Shown: positions 1 through 64,000 of the stretch, in pieces
Layout: each line of letters starts with the position of its first letter
Numbering within the stretch: position 1 is the first letter of the stretch
Program-made: the position numbers and the translations under genes
The notes under the pieces: generated by a model
The model's database searches: none
Told to the model about the DNA's origin: nothing
What the model saw: the letters and a program-made list of their open reading frames with translations, nothing else
Source of the DNA: a virus
Lineage: Duplodnaviria; Caudoviricetes
Direction: 5' to 3' (one strand)
DNA: 64,000 nucleotides
Virus record (IMG/VR): IMGVR_UViG_2974541498_000001
Span: 32,001 to 96,000 of that record

Positions 1-656
1 TTACTAACATCTTTATTTAGCTTATCCTCAAGATATTGTTTAATATCATTTGGAGTAGGTTCTTCCATACGGATAGCATACATAAATCTACCAGGTCGAT
101 TTAATAAGAAAGGTGATAATTCAACAATATCATTTACTGTTAGAACATAAATATTTTTACCTCCAAGAACACCATCAAACAAACTAAGTAGATCATTCTG
201 AGCGTCTTTATTAGGATCTGTATAGTCATCGCTAAACTTTTTCTCAAACTCATCGAATAGCATAACAGAGGGTTTATCTACTCGCGCTAAGAAATTAGTA
301 ACGCCTTTTTCATTATTTCCAACAACAATAGTGGGCATACCCAAGTCACGAGCCTTAATTGATAATAATTTAGAGAATACCGTCTTACCGGTTCCTTTAT
401 CCCCAGATAGAATTACCCCAATACTTTTTTCAGAATTTTTAAAAGCATTAATAACATTATCAACTAATCCTAATTGTGTCCCATAAGTTTTAAACGTAGG
501 CTTTTCAAACACCTTTGTTCGACTTAAATAGAACCCTACGCCACTCATCGGGTTTTCCCATTCTACAGAATAATTATTATCCATAGGTAAAGAATCAAAG
601 GCCTTAATCCCATTTGAGTGAATCAATAAATGTTTACCGTCATCTAAAATTTGCAT
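1..656 (-). CDS. AAA+ ATPase (3' end runs off window), paralog of 3764..4918
   Basis: Manual translation from ATG at 656: MQILDDGKHLL...GVILSGDKGTGKT (Walker A)...VMLFDEFEK (Walker B)...LLNRPGRF (Arg finger). Confidence 0.9.
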   Translation of the reverse strand, partial: MQILDDGKHLLIHSNGIKAFDSLPMDNNYSVEWENPMSGVGFYLSRTKVFEKPTFKTYGTQLGLVDNVINAFKNSEKSIGVILSGDKGTGKTVFSKLLSIKARDLGMPTIVVGNNEKGVTNFLARVDKPSVMLFDEFEKKFSDDYTDPNKDAQNDLLSLFDGVLGGKNIYVLTVNDIVELSPFLLNRPGRFMYAIRMEEPTPNDIKQYLEDKLNKDVS

Positions 657-658
657 AA

Positions 659-1063
659 TTAGCTAATCTCCTTTTCACGATGCTTTCTTCTTAGAGTTTC
701 AAACGGTGTTTCTTTCACGGGATCTTTATTCTTTTTCCTTTTCCTTAAATTTCTAATTCGAACATTAGATAGATTAGCCCTACCATACCCTCTCCTGTCT
801 AAATATAGACACTTTGTTTGACTAATAGGTCTAAATGAGAGAGAATTACCCATTTTCTCCCTAAGCTTTCTACATAAAAAGTTTTCTTCTTGATAGCTAT
901 CAAACTTAGGTATACGCCCCAAATAAAAGAAATAAGGGGGATCACTAATAGTATGAATTCTAAGAAAAGATTCTTTATCAAAATACAGTAGGTGCTCTGC
1001 ATAGTCTTTAGAACATGCTTCCCAGTTACCATTTTGATTTGTTATTTTTATGGCATATTGCAT
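659..1063 (-). CDS. hypothetical protein
   Basis: 134-aa ORF tightly packed in the minus-strand operon, with RBS. Confidence 0.7.
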   Translation of the reverse strand: MQYAIKITNQNGNWEACSKDYAEHLLYFDKESFLRIHTISDPPYFFYLGRIPKFDSYQEENFLCRKLREKMGNSLSFRPISQTKCLYLDRRGYGRANLSNVRIRNLRKRKKNKDPVKETPFETLRRKHREKEIS

Positions 1064-1064
1064 C

Positions 1065-1271
1065 TCATTTCTCCTTATAATAAATCAAATAAGTTTCCTT
1101 AACCTTTCCGAATAAATAAATGTATTTCTTATGATTAATCTTAGCAAGCTCTTCTATACCCCTAAGAGCTTCATCAGGGTCTTTTAAAGTGTTCGTATAC
1201 CAAGTATACCCTTTTGATTTAAACCAGTGTGAGGCGTCTCCTAGGGACTTAAATTCTTTAAAATTTGACAT
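1065..1271 (-). CDS. hypothetical protein
   Basis: 68-aa ORF, coupled to neighbours. Confidence 0.65.
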   Translation of the reverse strand: MSNFKEFKSLGDASHWFKSKGYTWYTNTLKDPDEALRGIEELAKINHKKYIYLFGKVKETYLIYYKEK

Positions 1272-1596
1272 TGATTCCCTCTAAAGTATTCTTATCCTGA
1301 TTAGTCTCCGGTTCATAACCTTTCTTAATTAAACTTTCAATATAATACTTATTATAAAGGTACCCTAGAGAAGTCCAATAAGCAAAGTATAGAATAAGGC
1401 AAGATAAGGGAGATACTGCCGAGGCAACAATAGATACCACAATATTTCCTGCTAGAATAATTAAAGCTCCGAGCCAATCCTTACGGAATAAAGCTGGAAT
1501 CATTCCAAAGAAAAAGGTTGTCCAAGAGAATCCTACTGGTGCCTGTACTTTATCCAAAATAGTTCCGTTCATAAATTTAACTAAATATACTTTCAT
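1258..1596 (-). CDS. membrane protein (DUF2628-like)
   Basis: APVGFSWTTFFFG..PALFRKDW motif, two TM segments, YN..Y...L.KKGY. Confidence 0.75.
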   Translation of the reverse strand: MKVYLVKFMNGTILDKVQAPVGFSWTTFFFGMIPALFRKDWLGALIILAGNIVVSIVASAVSPLSCLILYFAYWTSLGYLYNKYYIESLIKKGYEPETNQDKNTLEGINVKF

Positions 1597-1610
1597 AATT
1601 TTCTCCTTTT

Positions 1611-3179
1611 CTAAGCTGACTTAACAGTGCTTAATACATTAGAAACCTTACTATCTCTTTCATTAATTACCTTAACATAATTATCAGATAATTTCAAGAT
1701 ATCTTCTTTAAACTTCGCATGATATTCACTAGGATGCTTAATAGGAAGAACAGCGCTATACTTATCAAAATATTCCCAATTATTAGTAACTGCCCCACCA
1801 ATATTATTTTTATAAGAAATTCCTCGACTACTGCACCAAGTATATAATAATTGTTGTTGGAGTTCTGTAAGATCTGCATCAAAAGTACCATATGCCTGAA
1901 CTAAAGTATTATTATTAACTTCTACAGTAACCCAAGACTTATCAATGTCTGACTTCTTACGTAGGAATAGAATATTAGTCTTACCATCCGCAACAGACTT
2001 AGCGTAAGAAGCTACACAATTACTATTATTACTGCCTTCTTCTGAAATTTCATTTGCATTAAAAGCATCAATAATAAAGTATTCTCCAATCATAGCGTCA
2101 TACTTGCTTTGATTAGCTTTCCAATAGGCAGATACTTTATTATTAAGATTGCCATCTTGAAGAATACTATAATTTTGCGCAACCACATCATGTGCCGTTT
2201 TAAGATACCTTGGGTACTTAGGAGCATTTTTAAATTCCTCGGTCATATTATAGTAGTCATTAAGAATACCTGATGCTTCTTCTATACTAGGGATACCTTG
2301 TTGATGGTAACAGCTACCATATAAATACTTAAATAATCCTTTAACAGTTGTCTTATCATTATCAATAACTTTCCGAATATTGCTTACATAGTAGTCGTTT
2401 TTCCAAAAACTTGTAATTACAGCAAGGATATTATCCTTAATATATTCTTCCCCATCATGATAACCACGTTGCTTATCCACTTGAAGAACAGTGTTAATAA
2501 AGCTAGAAGCAGGTTTATTTAAAGCATCTGTTTTCCCTACATCTTTATAATATGTGGAGGATAAGTTTAACAGTCTGTTGATATAGTGTAAATTTAAAGT
2601 TAGAAGCCGTGTATAGATATCCTTATTAATGGAATTAAGAGCTTTATTAATTGTACCAAATTTTCTAGTGTTATCTACAATATTATAAAGATCCTCTGAT
2701 ATCCCATGAAGCCGATTGTTAAAGTTTTGATATGGATATAGTTCCTTAAACACTTGTTCAAAATTAGGATGCTTCTGAATTCCCCGATAAATACCTCTAC
2801 CAATGTTTTCTTCTTCATTATAGCTATCGCCATAGCAAATTCCCATGGAGTAAAACATATTAAGATCAATATTATCAGTATTACTAAAAGCATTACCATA
2901 ATCAAATAGCTTATTAAGGGTGGTCACAGACATCTTTAATCGTTTACCAGAAACTCCTTCAACAAAGAAACTTCTATTAACTAAATCAATAACAAACCCA
3001 AAGTATTTATATTTAGCCTTCCCATTTTCATACTCATTATATAATCGAGAAAAACCAGAGAATAAACCTTTTTCTTTTGTGTAGAACTTAATACTATACG
3101 TATCCGAGGAATAGTCGCAGTCACTATTAAGAAACTTATCAATAGCTACCTTTTTATCTTTAGCAGTAATATTTTTCAT
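1611..3179 (-). CDS. PcfJ-like domain protein
   Basis: C-terminal DYYNM..YP..LKTAHD...EEG....NCVASY....G..ILFLR....VTVEV pattern. Confidence 0.75.
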   Translation of the reverse strand: MKNITAKDKKVAIDKFLNSDCDYSSDTYSIKFYTKEKGLFSGFSRLYNEYENGKAKYKYFGFVIDLVNRSFFVEGVSGKRLKMSVTTLNKLFDYGNAFSNTDNIDLNMFYSMGICYGDSYNEEENIGRGIYRGIQKHPNFEQVFKELYPYQNFNNRLHGISEDLYNIVDNTRKFGTINKALNSINKDIYTRLLTLNLHYINRLLNLSSTYYKDVGKTDALNKPASSFINTVLQVDKQRGYHDGEEYIKDNILAVITSFWKNDYYVSNIRKVIDNDKTTVKGLFKYLYGSCYHQQGIPSIEEASGILNDYYNMTEEFKNAPKYPRYLKTAHDVVAQNYSILQDGNLNNKVSAYWKANQSKYDAMIGEYFIIDAFNANEISEEGSNNSNCVASYAKSVADGKTNILFLRKKSDIDKSWVTVEVNNNTLVQAYGTFDADLTELQQQLLYTWCSSRGISYKNNIGGAVTNNWEYFDKYSAVLPIKHPSEYHAKFKEDILKLSDNYVKVINERDSKVSNVLSTVKSA

Positions 3180-3203
3180 ACAAGCATCTCCTTTAATAAA
3201 CCA

Positions 3204-3242
3204 ATTATAGCATAATAAAAAGGAACGTCAATAGACATCCCC
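3204..3242 (-). promoter_or_regulatory. sigmaA-type promoter whose -35 lies in an intrinsic terminator hairpin
   Basis: minus strand GGGGATGTC-TATT-GACGTTCC-TTTTT containing TTGACG, followed by TG-C-TATAAT. Confidence 0.65.
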
Positions 3243-3250
3243 AATTTAAT

Positions 3251-3751
3251 TTAAAAATTATATAACATTTCTTGAGTTCTCATAGGGAATCCAAGGCTAT
3301 CTGGGGTAACTTGATACACTTCTGGATACTTTTCTTTATCATCCTTAGTATATCCCTTAGCTTCTTTAAACTTTTCTTCAAGATCGGTTGTATCCATATC
3401 AAGGGTTTTTATATTGAAAACCATGGTAGCAAATTCAAAATACGTTTTTAATATATCAATAATAACATAAGTTTTATACTGATTAATATAAACGCTTCCT
3501 GGGCGTGGGATACCATAATATTTATAGTCTGGAGTAAGTCGAATAGTCATATCTTGACTTCTATTAACTTCTACTTCATCACTAATTAATAGGGTATATT
3601 CATGCTTAATAGTAGGATCAATTTGTGTAACTTCCTGATCCAAAATATAAATGACTACATATGCTTTATCATCTAATACAACAATATCCCCTCTAGAAAC
3701 CGTATCTTGATAACCTGTTATTTCTTCTGTTCTTACAATATAATGATCCAA
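3251..3751 (-). CDS. hypothetical protein
   Basis: 166-aa ORF with TTG start and RBS. Confidence 0.7.
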   Translation of the reverse strand: MDHYIVRTEEITGYQDTVSRGDIVVLDDKAYVVIYILDQEVTQIDPTIKHEYTLLISDEVEVNRSQDMTIRLTPDYKYYGIPRPGSVYINQYKTYVIIDILKTYFEFATMVFNIKTLDMDTTDLEEKFKEAKGYTKDDKEKYPEVYQVTPDSLGFPMRTQEMLYNF

Positions 3752-3763
3752 GTTTATACCCCC

Positions 3764-4918
3764 TTAAAAGGCCATTTTATTATACTTTTGATAAGGTTCA
3801 ATCTTAATGAAGGATAAAATATCCTTTAGATTATCAGACATATAACGGTTAGTAGTCGTTAAGTCCTTTACATTAATAATTAAATCCCCTTCCTTTTCAT
3901 GCAAACTATTCAGAGGAGCATTTAGAACCATAGAGAATTCTGAATCCCCATCTAAACTATCCTTAACCTCTTTTGATAAGGGAACATCATTAGTAGCAAA
4001 AGTTAAGTCCAAGGCAATAGGATTACCTGATAGATCACAGGAATTCCACCCATGATCCTTTAATCCATGGAACGGAATAACCTTATTGTTGCTTAAATGT
4101 ACTTCTACATTATATAGCATTTCATTATTTTCTTGGTCAATATTCAAGTCATTAATAACATCCTTAAAGTCGCCACCCATGTTAAGCTCGAAGGCGATAG
4201 CAGTTAAGCAATCAAAGTTTAACCGAATACGCTTGCTAAATAAGGCAACTTCTGGAATTTGGTCCCAATACTGCTTATCTAGCTTATCCTTCAAGAAGTC
4301 AGATAGTTCTTTTTCTTCAGGGTAATTGAACTTAAAATGGTAGTGGAAACGACCAGGACGATTTAATAAATATTCACTAATAAGATAAGTCTTATTGAGT
4401 GTAATAACAAATAGCTTCTTTCCTCGGCTAGTCCCGTCAAAAACGGGTAATAGCATATCTTGAGTAGTAGGTAATTCATCATCAGAATCTCCATCTTCAT
4501 CTTGTGGGAATACCTTATCAAATTCATCAAATAAGACCATTACTTCTTGGTCGATACTTTGAATAAAATCAGGTAGCCCCGGAGTTGACTGAGTTACTAG
4601 AATAACTGGGATATTATTACTAATACACTTTTCTGCTAGTACTCGGGCGAATAGTGATTTACCAATACCCTTAGCACCACTTAGCATAATACCAAAATTT
4701 TTATTAGATTTGTTAAATGACTTCATGACTTTATTAGACTTTTCCTGTTGATCCCCGTAAACTTTTGTTTTTACTTCAAGATCCTTAATCTTTGATAAAG
4801 AATATCCAGTCTTACTATTAAAGTTAATTCGATAAGTCCCTGTGGGCAAGTTAGTAAGAGAGTTAATAACATCTCCCTCAAAAATAGTATAAACGTTGTC
4901 TTGTTGAATAATTTGCAT
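3764..4918 (-). CDS. AAA+ ATPase
   Basis: GIMLSGAKGIGKS, VLFDEFDK, LLNRPGRF. Confidence 0.9.
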   Translation of the reverse strand: MQIIQQDNVYTIFEGDVINSLTNLPTGTYRINFNSKTGYSLSKIKDLEVKTKVYGDQQEKSNKVMKSFNKSNKNFGIMLSGAKGIGKSLFARVLAEKCISNNIPVILVTQSTPGLPDFIQSIDQEVMVLFDEFDKVFPQDEDGDSDDELPTTQDMLLPVFDGTSRGKKLFVITLNKTYLISEYLLNRPGRFHYHFKFNYPEEKELSDFLKDKLDKQYWDQIPEVALFSKRIRLNFDCLTAIAFELNMGGDFKDVINDLNIDQENNEMLYNVEVHLSNNKVIPFHGLKDHGWNSCDLSGNPIALDLTFATNDVPLSKEVKDSLDGDSEFSMVLNAPLNSLHEKEGDLIINVKDLTTTNRYMSDNLKDILSFIKIEPYQKYNKMAF

Positions 4919-4962
4919 ATCTATTTCTCCTTTATTTTAGGATTAACCTAATTAATATATTT

Positions 4963-5017
4963 ATTATAGCATTTAAAGCAATAATAGTCAATAAAAAATC
5001 CCCAACTAAGGGGATTT
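4963..5017 (-). promoter_or_regulatory. terminator followed by sigmaA-type promoter
   Basis: hairpin AAATCCCC/GGGGATTT plus T-run, then TTGACT-17bp-TATAAT with extended TG. Confidence 0.7.
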
Positions 5018-5022
5018 AATAA

Positions 5023-6066
5023 TTATACATCAAACACATTTTTTAAATAAAATGCGTTACTATCATCAGAAGTGTAAATAACAAACGCTTTATTACCAGT
5101 TGTGAAGAAATAATATTGTAAACGTTCATTATTAGACTTCAATTTATTTAATTCAAAATCTTCTTTTTCATCAGTCACTAGCATTCTATCTAAGGAAATC
5201 GAGTAGGGTAACTGGTTATCCCCATCAAGGGGAGTTTTATCATATAGTGGGAATCTTTTATCCAATAGAGTGAAGTGATCTTCTTCTGGGAATTTACTAA
5301 TAATATATTTTACACCATCAACATAATAATGATAATATTTAGGGTCAATAAAGGTACCATTATTAGCATCTGATAATAAATCATATCCCACCTCTGCGTC
5401 ATCCATGTAAGGAATTTTTACAACCATTTCCTTTAAGAATACTCGCCCATTTTGTGGGTCATCTTCAATAGGACATCCTTCATCATAAGAATCTTTAAGG
5501 GGCTTATTACTATTATAACGATTATAGGCATCCTTTAAATAGTCTGTAATATCTTGAGTTGACATATCTTTACTAAAAGCATCATTAAAGGCTTCTGTGA
5601 AGTGTGTAACATCCCCTGGAAGTAACCCATAAACAAGAACATTCCCATCTTTATCAATATCTACCTCAGCGTCTTCTAAACCCCAATCATAGAGATTATC
5701 GGAAATATCATCGGCTTCTTTAATGTCTAAAGCAAATACGCTAACAGAATCTTCGGAGCTGTCATCATTATCTGACTCTTCTAAATTATCTGAATCTTCT
5801 AATTCAGATTCGTCAATTCCAAAAGCCTTAGCATACATGTTAGTCACATATTTTAGAAATTCATTGGCTTCTTCTAAGTCTTTATTTAATTCAGTAGCTG
5901 ATTTCTTACTACTATTCTTTCCGTCCTTAGTAGGACCCTTTGCACTAGAATCATCTAACATATTAATAATGTTATTTGCACTAGATGACTGATTAGAGTC
6001 CATAGGGGTGCTATCGAGATATTTCTTTAGAAGATCCTTTAATTGATTCTTTTCTTGTTTTTCCAT
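5023..6066 (-). CDS. acidic hypothetical protein
   Basis: 347-aa ORF with D/E/S-rich linker and GGAGG RBS. Confidence 0.75.
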   Translation of the reverse strand: MEKQEKNQLKDLLKKYLDSTPMDSNQSSSANNIINMLDDSSAKGPTKDGKNSSKKSATELNKDLEEANEFLKYVTNMYAKAFGIDESELEDSDNLEESDNDDSSEDSVSVFALDIKEADDISDNLYDWGLEDAEVDIDKDGNVLVYGLLPGDVTHFTEAFNDAFSKDMSTQDITDYLKDAYNRYNSNKPLKDSYDEGCPIEDDPQNGRVFLKEMVVKIPYMDDAEVGYDLLSDANNGTFIDPKYYHYYVDGVKYIISKFPEEDHFTLLDKRFPLYDKTPLDGDNQLPYSISLDRMLVTDEKEDFELNKLKSNNERLQYYFFTTGNKAFVIYTSDDSNAFYLKNVFDV

Positions 6067-6075
6067 GATTTCCTC

Positions 6076-6408
6076 CTAATTAAACGAAACAATACCAATA
6101 GACTTTTCAACCTGATTACCAGCAAGCTTTTCTTTATAAATAGACAAATTCATGCCAAGTTTATCAGTAATCTTTTCTAATAAATCCAGATTATTATTTA
6201 AAATATCTGACAATTCTTCATACTTATTATAGTCATTTAAGCTTAATTCCTGCTTATTTACATGCTTATAATAAGCTTCTTTATATTCATCAAAAGATAA
6301 AGGAATATCACTCATAATAAAGTTAAGTCCTTTACCCCCAAATAACTGATTGAAATAGTTAATCTTAGAAAATTCCTGTAGTGCTTCTTCTTTTTCCATT
6401 ACTGACAT
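6076..6408 (-). CDS. hypothetical protein
   Basis: 110-aa ORF in operon. Confidence 0.7.
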   Translation of the reverse strand: MSVMEKEEALQEFSKINYFNQLFGGKGLNFIMSDIPLSFDEYKEAYYKHVNKQELSLNDYNKYEELSDILNNNLDLLEKITDKLGMNLSIYKEKLAGNQVEKSIGIVSFN

Positions 6409-6412
6409 CTCC

Positions 6413-6754
6413 TTAGTTATTGCTACCGATAACTAGTTTCGCTGGAACTTTATACCATAATTTATCTACATAAAAAAGGAAATTTTTGTTGTGAATCTTA
6501 TTATCCTTTAAAGAGAATACAGGGATTACCATATTATCCATACTACGAGAGTTATCTTCCGTATCTTTAAAAAATGAAGGAAGAATAATTACTGTTTCTC
6601 CCGTTTTGTTGTTATGCATAACATCCCCGGAGTGGAACTTCTCATCTTCAATCTCTCTAGTGATTTGACTTTCTTTAGCTCCTAAATTGCTTACTACTTT
6701 CATTGCTAGCATCTCCTTAGTTATTATACTAACAGGTATTCCAATAGTTGTCAA
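6413..6754 (-). CDS. hypothetical protein (start may be downstream)
   Basis: ORF in operon; AAGGAG RBS precedes internal MLAMK. Confidence 0.6.
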   Translation of the reverse strand: MTTIGIPVSIITKEMLAMKVVSNLGAKESQITREIEDEKFHSGDVMHNNKTGETVIILPSFFKDTEDNSRSMDNMVIPVFSLKDNKIHNKNFLFYVDKLWYKVPAKLVIGSNN

Positions 6755-6757
6755 TGA

Positions 6758-7402
6758 TTAATCAGTACTTCCGAATCCACCAGTTCTATCACCATCAGCA
6801 GAATCATCATCTGTAAGATAATACTTCTGAAAAATACCTTGGCCTAACTTATCCCCAGCATGAATAACATAAGGAAAAGTTGAAATATTATACCAAGGAA
6901 ATTTAATAGTTCCCGGATAATCTGCATCAACTACCCCAGATCCATTAGCCAATACTAACCCTTTTTTAGAAGGATTGCTTGATCGGTTATACATAATTAA
7001 TGTCATATCTTCTGGCATATTAACCTTAATACCTGTATCTACTAATACTGGGGAAACAGCCTTGCTTAATACATCATAATAGCGACTAATATATCCGGAT
7101 AATACAGAATCCTTTGGAACAACCTTATCAATTTCTTCCTTTGCTACTAGATATAGCATAGAAAGATTAATTCCCTGCTCTGTTAATTTTGAACTTAAAC
7201 TAGTTAGCTCTGGTCCAATATCATTAAACTCTTTTTGAGATAAAGATGCTAAAAAGTTCTTGAAGTTGTCTAGCCCTAACATTGGCGGGATTACTTTATC
7301 CTCTGTAGAATAGAAGTCATAACCCGCAGAATACTTTGTTGCTCTTTCTGGTAAAATAGCCTTATCATTATCTGATTCAAAATAAATTTTATTACTAATC
7401 AT
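6758..7402 (-). CDS. dut: trimeric dUTPase with internal insertion
   Basis: SAGYDF (motif 1), RSS (2), GVVDADYPG (3), KLGQGIF (4), RTGGFGST (5); likely start ATG 7402 after GGAGG. Confidence 0.93.
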   Translation of the reverse strand: MISNKIYFESDNDKAILPERATKYSAGYDFYSTEDKVIPPMLGLDNFKNFLASLSQKEFNDIGPELTSLSSKLTEQGINLSMLYLVAKEEIDKVVPKDSVLSGYISRYYDVLSKAVSPVLVDTGIKVNMPEDMTLIMYNRSSNPSKKGLVLANGSGVVDADYPGTIKFPWYNISTFPYVIHAGDKLGQGIFQKYYLTDDDSADGDRTGGFGSTD

Positions 7403-7673
7403 TTTCTTCCTCCTTGATATGATTATATAAGTTTTCAAACTCAGTATCAATATTAGATACTTCAATGGCAAGCTTATTAATATCTGTAATATCCTTTTTA
7501 TCCTTCAAGGTATCTTTAGCCATATACTGAATAGCTTGGGCTAATGTATTAAAATAACGATTACTTGCTGATGAAAAGATATATTTATTAGCCTTTTTGC
7601 TAAATATCTTCTTAGTAATGATATAATTATAAGGATCTGTAGTAATCCGATAATTTTCATATTCTAAATTCAT
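7395..7673 (-). CDS. hypothetical protein
   Basis: 92-aa ORF with strong AAGGAGG RBS directly after a promoter. Confidence 0.75.
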   Translation of the reverse strand: MNLEYENYRITTDPYNYIITKKIFSKKANKYIFSSASNRYFNTLAQAIQYMAKDTLKDKKDITDINKLAIEVSNIDTEFENLYNHIKEEEND

Positions 7674-7694
7674 AACAATCCCTCCTTTTGTTTT

Positions 7695-7735
7695 ATTATA
7701 TAATAAAAATAGAGGACTGTCAATCCTCTCTTTTT
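7695..7735 (-). promoter_or_regulatory. terminator hairpin carrying -35 of a sigmaA promoter
   Basis: AGAGGA-TTGACAG-TCCTCT-ATTTTT; TTGACA-17bp-TATAAT; identical 19-mer at 22592..22610. Confidence 0.75.
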
Positions 7736-7743
7736 ATTAATTC

Positions 7744-7848
7744 CTATGCTATGCTATGCCTTCCTAGATATTTGGTAAACCCGTCTGCTTCGGTATTCTG
7801 GTAAGCCGTAATGTACCCGTCCTTGTCATACGTGATATAAATATACAT
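7744..7848 (-). pseudogene. 34-aa truncated remnant of a fibre-associated (chaperone-like) gene
   Basis: MYIYITYDKDGYITAYQNTEADGFTK then degenerates into GCATA repeats; RBS present; directly after the fibre-like gene. Confidence 0.5.
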
Positions 7849-7861
7849 TTTATTATCCTTT

Positions 7862-9025
7862 CTATACTAATTCGTCATAGGTTATATAAGATAGAGAGCC
7901 GTTGCCAATATCATTTACTATACCCGCAGTTCCGCTATTCAATGAAAAAACGATACTAGTGGGTGTTCTAATATCTGCATCAATAAGGGTCCAATTAGAA
8001 TATCCAGATTTAAGCCCCAAATAACGCACATGTCCACCAGTAACTGTTTTAACAATGCTGTTGAGATTAACAGTTGCATTTACTAAGTTTTGGCTCATCG
8101 TTAAAACGGATCCTTGAATATATAGTTTCTTATTAACATCATCAACTTTATATAAAATAGTGGTATTGGGGCTTACCGTAGCACCCGTGACTGTTTGAAC
8201 GTATTTGTTGTCTAGCTGACGCCAAGCACTGTCTTCAATGCTTTTTAAATCAGCCGCGGTTGCGACATCGACACCTCCTGATTGCAATCCCGAAGTAAAG
8301 TTTGCGGCTTTAGTAGTATCTGCCATATTAGCCGTAGCGGCGTTAATAGCGGTTGTAACATCTGTTTTAGATGCCATTGCGGTTGAATTAGGTACTCGCC
8401 AACCAAACCACTTACCTGTCGGAGGATTGCCCGAATAGGTATTAACTAATTGGGAAGCATTGGTATCGGTAATCGTCACATTTTTCCCATCCATTGGTTG
8501 GTTGCCTACCGTTTTTACTACGACAGTGGACCATGGTGATAACGCTGGATAATTATTAGGCTTAACTCCCCACGTATAGTAAGTCCCGGGGTCTAAAGCT
8601 AGTACATCATCGTTGGCCGTTAGCGTTTTCTTAATCATTACCCTTGGGTCAATTGCTGAGGTATCTGCTTTGGTTGCTAATTGGTCCTTAGTGGGATAAT
8701 TACTTAGGTCAACAGGCGGTACACTATCTTCAGTTATATATGGTTTTCCGTTTGCTTTGTTTATTGGTGCTATATCAAAAGTATTCTTACCGGTAAACTC
8801 ATTATCTAATGGGAGTATATTTGGGCTACTATTATTTATAAGATTATATAGCTTACTAGCATCTACCATTATGGCACCAACAGTAAAAGTGCCATCCCCA
8901 TTGTCCGTAACTTTATTATCATTAAAGAAGTCTATTAGCTGAGAAAAATTTGATCCCAAGGCTTTCTCATTATCTTGAAATAGGGCTTTTAAATCCGCTA
9001 TACTTTCCGGTGTTATTTTAGCCAT
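7862..9025 (-). CDS. fibre/receptor-binding-like virion protein
   Basis: LDPGTYY...NYP pyocin-knob-like segment, modules shared with 9041..11251, beta-rich C-terminus. Confidence 0.65.
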   Translation of the reverse strand: MAKITPESIADLKALFQDNEKALGSNFSQLIDFFNDNKVTDNGDGTFTVGAIMVDASKLYNLINNSSPNILPLDNEFTGKNTFDIAPINKANGKPYITEDSVPPVDLSNYPTKDQLATKADTSAIDPRVMIKKTLTANDDVLALDPGTYYTWGVKPNNYPALSPWSTVVVKTVGNQPMDGKNVTITDTNASQLVNTYSGNPPTGKWFGWRVPNSTAMASKTDVTTAINAATANMADTTKAANFTSGLQSGGVDVATAADLKSIEDSAWRQLDNKYVQTVTGATVSPNTTILYKVDDVNKKLYIQGSVLTMSQNLVNATVNLNSIVKTVTGGHVRYLGLKSGYSNWTLIDADIRTPTSIVFSLNSGTAGIVNDIGNGSLSYITYDELV

Positions 9026-9040
9026 TATATCTTCCTTTCT

Positions 9041-11251
9041 TTATACATTATTAACTATTGATATTGTAGTAGTACTAGCAAATGATGAAGCGGACATATT
9101 TTTAGATGGGTCAGAAACATTAGAAATATTAGCATAAAAAGGAGTAATAGCATATATGCTAATAGTATTATCATTATTTATTACTAGCTTAATAGCATAA
9201 AAAACAGAGCCTCCAGCACTTACTGCTTGATAATAAGCAGTATAACTACTTGATACTACATCCTCTTTAGATAATTTCCATAATAGGTTTATATAACTCT
9301 TTCCTAATGCTGATGAAGTAGCATCACCAGAAACATCACCACTATTCGTAGTAAATGTATTATTAGGAAGCTGAGAAGATTTATACCCATCAGTAGTATG
9401 ATACCCACTTGCAAAGGATGGAGCAGTACCTTTTATGGACACATTAATAGTTATTGAACTTCCCATACTATCAATACTGTACCCATTTCCTAAGTTATTT
9501 AAATCAAATTTATATTGATAGGAACCTTGCCCCCAAGCCGTTAAGTAATTTCCAGTAGTACTAGGATTAGTGTCCTTTACGTAATCATATGAGTATCCAT
9601 CTGGGAGTGCTTTCATAGCAGTAGTATCAACGGAGTAGCTTATCATTTTAGTTATATATGGATAAATCCAGTAACCTTCAGATTTATCATCCTTAAAATC
9701 TTCACCATGATATGGAGTTATATTTAATACCCCATTACCTTCATTGCTTATAACTAATCTCGGAGATATTCTATTATTACCAGATGTTGATAAATTCATT
9801 CCATTACCACTAAAGTCTATAGTATAACTTGACCCAACCTCAAAGTTTTCACTAGTAAGGTAGTAAGGAATAGCTTTTAATAGTCCTAATTCTCCACTTT
9901 TGACAGTACTATCGTCATTAGGATTCCATACATAATAATTTATATCACTCAAGGTACCCTCAGTTTTGTTTACATAATGTATAGCCTTAAATCCAAAATA
10001 TATTCTTATTCCACCCAGTGGGGCTGACCCTCCTGCGTTCTCAGTAAAATTAGTACCTACAACTGAAGTATCATAGTTTATAGAATAACTAGGATCACTT
10101 TTTCTAAAGGTAACTGTATTATTACTAGGATCATAATTGTATACCAATCCCTGATTTGAATAAGATACGTTATCAGTAGGAATAGCTTGTGAAGCTACTG
10201 GATAAAATCTATCAACTATTGATGATAATTCATTTATAGCATTAACATAATTTGATTTATCCTTGGTAAGTAATTTATTTACATCACCAGTTTGACTAGC
10301 AGTAACTAATGGATCACCATTTATCATCTTAGGAGTATTGTCAAAAGTTATATTACCAGTAAAGTTTGTGTCTTTAGTAGAGTCAACCATGTTTGCAGTG
10401 GCCGCGTTAATGGCGGTTGCAATATCCGATTTAGTGCTGTATGGGTTTCCGGTTGTCTTATCTATTGGTGCCGTATCAAAAGTTTTTTGACCACCAATCT
10501 CTTCATTTCCAGAATTATGAACAACTTTGGAATCATCTGCCTTATCTTCCGGAGCTGGCGTCCAATCACTTAAAACTGATGATTTTTCTAAACTTGCTTG
10601 AATTGGATTACCATAAGTTCTAAAAGAAACTCTAACATAAGCGGTGTTAGCTGGAAAAACTACGGTAGAAACATTCGGAATTGAAATATTAGGAAACCCC
10701 AAAGGCAACATTCTTATAACTGATGTTATAGTTCCCGTCACTGTTGTATTTCCAGTTGAAGGGCGTGAGATAAATTGCTTATTAGCGTCATAAAATCCGA
10801 TTCCCCACCATGCCTGATTAGCGTTTACTTGTTGAATTATTTGACAATAATAGCTTTGCGTTATATCTACCGGAATGAAGTTTGAGATGACTTCTTTAGC
10901 TATTCCATCGGCATGTGATATTGTTCCATCGGCGCCATTTACATAACCAGAGTTGTAATTTGAAACGGGAAGAAGGTTTCTACCACCAATAGTATCTGAT
11001 AACTTATTAAACGGCTGTACTTGAGCTCCATTAAGTTGTTCAGTACCATTTTTATTATCATGTACTACTTTTGAATCGTCAGCCTTCGTTGCTAAATCAG
11101 TCTCTACCGTAGCTATACGAGAATCATAACTATTTACTATATCTGCCAAGTTAGACCCAGCAAAAGCCGCATGAATAAGCTCTTCAAAGTCAGCTCCTAC
11201 TGGTATATTTAAGTCTTTAAATTTTTGAATTAAATCTGCTTCCGTAGCCAT
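9041..11251 (-). CDS. fibre/receptor-binding-like virion protein (mosaic)
   Basis: KADDSKVVH repeats; GGRNLL...WTPAPED carbohydrate-binding-like module; L.TKDKSN.VNAINEL; late-promoter motif upstream. Confidence 0.7.
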   Translation of the reverse strand: MATEADLIQKFKDLNIPVGADFEELIHAAFAGSNLADIVNSYDSRIATVETDLATKADDSKVVHDNKNGTEQLNGAQVQPFNKLSDTIGGRNLLPVSNYNSGYVNGADGTISHADGIAKEVISNFIPVDITQSYYCQIIQQVNANQAWWGIGFYDANKQFISRPSTGNTTVTGTITSVIRMLPLGFPNISIPNVSTVVFPANTAYVRVSFRTYGNPIQASLEKSSVLSDWTPAPEDKADDSKVVHNSGNEEIGGQKTFDTAPIDKTTGNPYSTKSDIATAINAATANMVDSTKDTNFTGNITFDNTPKMINGDPLVTASQTGDVNKLLTKDKSNYVNAINELSSIVDRFYPVASQAIPTDNVSYSNQGLVYNYDPSNNTVTFRKSDPSYSINYDTSVVGTNFTENAGGSAPLGGIRIYFGFKAIHYVNKTEGTLSDINYYVWNPNDDSTVKSGELGLLKAIPYYLTSENFEVGSSYTIDFSGNGMNLSTSGNNRISPRLVISNEGNGVLNITPYHGEDFKDDKSEGYWIYPYITKMISYSVDTTAMKALPDGYSYDYVKDTNPSTTGNYLTAWGQGSYQYKFDLNNLGNGYSIDSMGSSITINVSIKGTAPSFASGYHTTDGYKSSQLPNNTFTTNSGDVSGDATSSALGKSYINLLWKLSKEDVVSSSYTAYYQAVSAGGSVFYAIKLVINNDNTISIYAITPFYANISNVSDPSKNMSASSFASTTTISIVNNV

Positions 11252-11274
11252 TAAAAAACCCCTTTCCTACAGTA

Positions 11275-11282
11275 TAATATAG
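11275..11282 (-). promoter_or_regulatory. putative late promoter CTATATTA
   Basis: same octamer precedes structural operons at 16948, 33291, 35420 and 37438. Confidence 0.55.
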
Positions 11283-11297
11283 GTAAGAGGGATTTCC

Positions 11298-11876
11298 TTA
11301 GTCATTGGCGAAGTCTTTTGAATAAATAAGTTTATTAGCAGTTTCCTTTACTCTTTCATGAGCAATTTTAACATCTAATTGAACCCGGTTCTTCTGAGAT
11401 TTATAATCCTGCTTCTTTTGTTCCAATAAGGAAATCATATTATTCTCTCGCTTAATCTCCGAATCAATATTAATAATTTCTTTTTCTAATCGCTTTTCTT
11501 TTACGCCAGAATCCGATTTAATATCTTGCTCATTCTTTAAAGCAATATCTAAGGCTTTTCTAAAAATATCAATAGCTTGCTTATTTAAATCCTCTGGCAA
11601 ATCATAGTTTACTTTAAAAATAGTAACAATCGTATCAGATTCCTTATCATAGACAAATACATTATCTTGTAGTAAATAATAATCAGCAGTTGTGTGGTAG
11701 AACCCTAATTGACCTCTATAAACCTTGTCGGCTCGATTAAAGGTTTCCTGGATATCCTTACATACTTTATCTTGGTTGTCTACCAGATATCGCGGGATAT
11801 CAATTCCTTTTAAATCCTGTTGCCGCTCTAACCAACGTTTCTTCGCATGTTCAGAAATTTTGCTCAAAATAATCAC
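11298..11876 (-). CDS. hypothetical protein, RelE/DUF4258-like N-terminus plus coiled coil
   Basis: ISEHAKKRWLER...VFVYDKESDTIVTIF followed by heptad-rich helix. Confidence 0.6.
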   Translation of the reverse strand: MIILSKISEHAKKRWLERQQDLKGIDIPRYLVDNQDKVCKDIQETFNRADKVYRGQLGFYHTTADYYLLQDNVFVYDKESDTIVTIFKVNYDLPEDLNKQAIDIFRKALDIALKNEQDIKSDSGVKEKRLEKEIINIDSEIKRENNMISLLEQKKQDYKSQKNRVQLDVKIAHERVKETANKLIYSKDFAND

Positions 11877-11972
11877 TCCTTTTTATTTATTATACTACCT
11901 ATTTAGAAATATGTAAAGAAAAAGCCACTCATTATCCTTTAGCAGATATGAGCGACTTCTCCTTCATTAATT

Positions 11973-12008
11973 TTATTTGACTCTAGACAATAGCATCCAA
12001 TCAGGCAT
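11973..12008 (-). other. stand-alone short transcription unit: 11-aa ORF MPDWMLLSRVK or sRNA
   Basis: TTGACA(12058)-17-TAATAT promoter, AAGAGG RBS, terminator AAGTCGCTCAT...ATGAGTGGCTTTTCTTT. Confidence 0.4.
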
Positions 12009-12073
12009 ACCGACCTCTTGAATATATTAATATTAACATATTATTTATATTTTGTCAACACTTTTAGTTTAAT

Positions 12074-12116
12074 AAAAAGCCGCCCCGCTATAACTTTGGT
12101 AAGTTAAGGGGCGACT
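12074..12116 (-). terminator. intrinsic terminator downstream of HNH gene
   Basis: GTCGCCCC...GGGGCGGC-TTTTT. Confidence 0.7.
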
Positions 12117-12216
12117 AATATAATCTATTCTTCTACACTATCGGCTTTCCATCCCCCCACTAAAGTAAGGAGATTTCCGCCCGACTACTATTAAATTAAT
12201 ACCAGCCATTAGGTCA

Positions 12217-13377
12217 CTACTCATCAATATACTTAAAACACCACCCATATAATTTTGAACGCCGACGGGTAAATGGCTTACCATCTTTTAAGCGTCGAAA
12301 TATGTTAGCGTGAGTTCCTAAGCAACGATTAGCCTCAGCAACTGACTTATAGTAATGCTCATTTCCATCTGGATCAATACCAATAATCCCACCACGATTT
12401 AATAATTTATGATCTACTGTAATATGACCCGTTCGTTCATATTCTTCCTGTGCTTTCTCTTGTAAAACTCGGCCATCTTCAATTGTCGATACCATACCTA
12501 AATATTTAGATGTATGTGGACTGATATGCAGGGAAACTTGATAGGCACGGCGATAATCTGACCAATTAATACCAGGATTTTCTGACAGGTGATAAACAGG
12601 CTCTTTTTCATAATCACCATTTGGGCGTTTAAATGTATGGTAAATATGATGCTCCGTCTCAAAATCATAACGGCGACGCAAGGCATTATTTAAAATATAA
12701 TAATAACCTAATGAAATATGATGCTTATCAACATTTCCAAATGCTTCATATTTATCATGAGCGCGTCGGTTCTGACCCTTAGGACATAAGCGAACGCCCT
12801 TATATTGGTTTTTAGTATTCTTAAATTTATGACGATTATAAGCTTGCATTGATTTTGTTGCCCAACGAACATTACCTTTAATATATCCTAAATCTGGATT
12901 AATCCGATCAATTGAATAGGTAGGGCCGGGTTTATCACCAATTTCATGATAAAATGCCCAAGGATCATCTACCCATTCAGATTCAATCATCTTACCTTTA
13001 ATTCGTTTGGGGTTATAATAGTCCTTATCATTATTGTTAGGGTTACTTACCCGTTTAAGCATACTCTCATAGTTAGAAAACCATGACTCGTTACTAGCTC
13101 CATGTTTATAACTTAGCTTACGAAGATGTTCTGTAACTAATTTTCGATTTACATGACCACATGAAATAACGGTACCTTGTTTTAAATTATAAGCACGAAC
13201 CACACATGTTTTTCCACAGTCGCACAAACACTTCCACATTGCCCGACCGCGATTATCCTTCTGTTCAAAATCGATTACAACTAAATGGCCAAAATGCTGT
13301 CCTTTTAAATCTTCAATTTCGCCAAGAACTCTGTTAGGACGTTTAGAAACAGTTACACCATTTACTACCCGTGACAT
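12217..13377 (-). CDS. free-standing HNH homing endonuclease with AP2-like and NUMOD1-like DNA-binding domains
   Basis: WKCLCDCG..SCG Zn motif, SIDRINPDLGY..GNVRWAT, YKGV..ISLGYY AP2-like repeats, C-terminal YKSVAEANRCLG; likely start ATG 13377. Confidence 0.85.
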   Translation of the reverse strand: MSRVVNGVTVSKRPNRVLGEIEDLKGQHFGHLVVIDFEQKDNRGRAMWKCLCDCGKTCVVRAYNLKQGTVISCGHVNRKLVTEHLRKLSYKHGASNESWFSNYESMLKRVSNPNNNDKDYYNPKRIKGKMIESEWVDDPWAFYHEIGDKPGPTYSIDRINPDLGYIKGNVRWATKSMQAYNRHKFKNTKNQYKGVRLCPKGQNRRAHDKYEAFGNVDKHHISLGYYYILNNALRRRYDFETEHHIYHTFKRPNGDYEKEPVYHLSENPGINWSDYRRAYQVSLHISPHTSKYLGMVSTIEDGRVLQEKAQEEYERTGHITVDHKLLNRGGIIGIDPDGNEHYYKSVAEANRCLGTHANIFRRLKDGKPFTRRRSKLYGWCFKYIDE

Positions 13378-13412
13378 TTTATACCTTCTTCCACAAAAAA
13401 TATACAAAACAA

Positions 13413-13442
13413 AAACCTAGTAGGAGTGATCCTACTAGGTTT
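13413..13442 (-). terminator. perfect hairpin between LysM and HNH genes
   Basis: AAACCTAGTAGG-ATCACT-CCTACTAGGTTTTT. Confidence 0.65.
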
Positions 13443-13479
13443 AATTATATCATCGAATGGTATTAAAAACAACTAAACA

Positions 13480-14064
13480 TTAGTAATAATTGTGTGATAA
13501 CCAAAATTCCTTAGCCTTTTCCCATGATCCATATCGCTGGGCAACATATTTATCAGCTACTCTTTCTTGATTAGCGGCAGAATAATCCCCGTTTAAGTAG
13601 GAAGCACTTAATTGAAATTTTCCAACATACTGACCATTTTGTGCGGAATAAGAACCACCAGATTCTTTATTAGCAATCCAAGCCTTAGCACTAGAAGCAT
13701 CCCCACTATAACTTGATTGCTTAGCAACATTATTAGTATTAGCATTCGAAGCGTATTGTGTGGAACTATTGTTCACTTGGGTATTTTCTGTAGTAGGAGC
13801 CTCTGCCTTCTTAGGGGCAACATACGTATATCCACTATCAGATAGCTTAATAGTATCTCCCGGATAAATAATACTGCTTTCTGATAATCCGTTCTCTGAA
13901 AGCAAATCTGTTAGTGGCGTATTATAGCTCTGACTAATACCCCATAGAGTATCCCCTTGTTTTACTGTATAGGAAGTATCTGCACTAGCTACCGTAGATA
14001 CCCCCAAAATACTAAGACCGGTAATGGCCCCAAGGACCAAACTCATAATTTTATTTTTTAACAA
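13480..14064 (-). CDS. secreted LysM protein with aggregation-promoting-factor-like (lysozyme-fold) C-terminus
   Basis: signal peptide; YTVKQGDTLWGIS LysM; AKAWIANKESGGSYSA.NG.Y.GKFQL...YLNGDYSAANQERVADKYV..RYGSW typical of lactobacillus Apf. Confidence 0.85.
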   Translation of the reverse strand: MLKNKIMSLVLGAITGLSILGVSTVASADTSYTVKQGDTLWGISQSYNTPLTDLLSENGLSESSIIYPGDTIKLSDSGYTYVAPKKAEAPTTENTQVNNSSTQYASNANTNNVAKQSSYSGDASSAKAWIANKESGGSYSAQNGQYVGKFQLSASYLNGDYSAANQERVADKYVAQRYGSWEKAKEFWLSHNYY

Positions 14065-14164
14065 ACAATAACTTCCTTTCTTTTATGGTTTTAATTTACC
14101 ACACGTTCCAAGTAAAAGGAAGCTATTAATATATTTGTTATTTTCTAGTAACACTTACGTAATA

Positions 14165-14506
14165 TTAAAGGTTCTTCTTTAATACTTTTAAACAATAATC
14201 TAAATCAGTTGTTCCTTTAGATATCTTAAATACATAGCTAAGTGAAGTCGGTTCATCTTCATTATCTGGAATAACCTTAATAACTATTCCGGCTTTATCA
14301 TCGTCAAATAAATCCTTAGTGACTCTAAAGAAATCTTGATATTCATCAGTAAAATCTTGGCTAAAATAATCATTATCCTCAGAATTATCCATAAGAATAA
14401 GGGGGAACTCCATAACACAGGTATCTTGGCTTCCAACCGTGCTTCCTAATAATCGCTCCTTACTAGCTTCTAGGGACTTAATTAAACTATTTATTTGCTT
14501 GTTCAA
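14165..14506 (-). CDS. hypothetical protein
   Basis: 113-aa ORF. Confidence 0.65.
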   Translation of the reverse strand: MNKQINSLIKSLEASKERLLGSTVGSQDTCVMEFPLILMDNSEDNDYFSQDFTDEYQDFFRVTKDLFDDDKAGIVIKVIPDNEDEPTSLSYVFKISKGTTDLDYCLKVLKKNL

Positions 14507-14693
14507 TGTTTAGTCTTCTTTCTACAATTTTATTATTTATATGATTAAGTTTTCTTCTAACATATAAATTTCTTTTCTCTATCTTTCTGATAGTTCTTTT
14601 ATGATATAAATATGATAACACAAATATCAGAATAAATAGAATTAGTAAAGATGAAACTATACAAAGTAATACCATAACTATTCCTCCAAACAA
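14487..14693 (-). CDS. small membrane protein
   Basis: N-terminal TM helix and basic tail. Confidence 0.6.
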   Translation of the reverse strand: MFGGIVMVLLCIVSSLLILFILIFVLSYLYHKRTIRKIEKRNLYVRRKLNHINNKIVERRLNIEQANK

Positions 14694-15538
14694 ATATCTT
14701 TTAATTTAATTGTAGCTTGTTTATTGTTTTCTTTAGTACAAAGTAAAGAGATAATAGGATTATTTTCAAATACTTCTTTTTCTATAACTAAATCTTTTTT
14801 ATTTTCTCTACTAATTAAGGCCAAAGCTTTAACAAACTCTGAAATTAAATTTTTATATTCTGGATTATAAGCTAGATATTTAGATTGTATTTTATTATCT
14901 ATCTTCAAGCCAATTATCGCTATAGTAGTTCCATTTAAATTAATATATGCGTAATTATCATAATTAAGAGATTGAGTCCCATTAACTATAAACTTTTCTG
15001 GTATCTTATTAATTTTGCTAATAGCTGTGTCAGATACTTTGTCTAAAGCCTCTCCAATTAATCCATAAGTTAATTCAGCATCTGTTTTCTCTTTATTCGG
15101 CAATAGCTGATTCTGTTTTTTATTATCCTTATTAGGTAAAGGATTTTTTATTTCCGATTTATTAATAGCGCTAAAAGAGTCATGAGAACTATAGGAGGGT
15201 GCTTCTATTGATTCCTTAGTATTTATACTGGGAATAGGATTAAGGACCTCTATATTGCTCCCATACCTATTTAAATTGATTCTACGGTAGTCCTCACTAC
15301 TAGGGGTAATTGATTTAGAATATCTGTATAATGATAAGTAGTCGTTGAAACCATATAATAAAACTATTGGATAGTTATTATCTGTCAATTCCTGATTATT
15401 CTTAATGACAATAGATTCTGAATCAACATTTCCAATAGTTATATTTTTTAAAGTTGTTAAATCAATATCTTTATCAATAGTTTCTTTTGTAGCTTCTTCT
15501 AAGATTTTTGAAAAATCTGCTTCATTCAAACAATTCAC
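14678..15538 (-). CDS. hypothetical protein
   Basis: 286-aa ORF. Confidence 0.7.
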   Translation of the reverse strand: MNCLNEADFSKILEEATKETIDKDIDLTTLKNITIGNVDSESIVIKNNQELTDNNYPIVLLYGFNDYLSLYRYSKSITPSSEDYRRINLNRYGSNIEVLNPIPSINTKESIEAPSYSSHDSFSAINKSEIKNPLPNKDNKKQNQLLPNKEKTDAELTYGLIGEALDKVSDTAISKINKIPEKFIVNGTQSLNYDNYAYINLNGTTIAIIGLKIDNKIQSKYLAYNPEYKNLISEFVKALALISRENKKDLVIEKEVFENNPIISLLCTKENNKQATIKLKDICLEE

Positions 15539-15582
15539 CTTCTTATCTTTAATATAATAAAAGGGCGACTAAATAGTCGTCC

Positions 15583-16188
15583 TTACTTTAATAAGTTAGC
15601 ATCAATTAGAGTATATCCACCATTAGCTATAAACACATAATGTCCGTCTACTAGGAATATGGAGGTATTAGGAATATCTGAAAACTTTAACGAAATGTTA
15701 TATCCATAATAAGCAAATATAGGAGATCCATTCCGCGTCTCTAATATTAAAACACGCTCACTAGAAATATCAGGAATATCCTTAATTTGCTTTTTTATAT
15801 TAGTAACCGGATAGATTCTTTTTATATTATTCGGCTGAGTAATGAGTACATTCTTATTCGTTTCTACTCGGTTAGTTCCTACCCTAATAATAATATGATT
15901 ATTTAAGCTAGGATCCGCTGGATTATTAATATATTTAACATTAGTACCATATCCCTTAATATCAGCTAACTTTTTCCCTTGCTGGTCATATATATATCCA
16001 GCAGAATAGATACCTTCGGTCTTTTCTAATAATTCAGAAGAGTCTACAATGTTAGGTTGCTTTGGCTTATTAGCTTTTAAATACCAATTACCAAAGAATA
16101 ATATCAAGGAAGCTATAATTATTAACACACCCGGAACTACTATATTCATCTTATTTAAGTAACGAAATAACTGATGATTATTATGCAA
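15583..16188 (-). CDS. membrane-anchored hypothetical protein
   Basis: N-terminal TM helix, ATGA-type overlap with upstream gene. Confidence 0.7.
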   Translation of the reverse strand: MHNNHQLFRYLNKMNIVVPGVLIIIASLILFFGNWYLKANKPKQPNIVDSSELLEKTEGIYSAGYIYDQQGKKLADIKGYGTNVKYINNPADPSLNNHIIIRVGTNRVETNKNVLITQPNNIKRIYPVTNIKKQIKDIPDISSERVLILETRNGSPIFAYYGYNISLKFSDIPNTSIFLVDGHYVFIANGGYTLIDANLLK

Positions 16189-16555
16189 AGTACCGTTTAA
16201 GCTCCATTACTGCATCATCTAGCTTGTTTTCAACACTATCATCACCATAGTTATAAGCTGAAATAGTATTTAGATCTTCTTTAATATTATCCGGATATGG
16301 TGCGATTCCCTTATTAACCCCAATAGCTACGATCTGATAGGTGTTAACCCAAACTTTATCAGAATTCCTATCAGCTTTTTGACTATATACTTCCATAAAA
16401 GGTGCATTACGTGTTTTACCAGAAGTTACTTGTGATAAAACTTCTAGCGGTGTTTTACTACTAATTCCATCATATTTTCCGAACAAGAAATACGTACCCG
16501 CGGATGTTGTGATATCTAACCAAGTATCCGCTTGTGGAAAATTATACTTAACCAT
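16181..16555 (-). CDS. conserved phage protein upstream of terminase
   Basis: 124-aa ORF in the divergent block next to the terminase genes. Confidence 0.7.
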   Translation of the reverse strand: MVKYNFPQADTWLDITTSAGTYFLFGKYDGISSKTPLEVLSQVTSGKTRNAPFMEVYSQKADRNSDKVWVNTYQIVAIGVNKGIAPYPDNIKEDLNTISAYNYGDDSVENKLDDAVMELKRYFA

Positions 16556-16572
16556 TTAAATAAACCTGCTTT

Positions 16573-16875
16573 CTACATAGATAAAATATTTGTTATATAA
16601 TATGTGATTAATCCGCCAATAGCCGCAAAGAATATGGAATTGAGGAAGTTATACATATACTCTCCCTTGCTATTGGATTGCTTAATAATATTATTAACAT
16701 CCTCTTTTATATTCTCTACTTCTTGCCTAAATATTGTATTCGTTACCTCCTGTTCTTCGTAGTTTGTTTGAATGTAACCAAGAAGTCTATTCTGGTTACG
16801 TTCTAAGTCTAACATAGACCGGTGAGTATCGTCAATATCCTCAATTGGAAATAGAGAAAAGTCTTCCTTTGACAC
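16573..16875 (-). CDS. coiled-coil protein with C-terminal TM (holin/hemolysin XhlA-like architecture)
   Basis: heptad region plus C-terminal hydrophobic helix. Confidence 0.55.
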   Translation of the reverse strand: MSKEDFSLFPIEDIDDTHRSMLDLERNQNRLLGYIQTNYEEQEVTNTIFRQEVENIKEDVNNIIKQSNSKGEYMYNFLNSIFFAAIGGLITYYITNILSM

Positions 16876-16915
16876 TCTTACATCCCCCCTATATAAGGAT
16901 TTACTACCTCTATTT

Positions 16916-16955
16916 TAATATAGGTAAGGGTGATAATCCCAATAAAGCTATATTA
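16916..16955. promoter_or_regulatory. divergent pair of putative late promoters (CTATATTA on each strand)
   Basis: TAATATAG at 16916..16923 and CTATATTA at 16948..16955 at the strand switch. Confidence 0.55.
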
Positions 16956-16991
16956 TACTATGAAAAGGCCACAGTTAGGAGTGATAAATAA

Positions 16992-17273
16992 ATGTTTAAA
17001 CGGAATAAGCTAAAAGATTCCGGAATAAAGGTACTACTCATTATATCTATTCTGTCTATCTATGGTTTAATATTAAGCATTCTAAAAAAGTTTCTAAATA
17101 TTAATAGTATATCTACTATTTTAATTGTTGCTATTGGTGTCATTTTGTCTTTCCTAATAAATATTTTATACAACTATTATATTCAATACAGCAAAGAAGC
17201 TGAGCTTAATAGAAAAAGTAAACGGGCTATGGATAGAATTACCCAATTAGAAAAAGATATTAATAAAAGATGA
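16992..17273 (+). CDS. two-TM membrane protein
   Basis: two hydrophobic helices; position before small terminase. Confidence 0.7.
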   Translation: MFKRNKLKDSGIKVLLIISILSIYGLILSILKKFLNINSISTILIVAIGVILSFLINILYNYYIQYSKEAELNRKSKRAMDRITQLEKDINKR

Positions 17274-17287
17274 GTGGTGAATAATAC

Positions 17288-17734
17288 ATGGGAATGGCTG
17301 ACAAGATAAAAAATAATCTAGATACTGCTCAGAACGATCAAGAAGTTCTATTAAAAAATCAATTTAATTCTGGAACAAAAGTTTTGATGGAAAAATTTCT
17401 TGAAAATGTTCAAGCGGGAGAAGTTTCCCTTAATAGTATTAATGATTATAATCAGCTCTTTAAAATTTTCCAAGAAGTCAACCACTTAACCGCTGAAGAT
17501 GGTGCAGAAGGAAATGGAAAGCCTCCTAAGCTATCCCTTGCTGAGGAAGACTCAATTGAAAATAAACTAAAAGTTGATACTAGGCGGGTTATGGAATCAG
17601 ATGGTCAAATGGTTGATAAGAAACAAATAGATATTAATGACATTAAAAATCTTTCAGAAAAAGACGTTGATGACATCGCGATAGATAGAACTACCATTTT
17701 AAATAATCGTAATGGTGGCTTTGATGTCGACTAA
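17288..17734 (+). CDS. terS: terminase small subunit (putative)
   Basis: immediately upstream of TerL; size and helical pattern as in SPO1/Twort-like phages. Confidence 0.65.
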   Translation: MGMADKIKNNLDTAQNDQEVLLKNQFNSGTKVLMEKFLENVQAGEVSLNSINDYNQLFKIFQEVNHLTAEDGAEGNGKPPKLSLAEEDSIENKLKVDTRRVMESDGQMVDKKQIDINDIKNLSEKDVDDIAIDRTTILNNRNGGFDVD

Positions 17735-17743
17735 GGAGGTTCA

Positions 17744-19639
17744 ATGGAAAAGTATTCAGGATTACCTTATAATCAGTTTAATGGGAATTTTATTGCTGAT
17801 GTTTTAAAAAGAACTTTTGGAGAAAAGAGTTATTATTCCCCAGATGAATTTGCATATGTTTTAGACTTTTTATATCCACAAAATTATACTTTAAATCATC
17901 ACCAGATTGGATCGGGTAGATTAACGACTAGAGTTCCACAAAGGAATTTAAACTTTCATGCCGCCCAAGATAGAAAATGGCAAGAACAAATATTAGCCGA
18001 TATGCATCCAAATGTGGCTGTTATTAAAAGTCGGCAATTAGGTATAACGGAAATGGGGATCGCTAAAACCCTGCACTGGATTGATACCTATGCCGATAAA
18101 AAAGCTAATGCAGGCTATTTCTTCCCAACTTATCGACAACTAGAAGATTTTACTAAATCTCGTTTTAACATGGTACTGCAAGATGAATATTTAAATTCTA
18201 TTGTGGATAGTAATACTAACAGTCAGAAGATTAAACGTATTCGGGATTCTTATATTTATTTCCGGACTAGTTCAACTCCTGCCGCCGCTGAAGGTGTCGA
18301 TTTATCAGAAGCAACTATTGACGAATATGACCGTGCTCCTGAGCAATCTATTCAGTCTATTAGAAACTCCTTAAAGGGTAACGAATTGCAATATCTATTA
18401 AGGTTCTCTACTCCTAGTGCTCCCGGAGTAGGTGTGGATAGACTATATGATTCTAGTGACCAATGGTACTGGGCTTATACTTGTAAGCATTGTGGTAAGC
18501 AGAATGAGATTAAATATGCTGATTTTGACTCTACCATTTCTGGGGACAAGAATGGAAGTATTCAATTAATCAATAAAGATGGTATTGACTTAGCGGCTAA
18601 AACAGTTGCTGAAGGAACTTATCGATATGTTTGCCGATATTGTGGTCATCCTTTAGATAGGAATGGTGGTATGTGGGTCCCTCGTTACCCTGAGCGTACT
18701 TCTAATAACCAGGGGGTAAGAGGATATTATATTAGCCAAACTAACGCTGTATGGATTTCTGCGTCCCAATTAAAGACAAGTGAATTGCAGTCTCCTTCTA
18801 AGCAAGAATTCTTTAACTATGATCTAGGACTACCTTTTTTAGATGCAAAACTATCGGTTATCCCTACTGATATTTATAATCACGCTACTAGAATACACCC
18901 GGCTAAAAATAGAGAGGAATATACTTTCATTACGGTAGGTATTGACTGGGGTGTTCAACATTCCATTATTGTTTATGGTATGCGAGACAGTGGGCAACTA
19001 GAAGTTATTAATAATTTCCAAGTCCAAGGTATTGGGGCCACTGATGCAAATCGAGTTGGCGCAGATGTAAGAGAGATTGCTAGAAAACTAGATCCGTATA
19101 ATCCTGATTTAATCCTTTGTGATATTGGGGATAGTGGGGAAAAATTAGCTGAATTAATGAATATGATGGGAAGAAATGTTGTATTCGGTTGTCAAAACAA
19201 TAGTTCGCCTACTACTGGATTAGCCACTTCTAGTGGGAGTATCCGCCCAGTATGGAACGCGAATAGCAACACCGTTAAAGTAGATAAATTACTAGAGAAT
19301 AAGCGGCATATATCCATGATTAAGCAAGGGAAAGTTGGCTTCTATAAAGAAAGAACTCCTCAATTACAACGGTTAGTTAAACACTGGGGTAATGTTATTA
19401 TTAAATCTATTGAAAACAATAATGGAATTAATAGAGAAGTTGTTACTAGACGGTCTTCTAATAATGAAGGCGGGGATCACTATGCCCAAGCCGAAATTTT
19501 AGCTAATATTGCTATGGATTATTTGAGAGAAAACAAATTAGGCACTTTTGGTATCGCTTATGATGTTATTGGTGATACTAAAACCAACGAACCGACTGAT
19601 ATTCAAAAAAGAATTAATGATAATTCCTTATTTGATTAA
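17744..19639 (+). CDS. terL: terminase large subunit
   Basis: VIKSRQLGITE Walker A, ATIDEYD Walker B, FSTP coupling motif, CxxC Zn motifs, VGIDWG and DHYAQA nuclease motifs. Confidence 0.95.
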   Translation: MEKYSGLPYNQFNGNFIADVLKRTFGEKSYYSPDEFAYVLDFLYPQNYTLNHHQIGSGRLTTRVPQRNLNFHAAQDRKWQEQILADMHPNVAVIKSRQLGITEMGIAKTLHWIDTYADKKANAGYFFPTYRQLEDFTKSRFNMVLQDEYLNSIVDSNTNSQKIKRIRDSYIYFRTSSTPAAAEGVDLSEATIDEYDRAPEQSIQSIRNSLKGNELQYLLRFSTPSAPGVGVDRLYDSSDQWYWAYTCKHCGKQNEIKYADFDSTISGDKNGSIQLINKDGIDLAAKTVAEGTYRYVCRYCGHPLDRNGGMWVPRYPERTSNNQGVRGYYISQTNAVWISASQLKTSELQSPSKQEFFNYDLGLPFLDAKLSVIPTDIYNHATRIHPAKNREEYTFITVGIDWGVQHSIIVYGMRDSGQLEVINNFQVQGIGATDANRVGADVREIARKLDPYNPDLILCDIGDSGEKLAELMNMMGRNVVFGCQNNSSPTTGLATSSGSIRPVWNANSNTVKVDKLLENKRHISMIKQGKVGFYKERTPQLQRLVKHWGNVIIKSIENNNGINREVVTRRSSNNEGGDHYAQAEILANIAMDYLRENKLGTFGIAYDVIGDTKTNEPTDIQKRINDNSLFD

Positions 19640-19669
19640 AAAGGGAACCCCGGATAGGGGTCCCTTTTT
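19639..19669. terminator. bidirectional intrinsic terminator at convergent junction
   Basis: AAAAGGGAACCC-CGGATA-GGGGTCCCTTTTT. Confidence 0.8.
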
Positions 19670-19724
19670 ATTTTAAATTATTAAAACTCATTTAGTCATC
19701 ATAATCTCCATTTATACTTTAATT

Positions 19725-20033
19725 CTAAGCATCGGGTAACTCAATATACTCGGACTCATGTTCCCAGAAATTATGCTGAGTTTTCGATCCTTCAAACCGT
19801 TTAAAGTCAGCGAATGAGTTCCAATGAAAATCTGGATTCTTTTCTAGTTCTTTATCCGCTAAGTCTTGTAAATAATGGGAAAATCCAGAGAATACCTTTA
19901 CCTGAGATAGCCCCATTTCATCCTTAACTGTAGCAGAGTATTCTTTCTTAAATAATAGCTTTCCATTCTGTACTACCTTAAAGTCATAGTTACCTGAGCT
20001 ATTCTTTACAAAGTCAATCTTAATATCCGTCAT
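19725..20033 (-). CDS. hypothetical protein
   Basis: 102-aa ORF with AGGAG RBS. Confidence 0.7.
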   Translation of the reverse strand: MTDIKIDFVKNSSGNYDFKVVQNGKLLFKKEYSATVKDEMGLSQVKVFSGFSHYLQDLADKELEKNPDFHWNSFADFKRFEGSKTQHNFWEHESEYIELPDA

Positions 20034-20048
20034 TTTATCACTCCTAAA

Positions 20049-20777
20049 TTATAATGATTTTACTTTCTGATTACTAACGAAATTTCTTAACCAAACTTCT
20101 TTTCCTAGTAATTGGTTGTTAACGAAATTGCTTAACCAAACTTCTTTTTCCGGTAATTGATGACTAACGAAATGACTTAGCCAAACTTCTTTTCCTGGTC
20201 TTTGATTACTGATGAAATTGCTTATCCAAACTTCTTTTGCCGGTCTTTGGTTGTTAACGAAACTGCTTAACCAAACTTCTTTTCCCGGTCTTTGGTCATT
20301 AACGAAATTACTTAGCCAAACTTCTTTTGCCGGTCTTTGGCTACTAACGAAATTGCTTAGCCAAACACCTACTCGTTTATCTCTATCCAATAACCTTTTA
20401 ATATCAGAAGTAGACATCCCCGTAAACTTAGGATTATTCCGATTGGACTTAACGAACCCTTTTTCACTAGCCCAAGTTTGTCCTCCAGAATCAGCCTTTT
20501 GATAGAAACTATCCTGAGTGTCATATTTCTGTACTAATTGACCTTCCCGTAAAGAAACTTCATCAGCATTCTTACAAGTCTGCTCATAATCCCAAGTAAA
20601 GTCATATACTAATTTTTCCTTCTTTAATTCTTCTACATGTACCTCTTCATAGTCAGAGAAATCCTTATCTTCTTTGTGCTCGCTGAAGCGTTGCTTAATT
20701 GTCCGATTAGTATAACCCACATAAATAGGGATACCATCACCATATATTACATAGAATCTTGAAGTTATCTTAAACAT
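20049..20777 (-). CDS. GIY-YIG endonuclease domain fused to 7 tandem 15-aa repeats
   Basis: FYVIY..IPIYVGYTNRTIKQRFSEH...SLRE motifs; C-terminal (KEVWLSNFVxxQRPx)7. Confidence 0.8.
   Translation of the reverse strand: MFKITSRFYVIYGDGIPIYVGYTNRTIKQRFSEHKEDKDFSDYEEVHVEELKKEKLVYDFTWDYEQTCKNADEVSLREGQLVQKYDTQDSFYQKADSGGQTWASEKGFVKSNRNNPKFTGMSTSDIKRLLDRDKRVGVWLSNFVSSQRPAKEVWLSNFVNDQRPGKEVWLSSFVNNQRPAKEVWISNFISNQRPGKEVWLSHFVSHQLPEKEVWLSNFVNNQLLGKEVWLRNFVSNQKVKSL
20066..20366 (-). repeat. 45-bp coding tandem repeat, 7 copies
   Basis: CCAAAC recurs at 20091, 20136, 20181, 20226, 20271, 20316 and 20361. Confidence 0.95.
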
Positions 20778-20779
20778 GA

Positions 20780-21331
20780 CTAGTATTCGACTCCTTCATT
20801 AATTGGCAATGTTACACATCTAAATCCATTATCACTACCAGGTAGTTTCATAGAAGTCAGTACCAGGTAACTTTCTGAACCTGCACTAGATATGGTAACC
20901 TCTACTTTTTTAAGGTCATCAATGTTTTTTCCCTTGTGAAAGTCTACTCCACGTAGGTACAGAATGCTGTACACACCTGATGTTGCATCTCCTGTGATAC
21001 TATCACACCTACCAAGAGTGTTATCTTCAGCATCATACAGAGTAATAGATGGGTACCATGCATCCTTTTTGGTATCCTTAGTACTCTCACTGGTACCTAA
21101 AACATTTCCCTCTGAATCTGATAAAATAATCTTCGGGTGTTCCGATTGATTCTTGCTTGGATCAAATAAGTGAAGTTTTTCTAGTAGTTCTTCTACCATA
21201 TCCATGCCTTCTTGATATTCTTTACTATCAATTTCTGTACAATGCTGTAACCAGTAGAACAAATTATCTAGATAATCTTGAACTTCTATAATGTTATCCT
21301 CTAACTTTTGTGCTACTTCTTCATTCTTCAT
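20780..21331 (-). CDS. hypothetical protein
   Basis: 183-aa ORF with internal duplication ILSDSEGNVLG / TLYDAEDNTLG. Confidence 0.7.
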   Translation of the reverse strand: MKNEEVAQKLEDNIIEVQDYLDNLFYWLQHCTEIDSKEYQEGMDMVEELLEKLHLFDPSKNQSEHPKIILSDSEGNVLGTSESTKDTKKDAWYPSITLYDAEDNTLGRCDSITGDATSGVYSILYLRGVDFHKGKNIDDLKKVEVTISSAGSESYLVLTSMKLPGSDNGFRCVTLPINEGVEY

Positions 21332-21683
21332 GATTAGTTACTCCTTCTTCTTGACCACTTTGTACCTGATATTCCTGTCTATGATGATAATGATTTTGCA
21401 AGTTATCACTATCTGAACCTAAGTAGTCAATACCCAGAGTATCCTTCAAGTACTTTATAGAAATATCTTTACCAAGATGATAGAATAGTACACTATCATT
21501 GAACCACTTTAAGGCTTTCATAGCTTCCTTGTCTGTACTACCTTCTACTAGGTACCCTTTATCTTGTAGGTACTTTTCTAATCGTTCGCTATGGTCAACA
21601 GCAAAATAATGTTGTACTACCATGTCTCCAACCTTGCTTTGTACCATTTCTGGTACGATAATTTCGTGTCCATCAATATTCAT
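21321..21683 (-). CDS. hypothetical protein
   Basis: 120-aa ORF with RBS. Confidence 0.7.
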   Translation of the reverse strand: MNIDGHEIIVPEMVQSKVGDMVVQHYFAVDHSERLEKYLQDKGYLVEGSTDKEAMKALKWFNDSVLFYHLGKDISIKYLKDTLGIDYLGSDSDNLQNHYHHRQEYQVQSGQEEGVTNHEE

Positions 21684-21697
21684 TAATTAATTTCTCC

Positions 21698-21877
21698 TTA
21701 CATATAGTCCTGATTTTCTAAAAGAAAATAAATATCTTGCACAACTTGCCATTTTTTCTTTAGATCATAAAACTCATCTAAATTTCCATTTTCATAGTTT
21801 TCATAATTAGGTTCCTCTGGCTGTTCCTGTAAGGCATTTCTTAATTTGTCTAAAAATTCATATTGTTCATCAGTCAT
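21698..21877 (-). CDS. small hypothetical protein (not in ORF track)
   Basis: 59 aa MTDEQYEFLDKLRNALQ...ENQDYM; fills the operon gap. Confidence 0.6.
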   Translation of the reverse strand: MTDEQYEFLDKLRNALQEQPEEPNYENYENGNLDEFYDLKKKWQVVQDIYFLLENQDYM

Positions 21878-21879
21878 AA

Positions 21880-22389
21880 TTATTTCACCCCAGTGTAATC
21901 ATGGGCAATCTTAGCGCTAACACATGCGACTAATCCCACAATTAAATCGTCTAAGAAAACATTTACAGAAGTATTATCCTGATCTAGCTTAGCAATAATC
22001 CCAGTCTTCTCTTTATCTAACCATCCAGCACTGGTGATTCCAATTCCTCCATATAAGGAGGAAAAGCCATAATAAGCTAACACTTCGTCTACGGCGAATA
22101 CTCCCAGATCTTCATCCATAATAGTTTGTAGTGGTTCATCTAATTCCTTATTAGAAGCATCTTTGTCTAAAGCAATTCCTACCATGCAACAATTTAAGAT
22201 ATCCCATTTCCTAGTGATTTCTAAAGTAGCTGAAATATATTTTTCTAAGGGAACTTCTGGTAAGAACTTCTTTTGCAACCCCATAGCTAATTCTCCAATG
22301 GACTTTTCTGTTACTCCTTTGCTATTTAAATAATTCCATACGTATCCATATGCGAGCGTGCTTGGATACTTATCACGGTTATTTAACAT
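21880..22389 (-). CDS. pgpA: phosphatidylglycerophosphatase A family protein (YutG-like)
   Basis: GIALD...D.GVFAVDEVLA....YGGIG.T..GWLDKEK.GII...VFLDDLI.GLVA. Confidence 0.85.
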   Translation of the reverse strand: MLNNRDKYPSTLAYGYVWNYLNSKGVTEKSIGELAMGLQKKFLPEVPLEKYISATLEITRKWDILNCCMVGIALDKDASNKELDEPLQTIMDEDLGVFAVDEVLAYYGFSSLYGGIGITSAGWLDKEKTGIIAKLDQDNTSVNVFLDDLIVGLVACVSAKIAHDYTGVK

Positions 22390-22391
22390 AT

Positions 22392-22547
22392 TTACTCCTC
22401 TCTATTAACCAAATTTAATTGGCTAATCGCTTCTCTTACTTCATTTTTAATACGCCCTCTAGACATCCATTCGTTATCAATATCATCTAAAATGATATTT
22501 AGCTGTTCTACCGCTAGTTTTAAATAAGTTTCCGATTCAATATCCAT
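22392..22547 (-). CDS. small hypothetical protein (not in ORF track)
   Basis: 51 aa MDIESETYLKLAVEQL..., AAGGAG RBS after promoter. Confidence 0.6.
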   Translation of the reverse strand: MDIESETYLKLAVEQLNIILDDIDNEWMSRGRIKNEVREAISQLNLVNREE

Positions 22548-22575
22548 AGTATTATCTCCTTTTGTTTATGTATTA

Positions 22576-22612
22576 AATATACAACAAAAAAAGAGGACTG
22601 TCAATCCTCTTT
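22576..22612 (-). promoter_or_regulatory. terminator hairpin carrying -35 of a sigmaA promoter
   Basis: AGAGGA-TTGACAG-TCCTCT-TTTTTT; TTGACA-17bp-TATATT. Confidence 0.75.
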
Positions 22613-22625
22613 TAATTAATTAATA

Positions 22626-23375
22626 TTATTCAATTTTGCTTAATCCCTGCTTAATACGCCCTCGCTTAAACCAAGGGGATACCGTAAAGGCTAGAATATC
22701 ATTAATAACATAAATACTAGCGTTAACAGCCATAGCGATAGTAGCGTCACCTTGGCTAAAGGTAACAGCCCAAAGGATTAATTGGGCTATACCACTAGCT
22801 AACCACCAAAAATATTGGTTGTTATATCGTAAGAAGCACATAACTCCAGCAGTAAGACTTACCGCAAAGGCAAATGCATCAAACCAAGGACGAGGATCAT
22901 TTGTAAAGGCACCAATAGCCCACCCAGATAATAAATAAACTAGCAGGGTGGATACTAACGCAATAACCCATTCCTTCTTAGCAAACTTTCGCAAGTTATT
23001 AACAGTATTATCATTCCAAGTTTTAACTGCGAATAGAACGGGGAGGTCTAGAGTAACCACATAGGCAATTTGTTCTAGGATACTTAGGTAGTTCTTAGCA
23101 TGCCACCCCACATAGATAAAACAGATAGCTGATAATAATCCAAGCCATCCATTAACGCTCTTAGCGGCATTAATAGATAAAATGCATAAAACTCCCAGTG
23201 TTGTTCCAATAAATGTTAGGGTAGTATCTAAAGTAATAGGTCCCCCAATAAATAATGCCAATTGAAATCCAAAACTAAAAAAGTAAAGCATGTAATTCTG
23301 AATCGGCCAGCCTTTCAACTGACTAACCAACCATGAAAAATAATTCTGTTTTGTTGCAACTTCCTTTGAATCCAA
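22626..23375 (-). CDS. pnuC: PnuC-family nucleoside/nicotinamide riboside transporter
   Basis: 7-8 TM helices; GTTLGVLC, NGWLGLLSA, DPRPWFDA, QYFWW motifs. Confidence 0.85.
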   Translation of the reverse strand: MDSKEVATKQNYFSWLVSQLKGWPIQNYMLYFFSFGFQLALFIGGPITLDTTLTFIGTTLGVLCILSINAAKSVNGWLGLLSAICFIYVGWHAKNYLSILEQIAYVVTLDLPVLFAVKTWNDNTVNNLRKFAKKEWVIALVSTLLVYLLSGWAIGAFTNDPRPWFDAFAFAVSLTAGVMCFLRYNNQYFWWLASGIAQLILWAVTFSQGDATIAMAVNASIYVINDILAFTVSPWFKRGRIKQGLSKIE

Positions 23376-23477
23376 GAACGAAAACTCCCTTTCTATTTTA
23401 GGTTTATACCTGATAACCAGGCACCCTTATCCAGCTTTACACTATCTTGGTGGTTTTAAGACATACTGGTCATACTA

Positions 23478-23822
23478 TTACTTATTATTAATCTTTTCTT
23501 GCATTTTATTTACCCACTTAGGGTATTCTTTATCATTCTTAGCTTTTAATCGCTTGGCAATAGCATCATATTCATCTTTGTTCTCTCTATATCTTTTTGC
23601 TAAAACAGCATTAACTTCTTTAAGAATATCATCATTTTTCTTATTTGAGAAGCTAATTATCGGTATATCTGCTACCTTTTTTAATTTACTGCTAATTTTA
23701 GCTAGCTCTTTATCTCTCTTCTTTTTATATGTCTTAGCTTCATCTTCTGACATATTTCCTAGAAGATAATAATCTAGGTAGTCTTTACTTTCTTCATCTA
23801 AGTTATCATAGGCAATTTCCAT
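23478..23822 (-). CDS. hypothetical protein
   Basis: 114-aa ORF. Confidence 0.65.
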   Translation of the reverse strand: MEIAYDNLDEESKDYLDYYLLGNMSEDEAKTYKKKRDKELAKISSKLKKVADIPIISFSNKKNDDILKEVNAVLAKRYRENKDEYDAIAKRLKAKNDKEYPKWVNKMQEKINNK

Positions 23823-24301
23823 TAATTACACATCCAAGTCTTCTTATAGTCTATCCAAGTATTTCTAGCAAACTCTTCAAAAGTATCTTCCTTAAAAATA
23901 TAATGTGTATAATAAAATGTTTTAGTTTTAACAGTTAAATCAGTTCTTCTTTTAGTATTATTCAACATATCGTTTAAAGTATAATAATAAGGCTTTCCAT
24001 CTGGCGTATAATAATATCTTTTTGTATAGGATTTATGAATTGCTGGACTAAAATCATTGTTCTTATACTTGGAATAAGTTATATTAATATATTTTCTAAC
24101 TTCGGAGATACTATATCTAGAAACATAATCACAAATATCCCAGCTATCATACAGTTTTTTATATTGGCAATTCTGTGGTAGGTAATCATCATAATCGCCA
24201 CGATTGATTCTTCTTCTAGTAATTCTGCTTGCTTCCTTTTTTAACTGGTGCGCTGATTTACCATTCTTTAGAATAGGATTCTTTCGGTAGCTTCTAGACA
24301 A
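23822..24301 (-). CDS. hypothetical protein (MSRSYRK...YKKLYDSWDICDY phage family)
   Basis: 159-aa ORF directly downstream of tRNA-Arg. Confidence 0.7.
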   Translation of the reverse strand: MSRSYRKNPILKNGKSAHQLKKEASRITRRRINRGDYDDYLPQNCQYKKLYDSWDICDYVSRYSISEVRKYINITYSKYKNNDFSPAIHKSYTKRYYYTPDGKPYYYTLNDMLNNTKRRTDLTVKTKTFYYTHYIFKEDTFEEFARNTWIDYKKTWMCN

Positions 24302-24316
24302 TTAGATCACCTTCTA

Positions 24317-24388
24317 TGCTCTAATAGGGGATCGAACCCTAATCAAAAGTTTAGGAAACTCTTATGCTATCCATTACACCATTAGAGC
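24317..24388 (-). tRNA. tRNA-Arg(CCU)
   Basis: cloverleaf GCTCTAA..., anticodon loop TTCCTAA, T-loop TTCGATC. Confidence 0.85.
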
Positions 24389-24479
24389 AGAATAAGTATG
24401 GTTCTATTGTACCATACTTATATTACTTTAAATACCTATTTATTTAAAAAATATTAAATTAATCATAGTAATAAGTTGT

Positions 24480-24671
24480 TTATTTCCCCGTAATAAATAC
24501 AGTCCCTAAAGGAAATTCATATTCCTCTGCAAAATCATCATCTGGGGAAACTTGTAATTCTGGATCATAATTAGGAATTTCTAAAGCTCCCCCTGTCGAA
24601 TGATTATAGATAGCAACTTCTGTTTCACCATCATATTTCTCTAATTCCTTAATTAAATCTTTAACTTTCAT
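24480..24671 (-). CDS. small hypothetical protein (MKVKDLIKELEKYD family)
   Basis: 63 aa, ATGA overlap. Confidence 0.7.
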   Translation of the reverse strand: MKVKDLIKELEKYDGETEVAIYNHSTGGALEIPNYDPELQVSPDDDFAEEYEFPLGTVFITGK

Positions 24672-25387
24672 TTTAAATACCCGATAAAATATTGATTATC
24701 TTCCTTTTGCGAAGTAGGTGTAATATCTGTAATAACTTCATATAAAACCTTCTCTGGATTGTTATTAAATTCCTTGTAATAATAAAGAGTTCCAATATTA
24801 CTAGTATGGTTATAGATAAAGTCTACGATATCATCTACTGTAATAATATATTCTTTACATTCAGTAAAATACCCGCGACTATCTTCTTTAATAGCAGAAG
24901 TAATAGCAATCATAGTCCCATTACTCCAACCAATATTCTTCACTAGCAGACCAGTATTTAAAGGTAACCCAACACTATTATGATTTGCTTCAAGCTTATC
25001 TGACTGTTCAAATAAATCTTGAATAGTTCCTAATACTTTCTTGTGCATTTCCTTCTTAGAGTTTGGAACTACTACTCCGCCATGAATAGTATCAATAGGC
25101 TTATTTTTATCCTGAAAATAGAAATCTTGCCAATCATCTGCTAATAAATCCTCTTGGCTAGGAGACCAGCCTACCTGTAGTTCCCCCTTACTATTTTTTA
25201 AATCAATATGGGGGTTAATTGTAACTTCCTTATCAGTTAGACTAAATCTTAAAGTATCATTATTTATCTTACTCTTAGGAATAACTGATCCGCTTTCAAG
25301 GTAAATAAACATATTCTTACCATTCCAGCCTTTTCGATAGGCTTTATTACCTCTCATAACACTCTTCAATACTTCATAGAATTTCAT
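24668..25387 (-). CDS. DUF2829 / Tad2-like N-terminal domain fused to unknown C-terminal domain
   Basis: MKFYEVL...GNKAYRKGWNGKNMFIYL...PHIDLKN..G....GWSPSQEDLLADDW. Confidence 0.75.
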   Translation of the reverse strand: MKFYEVLKSVMRGNKAYRKGWNGKNMFIYLESGSVIPKSKINNDTLRFSLTDKEVTINPHIDLKNSKGELQVGWSPSQEDLLADDWQDFYFQDKNKPIDTIHGGVVVPNSKKEMHKKVLGTIQDLFEQSDKLEANHNSVGLPLNTGLLVKNIGWSNGTMIAITSAIKEDSRGYFTECKEYIITVDDIVDFIYNHTSNIGTLYYYKEFNNNPEKVLYEVITDITPTSQKEDNQYFIGYLK

Positions 25388-25650
25388 AGATTACTATCTC
25401 CATCCTCAAAAAGTTTTAATAATTCTTTCATACCCTTACTATTAAGCATCTGATTAACAGATTTATTAATAGCCTTATCATCGTTAGTTAAATTTCTAAA
25501 GGAGCGTTTAAAATCCGTATTAGTTCTATCAAAGTCCTTATTAGTTCTATCAAAGTCACTGCTAATCTTTTCTCGATTAGTAACTTTTAAAATATTATTC
25601 TTATTGGGACTTTTATTAACAATATATATTAGCTTACTAACTTTATTCAT
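25384..25650 (-). CDS. hypothetical coiled-coil protein
   Basis: 88 aa with DFDRTNK heptad duplication. Confidence 0.6.
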   Translation of the reverse strand: MNKVSKLIYIVNKSPNKNNILKVTNREKISSDFDRTNKDFDRTNTDFKRSFRNLTNDDKAINKSVNQMLNSKGMKELLKLFEDGDSNL

Positions 25651-25651
25651 A

Positions 25652-26014
25652 TTACCAATTCTCTCTATATACTTCTCCTAGAAGGGTCTCTTTACCATCC
25701 CAACCAGTATGATATTCTTCTTTAGGAGCTTGTCCTAATTCAATACATTCTTTAATACTATTTGCTTCAGCATCTTCGACAGTACCATCGTCTAAATATT
25801 TAGTATATAGATAAGTAGTATCTGGGAAGCCTTCGATCTCGCTATTCTTAAATAAAATACTGAATTCTACGGAGTCATCTAAATTCTTAATAGTGTATAG
25901 ATTAGCTATTGGGGATTCCTTAATATCCCAATTCTTAGGATTAAATCCTTCTTTAACCAGTAAAACATCGATTAAAAATCCGGCATATTTATTTTTCATT
26001 AAAAATACCTCCAT
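25652..26014 (-). CDS. hypothetical protein
   Basis: ORF after TTGACT promoter; start may be MKNKY after GGAGG. Confidence 0.65.
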   Translation of the reverse strand: MEVFLMKNKYAGFLIDVLLVKEGFNPKNWDIKESPIANLYTIKNLDDSVEFSILFKNSEIEGFPDTTYLYTKYLDDGTVEDAEANSIKECIELGQAPKEEYHTGWDGKETLLGEVYRENW

Positions 26015-26067
26015 ATTCTATACTTATTCTAGCATATTTATGTTTTTAAGTCAATCTATTCCCAAAA

Positions 26068-26458
26068 TAAAAAGGATAGTTCCCTATCCTTCAACATGAG
26101 GTTTATCCTTTCGAGTTCCCTCGATAATTCCACTATTAAAAGTGTACTCAGGTAGAGTATGACTGGATAGTCACCCAACCTATAACCATCTAATGCCAGC
26201 ACTAGATTTTGGGATGATCCATATTAGGAATCGCCTTATTGCTTTATTCCCCATGTTTGACCTGACCAAGGAAGATTACTAATTAATGTCAGGTAGCAAG
26301 ATCATTGTCTTACCTTATTTACCTAATTATTCCGAAGTTACTTAGGCCATTCCTATTATTTATGTATACTACCCAATAAGGGATAATTTTTAAGAATAAT
26401 AATATTAATTATTATTTACTTAATTTCAGCTTATTGGTAGATTTCAATATCTTTATCA
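26068..26458 (-). ncRNA. large structured non-coding RNA candidate (~390 nt)
   Basis: TATAAT at 26464..26469, multiple long-range helices and tetraloop hairpins, terminator 26070..26091, no minus-strand ORF in the track. Confidence 0.65.
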
Positions 26459-26547
26459 ATACTATTATAAAGTAGTCGATCGCACTAGTTTAGTAGTTCA
26501 AAAAACAATAAGTGCCTTTAACTTGTGCTTATTCGATTATATGACTC

Positions 26548-27060
26548 CTATTTTAATACGTCTTCTGGCGCCGGTGTCCATGGCGTTGCAATTGTACCTT
26601 TCTCCAATTTAAAGAACCTAACATATACGTCCATTGTTCCATACAAATCAAAAGCATATGCGTTACCATTAAATGAAATCGTTCTTGAAACCCGTTGCCA
26701 ATCACTAGTTGGATTCATACCGGCCAGCTGATCGGGTTCTGCCCAATTTTCCCATCCTAGTCTATCAACTTTGCCGGTTCCTTTAACATCGACCGAGATA
26801 ACATAATTTCCACTTGTTGGAAAATTAAAAAAGGAATAAAATCCTGAACTATTGTTAGTTCCAATGACATGTAGCGCTACTTCGCCACTATCCATTGTAA
26901 CTTTCTGGATTGTACCTCCCGAATTACCGGTAATGCCACCCCACGAAGAATCATATGAACCCTTAATCAGATTACGCCCGTAAACCAGCCTGCCATTGCT
27001 CATCACCTTGTCTACTGGCATGCCATCAACAACACATGCTCTACCGTTGATCGTTGACAT
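26548..27060 (-). CDS. carbohydrate-binding-like tail module protein
   Basis: GRNLIKGS...KLEKGTIATPWTPAPED, same module as in 9041..11251; higher GC than flanks. Confidence 0.7.
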   Translation of the reverse strand: MSTINGRACVVDGMPVDKVMSNGRLVYGRNLIKGSYDSSWGGITGNSGGTIQKVTMDSGEVALHVIGTNNSSGFYSFFNFPTSGNYVISVDVKGTGKVDRLGWENWAEPDQLAGMNPTSDWQRVSRTISFNGNAYAFDLYGTMDVYVRFFKLEKGTIATPWTPAPEDVLK

Positions 27061-27064
27061 TCAA

Positions 27065-27286
27065 TCACCCCTTAATAAAGTAGACGCCAGACTTGTCAGC
27101 CAATGCGTCATATTCAGCCTGCGAGATGATATTGATGACGGCGTCTTTACCAGGATCACCCTTATCCCCCTTAATCGTGCTGACAGCGTCTATTTTCTTT
27201 TCTGTATCCTGAACACCCGTTTCAATATGATTAAGCTTTTCTGCTGTAATTATTTCTTCACTTACCCAATTATGTGGGTTATACAT
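27065..27286 (-). CDS. small tail-associated protein with collagen-like triplets
   Basis: Y.PH.W....IITAEKLNHIE.GV, GDKGDPGKD, ISQAEYDALADKSGVYFI. Confidence 0.7.
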   Translation of the reverse strand: MYNPHNWVSEEIITAEKLNHIETGVQDTEKKIDAVSTIKGDKGDPGKDAVINIISQAEYDALADKSGVYFIKG

Positions 27287-27287
27287 A

Positions 27288-27338
27288 TTAGTTTACCTCG
27301 CTTTTGTCTACAACTTCTTTATCAATGGCACTACTATA
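27288..27338 (-). repeat. 51-bp inverted copy of the last 17 codons of baseplate gene 60072..62720
   Basis: 46/51 identity to 62670..62720 by manual alignment. Confidence 0.9.
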
Positions 27339-27346
27339 TGATTTAG

Positions 27347-27387
27347 AAAAAGCTAACCCCATATCTGATTGATATATGTTAGCCTTT
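27347..27387 (-). terminator. terminator of tRNA operon
   Basis: AAAGGCTAAC...GTTAGCTTTTT. Confidence 0.6.
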
Positions 27388-27434
27388 AAAATTAATATAG
27401 TTTAATGGGTTTATATTTCTTATGATTCTGATAA

Positions 27435-27520
27435 CGGAAAGTACAGGACTCGAACCTGCAATACCCAAGGGGTACAACGAGTTAGCAACCCGCTTCAATA
27501 CCAATTATGATTAACTTTCC
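27435..27520 (-). tRNA. tRNA-Ser(GCU)
   Basis: anticodon loop TTGCTAA, long variable arm, GTTCGAGTCC. Confidence 0.9.
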
Positions 27521-27533
27521 ATGATAATGATAA

Positions 27534-27606
27534 CTGCCCTGACTGGACTCGGACCAGTGACCTTCGCAGTAACAGTGCGCCGTTCTACCAACTGAACTAC
27601 AGAGCA
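27534..27606 (-). tRNA. tRNA-Asn(GUU)
   Basis: loop CTGTTAC; atypical T-loop TCCGAGT. Confidence 0.8.
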
Positions 27607-27680
27607 TTAATAGTACACCATAAAAGGACATTAATGGTAAACAGTGTACTGACGTTTTACCTTATTGTATTTATGCTACA

Positions 27681-27751
27681 AGCGGACAACGAGAATCGAA
27701 CTCGCATCTACAGCTTGGAAGGCTGTTATTCTACCATTGAACTATGTCCGC
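27681..27751 (-). tRNA. tRNA-Gly(UCC)
   Basis: ACAGC-CTTCCAA-GCTGT, U73. Confidence 0.92.
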
Positions 27752-27782
27752 ACAAATTGACAAGGGGTCAAAGTGAACCCTA

Positions 27783-27857
27783 TTGCGGTAATGGGAGTCG
27801 AACCCAATATTTATAGGTTATGAGCCTATCGTGATTAATCCGTTTCACTCTACCGCA
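27783..27857 (-). tRNA. tRNA-Met/Ile2(CAU)
   Basis: ATAGG-CTCATAA-CCTAT; lacks three consecutive GC pairs of an initiator. Confidence 0.85.
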
Positions 27858-27859
27858 TA

Positions 27860-27933
27860 TCAGGATAATAGGATTTGAACCTATACTCTCGGAGCCCCAA
27901 ACTCCGCGCTTTTCCAAATTGAGCTATATCCTG
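27860..27933 (-). tRNA. tRNA-Pro(UGG)
   Basis: CGGAG-TTTGGGG-CTCCG. Confidence 0.9.
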
Positions 27934-27937
27934 CTAT

Positions 27938-28057
27938 TTCATTAGACAGGATTCGATACCTGCATAATCCCGATCCACCACGCTATTCGGGCCTTTAGTA
28001 CCTTAATCTGTAAAGATAGATATTGGTCTTGGGTTTGCTTACTTTGCATACTAATGA
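27938..28057 (-). ncRNA. tRNA-like RNA with expanded anticodon/variable region
   Basis: acceptor TCATTAG/CTAATGA, D-like arm, T arm GCAGG-TATCGAAT-CCTGT, ~65-70 nt central insert. Confidence 0.6.
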
Positions 28058-28120
28058 TTGCCCTTTCCTCAAACCGTTCGTATAGAGGATACGACCTCAA
28101 CGATTTTACACCTCAGGCAA

Positions 28121-28204
28121 TGCCCCTAGCAGGAGTTGAACCTGCACGATATTTCTATCACAAGGTTCTAAACCTTGCATGCCTACCAATTACATCATAG
28201 GGGC
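28121..28204 (-). tRNA. tRNA-Leu(UAG)
   Basis: CAAGG-TTTAGAA-CCTTG, long variable arm. Confidence 0.9.
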
Positions 28205-28423
28205 GTTTATTAGATTTAATATAATACTTCTATATTCTTCAATAGAGGTATTAATATCTCCACTCTCTAATTCTATATATCTTTCTTTATCGATTCCTAA
28301 TAACTTACTAGCAGAATCTTGATTCATTCCTTTAGTAATTCTAATAGATAGTAAATCATTTGATAATTTATATTGTTCTGAATTATATAGTTTTTCTAAA
28401 TCAGAATTACTATTAGATTTCAT
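28190..28423 (-). CDS. XRE-family helix-turn-helix protein
   Basis: IRITKGMNQDSASKLLGIDKERYIELESG; AGGAGG RBS. Confidence 0.8.
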   Translation of the reverse strand: MKSNSNSDLEKLYNSEQYKLSNDLLSIRITKGMNQDSASKLLGIDKERYIELESGDINTSIEEYRSIILNLINAPMM

Positions 28424-28436
28424 ACTATGCCTCCTA

Positions 28437-28510
28437 TGCTCCTGGCAGGACTCGAACCTGCGACCTCCTGCTTACAAAGCAGATGCTCTACCCAACTGAG
28501 CTACTGGAGC
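28437..28510 (-). tRNA. tRNA-Thr(UGU)
   Basis: TCTGC-TTTGTAA-GCAGG. Confidence 0.9.
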
Positions 28511-28722
28511 GATTAGAAGGAATATAGAAAGTTTTAAGAGTCTTCCTTCCCAGTGATAATTTTATTTATATCCCAACAATCAATATACTTTACGTGTATA
28601 TAGCCGATCACTATTCTCTTTTTAATAATATAGTAGCTGGGAATACTATACTATTTACATGTTTCTTAGCTTTATGGATGCTATCCAAGGGAGGTTTCAG
28701 CCCGATTTTAATTATCTAATTA

Positions 28723-29451
28723 TTAACGAACATATCCAATATACTTATAATTAATTCCAATTTTTCTCTTAATACTAGAATATTCGTCAAAAGAAATATC
28801 ATCTAAAGCTATTACATAATCATTTATTCCTGATAAAGATAAATCTAAAGGAATCCCATAAGTTGAAAGACGAATTGGAGATATACATGTAATGTTATCA
28901 CACTCAGATGGTAAACTTTCTACAAAGTTTTTAACAATTCTTTCATTCCTGCCAATAAATAAAACTTTTTTATTGTGCTTAACTTCATTAATGATAGCTT
29001 TTCTAATCTCAAAAGTCTTACCAATTTGTCTATGAATTTCAGGGAAATTATCAATATATACGCCCTCTGATACTTTATCTAGAACGGTAAAGCTAGTTGG
29101 TAAGTTAATATCATAACTTTTTACTAATCTTTTTGCTACTAGTGGATCTATTCCGGAGTATAGGTTATTTGCCTGTTCAGAATAACTATTAGATACTTGG
29201 AATAATTCATTACTTAAATTCTTAACTACTACAATACTCTTATCAGCAATTCCATAAGTATCTTCATAAGCCTTAATAGAATCTTCTATATCCTTATCAG
29301 AAAATGGTGAAAATTCTTTGCTATCAACATTACCCATTTCTAACTTTTCTAATACCTCTCTATACTGATAAACCTTGCTTTTAAGTCCGTTATCCATAAA
29401 GTTTAATTTAATATAATCCGTATTGGTTCCCTTTAAAATTTCCACTTTCAA
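28723..29451 (-). CDS. hypothetical protein within tRNA cluster
   Basis: 242-aa ORF, AAGGAGG RBS, TTG start. Confidence 0.75.
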   Translation of the reverse strand: MKVEILKGTNTDYIKLNFMDNGLKSKVYQYREVLEKLEMGNVDSKEFSPFSDKDIEDSIKAYEDTYGIADKSIVVVKNLSNELFQVSNSYSEQANNLYSGIDPLVAKRLVKSYDINLPTSFTVLDKVSEGVYIDNFPEIHRQIGKTFEIRKAIINEVKHNKKVLFIGRNERIVKNFVESLPSECDNITCISPIRLSTYGIPLDLSLSGINDYVIALDDISFDEYSSIKRKIGINYKYIGYVR

Positions 29452-29482
29452 TCCTCCTTTTTAGTTAAATGTGTTAATAATA

Positions 29483-29556
29483 TACTCCTGGTATGACTTG
29501 AACATACGACCTCTCAATTATAAGTTAAGCGCTCTAACCATCTGAGCTACAGGAGT
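29483..29556 (-). tRNA. tRNA-Ile(UAU)
   Basis: CTTAA-CTTATAA-TTGAG. Confidence 0.88.
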
Positions 29557-29568
29557 AAAATGTTACAA

Positions 29569-29640
29569 TGGAGAATGATTGAATCGAACAATCGCACATA
29601 GCGCTTCAAGCTACTGCTCTACCAACTGAGCTAACTCTCC
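29569..29640 (-). tRNA. tRNA-Phe(GAA)
   Basis: GTAGC-TTGAAGC-GCTAT. Confidence 0.82.
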
Positions 29641-29742
29641 AAAATAATAACTAACAGCCGCAAGGAGAAATCAAGGAGAAGTTGATTCAATAATATAGAT
29701 AAGATCAACGGCTGCTAGCTATCTAAAAGTTTCCACAACTTT

Positions 29743-29770
29743 ATTATAACACAAAACAATTTAATGTCAA
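29743..29770 (-). promoter_or_regulatory. consensus sigmaA promoter for tRNA operon
   Basis: TTGACA-16bp(TG)-TATAAT. Confidence 0.75.
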
Positions 29771-29777
29771 GTGTTAA

Positions 29778-29849
29778 TGCCCCATCAAGGACTCGAACCT
29801 TGATTATCGGTTTAGAAGACCGATGTGATATCCCTTACACTAATGGGGC
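29778..29849 (-). tRNA. tRNA-Arg(UCU)
   Basis: TCGGT-CTTCTAA-ACCGA; own promoter TTGACA(29900)..TATAAT(29876). Confidence 0.92.
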
Positions 29850-29916
29850 ATTACTTATTTCTATAATCTTATTATAGCATACTATCTAATATTCTGTCAA
29901 GCACTTTATAATAAAA

Positions 29917-29963
29917 AGTAGCAATAGGAATCGAACCTATTAATCACCCTACCAAGGGCTACT
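29917..29963 (-). ncRNA. anticodon-less mini tRNA-like RNA
   Basis: AGTAGC/GCTACT stem, CCT-TGGT-AGG D-like arm, intact ATAGG-TTCGATT-CCTAT T arm. Confidence 0.5.
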
Positions 29964-30036
29964 AGCGATTACTAACAATCGATAAACACATCTTATCATA
30001 TTAATTTAAATATGTCAAGATATTAAAACAAATATT

Positions 30037-30318
30037 TTAACTTTTTCTAAATAGTCTATCAAATAGAATCTTTAAGCAATTATATAAGTACACTACTATC
30101 GAAAGTAAAACAATTACTAATATAATTATTAAAAATATACTAACTATCCATTTACTAATATTTAAAGCAAATTTGCTTATATAACAAACAAAACTAATTC
30201 CAATGATAATAGAAGAACTTACTATTAAAAATAGTAACATTTGAAGGCTATCTCTGCCTAGTTTAATAAGATCCTCACTATTAAAAATATCAGCTAGAAA
30301 GTTTTTAACTTTTCTCAT
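30037..30318 (-). CDS. two-TM membrane protein
   Basis: 93 aa, hydrophobic. Confidence 0.7.
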   Translation of the reverse strand: MRKVKNFLADIFNSEDLIKLGRDSLQMLLFLIVSSSIIIGISFVCYISKFALNISKWIVSIFLIIILVIVLLSIVVYLYNCLKILFDRLFRKS

Positions 30319-30590
30319 AAATTAGCCTTCCTTTTATTGAATGCCCGGAACCTGTGTCAAATTAAGCAGGTTAGACCCTATTAAATTTGTATAAGCTTCA
30401 AGGGAACTACAATACTTGTCAATAAGGATCTATTAATAGTGGTATCAGTATATTTACCTCGCTTTTTTAAGGACTTCCTCAACCGGTTTGGGTATTGTCT
30501 TGATTACATTTATTAGTATAGCATATTTTTATTACTTGTCAAGCTAATATGTATAAAAAATCCAGCAGAACTTAGTCTACTGGATAGCTT

Positions 30591-30788
30591 TTAAAATATA
30601 ACGTGTAATACTCCAAGAATAATCCAGATACCAAATACCCAAGCTAACGTTAAAGCGGGTAACACTAAATGGAAAATTCCAATTAATACAACTGACCACA
30701 CTAGCCAAACTAAAAACCATGTAATAAAGAAACTTAATACTATTCCTAAGGCAAATAATAAAACTACCCCTAAACTTTTACCAAACAT
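30591..30788 (-). CDS. small membrane protein
   Basis: 65 aa, almost entirely hydrophobic. Confidence 0.7.
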   Translation of the reverse strand: MFGKSLGVVLLFALGIVLSFFITWFLVWLVWSVVLIGIFHLVLPALTLAWVFGIWIILGVLHVIF

Positions 30789-30815
30789 TTTATGATTCCT
30801 CTCTACTTAAAATAT

Positions 30816-30992
30816 CTAAATTATGGTTAAATCTGGCAAATTTAAATGGAAAATTCCAATCAATACAAACGACCAAACCCACCAAACCAACATTTGTAAA
30901 ATGGTAGTTCCCAATACTATTCCTATTCCAAATAATAATAAGGGTAGTACATCAGAACAATATCCAGATAATAAATCTAGCCAATCCTTCAT
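30816..30992 (-). CDS. small membrane protein (not in ORF track), partial paralog of 30591..30788
   Basis: 58 aa MKDWLDLLSG...LVWWVWSFVLIGIFHLNLPDLTII, AAGGGG RBS. Confidence 0.65.
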   Translation of the reverse strand: MKDWLDLLSGYCSDVLPLLLFGIGIVLGTTILQMLVWWVWSFVLIGIFHLNLPDLTII

Positions 30993-31006
30993 TTTTATCC
31001 CCCTTT

Positions 31007-31180
31007 CTACTTATTAAAATACCATACAGCCAATAATAGCAGGATTAGCATGGTTGACATAAAAATTCTTCCTAGGATACTACTATTATTAAGTTTTCCA
31101 ATATTAAGGTTGCCAATCAAGGACGGCACTAATAAAAGGCATAAAATACCAGATAAAAATCCTGCTAACCAATCATTCAT
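31007..31180 (-). CDS. small membrane protein (MNDWLAG family)
   Basis: two TM segments; paralog of 31334..31522. Confidence 0.7.
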   Translation of the reverse strand: MNDWLAGFLSGILCLLLVPSLIGNLNIGKLNNSSILGRIFMSTMLILLLLAVWYFNK

Positions 31181-31313
31181 TTTTACCACCCTTTCTAATA
31201 AAAGAATACCCTGCTTCTGTTAGAATATTTTCTATATCCTCCTGAGTAAATTCTGCTACCGGAGGGTTCCAATTGTTCGGATCAAAATACATACTTTTAT
31301 TAAATTGTGTCAT
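31173..31313 (-). CDS. 46-aa hypothetical protein (not in ORF track)
   Basis: MTQFNKSMYFDPNNWNPP..., GAGGTG RBS, stop overlaps next start. Confidence 0.5.
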   Translation of the reverse strand: MTQFNKSMYFDPNNWNPPVAEFTQEDIENILTEAGYSFIRKGGKNE

Positions 31314-31333
31314 ATATCCACCTCTTAAATAGC

Positions 31334-31522
31334 TTATCGTAATTTGTTAGAAATAAAAACAATAACTATAATAAATAGAACGAATAAGGTCATGAATACT
31401 TTACCAGCAATAGTGTGATTACTTAATCCCCAATATTCTGCATCACCGAATAGTATAGGAAGTAAATTAAACAATAATATTCCGGTAATAGCTCCGGCCA
31501 ACCAATCATTCAATAATATCAC
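31334..31522 (-). CDS. small membrane protein (NDWLAG family)
   Basis: two TM segments. Confidence 0.7.
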   Translation of the reverse strand: MILLNDWLAGAITGILLFNLLPILFGDAEYWGLSNHTIAGKVFMTLFVLFIIVIVFISNKLR

Positions 31523-31559
31523 CCGCCTTAAATTTAATCCAATGATCTGAATAAACTAC

Positions 31560-32114
31560 CTAATAATTAGTATTACCCGATATATAATCTTTTACCTTTT
31601 TCGTAGGGTTATCTATATAGTTAATTGCATCTAGATTCTGTTTAACTGCGGCTAATTGAATCTCTTCTGATGGATTAGAAAAATATACAATATTGTACCC
31701 ATGATGTTTAACTGCTCTAAGCATATTTTCTTCCTTAATAACTCCCCGGTTAATCCGGTCAGAAATATGATAATGATCGTCAAGTGCTTTTACAAGTTCC
31801 CCACTTTTAGGAAAGATTAATTCTCTAACTATTTTTAGGTCACTAACAGCTATAGCAGAGTTATAACCAGACCTAGCTATAGCACCCCATCCTTCAACTT
31901 CTGCAACACGAACATTGCGAAAGTCATAGTAACTAAAGCAATCAGCTAATTTTGTACAAAAGTGCATACCAGGTGTTTTAGCGCTGATGTTAGTATCTTC
32001 ATGGTAGACTTTGCCAACACAGTATAGCTTGTCATTACAGTACCAATCATCTCCAAATACTTTGTACCCCTTAATACTATTTTTTTCACTAATGGTTTCC
32101 ATAAACAATATCAC
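31560..32114 (-). CDS. hypothetical phage protein (GYK.F...C...Y..G...GMHFC domain plus DUF4116-like repeats)
   Basis: N-terminal motif common in phages; C-terminal EEIQLAAVKQN.DAI.YI repeat. Confidence 0.7.
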   Translation of the reverse strand: MILFMETISEKNSIKGYKVFGDDWYCNDKLYCVGKVYHEDTNISAKTPGMHFCTKLADCFSYYDFRNVRVAEVEGWGAIARSGYNSAIAVSDLKIVRELIFPKSGELVKALDDHYHISDRINRGVIKEENMLRAVKHHGYNIVYFSNPSEEIQLAAVKQNLDAINYIDNPTKKVKDYISGNTNY

Positions 32115-32718
32115 CAGCCTTAAATTTAACCCAATGGTCTGAACATACTACCTTATAGTTAGTATCGCCGATAACTACGTCACCCTTAGAGGTATCAAAT
32201 ACTGGCTTACCATCGACTAATAATAAGTTATGAGTAGCCTTCTTACCACAATAATCGCAGATAGTTTTAACTTCTCTAATATCATCAGCATTCTCTAGCC
32301 ATGCTTTAGACCCCTCAAATAGCTTACCACCAAAGTTGGTTAGCAATCCATATGCCATAATAACTCCATTTTCACTAGTATCCCTTTTAACCCGAATACT
32401 ATTCCCCAAACATAGGGCATTAATAAATTCTGGACTAAAAAATTGGCATTCATCTAATAAAATAGGTCTATCCTGTTCCATAGCTGTTTCTAAAATGTAT
32501 CCAGCAACTTCTTTAGGATGTTCCTTACCTACACTATATGTTGCTTCTTCTTCAATACCTACCCGGCTAGAAACAATAGTATCACCTGATCTAGTATCCT
32601 GACTTGGCTTAACTAAAATAGGCTTAATACCCTTTTCAGTATAATTATGATAGACCATAAGAAGATTAGCGGTCTTAGAAGACTTCATCGTTCCATAATA
32701 ATAAAATACTTTTCCCAT
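32089..32718 (-). CDS. tdk: thymidine kinase
   Basis: YGTMKSSKT P-loop, SSRVG, LLDECQF, YGL..NF.G.LFEGS, C..CG.KA Zn site. Confidence 0.93.
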   Translation of the reverse strand: MGKVFYYYGTMKSSKTANLLMVYHNYTEKGIKPILVKPSQDTRSGDTIVSSRVGIEEEATYSVGKEHPKEVAGYILETAMEQDRPILLDECQFFSPEFINALCLGNSIRVKRDTSENGVIMAYGLLTNFGGKLFEGSKAWLENADDIREVKTICDYCGKKATHNLLLVDGKPVFDTSKGDVVIGDTNYKVVCSDHWVKFKAGDIVYGNH

Positions 32719-33222
32719 TTAGAATACCACATGTGTACATACTGGATTAGACGGAAAATGATTGAAATCGTAACTAGCTAATTGTTCCAAATCAGTATCC
32801 CCATCGATAAAAGTAGTAGCCCCTCTAGCAATCATTAAGTTAACCTTTACATCTTTATTATGGGAGAAAGTAACTACAATAGCTGGCTTACCCATAGACC
32901 GCATATAGCCAACTTCAAAGGCCGTACCATCATCCACATTATCTAAATCGTATAGGAATACACCGCAATCAGCAGTTCCCATAGCAGAAAGATCATTTTG
33001 ATAAGTAGCAACCTGCCATTCTAAACTACCAAATACCCCATCTTTATTGTCGATATTAGCATCTTTATATTGGTGGTCAAAAGGAAAATGAACTACCCCA
33101 ACGGTTGGGTTACCTGATAGCAACTCGCTTACTTCTTCTACTCGCTTTTTCTGTTCTTCATTAAACCAAGGAGTTGCTAAGTAAATCTTTGTATCATGAA
33201 ATACTTCTGTTCTTTTATTCAA
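32719..33222 (-). CDS. ndt: nucleoside 2'-deoxyribosyltransferase
   Basis: IYLATPWF, TYQNDL, D.D.GTAFEVGY (catalytic Glu), NLMI. Confidence 0.9.
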   Translation of the reverse strand: MNKRTEVFHDTKIYLATPWFNEEQKKRVEEVSELLSGNPTVGVVHFPFDHQYKDANIDNKDGVFGSLEWQVATYQNDLSAMGTADCGVFLYDLDNVDDGTAFEVGYMRSMGKPAIVVTFSHNKDVKVNLMIARGATTFIDGDTDLEQLASYDFNHFPSNPVCTHVVF

Positions 33223-33322
33223 AATATAATTCCTCTTTTCTTTTTTAATAGTATAACACTGATTATATATTTTGTCTACTATACACTATACTATATTAGA
33301 GACGACAGAATTCGGAGGAAAT

Positions 33323-33688
33323 ATGATGAAAAAAAGTCAATATATGCAAGATCAACTTTGGTTAAGTATTAAGGATTCCTCTAGGGAACATGGTTTTGAA
33401 AATGACTGGATTACAATTGTTAGTTATTATAACTTGTATGAAGGAAAGCATGTACAAGTATATATTAATGATGCGGAAAAGCATGTTAGATACCGAGTAT
33501 TAGCAGTTACTGATGATAACTCCAAAGCGGTATGTTTAAATAAAAATAATGATGTAATCTATATAGATAGAGAAGAAGCTTTCTTATCAAAAAAGCTATT
33601 TATGTATAATGAAAATCCAAAAGAAGAAATCTCCTTGAAAATAAAAGGGGAAGTAAATGGGAGTAATAAAATCTCCTATTATGTATAA
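33323..33688 (+). CDS. conserved phage protein upstream of portal
   Basis: start ATG 33323 after GGAGG; late motif CTATATTA at 33291. Confidence 0.75.
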   Translation: MMKKSQYMQDQLWLSIKDSSREHGFENDWITIVSYYNLYEGKHVQVYINDAEKHVRYRVLAVTDDNSKAVCLNKNNDVIYIDREEAFLSKKLFMYNENPKEEISLKIKGEVNGSNKISYYV

Positions 33689-33699
33689 GAGGTGATTAT

Positions 33700-35409
33700 G
33701 TGAATATTTTTGAAAGACTAACGGGAACAAAATCTCCAAAAGAATCTGGTATATCAAATGACTTTGAACGCGTACCTGATGAAGTCCTTTATAAAAATGC
33801 AGAGTCAGTAATGAAAAGCAATGATATAGTTAAAAAAGGCTTTGGCGGCAGAGATAAAGCTATGAATGAGCCTATGGTATATAACTATGATATTGCTGGA
33901 ATTAACCCATTCTTTAGAGAAAAGCCCGGGGTATCTGGAGCAGGAACGATTAATAATGTTTTAAAGCAATATTCTACCGCTCCTCTTTTTCAAGCAATAT
34001 TAAGTACTCGGTCTGGGCAAGTCAGCCGATATACCCAACCAGTATCCCAGTCTAATGATGGATTAGGATATAGAGTTACTTTAACGGATAGTAGTATTAC
34101 TCCCACGGATAGCCAGCTTAGAACGATTAGAGAAGCTGAACATTTCATTCAATATATGGGCGTTGATGACCCTAGTATGAGTGGTTATAAAAAGCGTGAT
34201 GACTTCGATGACTTCTGTACTAAGCTAATTAGAGATACCTATACTTTCGATCAAGTAAATGCTGAAAAAACTTTTAATACTAAAGGTAAGCTTCATCATA
34301 TTAAAGCAATTGACCCTTCTACAATTTATCGAGCGGTTGATAGGGATTCTGGTAAAATAATTCCAGATAAATATGTACAAGTATTTGATGATAGAATTGT
34401 TAATAAATTTTCTGATGAAGATTTAATTATGGCTATTAGACGACCAAGAACTGATATATATAGTAGTGGTTATGGTCAATCGGAATTGGAAATAGCTTTG
34501 CAACAATTCTTGGCTATGAATAATACTATGATGTTTAATGATCGTTTCTTTAGTCATGGTGGCTCCGTACAAGGGATTATTAATATAAAGCCTACTGCGG
34601 ATACTTCTGGTATTGGTAAGTCAAGAAGGCAACTAGCAGACTTTAGAAGAAACTTTGAAAGCCGAGTAACGGGTGTGGCAAGTAGCTGGCAATACCCAGT
34701 AACTACTGCCGATGATGTTAAGTATGTTAACTTAACCCCTAACGCGCGGGATATGGAATTTGAAAAGTGGATTAACTTCCTAATTAATATTTGCTCATCT
34801 GTATTTAATATTGACCCAGCAGAAGTAGGATTCCCAAATAAAGGGGGTGCCACTGGTAGTAAGTCCAATAGTTTGAATGAAGGAAACTCTAAACAAAAGT
34901 TGCAGGCATCTATGAACAAAGGACTAGCTAGTCTTCTTAGATTTATTGAAAAGGTTATTAATAATGAAATAATTAAGCCTTATTTTGGTAATAATTATCT
35001 GTTCCAATTTGTTGGAGAAGATATCTCTGGGGAAACTGAAAGAGTACAGCTATTAGCAGAAGAAGTTAAAACGTATAGGACTGTTAATGAAATTAGAATA
35101 GAAAAGAATCTTGATCCTATTAAGGGTGGAGATGTGATTCTTAATCAATTTGCTATTCAAAGATTAGGCCAGTTACAACAGGAGAAACAAATAGAGCATC
35201 AATGGCAACAAGAAAAACTAAGTATGCTTTCTTCTGGTCCGCAACCTGATAGTGGATCGGGTATTTCCTTCCAAGATATTCAATCCGGATTAGATGGTAG
35301 CTCCGATAAAGTAAATGGTAAAGATACTTTTAATGGAGTTAAGAATGGGCAAGTAGCTGATAGTACAAGAACCGATAAGATAAACTATGGTGGTAAACCT
35401 GACGAATAA
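33700..35409 (+). CDS. portal protein
   Basis: KLIRDTYTFDQVNAE, YG.SELEIA, FNDRFFSHGG, DMEFEKW.NFLIN, IDPAEVGFPN. Confidence 0.95.
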   Translation: MNIFERLTGTKSPKESGISNDFERVPDEVLYKNAESVMKSNDIVKKGFGGRDKAMNEPMVYNYDIAGINPFFREKPGVSGAGTINNVLKQYSTAPLFQAILSTRSGQVSRYTQPVSQSNDGLGYRVTLTDSSITPTDSQLRTIREAEHFIQYMGVDDPSMSGYKKRDDFDDFCTKLIRDTYTFDQVNAEKTFNTKGKLHHIKAIDPSTIYRAVDRDSGKIIPDKYVQVFDDRIVNKFSDEDLIMAIRRPRTDIYSSGYGQSELEIALQQFLAMNNTMMFNDRFFSHGGSVQGIINIKPTADTSGIGKSRRQLADFRRNFESRVTGVASSWQYPVTTADDVKYVNLTPNARDMEFEKWINFLINICSSVFNIDPAEVGFPNKGGATGSKSNSLNEGNSKQKLQASMNKGLASLLRFIEKVINNEIIKPYFGNNYLFQFVGEDISGETERVQLLAEEVKTYRTVNEIRIEKNLDPIKGGDVILNQFAIQRLGQLQQEKQIEHQWQQEKLSMLSSGPQPDSGSGISFQDIQSGLDGSSDKVNGKDTFNGVKNGQVADSTRTDKINYGGKPDE

Positions 35410-35457
35410 GTAAGCTTACCTATATTATTAATAGAATAAAGAAAGTGGGATATTAAT

Positions 35458-35736
35458 ATGCCTAAAATTAATGTTTTTAAGAAAAACGGTAGTTTAATTC
35501 AAACAGTAGATGTATCAGATGCCTCTAAGGGATTTGATATTACTGGATTAGGTTATAATACCGAGTATCAAGCAAATGATATATTTTTACAATGGGTTAG
35601 TGATGATGGGCGAACTTCTAATAAGGTTCCATTGCCTTCTGGATTTGTTACTGGGGAAGAAAGCGCAACCGTAGCTCCAACTACGGTAACCCCTACTACT
35701 GTAGCTCCTACAACTACTATAAATCCCAGTAAGTAA
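35458..35736 (+). CDS. small Ig/Fn3-like protein with Thr/Pro-rich tail (possible decoration protein)
   Basis: ITGL..NT.Y...S.KVP.P.F.T pattern plus TVAPTTVTPTTVAPTTT. Confidence 0.55.
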   Translation: MPKINVFKKNGSLIQTVDVSDASKGFDITGLGYNTEYQANDIFLQWVSDDGRTSNKVPLPSGFVTGEESATVAPTTVTPTTVAPTTTINPSK

Positions 35737-35749
35737 GGGGGTATAGAAA

Positions 35750-36544
35750 TTGGAAGGATTAAAAGATTCTCAAAAGGTTGATATTGACTTATTCAAAGCG
35801 TATGTACCAATTAGTAAAACAGCATCCTCTGATAGTGAGTGGTATATATCAGGAGTTGCTTCTACTAACACAAAAGATTGGGATGGGGAAATAGTTGACC
35901 CAAGCACCTTAGATATTACTTATCTAATGAAGCAGGGGAAAATAAACTATGAGCATAATAATGAATTAGATCATATTATTGGGGAACCTACTGATAATAC
36001 CTATATTGATAAGTCAGGGCTTCATCTAGAAGCTATGCTATATAAAAATATGCCTTTAGCACAGGATGCTTGGAAATTAGCTAATGCTATGGAAAAGTCC
36101 CATGCTAAACGATCATTAGGATTCTCTATAGAAGGTATTGGTAAGCGATCAGCAAATCCTAATGTATTTTCAAAAGTAAAAGTAATGAATGTTGCTATTA
36201 CCGCTAACCCAGCCAATCCAGATGCTTCTTGGAAAACCTTTAAGAAATCAGTTGATGTTAATAGTGAATTAGCAAAAGCTTATTCTGAAATGTCAACAGA
36301 AACTGGATCAGAAATAAATCCAAGTGATATGCAAGGAATTTCTAGTTTTCGTAAGGAAGACTTACCGGGGGCACTTACAACATTAACTTATGCAATGAAA
36401 AGTGAAAATTGTTCAGAACTGCTAAATTATGCTCAGAAGGCCCTAGAAGATAGTGGAAATATTACTAAAGATGTTAAGCAATTAATTCTGCAAGTTGGCC
36501 GAGGAGTATCCAAAGAAACAGCTAAAAATTTTCTAGATGAATAA
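35750..36544 (+). CDS. prohead protease
   Basis: GVAST...D..GE, INYEH, LGFSIEG, VAITANPANP.A.W. Confidence 0.92.
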   Translation: MEGLKDSQKVDIDLFKAYVPISKTASSDSEWYISGVASTNTKDWDGEIVDPSTLDITYLMKQGKINYEHNNELDHIIGEPTDNTYIDKSGLHLEAMLYKNMPLAQDAWKLANAMEKSHAKRSLGFSIEGIGKRSANPNVFSKVKVMNVAITANPANPDASWKTFKKSVDVNSELAKAYSEMSTETGSEINPSDMQGISSFRKEDLPGALTTLTYAMKSENCSELLNYAQKALEDSGNITKDVKQLILQVGRGVSKETAKNFLDE

Positions 36545-36549
36545 GAAAG

Positions 36550-37416
36550 GTGACTACCACAATGGCAAAGTCTGTACTATCAGAATTTGATGAAGAATTA
36601 AATAAGAGTGAAGAAACTGTTGACAAAAATGAGGCAGGTAATGTAGAAGAAACTGCTGAAGAGGAAAAGGATAATAAGAAGGAGGTTTCTGGTAAAGAAT
36701 TGGAAGACAAGACAAATAAGAAAGATGCTAAAGAATCCGGCGATAGTGCATCTGTAAATAAGAGTAAAGTCGCTTTATCCGCAGAAAATGTAAAAGAAAT
36801 TATTAAGTCAGTTGTTACAGAAACTCTCGCAGAACAAAATGAAGAATTAGCAAAAAGTGTAAAGGGATTGGCAACTTCTGAACAATTAGATAAGACTATT
36901 GGCGTTTTTGCTAAAGCATATAGTGCTATGAAAGAACTTAATGAAAACATTGAAAAGAATGTTAACAAGTCTCTTGAAGATAACGTTAATAAGTCAATTA
37001 AGGATTCCCTAGCAGATATTTCAGAAAAGCTAGAAAAGTCTGCTGAAGATTCTACCTTGCTTACTGCTGAGGGCAAGTTAGCTAAATCTACGGACGTATC
37101 AGATGATGATAAGGCTGTAGACTATGTTGCTAAGAGTGCCTCTGAAACACCTAATGATGATGTTGAAGCGCCTAAAGATACGCCGGATGATAAAGAAGAA
37201 GTAGAGAAGAGTACGGTTAACCGGTTAGACTTGCTGGAAAGATATAATTCTCGAATGAAGAATGACATTTCTAAGGGAGTTTACGCCGCTTCTCCTGATA
37301 AGATGCAAGTAATCAAGAGTATTGGATCTTCACTGGCATTTAACCGGTTAGGTAGCGAAGATGAACTTGAATTTGCTAAGAATTATGCTGATGGTGGAAA
37401 TGTTACTTTAGAGTAA
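36550..37416 (+). CDS. capsid scaffold-like protein
   Basis: acidic coiled coil with repeated KS sites, between protease and capsid. Confidence 0.75.
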   Translation: MTTTMAKSVLSEFDEELNKSEETVDKNEAGNVEETAEEEKDNKKEVSGKELEDKTNKKDAKESGDSASVNKSKVALSAENVKEIIKSVVTETLAEQNEELAKSVKGLATSEQLDKTIGVFAKAYSAMKELNENIEKNVNKSLEDNVNKSIKDSLADISEKLEKSAEDSTLLTAEGKLAKSTDVSDDDKAVDYVAKSASETPNDDVEAPKDTPDDKEEVEKSTVNRLDLLERYNSRMKNDISKGVYAASPDKMQVIKSIGSSLAFNRLGSEDELEFAKNYADGGNVTLE

Positions 37417-37484
37417 TTCGTATATGAATTAGTAATACTATATTAATTATAGAACATTAAAAAAGGATAATAGGTGATAAATTA

Positions 37485-38945
37485 ATGAGTGATGCAATTT
37501 TTAAGAGTAAATATACTCCTACAAAAACACAATTAGACCATTTGCAAGGAATGGCTGGTCCTAATGAAGATGTTACTAAGTCATTTGAAACAGGAACTGA
37601 AATTAATCCTGCAAACATGACCCAAGCGGCCGCTCTTCGTACTGAATTCTTGGCACCACGTTTAAGTCAATTGTCTTTTGGGTCAGAACAAATGGTATTC
37701 TTTAATATGATTCCTAAGATGCCAGCAAGTTCTACGGTAGCCCAATATATCACATTTGACCAACATGGGGAGACTGGGCACACTGCATGGGATACTGAAG
37801 CTGGTATCTCTGATGTTAAGGACCCAGATATCTCACGTAAGAGTGTTGTTATGAAGTTCGCTTCACATACTCGTCAAGTATCGTTGGTTGCGGAAGAAGT
37901 TAACAACGTTGAATCTCCTATTGATGTATTGACCGATGATGCTATTGTATCTATGGCCCGTACGATTGAACAAGGTAGCTTGTATGGTGACTCCAGTTTG
38001 TCTGCTGTCGGTGAAAAAGATGGTCTTGAACCAGATGGACTTGTTAAGTGGATTCCAGATGAAAACGTTATTGATTTACATGGAGCTACTATTGACATTG
38101 ATAGCTTTAACGATGCGGCTATTCGTATCCTGAAGTCTTATGGTAACCCTACTGCCGCATTTATGCCAAATGGTGTTCTTGCTTACTTTAACAACAACAA
38201 CAAGAATATCCAACGTCAATTCGTTAATACTGTAACGGGTGAAAACCAAATTAGCCTTGGTGTTAACATCAAGTCTGTTACTACCGTTGGTGGTGACATT
38301 CGGTTAGTTGGGTCAAACGTTATGGAAAATGACAACTTCCTGAACACTCGTAACTTAGGTAAGGGTGGCGCTCCTATGGCTCCTACTGTTACCGCAGAAA
38401 AGGTTGCCGGTGATGCTAAGGTATTTGGCCAATTTACAGACGGCGATGTTGCTACCGGCGCAACCTATAAGGTAGTTACGTATGCTGATAAGTCCGGTTC
38501 TCGTCCATCGGCTCCAGCAGTTGTTCCTTTGACTGACAAGACTGATACGGTTAAGTTGACTATCAACGTTCCTGATACGTATAATGATAAGCCACAATAT
38601 GTAGCTATTTACCGTACGGACGCTAAGACAGGTCAGGATTACCTAATCAAGAAGATTGGTCTTTATCAAGCGGTAGAAGCTGATGATGGTCAAAGCCAAG
38701 TTATTACCTTTACTGATACTAACGCGGTAATGCCTGGAACTACAGATGTCTTTGTTGGGGATATGTCTCCACAAGTAATTCGTTTGTATGAATTCTTACC
38801 AATGTTCCGTCTCCCATTGCCTTCCATGAACAAGCTTATTCAATGGTCTGTTGTATGGTCTGGTGGTTTAGCTGTTCTTGCACCTAACCGTTGGGTTCGG
38901 ATTACTAACGTTGGCTACAACGCCGTAACTCCTGTTCATATGTAA
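37485..38945 (+). CDS. major capsid protein
   Basis: KSF.TG..I.P.....AALR.EFL, STVAQY..F..HG..GH, DDAI...ARTIE...YGD, GLE.DGL.K. Confidence 0.95.
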   Translation: MSDAIFKSKYTPTKTQLDHLQGMAGPNEDVTKSFETGTEINPANMTQAAALRTEFLAPRLSQLSFGSEQMVFFNMIPKMPASSTVAQYITFDQHGETGHTAWDTEAGISDVKDPDISRKSVVMKFASHTRQVSLVAEEVNNVESPIDVLTDDAIVSMARTIEQGSLYGDSSLSAVGEKDGLEPDGLVKWIPDENVIDLHGATIDIDSFNDAAIRILKSYGNPTAAFMPNGVLAYFNNNNKNIQRQFVNTVTGENQISLGVNIKSVTTVGGDIRLVGSNVMENDNFLNTRNLGKGGAPMAPTVTAEKVAGDAKVFGQFTDGDVATGATYKVVTYADKSGSRPSAPAVVPLTDKTDTVKLTINVPDTYNDKPQYVAIYRTDAKTGQDYLIKKIGLYQAVEADDGQSQVITFTDTNAVMPGTTDVFVGDMSPQVIRLYEFLPMFRLPLPSMNKLIQWSVVWSGGLAVLAPNRWVRITNVGYNAVTPVHM

Positions 38946-38956
38946 TATTATACGAT

Positions 38957-38985
38957 AAAGGGCTAGTGTTTACTAGCTCTTTTTT
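38957..38985 (+). terminator. intrinsic terminator after capsid gene
   Basis: AAAGGGCTAGT-GTTT-ACTAGCTCTTTTTT. Confidence 0.8.
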
Positions 38986-39022
38986 ATTGCACTAAATTAT
39001 ATCTAGCAAGAAAAACGAAAGG

Positions 39023-39289
39023 ATGCTAATTAAAATGATTATTAATAAATTCAATCCAAATGTTGATATATTTACAGAGGAAGGGGTCTTACATCTGGAT
39101 AAAGAAGGTAAGGGTAAGGGAACCGCTAAAGTAGAAAATATTGTATCAAAATTATCTGGATATACCTTAGTAAAAGAAAATAAGCCTACGGTAAAAGAAA
39201 ATAAGACTGCTGTAAAAGAAGAAAATAAAACAACAAAACGGGCAACTACTACTAAGAAAAGGGCCACCTCATCTAAAAAGGAGGAATAA
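39023..39289 (+). CDS. small basic virion-associated protein
   Basis: 88 aa, K/E/T-rich tail, conserved position after capsid. Confidence 0.6.
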   Translation: MLIKMIINKFNPNVDIFTEEGVLHLDKEGKGKGTAKVENIVSKLSGYTLVKENKPTVKENKTAVKEENKTTKRATTTKKRATSSKKEE

Positions 39290-39291
39290 CT

Positions 39292-40197
39292 ATGCCAGCA
39301 ACAGATCCAACAAATATTAATGCTTCGCCATATGGGCCAAATAATCCAAAGAGAATTGATGTTGACCAAATAGAAAAGCTAGTATTATCGGATTATGGTC
39401 TAACTCCTTCTGCTATAAAAGCATACATGTTTGGTATTAGGGTAATAGATGAAAATACTGGTGAAGAAATGCCAGATGACTTTTACTGGCAAATATTAAG
39501 TACGCAAGTATCAGAAGTTCAACATATGCTAGATATTCAAATATTACCAATGTCTGTTCAAAATGAAGTACATGACTACTATGAAAATGACGCGAATGCT
39601 TATAATAGAGTAGATACCTTTAAACGTCCTATTCTTCAACTAGATAGCTTTAAATTAAAATTTGGTAATCAGCCTCTAATTGATTTTGACCCTCAATGGT
39701 GGAAAATATATAACATAGAGGGAGAAATAGAAGTTTATCCTCTTAATTATGCTAGTATTGGTGCCGGACCTATGGGTGGTGGAAACCCATCTATTTCTGG
39801 ATTGACACAATTATATATGTCTAATTATGTTAGTTATCCTATGTATAGAAATCAGACATCTGCTCCCCAAGCATATAGTATTGATTACGTTGCAGGAATG
39901 CTTCCACCTAAAAGAGTAGGAGTAACGCAAGATTGGGAAATGCCAGCAGATTTACAACAGCTAATCCTATATAAATGTCTCAACCAAGTATTTATGCAAT
40001 GGGGCCGATTATTGGGTGTTGGTGCTGGTATTGCAAGTAAAGAGTTATCTATAGATGGAATTAGGCAAAACATTGTAACCACACAATCTGCAATGTATAC
40101 CGGATCTCGTGCCGATATTGATGTTATCAATGATGAGATAAAAGGCTTAACCGCAAGTTTGAAATCCTTCTATGGAAATTCCTATACGTCTGTTTAG
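39292..40197 (+). CDS. head-tail adaptor/neck protein
   Basis: PY..NNPK.I, DYGLT..AIKAYMFG, APQ....DYVAGMLPP, GAGIAS..LSIDGI. Confidence 0.8.
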   Translation: MPATDPTNINASPYGPNNPKRIDVDQIEKLVLSDYGLTPSAIKAYMFGIRVIDENTGEEMPDDFYWQILSTQVSEVQHMLDIQILPMSVQNEVHDYYENDANAYNRVDTFKRPILQLDSFKLKFGNQPLIDFDPQWWKIYNIEGEIEVYPLNYASIGAGPMGGGNPSISGLTQLYMSNYVSYPMYRNQTSAPQAYSIDYVAGMLPPKRVGVTQDWEMPADLQQLILYKCLNQVFMQWGRLLGVGAGIASKELSIDGIRQNIVTTQSAMYTGSRADIDVINDEIKGLTASLKSFYGNSYTSV

Positions 40198-40208
40198 GAG
40201 GATAATAT

Positions 40209-41174
40209 ATGACACAATATGATGAAAGTCAACCAGTAAACTTTGGTAAGTCATCTTCCGATAATACCCAAGGTGAACCCGTTAAGTTTAATGATTTAGG
40301 AATATCTAGTAATTCAACAAATGCTATTAAAAATGTTATTCATTCTAAGAATGAAAATTCCCAAACAGGGGGTACGGATAGCCCTCATAATTTAGGTAAT
40401 AACACAAATGTTGAATTCGATATCTCACAAATATTCGATCTTATTAATAAAACTGGATATCATGCAAAGTGGGAAAGATGCTTCTTGTGTACTTGTGTAA
40501 ACTCTTCTACAGGTATTCCTAAGTCTGATTGCCCTATATGCCACGGTAGCGGAATAGCGTACCTTCCTGCCACTGATTTGTCTATTACCATACAATCACA
40601 AGGGAAAGGCGTAAAGTATCAAGATATTGGTCTGATGGACTCAGGGAGTGCCCTAGGAACTGTCCAAGTAAATCAATATGTTAGCTTTAGAGATAGAATA
40701 TCTATTCCCGATCAAATGCTTGTACAATCTTATTTATTTAATATGGATGATAATAGAATGAAATATGGTATGAGAATACCTTATTCAGTTGCTAAGTTTA
40801 TGCTTGTTAAAAACTCTAATAATGAAGACTTAGTAGAAGGAGTAGACTTCTCATATAATAAAGATACTCATTTCTTTAAACCACTATCAAATAAAGTCTA
40901 TTCTGGGGTTAATATATCTATGAATATTCTAGTAGAGCTAAGATATATTGTAGTTGATTTATTAAAGCAGGCTAGATACCAGTATACTCAAAGTGAAATG
41001 CCTTCAGGTACTGCTAAATTTGATAGACTCCCTCAATATATTCTTTTAAAAAGAGAAGATGCATGGATAGGAAATGTTAGTTTTACTGGTACTTCTACGG
41101 TAGATAAAACAGGTATAGTAGATCCTAAACGCTCTATGGATACTAATAGCACTCTTAAAGGATTTGGTTTCTGA
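40209..41174 (+). CDS. head completion (stopper) protein
   Basis: WE...LC.C....C..CHG.G.AYLP; synteny. Confidence 0.75.
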   Translation: MTQYDESQPVNFGKSSSDNTQGEPVKFNDLGISSNSTNAIKNVIHSKNENSQTGGTDSPHNLGNNTNVEFDISQIFDLINKTGYHAKWERCFLCTCVNSSTGIPKSDCPICHGSGIAYLPATDLSITIQSQGKGVKYQDIGLMDSGSALGTVQVNQYVSFRDRISIPDQMLVQSYLFNMDDNRMKYGMRIPYSVAKFMLVKNSNNEDLVEGVDFSYNKDTHFFKPLSNKVYSGVNISMNILVELRYIVVDLLKQARYQYTQSEMPSGTAKFDRLPQYILLKREDAWIGNVSFTGTSTVDKTGIVDPKRSMDTNSTLKGFGF

Positions 41175-41788
41175 TGGAAGAAATACCAGGATTATTTAAA
41201 GAACCTAAAAAGTATTTAGACGCCCTAGGAAGTTCAATATCTAACAGTATTATTAATGAAGTTGGAAAAGCTTCCATAGATGAAGGGGCAGATTCTTATC
41301 AAGTAGAGCCTAATTACCTATCAGTAACAGCACATAGAGTTAATAACTTAGGAATACTTGATTTAAAGCCATATTTTGAAAGTAGTCCCTTTGTTAAAAC
41401 TACTAAAGATGGTGGCTGGTATTTAAGAGTTCCTATTAGACGATTAACTTCTGGAATGTCTTCACAATTATATAAAGAAGCGAGACAAATTGAATTACAA
41501 TCCGATCAAACTATGAAAACCGCTTGGATAAATTCCTTATATTCCGGAAGACAAGAATCTTCTATTGCCTCTTTAAACTATACACCAGTATCTAATAACT
41601 TAACGAGAATTAAAAATGATGCAGGTAGCGGTACTAAATATATTGCCTTTAGAACGGTATCAAACAAGTCTAATCCAGCTAGTTGGATTCTTAATAGAGG
41701 TCAAGCAACAGAAGATAATATGAGTAAGACTTTATTAAAGAACTTAGATAGATTAATTAGCTATCGACTACAACATTTAAATGACTAG
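41174..41788 (+). CDS. neck/tail completion protein
   Basis: DLKPYF..S...K..K.GGWYL.VPIR, YIAFRTVS.KS...SWILNR. Confidence 0.7.
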   Translation: MEEIPGLFKEPKKYLDALGSSISNSIINEVGKASIDEGADSYQVEPNYLSVTAHRVNNLGILDLKPYFESSPFVKTTKDGGWYLRVPIRRLTSGMSSQLYKEARQIELQSDQTMKTAWINSLYSGRQESSIASLNYTPVSNNLTRIKNDAGSGTKYIAFRTVSNKSNPASWILNRGQATEDNMSKTLLKNLDRLISYRLQHLND

Positions 41789-41805
41789 GTAAAGGAGGTA
41801 ATCTA

Positions 41806-42699
41806 TTGACTAATATTGCTTCACAAGATACATTCATTAAACAAAATATAGAAAATAGAATAAATGCCGTAATAGCTAGTGGATCTTCTAATTCTAAGAA
41901 CTATATTATAACTGAGGCATTAAAAAACATAGAATCCGATGTCTCGGAAAGCTTTATAAACACCTATTGCGGAGACAATCCAAGCAATCAAATAGAAGTT
42001 AGTTACTCGTTCCCTCAAAATCGAGAAAACTTAGACGCTTTGGTAATTGTCAATGCGGGTGCTATGACCGAAGATGATAAAAGCTTAGGAGACAACTATA
42101 GTTCTTATAATTCTAGAGGTACTGGATTATCTACAGAAACAGCAAAAGTTCAATACGATATAGATAATGATATTTACTTCATAGAAACATCAGAACCTGT
42201 TAGTGAATTCGTTAAATGTGATGTCTTCAGTCAAGGAATAGTATTAACAGATGAAAAGTATCTATATCAAAATAAGTTGTTCCTTAGTTCCGGGGCAAAA
42301 CCTGCTTTAGGTGTTGATGTTACATTCTCATATATTCCTTTAATTGAAGGGTCTAATAGTCAGGATATGGCAGGATATAATATTGGATTTAATGCCACAG
42401 AGACAACAACAGTCTCTATCGTATCTAACCATATAGATACCCTTCGTTGTTTATCTGCTATTGTTGCCTTCTCTCTAATATCATTAAGAGCTACTAATGA
42501 ACAAGATGACATATTTGCTATTCAAACTATTAGTAAAAAAGGTCTTAGTACTATCCAAGATACATTTGGGATAAAGAATGTTGATGAGAAGCCTTTATAC
42601 GCTATTCAATATTCTTTAAATACTAAATCAACCTATTCTATTAGTTATAATGACGTTAATGCAATTAAAGAATTAGAAATAAATTTAAGGAGCGAATAA
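41806..42699 (+). CDS. tail terminator-like protein
   Basis: synteny before sheath; SN..DT.RCL motif. Confidence 0.65.
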   Translation: MTNIASQDTFIKQNIENRINAVIASGSSNSKNYIITEALKNIESDVSESFINTYCGDNPSNQIEVSYSFPQNRENLDALVIVNAGAMTEDDKSLGDNYSSYNSRGTGLSTETAKVQYDIDNDIYFIETSEPVSEFVKCDVFSQGIVLTDEKYLYQNKLFLSSGAKPALGVDVTFSYIPLIEGSNSQDMAGYNIGFNATETTTVSIVSNHIDTLRCLSAIVAFSLISLRATNEQDDIFAIQTISKKGLSTIQDTFGIKNVDEKPLYAIQYSLNTKSTYSISYNDVNAIKELEINLRSE

Positions 42700-42701
42700 T
42701 T

Positions 42702-42866
42702 ATGGAATATATGAGCATTGATACTTTCTTAGAATCAGCTAAATACTTATATCCCCTATCGGATTCAGAAAAGGCTAATTTTAAGCGCAGGATGAAAGGT
42801 AACTGGTATATGAAGTCGGAAGAAGATTTCTTACCACACCTTAAAGATTTTATTAAAAACAAGTAA
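42702..42866 (+). CDS. small conserved protein before sheath (not in ORF track)
   Basis: 54 aa MEYMSIDTFLESAK...FKRRMKG..Y...EEDFLPHL; AAGGAG RBS. Confidence 0.75.
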   Translation: MEYMSIDTFLESAKYLYPLSDSEKANFKRRMKGNWYMKSEEDFLPHLKDFIKNK

Positions 42867-42882
42867 AGAGAGGTAATAATAA

Positions 42883-44721
42883 ATGGCAATATATGTATAT
42901 CCATCAAATCAGAATGATAACATTCCAGGAATTTCTGTAACTATTAATACAGACTCCTTTACAGGATCTTCTAGCAATTCAGAAAAACCTTTAATGATTA
43001 TTGGGGAAGCTGATGATGGTATTCCACAAACTGTTAGAACTTTTTCTAGCTATACACAAGCTAAACAAGAACTTAGAGGCGGGGAACTTCTTAAAGCGTT
43101 AGAACTTGCTTGGCAACCAGATTCAGATGGGACGTATTATGCAGGAAATATTATGGCAATGCGCTCACAACCAGCTACCCAAGCATCCTTGAAGAAAGGA
43201 ACTTTGACATTTACTTCAAAGTTGTATTCAGAAAAGGCTAATAATATTCTAGTTAGCTTACAACCAAACAGAATTACTAATACTCAGCGGTTGGTTGTTT
43301 CATTCCCCGAAGATGGTGTTACTAATACCTATGATAATCTAGGGAATATATTCTCATTGTCTTACACAGGTAATGAACGCTATGCCGCTTATAAGATTGA
43401 TACCGATGAAAATGGTTTTGCATCTCTTTTAACGCTATATGCTGGAGATAGTGTAAGTACAGCAGAACCTATCCAAAAGTTTATCCTTGGTGATAATTCC
43501 TTATATGTTAAGACTAACAGTCTTATTAATGCCATTAATCAAGTTGCTGGATTTACTGCTACTAGATTCTCTATTGGAAATAAGAATGTTTATACTAAGT
43601 ATTATCATGGCATTGATGAAACGCAATTAAGTGCTACTCCTAATAAACAATATGTATATGCTATTGAAGGAGACATTCTTAATACTGTTGGCGATTATGA
43701 TAGCTATGTTTCCATCGGGTATGTTCCAGAAGGTACTCCAGAAGATCCAACTAATATTAAAGAAACTTCTATTAGTGATGGTGTTCATATTGAACTTGAT
43801 GCTATGGCCGTTACAACTCCAATAGATAACTTTGAAACAACTGCTTTATCTGGAGCTTCCGTAGGAGTTTCTCCTGATTCTTGGACTAGCTTATTCAACC
43901 AGTTTACTGATTCATATGATAACAATGGATATCTTGGGTATTACTTGATTCCATTAACAGATGATGCGGCTATCCAAGCAGAAGCTACCGCCTTTGCTAA
44001 TAATCAGGCTAGAGTTGGTAATGCTATGAGAGTCATTGTGGGTGCAGGAATTTCTGAACCAAAACAACAATTGATTAGCCGGTCACTAGAGCTGGATGAT
44101 GCACGAGCAAACCTAGTAGGTAATTCTGCTATGGTAAAGATGTCTGATGGTACTACCCAAGACATGCCCGGATATATGCTTGCCGCTATGGTTGGTGGCC
44201 TTGCTTCTGGTATTGATATTGGAGATTCTATTACTAATAAGACGCTTAACCTTGTTAGCTTAGATCAGAACTTTACAACCGATGATATTAATGAGTTGAC
44301 AGGTTCTGGAATAGTAACTATTAAATACCTTCAAAATAGATCGAGTAGCTCATTTAGAATTGTTGATGATGTTACTACTTCTACTAGGGTAGATGAACCA
44401 TTAGAACATGAAATGGCTATTGGTGAGAGTTCTGACTTCTTAGTTGCAGGTATTCGTGAAAAACTAGATCCATTTATTGGGAGCAAGATAAACACTGCGT
44501 ATGCAAGTACTCTTTCTTCTTACGTGCTTGAATATCTTTCTGATGTTAAAACAGAAGGAATTATCATGGATTATGACTCTAGCTCAGTAACTGTAACGAT
44601 CGTTGGATCTACTGCTAATATTGGTGCTACTGTATATCCTGATAGAACATTGAAGAAAATGGATATTGCTCTTCAATATAATACAGAAACTCTTACAAGT
44701 AGCAATACAAGCATTGCCTAA
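42883..44721 (+). CDS. tail sheath protein
   Basis: SEKPLMIIG.A.DG.P, AK..LRGGELL.A.ELAW.P, FRIVDDVTT, GE..DFLV. Confidence 0.95.
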   Translation: MAIYVYPSNQNDNIPGISVTINTDSFTGSSSNSEKPLMIIGEADDGIPQTVRTFSSYTQAKQELRGGELLKALELAWQPDSDGTYYAGNIMAMRSQPATQASLKKGTLTFTSKLYSEKANNILVSLQPNRITNTQRLVVSFPEDGVTNTYDNLGNIFSLSYTGNERYAAYKIDTDENGFASLLTLYAGDSVSTAEPIQKFILGDNSLYVKTNSLINAINQVAGFTATRFSIGNKNVYTKYYHGIDETQLSATPNKQYVYAIEGDILNTVGDYDSYVSIGYVPEGTPEDPTNIKETSISDGVHIELDAMAVTTPIDNFETTALSGASVGVSPDSWTSLFNQFTDSYDNNGYLGYYLIPLTDDAAIQAEATAFANNQARVGNAMRVIVGAGISEPKQQLISRSLELDDARANLVGNSAMVKMSDGTTQDMPGYMLAAMVGGLASGIDIGDSITNKTLNLVSLDQNFTTDDINELTGSGIVTIKYLQNRSSSSFRIVDDVTTSTRVDEPLEHEMAIGESSDFLVAGIREKLDPFIGSKINTAYASTLSSYVLEYLSDVKTEGIIMDYDSSSVTVTIVGSTANIGATVYPDRTLKKMDIALQYNTETLTSSNTSIA

Positions 44722-44742
44722 TAATAGAAAGGACTGATTTAC

Positions 44743-45186
44743 TTGGCAAAAGCGGCATCAGGTAGTTATGAACAAGGCTATCAGCAATCAGAAACAGGTA
44801 CAGTAACTACCATATTTATGAACTCAAAAGCAGTAGGTAGAGCAACATCGGCCACTGCCCAAATTGAGTATGGTACTACTGGTGTTTGGGGTATTGGTGA
44901 TTATATGCCATATGAATACGTATTTATGCGGTATAATGGTCAACTTACGGTAGAAGGAATTAGAATGCGGACTAATGATATGGTTAGTGCCGGAATTGTT
45001 GCTCTAGGAGAAGATGTCCTAAAGCAAGGAGATACTCTAATTACTATTCAAGATAAGTATACGCACAACCTATTGGCTTCCTACAGTCATTGTACACCAG
45101 TAAGCTATAACTTACAAGTTCGGGCTAATCAATTAGTTACAGAACAAGCAGTATTTAACTTCACAAGTGCTACACAAAAGAAGTAA
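44743..45186 (+). CDS. tail tube protein
   Basis: VGRA.SA.....YGTTGV..IG..MP.E.V...Y.G..TVE; follows sheath. Confidence 0.9.
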   Translation: MAKAASGSYEQGYQQSETGTVTTIFMNSKAVGRATSATAQIEYGTTGVWGIGDYMPYEYVFMRYNGQLTVEGIRMRTNDMVSAGIVALGEDVLKQGDTLITIQDKYTHNLLASYSHCTPVSYNLQVRANQLVTEQAVFNFTSATQKK

Positions 45187-45191
45187 TAATT

Positions 45192-45219
45192 AAAATCCCC
45201 CATGTACGGGGGATTTTTT
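45192..45219 (+). terminator. intrinsic terminator
   Basis: AAAATCCCC-CATGTACG-GGGGATTTTTT. Confidence 0.8.
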
Positions 45220-45310
45220 AGTGCATATTTAGTGCTTATACTAATATTAATTTATATACTATAATATATTTAGAATCCGCAAATTATATTATTATTAAAG
45301 GTGGTTTATT

Positions 45311-45829
45311 ATGGAAAAAAATAGTTATACCAAAGAAGAAATAGAGGCATTAAAGTATCCTGGTAGCAACAAAAAGAAGGAATATACTGAGGACGAACTA
45401 TTAAAGCTTCGCCAGAGATCTGAAAATGGAGATAAGTTAACTGATGATGAAGCCAATGCACTTCATAAGCAAGATAGTGAGAAGTCAATTAAAGACATTG
45501 ACCAAATTCTTCAGGGAGTTAATGATATCTTCTCAAAAGACTATGTTTTCTCAGAAGACAATGAAAAGTTTCATGTAGAAATAAAGGCACCTAACGTTAT
45601 TGAGGACGCTAAGATTAAAGCACTTAGAGAGAAGTGGTTAGATGGAACAGGTCTAGATCAAAATATGTTTGATTATACTGCCTATACTGCACTAGCCACC
45701 CTAAATGTATGTGGAACTAAAGTACCTGTTCAATTAGCTGATAATGATAAGATTTATCCGCCAACTCTTTCGTGGTTATACGAGATTGGAGTAGACTTTA
45801 ATAATTGGATGTCTCGATTTCGATCATAG
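45311..45829 (+). CDS. tail assembly chaperone (G-like)
   Basis: between tube and tape measure; ends W.SRFRS. Confidence 0.75.
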   Translation: MEKNSYTKEEIEALKYPGSNKKKEYTEDELLKLRQRSENGDKLTDDEANALHKQDSEKSIKDIDQILQGVNDIFSKDYVFSEDNEKFHVEIKAPNVIEDAKIKALREKWLDGTGLDQNMFDYTAYTALATLNVCGTKVPVQLADNDKIYPPTLSWLYEIGVDFNNWMSRFRS

Positions 45830-46283
45830 ACGAAATTATACACCCTTAGTAAAAACAGTTTATTTTCAAAATTTATTTACTATAATGGACCACTTTAAAG
45901 TCCTACCAACAGATGAACGCTTTAAAAATCTTACTGTTGACCAAATAAATATTATTTTATATGGAATGCAAGAAAAGTCACGTAGAGAGGCTATTGCTCA
46001 GGCTAACGCTAATGGTGAGCAAGTTGTATCTACCAGTTCATTCAATGACTTGGATGACTCTTGGCAATATTCTGAAGATTTTGATCCTACTGATGGAGCG
46101 GGTGAAGAAGACTTGTTAAAGCAGGTTAAAGATCAGCAATCAGATAACATGGATAAAATGGAAAACGTAGATACCTTAGAAGCAGATAATCTTGCTAAGC
46201 AACAAGATAAGTATATTAAGAGTAAAAATAATGAGACTAAGAAGACCATATCTAAGACTATAGCGGCATTTACGAAAAAATAA
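45819..46283 (+). CDS. tail assembly chaperone extension (GT-like), probably reached by +1 frameshift
   Basis: +1 frame open from 45795; no obvious RBS before ATG 45885; TTT-CGA at 45818. Confidence 0.6.
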   Translation, partial: FDHRRNYTPLVKTVYFQNLFTIMDHFKVLPTDERFKNLTVDQINIILYGMQEKSRREAIAQANANGEQVVSTSSFNDLDDSWQYSEDFDPTDGAGEEDLLKQVKDQQSDNMDKMENVDTLEADNLAKQQDKYIKSKNNETKKTISKTIAAFTKK

Positions 46284-46300
46284 GGAAAGGGGGAATATAA

Positions 46301-49300
46301 ATGGCTGATAACTCTTATAAATTTAAAGTTGAGGCAGAAACAGACTCTGCACTTAATAATCTTTCACAAGTAGAAGAACAAGCTAGAAAAATATCTGAGT
46401 TACAAAGTAATTCCCATAATAAAGGTGACTTTGTTTCTGTATCCAATATTCAAGAAGCGGTTCAGTCAATGCGTCAATTGGAACAGGAAGCTCAAAGCTT
46501 ATTATCTACATTTGATAAGTTTAGAAGCAATGGTGCTGGAGGGAATGCTAGTATACTTAATGGCGCCTTAAATGGAATAATGAGTAACGCCCGTGACTCT
46601 TTTAATTCAATATCAGGAATGAACATTAGTACTCCAAGAGGTTACTCTGTTTTAGATAGACAAGATGCCGCAAATACTGGTTATACTAATACAAGCTCCT
46701 CTTATATCGATAAACTGGATACCAGAGAAGATAGAAGTTATATGAGAAGGCTAGCTAGTCGGCAATCCGCTAGATTCCGATCAGCTATGTCTGGTAATAG
46801 AATTAGTGCAGAAAGGTATGACCAATTTAATTACGATAATGAGCAAGGGTTATCTAACTTGTCTGATATTGCGAATAGAAATAATTACCGTATAGACTCT
46901 GCTAGAGAAAGAATAGCTAAGGCTAGAACTAACATCAATGAAGTTAACCATGATACTAGCATTGATGAATTTTCTAGAAATCAAGCCACTCAAAAGCTTA
47001 ATGATGAAATAAATGCTAATACTAAGCTTATAGAATCCATTAAAAATTTTAATAGTGAAATAGATAAAACTACTACAAAGTTAAAAGATCAGAAGTCCCA
47101 AATGGATGATAATAGTGATATGACGGTATCTGCTCGTAGAGGAACCTTTCAAGGGTTCTTAGCACAAAGAGCAGGTGCTATCGGATATCATACTGTTGCT
47201 GGAGGTCTTGGATTAATAAGCTCGCAATATCAACAAGGAAAGCAACTAAACTCTGCTACTGATGATACTAGTATTAACTTAGCTTATTCTACTAATAGTG
47301 CTAATGACCAGTCAATTAGAAACCAAATGTTTTCTATTAACCAACAGAGGTCTAATGGATATAGTTTGGAAGATAGCCTTAATATGTATCAATTAGCTAT
47401 TTCCAGAAATGGTTATTCTGGTGGTAATAGTGCCACTAATATGGGAATGGTTGACCAGATGGAACAAGCCGGTAACAACACAGGTATTGGCAGATCTGGT
47501 TATATGAATTATGCTTCTTCTTTATTTAATGCTGGTGCTATAAATAATAATAATGACTTAAAATCATTAGATAACTCTGTTACTGGTATGAATGTCTATG
47601 CAAGGACACAGGGTATTCAACAACAACAGGCACAAACTCTAACTTCATTAGTTAATCAAACAAGCCAAGATAGAACTCTATCTGCAAGTGATATTCAAAG
47701 GCTTGCTAGTGTAGAAGGAATAACTGCTAAAAATGGTGGGAGATCCCTTCAAAGTATCCAAGGGCAACAATCACTATCCCAGTGGAACAATAGCTATATT
47801 CAAGCTAGTGAAGGAGATAATCAACAGCTACTGCAACTGAAAGTTCAATCAAATCCAGAAAGATATGGAGGACTTAGAGGTGCCGTAAATGCTGAAAAGG
47901 ATTTAAGTAAAGGGTTAGCAGACCCAGATAATATTGATTTAGCTAGAAGAATGTCCGATATGTATGGTGGAGGAAAAGGTGGAGGAGCCTTAGTCCTCCA
48001 ACATAGTTTTGGGATAAAGTCTATTAAGAATGCTGATGAAATATCTAAAATACTAGATAATGGTGACCTTTCTAAATCAGAGCAAGATAAGGCTATTAAA
48101 GATTTTGAAAAAACAGGTAAATTTAAGCGGCAAGAAAATCAGGCTAAATATGATAGTAGTTCTACGGCAAAAAGAAACCAACAAGCATCTGAATATGAGA
48201 AAAGAATTAGTCAAAGTAATGATGTAATAGAAAAGACTGTTGGGGGAATACTTGGATTTATTGGGGGACTTCCTAGCTGGATGACTACTATAATATCACT
48301 TCTTTCTACTATTGCAACAACTGCGGGAACACAAGCCGCAGGAAGCTATGTTGGTAGTAAAATTCAGGATTATGCTGATGGAAAATTCTCAGGAAAAGGA
48401 GGAAAATTCTCTACTAAATCAGGCGCTTATAAAGAAGGAGAGTCCCTCGGCGGGTATTCTTCCTCTAATAAAACAGCAAAGGTTAAGGGGAATTTTGGGT
48501 CATCTGGTAGAGCTTCCTTTACTAACCGGGCTGAAGCTAGATTTAATAATTCTAAAATAGGCGGAAAGGCTAGAAATATACTTGGAAAAGTTAAAGACAC
48601 TAAAATTGGTGGATTTACCTCTAGAACTTTAGAAAAAGGTAAAGGAGTATTTGGAAAAGCCGGAGAATTTGCTGGTAAATGGGGAAACAAATTAGGAGTT
48701 GCTGGTAATGTTCTAGCCGCCGGTGCGCTTGCCTCAGAAGTTATTGGGTCGAAACACCCAGTTAAGCAAGCTATTAGATCAGGTTCACGAATGGCTGGTG
48801 GAATGGCAGGCTGGGCAGGAGGTGCCGCCGCAGGTGCCGCATTAGGGTCAGTGATACCGGGAGCTGGTACTCTTGTCGGTGGTGCTTTAGGACTTGCTGG
48901 AGGAATTGGTGGTTCCTTAATAGGATCTGATGTATTTGGAAAAGTTGGAGACTTTCTTACTGGAAAGGGAAGTAATAAGTCTGCTGATACTGCACAAAAA
49001 TATCAGGATAAAGAAAAGGAAGAAGCTAACGCCAGAGCTAGAAAAGAAAATATTGATTCTGATAATCGACAACTAGATAAAGCGGCTAACCTATTAAATG
49101 TATCTAGAGCACAAAATGGATTAATTGGTAAAAATGGTACAGGAACTTCTAGTACCAGTATTAAACAATCTAAATCTGATAAAGATAAGGCTAAGCAGAA
49201 TGCTAAAGTAACCTCTGCTATGCAACCTTACCAAAAAATTTCAACTTATATGCCTATGGATAAAAATAGTAAAAAGTCTCCTAGCAAAAGTAAGTCAACG

Positions 49301-49633
49301 AAAGCTAAATCTTCTAATACTTCAGATACTAATAGCAAGTCTGCGGCTAAAGCAACCCAAGATGGTTTAAACAAAATGTATCATCATACTAGTATGGCTA
49401 GCAGAATGCTTAACCAGCCTGTGGGGGCACAAGACTTCTCTACAAGCACAAATAAATCAAGTAAATCTTCTAATAAATTTGATATTAAAGTTAATGTTAA
49501 TGGTGATGTTAAAGATGGTCATAAGACCGGTAAAGAAGTTGGTGAAGGACTTATTGCTAGTCTAAAGAATAAAATGAATAATGGTATTGCTAATAATACC
49601 AGCAATTTATCATTGCTAAATGGATTAAGCTAG
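46301..49633 (+). CDS. tape measure protein
   Basis: 1110 aa, helical N-part, Gly/Ala-rich GAAAGAALGSVIPG.GT.VGG segment; synteny. Confidence 0.85.
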   Translation: MADNSYKFKVEAETDSALNNLSQVEEQARKISELQSNSHNKGDFVSVSNIQEAVQSMRQLEQEAQSLLSTFDKFRSNGAGGNASILNGALNGIMSNARDSFNSISGMNISTPRGYSVLDRQDAANTGYTNTSSSYIDKLDTREDRSYMRRLASRQSARFRSAMSGNRISAERYDQFNYDNEQGLSNLSDIANRNNYRIDSARERIAKARTNINEVNHDTSIDEFSRNQATQKLNDEINANTKLIESIKNFNSEIDKTTTKLKDQKSQMDDNSDMTVSARRGTFQGFLAQRAGAIGYHTVAGGLGLISSQYQQGKQLNSATDDTSINLAYSTNSANDQSIRNQMFSINQQRSNGYSLEDSLNMYQLAISRNGYSGGNSATNMGMVDQMEQAGNNTGIGRSGYMNYASSLFNAGAINNNNDLKSLDNSVTGMNVYARTQGIQQQQAQTLTSLVNQTSQDRTLSASDIQRLASVEGITAKNGGRSLQSIQGQQSLSQWNNSYIQASEGDNQQLLQLKVQSNPERYGGLRGAVNAEKDLSKGLADPDNIDLARRMSDMYGGGKGGGALVLQHSFGIKSIKNADEISKILDNGDLSKSEQDKAIKDFEKTGKFKRQENQAKYDSSSTAKRNQQASEYEKRISQSNDVIEKTVGGILGFIGGLPSWMTTIISLLSTIATTAGTQAAGSYVGSKIQDYADGKFSGKGGKFSTKSGAYKEGESLGGYSSSNKTAKVKGNFGSSGRASFTNRAEARFNNSKIGGKARNILGKVKDTKIGGFTSRTLEKGKGVFGKAGEFAGKWGNKLGVAGNVLAAGALASEVIGSKHPVKQAIRSGSRMAGGMAGWAGGAAAGAALGSVIPGAGTLVGGALGLAGGIGGSLIGSDVFGKVGDFLTGKGSNKSADTAQKYQDKEKEEANARARKENIDSDNRQLDKAANLLNVSRAQNGLIGKNGTGTSSTSIKQSKSDKDKAKQNAKVTSAMQPYQKISTYMPMDKNSKKSPSKSKSTKAKSSNTSDTNSKSAAKATQDGLNKMYHHTSMASRMLNQPVGAQDFSTSTNKSSKSSNKFDIKVNVNGDVKDGHKTGKEVGEGLIASLKNKMNNGIANNTSNLSLLNGLS

Positions 49634-49671
49634 ATTATAGCTTTTTCTATACATAGTTAAGGAGGAATATA

Positions 49672-52600
49672 ATGGCTTCTAATAACGTAACTAGTATAAC
49701 TACTAATCAAACATCCGTTCCACTAATTGAATTAAAATTATATACCGAGCATAATATTATTAATTTAAAATATGATAATTCTATAAAAACTAATAATAAA
49801 AGTTTAACTTCTGGTGTCGTTAGTTTTCAAACAAAGAATGCTATGGAAGATGACTCATCTGCTTTTAGCATAATCTTATCTGGAGACTTTAAGTGGGACT
49901 ACGTTATCTTCCCTAATGATATTATTTCTCTAGGAGTCAAAACTAATCAAACTGGTGTTAAAAATGATAAAAATACTAAGTTAATTACTGGAATGATTAC
50001 GGAAGTCCATAGAGTTGACAACTATGATTCAGACAATGTTGTCTATCAGCTTAATGGCCGTTCTATGGCAAACGCTTTTATGCAATACAAAATTGGACTT
50101 ATTGAAGAAGTTCAAGAAAGTATTAGTTCTATGGGTTGGCTATGGGATACTAATATGGATTATCAGGCAGAAACAGTAACTAGTGAAAATTCTAGTTCTG
50201 GTAGCGCTTCCGGAGTTCCTAGCACAGAATTAGAATTTTGGAAGCTCCCCCTAGATAATGATTTTGGAATATCTGAAAGCAAGTTAATTAGCTTAGCTAA
50301 AAGCTCCACTAGAGTAAAAATGTATAATATGGGAGTATCCGATATAAAGAAAGCCAATCAAATAATTAGTTCTTATCATTTTTCCGTAGCACTATTTTGG
50401 GGATACGAGTTAGTAGAAGGACCGGGATCTGCTGGATGGCTTAATCATCATGATTATGGTGGCGGTTGGGAGCATCAACTTAAAAGCTGTCTAAGAGACT
50501 TAATTGCTACTAGTAAGCATCATGGGAGCTTAGCTACTGGTGGTGGATCAAATGTTACGAGTTCTTGGTTTGGAAAAAAAGAAAGAGATATTTATAAGTC
50601 TTTGCCTAATGGTAGTATAGGCGTTATGTATATGCAAGAAACAGCCGCCGCATCTGCAATGCTTACTGGTCATCGCGCAGGAGGAAGACCCGGAGGTTAT
50701 GGAGACCCTTTCAAGACAATTATGGATAAATTAAAAAGCATGGGGGCAAAAGGAGGAACATCTACTAAATCAGCAAATTCCTCTGTAAAATCTTCTGGAT
50801 CAGGAAATACAAACGCTACTCAGGCAGAAATAAATAATGAAAAAGAACATTCAAAAGGCGTTGCTTTTCTAGGAAATACTTGTGCAGTAATTGAATCTGA
50901 AATAATGGATAGATTTCTTCCGTATATGAAGTATTCATATGGTACTAAAGGATATAACTTATCCCATTTTATTAATTATAATAGTATGACTAGCTGGGAT
51001 TCTTATGAAAAATTACAAGATTCTTCTTCATTTGTTAACTTTAAAGGAAGCTTATATGAATTGCAAGATGCAATTCTTCATAAACCCTTTGTAGAAATGT
51101 TCTATGATACTGATTATAATGGATTAGCTCATCTAGTAGTTAGAAGAACTCCTTTTAACCCTTCTGATTGGAATGGTGTTGACTCAAAAGGAAATTATGA
51201 AATTCCACGAGTAGTATTAAACAGTAACCAAGTTATTAATGATGATTTGAGTAAAACAAACAGTGAAGCTTACTCAGTATTTAATGTCAATCCGGCCACT
51301 GCTAACTATACTGGTATTAAAAATGCTGGAGAACTAGGATCACTTCCACAGTTCAACCAACAGTTAGTTAATATATATGGATATAGCATTCTAGAAGTTA
51401 CTAGCCTTTATTTAAAAGGAAGTAGTACGGGGCCTTTAGCTAATAATACTAAATCAACCGGAAAGAATTCAAAAGTTTTAGCAAGCGCAGGAACTCCTTA
51501 TACCGCATCTGATATTAATAAGCTTTTAAATAAAGTTAAACTAAAAACACTTAGACAGAAGCAATCCACTTACGCTCAAAAAATAGCTAATAATGCTAAT
51601 AATATTTCTGGCCAGCAAGCCGCAGAATTAGTTAGTGCTTATTTAATTAATGAAAAGCATTTAACGCAAACTAAAATGAATGGGATATTAGATACAGAAA
51701 ATGGTGGCGGACAAAGTTGTATTGGCGGAGAAGGAATAAGCTATAAGAAATGGCTAGATATTGTTAAAACATATTCTGATGCTAAAACCTATATGCAAGA
51801 ATGTAAAACAACTTTTAATAATACAGATGATGAGGTATTATTTGAACTTCGAGGAAAGTATGCTAGTGGTGGTAACAAGCTTTCTCAAAAAGATTTTAAG
51901 TCACTTCTAAAAAAATATCAAATTGTTAGTCAAAATACAAAAGTTAAGGATGAAGCTATTGATTTAAAATTCTTTACTCAAATGTTATTTAATTGGTATT
52001 CAGATGATATTAATTTCTTAGCAGGAAACATAACAGTTCCCGGTGACTCTAAATATAGAATTGGGGAAATAGCAGAAGTAATTAATGAAAATGATCCTAA
52101 AGATTCAATGGAATTCTATATAGAGTCTGTTGAACACACTTTTAGCTTTACTTCTGGATGGCAGACTGTTTTAGGAGTTACTAGAGGGCTTAAAAACTTA
52201 GGAAAAGATAGGTTTAAGCATATGTGGGGTAAAAACCAAGACTTCTTAGGAGGATATATGGGAGAAGCCGCACTTAATATGCTTGCTTATGGTACGGAAC
52301 CTACTAAATCTTCTGGAGGAAGTGACTCAACAGGAGGTGCCGCTGGAGGAAAATGGGGGCTTCCTTTTAAAGGACATGGAACTGTTGATACCAACCCTGC
52401 ACAAAACTTCGGATCTCCTAGAGGACAAGGAACCCATGATGGAACAGACTTTGGATTTTCTAATTTCTCTAATGGGGGATCAATTAGGGCTATCCATGGG
52501 GGAACCGTAAAATACGTGGGATCTGGGGCAGGTTCTTGGACAAATTCTGTTATTATTATTACGGAATCTGATGATGGATATTCTGTATGCTATCAAGAAT

Positions 52601-52809
52601 TTGGAACAACGGCCAATGCTAAAGTTAAAAAAGGAGATAAAGTAAAAACAGGAGATATAATTGGAACAAGAAACTACAGTGGGCATGATCATGTACATGT
52701 AGGAGTAACCAAGCATGGATGGAGAAAATTATATAATGGTAGCTATTCTACTAGTGGGTTTGAAGACCCTTTAAAATTAATTGCTGGTAAAAACCATGGA
52801 AGTGTTTAA
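49672..52809 (+). CDS. baseplate hub / tail-associated lysin with C-terminal M23 peptidase
   Basis: SFQTKNAMEDDSSAFS hub motif, FYIESVEHTFSF..GW.T.LGVTRG, M23 HDGTD and HVH. Confidence 0.85.
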   Translation: MASNNVTSITTNQTSVPLIELKLYTEHNIINLKYDNSIKTNNKSLTSGVVSFQTKNAMEDDSSAFSIILSGDFKWDYVIFPNDIISLGVKTNQTGVKNDKNTKLITGMITEVHRVDNYDSDNVVYQLNGRSMANAFMQYKIGLIEEVQESISSMGWLWDTNMDYQAETVTSENSSSGSASGVPSTELEFWKLPLDNDFGISESKLISLAKSSTRVKMYNMGVSDIKKANQIISSYHFSVALFWGYELVEGPGSAGWLNHHDYGGGWEHQLKSCLRDLIATSKHHGSLATGGGSNVTSSWFGKKERDIYKSLPNGSIGVMYMQETAAASAMLTGHRAGGRPGGYGDPFKTIMDKLKSMGAKGGTSTKSANSSVKSSGSGNTNATQAEINNEKEHSKGVAFLGNTCAVIESEIMDRFLPYMKYSYGTKGYNLSHFINYNSMTSWDSYEKLQDSSSFVNFKGSLYELQDAILHKPFVEMFYDTDYNGLAHLVVRRTPFNPSDWNGVDSKGNYEIPRVVLNSNQVINDDLSKTNSEAYSVFNVNPATANYTGIKNAGELGSLPQFNQQLVNIYGYSILEVTSLYLKGSSTGPLANNTKSTGKNSKVLASAGTPYTASDINKLLNKVKLKTLRQKQSTYAQKIANNANNISGQQAAELVSAYLINEKHLTQTKMNGILDTENGGGQSCIGGEGISYKKWLDIVKTYSDAKTYMQECKTTFNNTDDEVLFELRGKYASGGNKLSQKDFKSLLKKYQIVSQNTKVKDEAIDLKFFTQMLFNWYSDDINFLAGNITVPGDSKYRIGEIAEVINENDPKDSMEFYIESVEHTFSFTSGWQTVLGVTRGLKNLGKDRFKHMWGKNQDFLGGYMGEAALNMLAYGTEPTKSSGGSDSTGGAAGGKWGLPFKGHGTVDTNPAQNFGSPRGQGTHDGTDFGFSNFSNGGSIRAIHGGTVKYVGSGAGSWTNSVIIITESDDGYSVCYQEFGTTANAKVKKGDKVKTGDIIGTRNYSGHDHVHVGVTKHGWRKLYNGSYSTSGFEDPLKLIAGKNHGSV

Positions 52810-52828
52810 AAGAAAGGAAGATTAATAT

Positions 52829-55800
52829 ATGGCTAAGCAAAAGGGGGATATCCGTAGACAAGCCTCTTTAGGAACAGAATTAAAAAGAAATATAAACAAT
52901 AATAATTCAACTTCTGATCTAGTATTAGCTAGAGTTTCTAAGGTAGACTATGAGAATAATAGTATTGAATATATTGTACAAACAAATGGTATGAATAACA
53001 GCTCGGGAGCTATATCCAATGGAGGCGCCAGACTTCCTGTTTCCTTTGGTGGTAAAAATGGCTATGGAAATCCTTATGGATCAGTTAATACGATTAGGGT
53101 TAATGATATTGTCTTAATTGGCTTTGTTGGGGGTAAAAAGAATTCCCCTATTGTAATAAGCAAATATTTGTCTGACGAAGATGCCTATATGCTATCCGAT
53201 TATTCAGGGGACCAATATATGGCTCCTAATGATGAAGATATGTATGATAAAACTAATTCATATAGAGATTTATATCCTGATTTAACTTACTCCTATCATA
53301 ATGGTAATGGATATTATGAGCATACTTTTAGTGGAAATAGCTTCCTAGTAATGGATGATTATGATATTAAGGGCAATTTTGTAGACTATCCAGTAGGCGA
53401 GGTTGATGCTTCTACTTACTACTCATTACGGGGAAATAAATATAAAGATGGAACAAACTTTGACACTTTAAATTATCTAGCTCCAAACATATTTTTTAAA
53501 CATCAAGGAAGCTATCTATTAGATGATAACGGAGAAGAAAAACTAGATCATCATCAAACAAATGTTTCTATATCACCCCAAGGAACGACTAGACTAACTA
53601 CTTTTCATGATGATGATAAATGGCTATCGTTGTTTTCTATAGATGGAGATAATGGGGAAATAAGTCTTACTAGAGAAAATGATAACTCTATCAATATTGG
53701 GGATACTTCTGATAGTAATGCCACATTTACAATTGATAAAGACAATAATTTAATATTATCATCAGGTAATACAAAAATGACGCTTTCTGACGGTCATCAT
53801 ATTATTGCTAGCGACTTAGATACTGATTCAGATAAAATAGATCTTTATCAATCGGCTTTAAATAACAAGAATTCAATATCTGGTATAAACAATAGTATAA
53901 ACTCTATTAATAATAATATGTCTTCTAGTTCCAGCTCATTATCTACTGTGAATGACCAAGTGAATATGTCAGCATCTTCTATTTCTCAAACAAATGCTAT
54001 AGCTAGTTCAATTTACGGGAATGCAACTACTTCTGTAAATATGTTTTCTTTAGCAAGTTCTATTGCGAATACTGAAATAGATAGTAATACTGGATTCTAC
54101 AAGGAAAATAATGGTAGCTTATCAACTCCCAAAATGGCGGCAATAAGAAACTTTAATTATATATTAACGGCTTACTCTGTTACTAGTCCAATTACTATAA
54201 AGATAGCCTTTTATGACTTAAATAAAAACTTTATAAATGAAAAAGAAGTTACAGGTAATTCAGGAGATATCTCTGTAACCGCGATTTCACCAGATAATGC
54301 TGTATATATTTCTGCAAGTGTAAGTAGTAACGCCTTTAAAGTAAAATTAGAGCAAGCAGATAAGGTTACTAGTTGGTCTCCATCAATTGTCGATTTATAT
54401 ACAAATAATAATACGGTATTAGAACTATTAAGTGCGGCTAAAATAGCACAAGCAGATACTAATGCCAAAATGTCTACGGTAACTAGCAACAATTATTTAA
54501 ATAGTCTATTACAGTATAATAATGATTCACAAATATTAGCCAGTGATAAAGATTCTTTAGCTAATTCTTGGGACTTATTCAAAGCAGATTATAAAGTAGT
54601 AGTATCCTATGCTACTAAATACTCAGTAGACTTAACAACTGCCAATAGCTACTATACCCCTTTGGAAAATTCTATTGAAAAAGATATTCTGGTTGATAGA
54701 ACGTCTAATAGCCCAGCAGGAGCTTATACAAGCAATATTAAAGGCCTTCAATCTGCACTTGATAAAGTTATACCTAATATAATTTCATCAGCCCTGAATA
54801 GTGTCATAACAGCTCAGAATACGCTTGCTACAAATACTAGCAGTTATAGAAATCTATTACTAGGAACCACTACAAATATTTCTGCAACTGGAGATCAGAA
54901 ATTATACTCCTTATCAAACGGAGCTAGTCAAATATCTGGAAGTACTATACTATCTTTTACTTTTAATACTACTGATGTTAATAGCAATTTTTCTATTAAT
55001 GAGGTTATTCTAAACAATGATGGATCTATTAATAAAGAAGTTGTTTTAATTGATAATCTTCCAAACAATATGACTAATAATGTTGTTTCTAGCTTTATAC
55101 AGCCTATTGTGCCTACTTTAAATCAAAAGGCGGACATTTATATAAGGTTCTCTTCTTATAGGCAACCTGTTCAAATTTCTAATATGATTATGGCAACATC
55201 AAATAATACTAAAGTAACATGGGTTGCGGCTCCTGAAGATATTTCTAGCACTACTACAGACAAACTAGCTACCTTTAAAATTACCGATGACCAAATTACT
55301 AGCGCTGTATTTGACCATCTTCTAGAACAGTCTGATGTATTTACACAAACGGCTGAAAAGGCTCAAATCGCCGTCACCCAAGGAGATGTTTCTGCGGGAT
55401 TATCAATTGAAGCAGGTAAGATGGTTTGGTTTGGTAAAGAAATAGATATTTTGGGAGATATTGTTGATAACAATAAAATAACAGGAGCTCAATTTGTAGA
55501 TACTTCTTGGTCTTCTACTACTGGAAACTTTAGTATTACTAATACTGGGGTAACTACTGGCATGTCGTTAAATAGTTCAACAATAACTAACACAACTTTT
55601 AACTTATCTGCATCTGGGGAAATAATTGGCAACTATAGCATAGCAGATAGTACTACTTCTAATATTCCTATTAAGTCTTCCGGTAAGTCAATAGAAGATA
55701 ACTCTGGTATTAAATCTTCTGGCAGTAAACAATCATATATTAATGGATCATGGTCTGGATATGATGATAGTTTAAACTTATCAAGTTCCGTTAGCAACAA

Positions 55801-56338
55801 GGAAGTATCCAATATTTCTCCTAGCTATTTAGAATATAAAATACTAAATACCTCGGGCAACAATTTGATGGATACCAAAGTATCTAGTGATGGTGTATAT
55901 TTAAGTGATATTAGTAATTCTATTAAATATACCAGTAAAGGGATATCTGCAAATAAGACATTATCAATAGAGTCTCCTGCTATTTCTAGCAAGGGAATAT
56001 ATAATAATACTTCTAGTGCTTCTGCAAACTTAACTATAGATGATTCTGGAATAATTCATAGAGTATCATCTTCTGAAAAGTATAAAAAGAATATTTCACC
56101 AATTGATGATATAATAGATAAAGGTAAAGCACTATTAACTATTACACCTAAGAAATGGCAAGATAAAAATAATGATAAAGATACCCAAGTAGGATTGATT
56201 GCCGAGGACTTAGAAAAAGTAGGATTATCTGATTTCTTATTTTATAAAGATGGTAAACCCGAAGGAATTCAATATGACCGACTATTCATTCTTTTAATGC
56301 CATTAATCAAAAATATTTTGGAGGAAAACAATGGATAA
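52829..56338 (+). CDS. central tail spike/fibre with C-terminal intramolecular chaperone (peptidase S74-like)
   Basis: N-terminal LARVSKVDY...VLIGFVGG.K..PIVI OB-like; C-terminal SSSEKYKKNI...GLIAEDL...GIQYDRL. Confidence 0.8.
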   Translation: MAKQKGDIRRQASLGTELKRNINNNNSTSDLVLARVSKVDYENNSIEYIVQTNGMNNSSGAISNGGARLPVSFGGKNGYGNPYGSVNTIRVNDIVLIGFVGGKKNSPIVISKYLSDEDAYMLSDYSGDQYMAPNDEDMYDKTNSYRDLYPDLTYSYHNGNGYYEHTFSGNSFLVMDDYDIKGNFVDYPVGEVDASTYYSLRGNKYKDGTNFDTLNYLAPNIFFKHQGSYLLDDNGEEKLDHHQTNVSISPQGTTRLTTFHDDDKWLSLFSIDGDNGEISLTRENDNSINIGDTSDSNATFTIDKDNNLILSSGNTKMTLSDGHHIIASDLDTDSDKIDLYQSALNNKNSISGINNSINSINNNMSSSSSSLSTVNDQVNMSASSISQTNAIASSIYGNATTSVNMFSLASSIANTEIDSNTGFYKENNGSLSTPKMAAIRNFNYILTAYSVTSPITIKIAFYDLNKNFINEKEVTGNSGDISVTAISPDNAVYISASVSSNAFKVKLEQADKVTSWSPSIVDLYTNNNTVLELLSAAKIAQADTNAKMSTVTSNNYLNSLLQYNNDSQILASDKDSLANSWDLFKADYKVVVSYATKYSVDLTTANSYYTPLENSIEKDILVDRTSNSPAGAYTSNIKGLQSALDKVIPNIISSALNSVITAQNTLATNTSSYRNLLLGTTTNISATGDQKLYSLSNGASQISGSTILSFTFNTTDVNSNFSINEVILNNDGSINKEVVLIDNLPNNMTNNVVSSFIQPIVPTLNQKADIYIRFSSYRQPVQISNMIMATSNNTKVTWVAAPEDISSTTTDKLATFKITDDQITSAVFDHLLEQSDVFTQTAEKAQIAVTQGDVSAGLSIEAGKMVWFGKEIDILGDIVDNNKITGAQFVDTSWSSTTGNFSITNTGVTTGMSLNSSTITNTTFNLSASGEIIGNYSIADSTTSNIPIKSSGKSIEDNSGIKSSGSKQSYINGSWSGYDDSLNLSSSVSNKEVSNISPSYLEYKILNTSGNNLMDTKVSSDGVYLSDISNSIKYTSKGISANKTLSIESPAISSKGIYNNTSSASANLTIDDSGIIHRVSSSEKYKKNISPIDDIIDKGKALLTITPKKWQDKNNDKDTQVGLIAEDLEKVGLSDFLFYKDGKPEGIQYDRLFILLMPLIKNILEENNG

Positions 56339-56486
56339 AATACAAATAGATATAAATGATGTATTTAATTATTATTTAGATGAACTTTCTAAAAAGGATA
56401 AGAAGATAATTATGTTGATTTCAGAAAATAAAGCATTGGCTAAAAAGATACAAGAAAGAGAAAACAAAAATAAGCCTACTAAGTAG
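56331..56486 (+). CDS. 51-aa coiled-coil protein (not in ORF track)
   Basis: MDKIQIDINDVFNYYLDELSKKDK..., GGAGG RBS, overlaps stop of spike gene; terminator hairpin at 56473..56494. Confidence 0.65.
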   Translation: MDKIQIDINDVFNYYLDELSKKDKKIIMLISENKALAKKIQERENKNKPTK

Positions 56487-56534
56487 GCTTTTTTCATATT
56501 CAAGTTAAATTATAGATAGAAGGAAGGTTTTATA

Positions 56535-57134
56535 TTGAATTCGAGATATTCAGGAACTAGAAAAACTAGTGTAGGTAGCGGATTAGTTGCCTTTCAATGG
56601 GGAAGCAAGTATGTTCAACTTGCTATTAATCCACAACAGTATGAATATAGTTCTCCTCAACGTACTTCGACATTTAAAACACAATCAAACGTTGTTGTTG
56701 AAAACTTTGGGCAAGATCTCAGGACTATAACTTTTAGTGGAAATACTGGTGCTAAAGAACAAGGATCAGGAACATCCAGAATGAATGGTGAGCAAAGATT
56801 TCAAGCATTAAAGGATATAATAGTTGGGTATCAGCAAGCCAGTGATAATGGGAATGTGCCAGCAGATGAGCTTATATTCTATAACAATATGGATATAAAC
56901 CAACCAAGCTATACGGTAAATATTGCTCCACAAGGATTCCAATATAGCCGGGATAGTGACAACCCTTTACTATATAATTATGCAGTATCCTTACTAGTTA
57001 TAAAGCCTGCAAGCATTCCTCAAAGCAAAGTTAATGACCGGCAAGGGACTTCTGGGGGTAATGAAACTTCTCAGGCAGAACAAGAAGCTCAAAATAGTGG
57101 TAAAAAGGCTGGAACTATTGTAGGGGGTAAATAG
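56535..57134 (+). CDS. baseplate/tube-initiator protein
   Basis: INPQQY....PQRT..FKT.S..VVE.FG.D...I.FSG.TG; synteny. Confidence 0.7.
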   Translation: MNSRYSGTRKTSVGSGLVAFQWGSKYVQLAINPQQYEYSSPQRTSTFKTQSNVVVENFGQDLRTITFSGNTGAKEQGSGTSRMNGEQRFQALKDIIVGYQQASDNGNVPADELIFYNNMDINQPSYTVNIAPQGFQYSRDSDNPLLYNYAVSLLVIKPASIPQSKVNDRQGTSGGNETSQAEQEAQNSGKKAGTIVGGK

Positions 57135-57136
57135 AA

Positions 57137-57700
57137 ATGTCCTATATTGTGGGAATAACAGATCAGTCTGCGGAATTAATGCGATTCCTTTATTCCATAA
57201 AAATAACAAATAATCAATTAGTTAAAAACTTACTTGATGAAAAGGTTTCCTTTATATCAAGATTTTATACTCCAAATATAGATGTTACTAATTTATCCGG
57301 TAAGGTTGCGACACTTATTCAAGAATCTGATGCTGATTGGGTTAATAACATTAATTCTATTGATGAAAAATCCTTAGTATATTTACTAGATCAGTCAGAT
57401 ATAAAGAACAATCATAACGACCTATATAGTATTTTCCAAACAGTTATATTAGATGCTTTTAGCATTGGTTATGCGCAAGGATATGATAATTCTTTATATA
57501 CCTATTTAAGTACAGATGAGATAGATAGCTTACTAGTAAATATATCTTATTTAATAGACGCTTTAGAAAACATAAATATTTCCCAATATTCAGACATAAT
57601 TCTTAGTTCAACTGATTTATACAATAATATATGTTCGGTTAAATCAAATTTATCTTATCTACAGAATCAGCAAGAAATTGATAGCCAAACAATTATATAG
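57137..57700 (+). CDS. baseplate-region structural protein
   Basis: synteny; FISRFYTP motif. Confidence 0.6.
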   Translation: MSYIVGITDQSAELMRFLYSIKITNNQLVKNLLDEKVSFISRFYTPNIDVTNLSGKVATLIQESDADWVNNINSIDEKSLVYLLDQSDIKNNHNDLYSIFQTVILDAFSIGYAQGYDNSLYTYLSTDEIDSLLVNISYLIDALENINISQYSDIILSSTDLYNNICSVKSNLSYLQNQQEIDSQTII

Positions 57701-57716
57701 AGAGGAATGGTAGTGA

Positions 57717-58406
57717 ATGGCTAGATACCTAAAATATACAGTTCGAGAAGGTGACACTCTTCAAAGCATTTCTCAAAGCACAACGGAGGATATCAACAAT
57801 TGGATAACCATTGCAGAATACAATAATCTAGAATATCCCTATATTGTAGAAACTCCAAAGGAAAAAGTTGCAAATGTTTCTCACCTAGTCACATGGGGTG
57901 ATGAAATTATTCTTCCTTTTCCTATAGAATCATTAGAACTATCAGCATTAAATATAAACAGACAGGATAAAGATGAAATTGAAAATATTGCGCTTGGAAC
58001 AGACCTTAATGTAAATATTATTGGTGAAGGTTCTTGGGATGGCATCTATAGATTATCTAGTAATGGTCATGGGGATATTGAAATATCTTCTGGTATGGAT
58101 AACATAAAGCAAGCAGTATTAAATAGACTGCTAACTGGTAAGGGAAGCTTAGAAGGACATCCTGATTTTGGATCTAATCTAGAACGAGATATTGGGTTGC
58201 ATACAAGTAATACCCTTCAAATGATTAATAACGATATTAGTAAAGCAATTTTATCAGATTCAAGAATAACAGCAGTTAACGTGTCTAATAGTTCTATACT
58301 AGGAGATACGTATAATGGAAAATGGCAAGTAACTGTAGAAGGACTCGACACTGCCTTTGAATGGGTGTTTTCTAGAGATTCTTCCGGAAACTTTACATTA
58401 GAATAG
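57717..58406 (+). CDS. baseplate wedge protein (LysM plus gp25-like)
   Basis: YTVREGDTLQSIS...W..IA.YN.L.YP; G.DNIKQA...RL.T..GSL..HP.FGS. Confidence 0.85.
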   Translation: MARYLKYTVREGDTLQSISQSTTEDINNWITIAEYNNLEYPYIVETPKEKVANVSHLVTWGDEIILPFPIESLELSALNINRQDKDEIENIALGTDLNVNIIGEGSWDGIYRLSSNGHGDIEISSGMDNIKQAVLNRLLTGKGSLEGHPDFGSNLERDIGLHTSNTLQMINNDISKAILSDSRITAVNVSNSSILGDTYNGKWQVTVEGLDTAFEWVFSRDSSGNFTLE

Positions 58407-58412
58407 AAAGAA

Positions 58413-60062
58413 GTGATTATTATCAAAATAAAAAGTTTATCTGAAATCGTTAGCAATCTAATAAATACTACTACTAGTTTAACTTCTGAATTGACAGACT
58501 TCACATTAGGATCATCAATCATTAGAAGTATTTATGAAGCCTTTGCTATGCAACTTCAAGAATATTATGTATTAACTCGTCAAAATATTATAGGGGGTAT
58601 AGAAGAAGGAGTTCAGAATGGCTTTGGATTTGAAAGAAGAAAAGCTACACAAGCCTTTGGGGATTTATTAATAACCTTTAGCTCTTCTACAGTATCAGAT
58701 ACAATAATTCCACAGGGTACTACCTTTACGTCAAATATTCAAGGTTATAATTATAGTTATGAAACTATTGAGCCTTACTTCGTGCCCTCTGGTTCTATTG
58801 ATGCAAAAGTTACGGTATATTGTAATACCGTTGGAGTAGCTGGTAATGTTCCGGCTAATGTTATTAATGCTGTTCAAAATTCTATTGGAAATGTAGCTAC
58901 CATTACTAATCCTGAAGAAATAATAACGGGGCAAGATGAGGAAAGTGAGTCTGATTTTAAGAACAGATTTAACCAATATATAACAGCTATTGGTAGATCA
59001 ACTGTTCAATCAATAGAGTACGCTACTCGAAAAGTTCAAAATATAACAGGAGTATATGTAGATGATAGTGAAACCGGACTAATAAAGATATATTGTCATG
59101 ATGCAAACGGTAATCTAGAAGAAAATGATTATGATAAAGTTGTTTATGCTATTTCAAATGAAAATGATGAGTATAATCCAGCAGGGATTGCTTGGGAAGT
59201 TCTTCCTGTAGATAAAGTATTGGCTAATATGGACATTAATGTCTATATAAAGGATTTTAACAAGTTAACAGAAACTGTTCAAAATAGTATAGAGAACATT
59301 GTCAATTCCTACTTAAATACTAAAGTTGTTGGAAGCGATGTTTCCTTATCTCAAATATCAAGATTAATTATGAACTTTGACCCATATCTAATAACTGACG
59401 TATCTGTAGAAATTCCTATTACTGACGATATGGATAGTCAAATTACTAGTGCTAGTTCTGACGTATCTAGCGTTAGTCAAGAACGATCAACAGTTTCCGG
59501 TTTAGTTTCTTCTGCACAATATGATAATTCATATACAGCAACGGATATGATTAATTATGGAAATGACTATTTAATCACTGTTAATGAAAAGGCAGAGATT
59601 AATAAACAATTAGTATCAATTAACTCTAATTATACTACAGACTCGTCATTAGCTGATAAATATTTTGTAAATAAATTTAGCTACTCCCAAGCGTATAACA
59701 ATATTGTTTCATTGCTAACTAATATATTGCCTACAGATAATAAGCCTTTCCAGATTGATTATACATCTTATCGGGAGACTATTATGAATTATTATGCTTC
59801 CAGAGTTACCCTTCTAAATAATATACAAGATAGTGTTTCAAACAAGCTAACTACTTTACAGCAATCTCTAGTATCTTTAAACCAAGAGGCATATAAACAA
59901 CAACACTCCAATATTCCTATTGGGCCGAGTCAAGTTGCTCGTCCAGGGGATGATGTTAACGTATTTTATTATAATACACAAGATGCTGAGCAAACTACTG
60001 TTACGAAGTATATAGATCAGCATACTACTGAGATGACTACAATTAATGATAGTCAGGAATAG
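58413..60062 (+). CDS. baseplate J-like wedge protein with helical insertion
   Basis: TDF..GS..RSIYEA, C...G..GNVPAN.I, TGQDEESE..F..RF. Confidence 0.88.
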   Translation: MIIIKIKSLSEIVSNLINTTTSLTSELTDFTLGSSIIRSIYEAFAMQLQEYYVLTRQNIIGGIEEGVQNGFGFERRKATQAFGDLLITFSSSTVSDTIIPQGTTFTSNIQGYNYSYETIEPYFVPSGSIDAKVTVYCNTVGVAGNVPANVINAVQNSIGNVATITNPEEIITGQDEESESDFKNRFNQYITAIGRSTVQSIEYATRKVQNITGVYVDDSETGLIKIYCHDANGNLEENDYDKVVYAISNENDEYNPAGIAWEVLPVDKVLANMDINVYIKDFNKLTETVQNSIENIVNSYLNTKVVGSDVSLSQISRLIMNFDPYLITDVSVEIPITDDMDSQITSASSDVSSVSQERSTVSGLVSSAQYDNSYTATDMINYGNDYLITVNEKAEINKQLVSINSNYTTDSSLADKYFVNKFSYSQAYNNIVSLLTNILPTDNKPFQIDYTSYRETIMNYYASRVTLLNNIQDSVSNKLTTLQQSLVSLNQEAYKQQHSNIPIGPSQVARPGDDVNVFYYNTQDAEQTTVTKYIDQHTTEMTTINDSQE

Positions 60063-60071
60063 GAGGGAAAA

Positions 60072-62720
60072 ATGAACTTTAAAAGACTCTTACATCCAAA
60101 CTTAAAAAAAGGATATGTTGAAGACTTCAATACCAGCTCGGCAAATTATGCTTTTTTCTCAGCAATTGAAGATATCCTAAGCTCTACTGAAAAAGATACG
60201 ATTGATAGTAAAGTAGAGAGTTATTTAAACAGTGCTGATGGAGAATTCCTCGATGAGTGGGGAAGCTGGTTTGGTGTAGCTAGAAAAGATAATCAAAGTG
60301 ATGACGATTATCGGAAATGGATAATTACGTATGCAACATTGAAGCGTGGCACAAAAAAAGCCATAATTGATGCCATTAAAATGTATCTGGATATGTCGGA
60401 TGCTACAATATCTGTATATGAACCCTATAAGAATGTATTTCAACTAGATAAATCAAAACTAGATGGACTAGATCATCTATCAGGAGACTATTATAGATGG
60501 GGAATTATTAACATATATGTAGATAGACCAGTACCAGAATCAATATACCAGATAATTAGAGACTTTAAACCAGCAGGAGTTAACTTTTTTATCACTGTAG
60601 ATACTTCAACTAATAAAAATAATAAAGCATTAGCTATAACTACTGGAATTAAGGAATTCAATTCCGTAGAAGAAGCTTATATTGGTTTCTCTAAAAGTCA
60701 AAGCTACTATTTGGATTTAGGTGGTAGAAATAATAAGCAGGAACTTAAAAATCCCTTTATTCTAGATAAATCAAAACTAGATAGTACGGATGTTTTAGCT
60801 GGGGGATATAATGATGATATTAATTATGATGATATTCCTTCAAATTATAATAAGGCATTCATTTATGGGGTTTCTTATATCGGATCTGATGATGTATTTT
60901 CAGGTAATGATTGGAATTATCAAACTAATTCCTATGGATACAATGATGATCTTTGGAATTCAGCTACAGTCTTTGATAAAAGTTATTTCACTTCGGATAA
61001 ATACTCAGATTTAGACGGGTACACTAGAGCAAATTATTCTAGTCAAATAATAAAATTAGACTACTCTGGAATGCTATCACAAAATATTAATGGGAATAAT
61101 AGAGTATACGGTAGTGTACTATATGGGGATAATAACATAAGCACTATTAGTTATGATCCTAATAACTTAGTATCCCCAGATAAAGCCGTACCAGTAATTA
61201 CAAAGACGGATAAATATTACACCTATTCATTAGAGTATAATTCTATAGATAGCTCATATAATTCTATCCCGGATAAACTAAATATATTAATATCAGCAAG
61301 TAGTTTAAATTCTAACTCCAGCTACCAAGTAGATCTACTAGATAAATATGGTGTTCCTTTAAAAACTCAAATAATTAATATATCTGGTAATTCTAGCATA
61401 AATAAAATAGTTTTTGATAATGAAATAAAAACAGAACCAGCCAATCCTTTCACCATCAGTAAATCTAAAGTAAGTGAAGGAGTTATTGGAGTAACACCAA
61501 ATTTAATGAAAGCTGTTAAGCTGGTAAGAATTTATTGTGGTATACGAGGAGATAGCCTGAATAATAACATATCTTTTGGTGTACCATCTGCTACTATTTT
61601 TGATACGGATACTTGGCTACCTTTTAGTGGGGATAAGAATCAATTCCCAGTAATATTGGATGAGAACCTACAGAATCTGTCTAAGAAAGATGATAACCAA
61701 TTAACAATAAATCCTGTTGCTAATTATAATGTTTCCACCAATTCTTATACGAACGTTTCTCCAGCAAGTTTAAAAATAACTTTTAACCTAATAAACGATC
61801 TATATTCTAAGTATCTAAACTTCTGGGATTCTCAAGGAGTAATAGATAAAAAGGATATAATTAGTAAACTATTGCCAGCAATTAAAGGGATCAGTTTGGC
61901 ATTTGCTGGGGACTTAACTCATGCAAATATTAGTTATTCAAAAGGAGGAAACCTAACCCCTATTTCAGATAATTCAATATCTAATGATATAATTACTATA
62001 GATCCGAATTATATTGATGATGATGGAAATATCGTAATTGTAATATCAGGTAAAACAAATAGTGACAAAATAAATGTAGATTTTATTAGATTTTATTATT
62101 CTCTAAATGATAAAGCAATTCCAACATTTTCTCCAAACAAAGAAATGGGTAAGCCTTATCTTAAGTTCTTTGGTAAAGGAATAGACTATTCTTTCTATGA
62201 CGCACTTACTATGGGAAGCAATAATATTTATGTAAATTCTGATATTAAAGATAATAGTATTATTATTGCTATAAATGCAAGAAAACAATTAGAATACAGA
62301 TATGGTATAGATGAAAAGGATATAACTTCGTTTTTAAACAATAGTAATTCAAGTATACTATTAGAAATGTTAGCTGAAAACGCTGGAAATGCTAATTTAT
62401 CAATTGCTAATCTAAATACCGGAAATCCAGATTCTATTGGGAATGTTTCTTTTTCAAACGACTTTAGCTACGTTAATATTTCTAATAACCTAAATGATTT
62501 TGAAAACTATGTATCCAATTCTGGATTCATTTTCCTTTCAATAAATCCAGATACTGATTTAGGAGAAATACGAATTAAAAACTTGTATATTTTTGGAAAG
62601 TATCCAACAGCTCATTTAAGTACCCGTATAAAGACTGGTATCAGTATGGATATTACCGTTTTTGATTCCTATAGTAGTGCCGTTGATAAGGCAGTTGTAG
62701 ACAAAAGCAAGGTAAAATAA
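60072..62720 (+). CDS. baseplate wedge protein (P2 gpI/T4 gp7-like N-terminus)
   Basis: A.GEFLDEWG.WFGV.RK...DDDYR..II......RGT..AI, FKPAGV. Confidence 0.8.
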   Translation: MNFKRLLHPNLKKGYVEDFNTSSANYAFFSAIEDILSSTEKDTIDSKVESYLNSADGEFLDEWGSWFGVARKDNQSDDDYRKWIITYATLKRGTKKAIIDAIKMYLDMSDATISVYEPYKNVFQLDKSKLDGLDHLSGDYYRWGIINIYVDRPVPESIYQIIRDFKPAGVNFFITVDTSTNKNNKALAITTGIKEFNSVEEAYIGFSKSQSYYLDLGGRNNKQELKNPFILDKSKLDSTDVLAGGYNDDINYDDIPSNYNKAFIYGVSYIGSDDVFSGNDWNYQTNSYGYNDDLWNSATVFDKSYFTSDKYSDLDGYTRANYSSQIIKLDYSGMLSQNINGNNRVYGSVLYGDNNISTISYDPNNLVSPDKAVPVITKTDKYYTYSLEYNSIDSSYNSIPDKLNILISASSLNSNSSYQVDLLDKYGVPLKTQIINISGNSSINKIVFDNEIKTEPANPFTISKSKVSEGVIGVTPNLMKAVKLVRIYCGIRGDSLNNNISFGVPSATIFDTDTWLPFSGDKNQFPVILDENLQNLSKKDDNQLTINPVANYNVSTNSYTNVSPASLKITFNLINDLYSKYLNFWDSQGVIDKKDIISKLLPAIKGISLAFAGDLTHANISYSKGGNLTPISDNSISNDIITIDPNYIDDDGNIVIVISGKTNSDKINVDFIRFYYSLNDKAIPTFSPNKEMGKPYLKFFGKGIDYSFYDALTMGSNNIYVNSDIKDNSIIIAINARKQLEYRYGIDEKDITSFLNNSNSSILLEMLAENAGNANLSIANLNTGNPDSIGNVSFSNDFSYVNISNNLNDFENYVSNSGFIFLSINPDTDLGEIRIKNLYIFGKYPTAHLSTRIKTGISMDITVFDSYSSAVDKAVVDKSKVK

Positions 62721-62756
62721 GTGGACTAAATTATAGTAAGAAAGAAGGAAGAAATA

Positions 62757-63371
62757 GTGGCCTACGAAACCCCTACACCAGCAATTAATAGTAATGCGTT
62801 AGTTTTTCATGCTATTAATTACTTTAATAATCTAAATAACTGCTATATAGTAATTGGTAAAACAAGCTCTTGGCCGGTTGATGCTCAGCCTCCTGTTCCT
62901 GTTGATGGAGATAATGTCACGGAAGTTGCAGGATACTTTAAGCCAACTTGTTATCTTTGCTATAAAACAACCGCAGATAAAAAAGATGATTCAACATTAT
63001 CTTATGGAAATGACTTTTATCAGCCGGTTTCCTTAGCAGATGCTTATAGTAAAAAGGCTTCTTATGTATATTATACCGTAACAATAAAACCAGATGATAT
63101 TTCAAATGTTAATACATTCAGACAAGTAGGTCTTAACTTTGGGGTAACTCTTAAATCTGGGGTATCTGGGGTAATTTTGACTCCAAGCAATGTAGATAAT
63201 TCTGGATATACTCATTTTATTCTTAACAGTCAACCATTCATTGTTACTAATAATAGAAGCATTAAAATTAATATGCTCATTTCAGAAGAAAAGGATATTA
63301 GTGGATCTAATGTAGATACTGACGTTACCTCAGAAATAACAACAGTTTTGCCTACTACTGTAAATCAATAA
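62757..63371 (+). CDS. baseplate structural protein
   Basis: YIVIGKTSSWP....PP, VAGY.K, A.YVY, FRQVG. Confidence 0.75.
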   Translation: MAYETPTPAINSNALVFHAINYFNNLNNCYIVIGKTSSWPVDAQPPVPVDGDNVTEVAGYFKPTCYLCYKTTADKKDDSTLSYGNDFYQPVSLADAYSKKASYVYYTVTIKPDDISNVNTFRQVGLNFGVTLKSGVSGVILTPSNVDNSGYTHFILNSQPFIVTNNRSIKINMLISEEKDISGSNVDTDVTSEITTVLPTTVNQ

Positions 63372-63397
63372 AAACATAAAAATTAGAAAGAAGTGAT

Positions 63398-64000
63398 ATG
63401 ATGGCAAAATATACGCCCGGAGATTTAGAGATATCTCCTTATTACGATAGATTTGATGACACTTCAAATATAACTTTTGTTGCTTTCGTAGCTAATAATA
63501 TCCTTCAAGGATCAGAAATGAATGAGTTACAATCCATCATTAGTTATTATATGCAATCATTAGGTAATTCCATCATGAGCGATGGTGATAAACAAGCAGG
63601 AATGGCCTATGTTCAAGATGGAACAAATATAACAATACAATCCGGGGAAGTTTATCTTGGAGGTAAAGTAAGACATTTCTTAGAGCAGACAGTTAAAATT
63701 ACCGGTGTTGGTATTGAAAATATTGGAATAAAATTAAATACGGAGATTATTACTCCCCAAGAAGACTCTTCTTTGTTAAACCCAGCCATTGGCACTCCTG
63801 GGTATCAATCACAAGGAGCTAATAGAATAAGAGAAACTGTTGAATTGGTAGCTAATGATTCTAGTGCCGTATCTATTTATACTTTCAAAGATGGTAAAAT
63901 ATATTATGTTCCAGAATCTACCCAACTAGCTAAAGTAAGCAACATGATGGCTAAACAAACATCTGAAATAGATGGAAACTTTAGAATTGGGTCATCTGGA
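63398..64000 (+). CDS. DUF4815-like baseplate/adsorption protein (runs off window)
   Basis: manual translation MMAKYTPGDLEISPYYDRFD...LQGSEMNELQSI...G.VYLGGKVR...GA.RI.E. Confidence 0.8.
   Translation, partial: MMAKYTPGDLEISPYYDRFDDTSNITFVAFVANNILQGSEMNELQSIISYYMQSLGNSIMSDGDKQAGMAYVQDGTNITIQSGEVYLGGKVRHFLEQTVKITGVGIENIGIKLNTEIITPQEDSSLLNPAIGTPGYQSQGANRIRETVELVANDSSAVSIYTFKDGKIYYVPESTQLAKVSNMMAKQTSEIDGNFRIGSSG

Follow-up and report, generated by a model that had tools for sequence, protein, structure and literature searches.

The closest described systems differ in the size and type of their DNA-binding modules. A TALE repeat has 33–35 amino acids, folds into two helices and reads a single base through one di-residue loop, and NUMOD3 (PF07460) is a short helical DNA-binding motif, comparable to the minor-groove helix of I-TevI, which is often repeated, at times in tandem, in GIY-YIG and HNH homing endonucleases. 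To our knowledge, the DNA-binding domain is C-terminal and follows a linker in every characterized GIY-YIG homing endonuclease (see also PMC10448857). Homing-type nucleases with tandem, recombining DNA-binding modules have already been described: T5orf172/GIY-YIG-type genes with repeated CapR/DUF723/DUF4397 zinc-finger modules are present in vibriophage ICP1 and others, and recombination between the intragenic repeats of these genes leads to duplications and deletions (PMC10448857). Such genes sit at boundaries of genetic exchange, their homing is not inferable from sequence, and the nucleases that they encode are often co-opted in phage conflicts (PMC10448857).

The DNA examined here is a stretch of 64,000 nucleotides (the window) from a complete virus record of 136,608 bp. 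The nearest isolated relative of the source phage is Levilactobacillus phage ENFP1 (Herelleviridae, Tybeckvirus), which is about 90% identical where the two align, and nearly identical DNA is present in food and food-fermentation metagenomes. The record carries a single copy of a gene located at 20049–20777 on the minus strand of the window (stop codon included; coordinates from the open reading frame list and its translation), which encodes a 242-residue protein, P0001.

Like I-TevI, I-BmoI and the T4 Seg proteins, P0001 begins with a GIY-YIG domain, which a linker joins to a C-terminal part that we predict to bind the substrate, and, like phage GIY-YIG homing endonuclease genes, its gene is free-standing, belongs to a lytic phage and is variably present between relatives. 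Unlike in I-TevI, I-BmoI and Seg, the C-terminus of the P0001 family consists of 2–22 repeats with an identical length of 15 residues and not of a zinc finger, minor-groove helix, helix-turn-helix (HTH) or NUMOD motif, and, unlike classical homing endonucleases, the family travels with a conserved partner gene of about 100 codons. The combination of a nuclease domain with a variable number of tandem, here putative, binding modules is shared with the T5orf172/zinc-finger arrays, whose modules, however, contain cysteines and occupy the other end of the protein, whereas the P0001 unit is 15 residues long, has no cysteines, displays four hypervariable positions and is only putatively DNA-binding. 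Near-identical tandem repeats with a hydrophobic scaffold and polymorphism at a few fixed N/S/H/D/G positions are also a feature of Xanthomonas TALE, Burkholderia Bat/BurrH and marine MOrTL proteins, but the P0001 unit has two variable pairs in 15 residues and no sequence or fold relation to TALE. Finally, the unit resembles NUMOD3 in being short, tandem and of similar size, but NUMOD3 is basic and hydrophilic whereas the P0001 unit has a hydrophobic W/L/F/V/M core and gives no NUMOD3 match in Pfam at E-values up to 1.

We propose, with a confidence somewhat better than even, that P0001 is a mobile homing-type GIY-YIG nuclease in which a new 15-residue repeat module is the target-binding part, diversifies by recombination of its units and is accompanied by an obligate small partner. 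In Herelleviridae phages of Lactobacillaceae, the nuclease gene and its partner would move together as a two-gene cassette. The I-TevI-like GIY-YIG catalytic domain would cut DNA, and the C-terminal array would bind the substrate, most likely DNA, in place of NUMOD, HTH or zinc-finger modules. The hydrophobic scaffold and the four short polar residues of each repeat would build up one long binding surface, which would be rapidly remade, with a shift of the target, as 45-bp units recombine and phages swap entire arrays.

Catalytic domain and repeat array

P0001 can be divided into three parts, all encoded on the minus strand: a GIY-YIG catalytic core (residues 1 to about 97, 20487–20777), which is delimited by the AlphaFold2 (AF2) model, the structural match to I-TevI, the invariant motif residues and Pfam; a linker (residues 98–135, 20373–20486; AF2 pLDDT 66–83), the terminal helix of which runs into the first repeat; and an array of seven 15-residue repeats with the scaffold W-L-x-x-F-V-x-x-Q (residues 136–242, 20052–20372), the last of which ends in a short basic tail.

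The GIY-YIG domain, which an initial annotation had recognized from motifs alone, is borne out by both profile and structure comparisons. P0001 itself falls just short of the Pfam PF01541 cut-off (22.3 versus 22.6 bits), whereas 47 of the 51 aligned relatives match this profile at E ≤ 0.01 (best E-value 3.5e-8). The AF2 model of residues 1–97 has a pLDDT of about 90 and a β-β-α-β-β-α order of secondary structure elements. Its best structural match is the catalytic domain of I-TevI (Z 6.9, rmsd 2.6 Å, 78/92 residues, 23% identity), with an alignment that spans model residues 5–96, followed by T4 EndoII (Z 5.1) and then UvrC, and the best ten Foldseek rows are all GIY-YIG nucleases. The alignment of 51 relatives shows no variation at Y19, G21, R30, H34 and E78 and almost none at Y9 and Y12, and the motif order is standard, with Y9/Y12 in the first strand followed by Y19-V-G21 and then by the Arg, His and Glu. 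By this order, we take these residues to be the putative equivalents of the I-TevI catalytic residues. Their invariance means that the catalytic machinery of P0001 looks intact, and we infer from the identity of the domain that the members of the family are nucleases.

The translation contains exactly the seven repeats that had been noted. At the DNA level, Tandem Repeats Finder detects a 45-bp tandem repeat (20071–20366; 6.6 copies, 82% matches, no indels) that occupies the 3′ third of the gene. A search among 5.8 billion proteins returned 215 relatives of 166–336 residues. In the 120 relatives listed, 780 of the 789 distances between repeats are exactly 15 residues, and the copy number ranges from 2 to 12, some members carrying just two or three repeats; with the distant clade described below, it reaches 22. 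We number the array positions such that the tryptophan is position 1, and positions 3, 4, 7 and 8 thus correspond to positions 6, 7, 10 and 11 of the initial annotation, which had located hypervariable polar residues there. This concentration of the variation holds for the family as a whole. In 95 proteins with at least five repeats, the mean within-protein entropy is 1.5–1.8 bits at these four positions, 0.04–0.36 bits at the scaffold positions 1, 2, 5, 6, 9 and 13, and intermediate (about 1.2 bits) at positions 10 and 15. The copy-number variation that the initial annotation had raised thus extends from 2 to 22 repeats, with the variation staying at the same four positions. Further forms of the scaffold are found in metagenome loci (WLxxFV, DIxxFV, YLxxFV, YMxxFV and other cores), and every one of them retains the period of 15 and the location of the variable places.

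When the array alone was compared by phmmer to 1.84 billion representative proteins of all lengths, periodic relatives were found solely behind the same GIY-YIG domain. The other long matches were mostly eukaryotic low-complexity proteins and not true relatives. A glycine-rich, tape-measure-like metagenome protein of 418 residues (P0125), which has about ten 15-residue W-L-x-x-F repeats and no nuclease domain, was also set aside as unrelated, and its repeat is probably convergent. Consistent with the earlier view that the repeat belongs to none of the NUMOD, HTH or zinc-finger families, the unit has no match among the Pfam, NCBIfam, PHROG-annotated or PADLOC families; Pfam hmmscan at E ≤ 1 finds no such motif in the P0001 array and no TAL-effector match in P0001. 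The CapR, DUF723 and DUF4397 families match neither P0001 nor the 51 relatives, whose arrays gave scattered chance matches to helical families and nothing more, and the repeats have no conserved cysteine. NCBIfam and PADLOC return nothing for the nuclease, the partner or the one distant-clade member submitted to them. Sequence and profile searches of solved structures found nothing meaningful, and literature searches on the 15-residue repeat and its phage genes found no description. The array, which is found with the GIY-YIG domain alone and the unit of which is in no family library, thus appears to be new as judged from sequence.

The array is also seen in a distant clade (L050–L058; e.g. L050, 2756–4059), the nuclease domains of which are about 25% identical to that of P0001. 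These proteins have a WLxxWV core, 7–22 repeats and very basic linkers (about +3 per repeat), and the combination of basic linkers with up to 22 repeats fits nucleic-acid binding. The flanks of L050 look bacterial (a lipoprotein and a transporter) and those of L057 are phage-like. Conversely, the nuclease domain of another locus (L042, 63–1115) is 51% identical to that of P0001 and is joined to an unrelated, non-repeat C-terminal part of 220 residues without a Pfam match, which is evidence for domain shuffling at the linker.

The partner gene

The nuclease gene had been described as free-standing and close to terL. One gene does separate the two: the partner gene (19725–20033, minus strand; 102 residues, phrog_25372), which begins 15 nt downstream of the nuclease gene in the same operon. 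It is followed by a two-way terminator hairpin (19644–19664) that a consensus scan detected on both strands (3 sites compared to 0.8 expected in shuffles) and that separates the partner gene from the convergent terL, the right-hand neighbor of the cassette (17744–19639, plus strand; Pfam GpA_ATPase; phrog_675, E 3e-162). The left edge of the cassette is formed by a gene for a 183-residue protein located upstream of the nuclease gene (20780–21331, minus strand).

Within the Lactobacillaceae-phage set, almost all complete loci, among them those with the most divergent repeat types, have a partner homologue beside the nuclease gene. The homologues are conserved and about 100 residues long, and, among isolated phages, the partner is present only where the nuclease gene is present; phage Lb338-1 is without a partner. 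A conserved small protein that travels with the nuclease gene in this manner is apparently a second new element of the system. The AF2 model of the partner (pLDDT 91) shows a three-stranded sheet followed by three helices. This fold has no convincing structural neighbor (best Z 5.2), and an Atlas search with the partner gave no usable match. In the distant clade, the nuclease gene is always preceded by a conserved, overlapping 79-residue open reading frame that has no demonstrable relation to the partner (hhalign probability 0.8%).

Partners are similar where the repeat types are, irrespective of the nuclease domain. Compared to the window, the nuclease domains of DI-type loci are 85–88% identical and their partners 35–40%, whereas in M-type loci the corresponding values are 71–78% and 48–63%. 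This may reflect either contact between the two proteins or merely a crossover point that leaves the array and the partner gene linked.

These relationships raise the alternative that the array is a protein-binding or self-assembly scaffold. Its ligand would then be the partner, acting as an inhibitor, immunity factor or adaptor, or a protein of the host or of a rival phage, and its variation would result from protein-protein co-evolution. We consider this explanation unlikely. It accounts for the conservation of the partner beside the gene across all repeat types of the Lactobacillaceae-phage set and for the manner in which the partner follows the repeat type in DI-type and M-type loci, but, as the array and the partner gene are adjacent, one crossover in the linker explains their joint inheritance without contact. 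It would also accommodate those arrays that are acidic, and the pattern of the array resembles that of ankyrin and LRR proteins, in which variable polar residues on a conserved scaffold are likewise a hallmark of protein-binding repeats. A copy number of 2 to 22 is, however, hard to reconcile with a single ligand of 100 residues; moreover, the distant clade has no detectable homologue of the partner, and Lb338-1 has no partner.

Mobility of the cassette

To return to the proposed homing-type nuclease, the two genes behave as a unit in the comparison of syntenic genomes. The 183-residue protein has homologues at the same edge in phage 3-521 (gp022) and in locus L009, and the cassette follows it in L009 only. 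There, the nuclease and partner genes make up a 1.1-kb cassette, in place of which 3-521 has 0.3 kb with an unrelated 62-residue open reading frame between the same flanks (84–87% identical). As both genes are present in L009 and absent in 3-521, the nuclease and its partner were acquired or deleted jointly. At least five genomic contexts harbor the cassette. Homing would be in keeping with (i) this presence/absence pattern, (ii) the several contexts and (iii) the occurrence of decayed copies.

Several individual loci merit description. Locus L039 has two family members (1663–2637 and 2989–4110, 324 and 373 residues, respectively) with a partner gene between them. The 136-kb contig FUFK010042550.1 harbors two copies, of which L047 is intact and L049 is decayed, with many stops in the repeat part. 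In phage LpeD (L002, 3980–4816), the frame is open but contains no ATG, GTG or TTG before the nuclease domain, the start codon being either lost or non-canonical, and the GenBank annotation comprises the repeat part alone (orf176). Phage LP65 (L005, 3977–4818) has a cassette with two repeats shortly upstream of orf70, a Rad50/SbcC-like ATPase gene that is labeled primase in the record; an SbcD/gp47-like nuclease gene (orf75) is located upstream of the cassette, past the small genes orf74 and orf73.

The cassette could instead encode a domesticated weapon or housekeeping nuclease, directed for example against host or competitor-phage DNA, in which the partner shields the phage's own DNA and the array provides general DNA affinity or avidity. 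T4 EndoII, the second-best structural match of the catalytic domain (Z 5.1), is a host-DNA-degrading GIY-YIG enzyme, and the cassette lies among accessory genes that include a Tad2-like anti-defense gene. Wide variation in copy number is what avidity predicts, but avidity needs no constrained diversification at four fixed positions. The caution about inferring homing and the frequent co-option of such nucleases in phage conflicts (PMC10448857) also lend this explanation some weight, against which stand the variable occupancy of a single site, the diversity of contexts, the decayed copies and the location at an exchange boundary, all of them traits of mobile nucleases. Taken together, we find a domesticated enzyme of this kind rather improbable.

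Diversification of the array and its possible ligand

To describe how the array evolves, we obtained Nei-Gojobori counts within eight genes and compared the scaffold codons to the variable codons and to the linker. The scaffold is under strong purifying selection (pN 0.00–0.08, pS 0.24–0.84). The pN of the variable codons is 0.21–0.65, which is about equal to the synonymous divergence of the scaffold and linker (pS about 0.1–0.8). At positions 4, 7 and 8, 89–97% of the variable codons are NNY. Serine is encoded in the array by AGY in 169 cases and by TCN in 2, compared to a ratio of 118:151 in the nuclease domains, and the variable alphabet N/S/H/D/G/T is the neighborhood of AAY/AGY within one or two steps. 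The retention of a third-base pyrimidine at 89–97% points to selection against K, Q, E and R, which have NNR codons, and hydrophobic residues are likewise excluded from the variable positions. As judged from these codon patterns, the array is subject to constrained diversification at fixed positions, as in binding repeats. The initial annotation had likened the N/S/D/H residues to the base-reading residues of TALE RVDs and the PPR code. The restricted polar alphabet is confirmed by our analysis, but the choice of these residues for reading bases is not: since the alphabet amounts to the AAY/AGY codon neighborhood, the case for such a choice is weaker, and the likeness of the variable residues to TALE RVDs may be partly mutational. 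The NNY/AAY spectrum also prompted us to consider a diversity-generating retroelement, which we rejected as the genome has no reverse transcriptase: RVT_1 has no match in the complete 136,608-bp genome, whereas the control genomes were positive.

In accord with the suggestion that the target might change by 45-bp repeat expansion or shuffling, arrays are seen to differ by whole units. The array of P0002 is that of P0001 with three additional units, the last six units being identical, and the nuclease domains of the two proteins differ at 15 of 135 residues. Similarly, L012 equals L016 minus exactly three units (135 bp) at 95% DNA identity. Many pairs with nuclease domains that are 94–98% identical have no repeat in common in order, a turnover that is inflated by the clustering of the database at 90% identity. 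Compared to ENFP1, the DNA of the window is about 90% identical through the nuclease domain and falls to background near residue 122, which places a recombination boundary in the linker and agrees with the observation that such nuclease genes sit at boundaries of exchange (PMC10448857). The window and L006 have their insertion site in common, with flanks that are 87–93% identical, and carry different arrays. When metagenome contigs were aligned to the locus, the assemblies were seen to end within the repeats, and none showed a clean junction at a 45-bp multiple.

AF2 gives no usable fold for the array. In the model of the whole protein, the array is one continuous helix of low confidence (pLDDT 40–50), and the earlier placement of the variable residues at i/i+4 on one helix face, which assumed a helix, finds no backing there. 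Short helices would be compatible with the spacing of the hydrophobic residues (i, i+1, i+4, i+5, i+8) and with the P-x-E-E motif that opens the unit. Turns would be equally compatible with the G, N and S residues that occupy four of the nine core positions, and these residues, which would be mid-helix, argue against a stable array helix, the helical hydrophobic moment of which would be low (0.13–0.33). A β-solenoid with 15 residues per coil, for which G, N, S and D are turn formers, is a further possible fold, yet the repeats have no consistent inward-facing five-residue pattern. We also looked for a super-period of two or three repeats and rejected it: repeats are equally similar whatever their separation (identities of 0.63, 0.63, 0.62, etc.), and proteins with an even number of repeats are not distinctly more frequent (67, compared to 53). 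The net charge of the array ranges from −1.5 to +2.9 per repeat across the family, some arrays being acidic.

DNA is nonetheless the most likely ligand by analogy, and the array is probably a new targeting module of a known kind of selfish nuclease. Counting against the homing reading are the acidic arrays, the members with two or three repeats, the low confidence of the array model, the lack of a family or structure link to DNA binding and a strictly conserved partner that is outside the classical picture. In a stronger version of the proposal, each 15-residue unit would be a very small modular nucleic-acid reader that contacts one or two bases via the pairs 3–4 and 7–8, the order of the units would spell the target of the nuclease, and phages would retarget the enzyme by 45-bp shuffling. 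We regard such a code as doubtful. The different arrays of the window and L006 at a shared insertion site are a hint against a simple residue-to-base code and fit poorly with a fixed homing site that is read by one.

If the array binds DNA, it would be an undescribed and unusually compact module that is naturally joined to a monomeric nicking and cutting domain, and its hundreds of natural variants could be searched for a rule of recognition. Should there be no code, the repertoire of phage homing-type nucleases would still gain a repeat module that is not zinc-based and an obligate small partner. The array gene also marks a recombination boundary that shapes the Lactobacillus phage genomes of food fermentations.

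The remaining explanation, that the repeats are a tail of low complexity, prone to slippage, weakly constrained and without a function of its own, would suit the near-neutral rate of the variable codons, their one- or two-step AAY/AGY alphabet and the lack of an AF2 fold, but is very improbable in view of the scaffold pN and pS values given above, the exact 15-residue register (780 of 789 spacings), the retention of the scaffold in a clade with a nuclease domain that is about 25% identical, and the third-base pyrimidine bias with its selection against K, Q, E and R.

The accessory block near the cassette contains three further genes, all on the minus strand. The product of the first (24668–25387, 239 residues) has an N-terminal Tad2-like domain (Thoeris anti-defense 2; PF11195, E 2e-22) and is a candidate anti-Thoeris protein of a Lactobacillus phage. 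The other two encode a PgpA-like phosphatidylglycerophosphatase (21880–22389; PF04608, E 3e-13) and a PnuC-type nicotinamide mononucleotide transporter (22626–23375; PF04973, E 9e-29). The location of this importer near the Tad2-like gene could have a bearing on NAD-depleting defenses.

Follow-up and report, generated by a model that had tools for sequence, protein, structure and literature searches.

The roughly 390 nt of non-coding DNA described here, on the minus strand of a 64,000-nt window (the whole stretch of DNA that was analysed), are, on sequence comparison, a mosaic of separate non-coding pieces, not one evolutionary unit. One of these pieces, a 263-nt core, may, with its terminator, make up a self-contained gene for a non-coding RNA, exchanged horizontally and located where RNA operons end, the niche of ROOL, GOLLD and the T4 RNAs rnaC and rnaD. 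This is the reading we favour, tentatively and at somewhat less than an even chance. The original prediction had seen a single ornate, pseudoknotted RNA of ~390 nt; its elements are present, but they make up a composite of two modules, and the fold is no better than chance.

The window comes from a 136.6-kb virus record representing a Herelleviridae phage of Levilactobacillus/Lactobacillus, whose nearest public relative is Levilactobacillus phage ENFP1. Around the flagged stretch the minus strand carries genes and tRNAs, and the stretch itself lies between a tail-type gene cassette (26548-27286) and a hypothetical gene of 115-120 aa (25652-26014). Comparisons below also draw on Lactobacillus phages LP65 and 3-521 and on two related IMG/VR phage contigs, L006 and L007. 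The surrounding features are:

27434-27521: tRNA-Ser, on one side of the flagged stretch
27345-27390, minus strand: hairpin (GGCUAAC ... GUUAGC) with a U tract, directly after tRNA-Ser; L006 has the same
26548-27286, minus strand: two small ORFs (170 and 73 aa) resembling C-terminal parts of tail-fibre/host-range proteins (PHROG 5499, 1330 and 4440)
26026-26054, minus strand: promoter of the downstream gene (TTGACT, 17 nt, TAGAAT with TG), from a promoter scan with 10 of 12 matches
24668-25387, minus strand: Tad2-like protein of 239 aa with an N-terminal PF11195 domain (Thoeris anti-defence 2; E = 2e-22, residues 1-87) and ~150 C-terminal aa to which no domain is assigned
24316-24389: tRNA-Arg, on the other side of the flagged stretch

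The Tad2-like anti-defence gene lies ~700 nt downstream of the core, and because relatives carry a mix of RNA-like modules at this place, the neighbourhood of the core is an accessory island made up of tRNA genes, small RNAs and genes for counter-defence. Such a setting, with tRNAs on both sides and the Tad2-like gene nearby, speaks for an RNA gene.

Some further observations concern the surroundings themselves. The tail-type cassette has a higher GC content, is wedged between tRNA-Ser and the RNA region, and is found in L006/L007 and not in ENFP1. More than 60 variants of the 115-aa protein encoded downstream of the core occur in public assemblies; the promoter of that gene is kept in ENFP1, L006 and 3-521, follows the terminator and is separate from the RNA. 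At the head of the tRNA cluster ARAGORN reports a 'tRNA-???' of 92 nt with a two-base anticodon (29915-30006, minus strand), which the Rfam tRNA model does not call.

Within the flagged stretch the following pieces were distinguished:

26450-26500, minus strand: promoter-like segment with TATAAT (26464-26469), ~86-90% identical in L006 and LP65, also present in L007
26369-26440, minus strand: hairpin 1, 72 nt with an A/U-rich inner stem, a module apart from the core
26092-26354, minus strand: core, a 263-nt non-coding indel unit with a predicted two-domain fold, found elsewhere in ENFP1 only
26063-26092, minus strand: intrinsic terminator with a 9-bp stem, a GGAA loop and a U tract, from a terminator scan

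Hairpin 1 and the core come apart in both directions: the former occurs without the core in 3-521 (L002:2001-2082) and in L006/L007, and ENFP1 has the core without hairpin 1. For hairpin 1, RNAalifold on three sequences returned 25 pairs, two of them with compensatory changes. The core matches ENFP1 (L001:3001-3270) at 99% identity and is exactly absent from L006/L007, where hairpin 1 directly abuts the terminator. Against L006 the indel is exact (L006 position 2923 corresponds to 26355 and 2925 to 26091), and its borders match the outer ends of the two predicted closing helices, A and B, described below. In ENFP1 the core begins 4 nt past a CCA-less tRNA-Ser and one terminator serves the whole operon, and the terminator (26063-26092) is identical in ENFP1, L006 and L007. 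No paralogue of the core was found in the phage's own genome.

The core is also non-coding in a gene-dense phage. The longest ORF in the flagged stretch, of 48 aa, has a GTG start, lacks a Shine-Dalgarno sequence and reads on across the terminator; none is credible, and a protein-coding reading of the core was rejected since it has no ORF. Its GC content is 0.36-0.40, against 0.28-0.32 in the neighbouring genes, and so is raised towards the tRNA level. An RNA gene is favoured by this non-coding nature, by the discreteness of a unit that is present in the window phage and ENFP1 and precisely missing from L006/L007, and by the possession of its own terminator. Two other readings, as a tandem-repeat antitoxin and as a MITE, were rejected on reading the sequence by eye, in which neither tandem repeats nor terminal inverted repeats were seen.

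The block formed by the core and the terminator (26063-26363) differs from ENFP1 by three substitutions in 301 nt, and identity drops to 80-94% directly on both sides of it. The flanks are 84-88% identical to ENFP1, with 84% over the 3-kb downstream alignment, and the eight tRNA genes common to the two phages are 86-97% identical (39 of 613 nt mismatched); at the tRNA rate, a count of at most three mismatches over 301 nt would have a probability of ~4e-6. Divergence so far below that of the tRNAs and flanks was one of the reasons for considering an RNA gene. It implies either recent exchange or extreme constraint. Since the block is better conserved than the tRNA genes, the preferred reading of its identity is that lineages exchanged it recently, perhaps under selection as well, and conservation alone therefore does not establish function. 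Read as a mark of recent transfer and not of constraint, the same number weighs against the RNA gene.

The substitutions themselves all leave the predicted pairs in place. Position 26274 changes a G-C pair to G-U, position 26158 an A-U pair to G-U, and position 26099, in helix B, a G-U pair to G-C in ENFP1; all three are transitions, with the predicted pairs kept by wobble and no double change among them. This behaviour is compatible with a structure and was counted in favour of an RNA gene, but it carries no statistical weight.

Recency is equally what would be seen if the core were non-functional mosaic filler, that is, foreign non-coding DNA brought in beside the shared terminator by illegitimate or microhomology recombination, exchanged recently and so far undecayed, with hairpins such as any A/U-rich 263-mer would have. 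We regard this as a real possibility, though on the low side. The close relatives L006/L007 manage without the core, and there are repeats at the junctions (AAGGAUA at 26110-26104 and in the terminator stem; AAUAAU at the left border), both of which would suit filler. Phage genomes, on the other hand, rarely keep 263 nt of useless DNA, and the insertion of this piece falls precisely between RNA elements, with the same terminator retained in two different left contexts; that all three substitutions preserve predicted pairs also sits poorly with filler.

The predicted fold of the core has the following parts:

26225-26355, minus strand: 5' domain, closed by helix A (26355-26344 with 26236-26225, 11 of 12 pairs) and enclosing hairpins at 26314-26295 and 26294-26260
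26093-26257, minus strand: 3' domain, closed by helix B (26257-26249 with 26101-26093), which crosses helix A
26207-26188, 26173-26160, 26159-26145, 26144-26131 and 26124-26111 (GGAA loop), minus strand: hairpins inside the 3' domain

Every helix named in the original prediction proved to be complementary on the minus strand at the positions given for it. This applies to the outer stem of hairpin 1 (CUACCAAUAAG, 26440-26430, with CUUAUUGGGUAG, 26380-26369), to UAGGAAU (26355-26349) with AUUCCUA (26231-26225), to AACAUGGGG (26257-26249) with CCUCAUGUU (26101-26093), and to CCUGAC/GUCAGG and the run of small hairpins. TATAAT is likewise found at 26469-26464 on the minus strand, and the terminator is in place, called by the scan at 26092-26071 with its U tract. 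The UAGGAAU helix, our helix A, is longer than first reported, with 11 of 12 pairs between UAGGAAUgGCCU and AGGCgAUUCCUA. It does cross the AACAUGGGG helix, our helix B, so that the proposed pseudoknot is topologically possible.

Helix A is the minimum free energy structure of 26225-26355 folded alone (-30.6 kcal/mol), the local hairpins of the 5' domain have pair probabilities of 0.57-0.86, and helix B reaches a pair probability of 0.9 in the nested ensemble. Summed up, the pseudoknotted model comes to -72.6 kcal/mol, before any pseudoknot penalty, and the best nested fold to -67.8 kcal/mol; since the penalty is left out of the former figure, the crossed and nested models are about equal in energy.

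The significance of the fold is a different matter. The z-score of the minimum free energy is -3.1 for the 391 nt and -2.07 for the core alone, the former being carried largely by hairpin 1 and the terminator. Among 39 random 263-nt windows from the same strand of this genome the mean z was -0.45 (sd 1.1), and five of them (13%) reached -2.07; uninterrupted long-range helices of at least 9 bp arose in 93.5% of dinucleotide shuffles of the core. On the tests run, the fold of the core is indistinguishable from chance and from the background of this genome, which counts against an RNA gene, and the background level of both the z-score and the long helices suits filler. The two strands do differ, with -67.8 kcal/mol (z -2.07) for the transcribed one and -54.9 kcal/mol (z -0.92) for the opposite one. 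This asymmetry and the raised GC content fit an RNA weakly; they were entered for the RNA gene, and they stand against filler.

Helices A and B cross in the same topology as P3/P7, and the insert is preceded by U and ends in G. With the presence/absence polymorphism and its clean borders, these traits would suit a decayed or minimal mobile group I intron, for which L006/L007 would be the intron-less allele; Herelleviridae phages commonly carry such introns. We nevertheless consider an intron very improbable. No match to Intron_gpI (RF00028) or to any other intron was found at E<=10, and there is no P1/P2 or internal guide ahead of helix A, which lies 1-3 nt from the left border and leaves no room for one. 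The last G is 1 nt from helix B, too close for a G-binding site. Moreover the core interrupts no gene, sitting as it does between non-coding elements, and the left 'exon' in ENFP1 is a different sequence, a tRNA trailer.

A compact ROOL-like RNA, as had been suggested at first, found no support in Rfam. When cmscan was run on the window with all 4227 families nothing reached gathering level, and on 25900-26700 nothing relevant appeared at E<=10. ROOL itself (RF03087), for which membership is set by a gathering score of 99.1 bits, was not found in the whole 136.6-kb genome at E<=1. The same library did detect a full-length ROOL with 128.4 bits in the LP65 tRNA cluster (L073:226-800), a positive control that makes the negative result in the window meaningful; blastn of the core against this LP65 ROOL gave noise only. 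The LP65 ROOL (NC_006565.1, about 52.0-52.6 kb) is unannotated in its record. Membership in GOLLD likewise fails, with no match among all Rfam families and a core of 263 nt against more than 800 nt, and tmRNA, RNase P, 6S, T-box and riboswitches were rejected for want of an Rfam match, ARAGORN finding no tmRNA either. In the Rfam copy used, RF01998 is group-II-D1D4-1 and not GOLLD, and RF01687 is Acido-Lenti-1.

The resemblance to these two families is therefore one of place. The background given with the original prediction, that ROOL and GOLLD occur in phages near tRNA islands and have no known function, is correct. ROOL is a pseudoknotted, multi-stem phage RNA in or beside Lactobacillales phage tRNA clusters, as the core is, although the knot of the core is predicted only. 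With 263 nt (390 with hairpin 1), no profile match and no covariation support, the core differs from ROOL, and its predicted fold of two multistem junctions with one crossing helix pair has neither the size nor the architecture of that family. GOLLD, too, is a phage and prophage RNA often found near tRNAs, and is expressed at lysis; it is large, however, exceeding 800 nt with a conserved 3' half, and the core has no Rfam match to it. That the core might be a compact or truncated relative of either family is hardly credible to us: the common niche, a Lactobacillales phage beside tRNA genes with ROOL in the LP65 tRNA cluster, is outweighed by the lack of any local or global Rfam match at E<=10, by the absence of ROOL genome-wide where the LP65 control works, by the noise in blastn against the LP65 ROOL, and by a size less than half that of either family. 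At the level of sequence and structure profiles, such kinship is refuted.

Homologues of the core were then sought more widely. Among 50,697 phage records blastn found ENFP1 only, and exact-pattern scans of IMG/VR with five core k-mers and the terminator gave nothing beyond chance k-mer matches for the core. Scans with one 17-mer each found none in GTDB genomes and none beyond chance k-mer matches in JGI metagenomes, and blastn against 401 Lactobacillales genomes returned only matches of 22-29 nt, in places without an RNA family. Covariance models of the 3' domain (R1) and the 5' domain (R2) identified no homologue in five related phage records, 151 Lactobacillales genomes and 24 loci; weak R1/R2 matches in the window, at 35931-36106 and 41758-41878, were dismissed because they lie inside long ORFs. 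Across all searches run the core is thus found in two closely related phage lineages only. No diverged homologue was found, and there is therefore no covariation evidence for the core. The narrow distribution and the fact that the only homologue is 99% identical both weigh against an RNA gene, and the failure of these searches to find relatives other than ENFP1 fits filler.

How the core might be expressed would differ between the two phages. In ENFP1 it would be the 3' trailer of the tRNA operon, released by tRNA 3' processing, presumably by RNase Z, the enzyme that acts on CCA-less tRNAs in Bacillus. In the window phage the hairpin at 27345-27390 probably ends the tRNA operon ahead of the tail-type cassette, and the core is therefore not simply a tRNA trailer there. 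It would instead lie behind hairpin 1 and downstream of the TATAAT segment, and a single transcript of ~390 nt, running from that segment to the terminator, is plausible. A sigma-70 consensus scan called no promoter at the TATAAT of 26450-26500, because it has no -35 hexamer, and the lack of a canonical promoter ahead of the core in the window phage is a further argument against an RNA gene. The context in LP65, where the same segment lies ~45 nt upstream of the virion structural gene orf91, suggests by analogy that it is a phage promoter.

The same arrangement would allow the core to act in cis, as a structured 3' trailer that controls how the upstream RNA operon is processed, terminated or stabilised at its 3' end, or as an attenuator of read-through into the downstream accessory genes (25652-26014, Tad2-like). 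The core always adjoins the terminator, it is physically the tRNA-Ser trailer in ENFP1, and its copies of both strands of the terminator stem (ACUAUCC, 26171-26165; AAGGAUA, 26110-26104) could compete for pairing. A role in cis nonetheless seems to us distinctly unlikely: L006/L007 have the same terminator without the core, a strong, conserved promoter past the terminator serves the downstream gene separately, no riboswitch, T-box or leader family matches, and roughly 0.1-0.2 shared 7-mers would be expected by chance.

Returning to the exchangeable RNA gene, we infer that the core is transcribed and processed to a stable RNA of ~265-300 nt, which would fold into two multi-hairpin domains closed by the crossing helices A and B. 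With its terminator it would act as an 'RNA moron' that comes last in RNA-only transcription units of Herelleviridae phages infecting Levilactobacillus. Its function might be that of a trans-acting scaffold or decoy, binding some factor, from host or phage, that takes part in tRNA biology, translation or defence. The layout in ENFP1, with the core 4 nt after tRNA-Ser and a single operon terminator, recalls rnaC and rnaD of T4 (species 1 and 2 RNAs), a likeness of arrangement. Those are small stable RNAs of about 120-140 nt and unknown function, cut from the tRNA precursor transcript in the tRNA cluster. Phage morons resemble the core in being discrete blocks with their own terminator, present or absent among close relatives and with a history unlike that of their flanks, but classical morons encode proteins and the core block has no ORF.

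A bolder version of this reading would found a new class of pseudoknotted phage RNA, narrow in distribution, with the core as its first member: an RNA-only moron that moves between phages, docks where tRNA or RNA operons end and acts in trans during infection, for instance, beside the Tad2-like gene, as a decoy or scaffold in the biology of tRNAs, translation or anti-defence. This we hold to be doubtful. If the core is real, it would be a small and tractable addition to the unexplained phage RNAs that travel with tRNA genes (ROOL, GOLLD and T4 rnaC/rnaD), and it would show that phages exchange such RNAs as independent cassettes. At 263 nt, with a cultivable host-phage pair available (Levilactobacillus brevis and ENFP1-type phages), it also comes in natural alleles with and without the core, so that testing its function would be straightforward. 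Should it be only mosaic filler, it would be a warning that chance alone produces ornate-looking helices in A/U-rich phage DNA.

In relatives, varied RNA-like modules occupy the slot behind tRNA-Ser. In 3-521 it contains an element of ~135 nt, which we call 'family X', followed by hairpin 1, and the ROOL inside the LP65 tRNA cluster is another such module. That relatives fill the same slot with other RNA modules (hairpin 1, 'family X', ROOL) argues for an RNA gene.

By eye it seemed possible that the 5' domain of the core belonged to 'family X'. This was rejected, as the nhmmer profile of the family misses 26090-26362 even at E<=100. The near-invariant blocks of the family, GTTCCGAGAAGC and CTATCTGGTCTAACCTCGGTTGAGATAG, do not occur in the window with up to 3 mismatches allowed; to judge from these comparisons, 'family X' is unrelated to the core.

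'Family X' is in its own right a conserved, uncatalogued RNA-like element of 65-150 nt in Lactobacillus phages, with no Rfam match at E<=0.1 and no tRNA called there by ARAGORN. It is carried by 3-521, LP65, Semele, Nyseid, SA-C12, Satyr, Maenad, Lenus, 8014-B2 and 11 IMG/VR contigs, a set that includes several Lenusvirus phages. Copies lie at these places:

L002:1871-2005, L073:1133-1285, L076:1135-1288, L074:1125-1300, L075:1125-1301 and in L096-L106: 'family X' element

The element sits flush between tRNA genes or between terminase subunit genes, and a short form of it is without the middle hairpin. The second block (CTATCTGGTCTAACCTCGGTTGAGATAG) is a hairpin in whose loop CUCGG could pair with CCGAG, a predicted pseudoknot.
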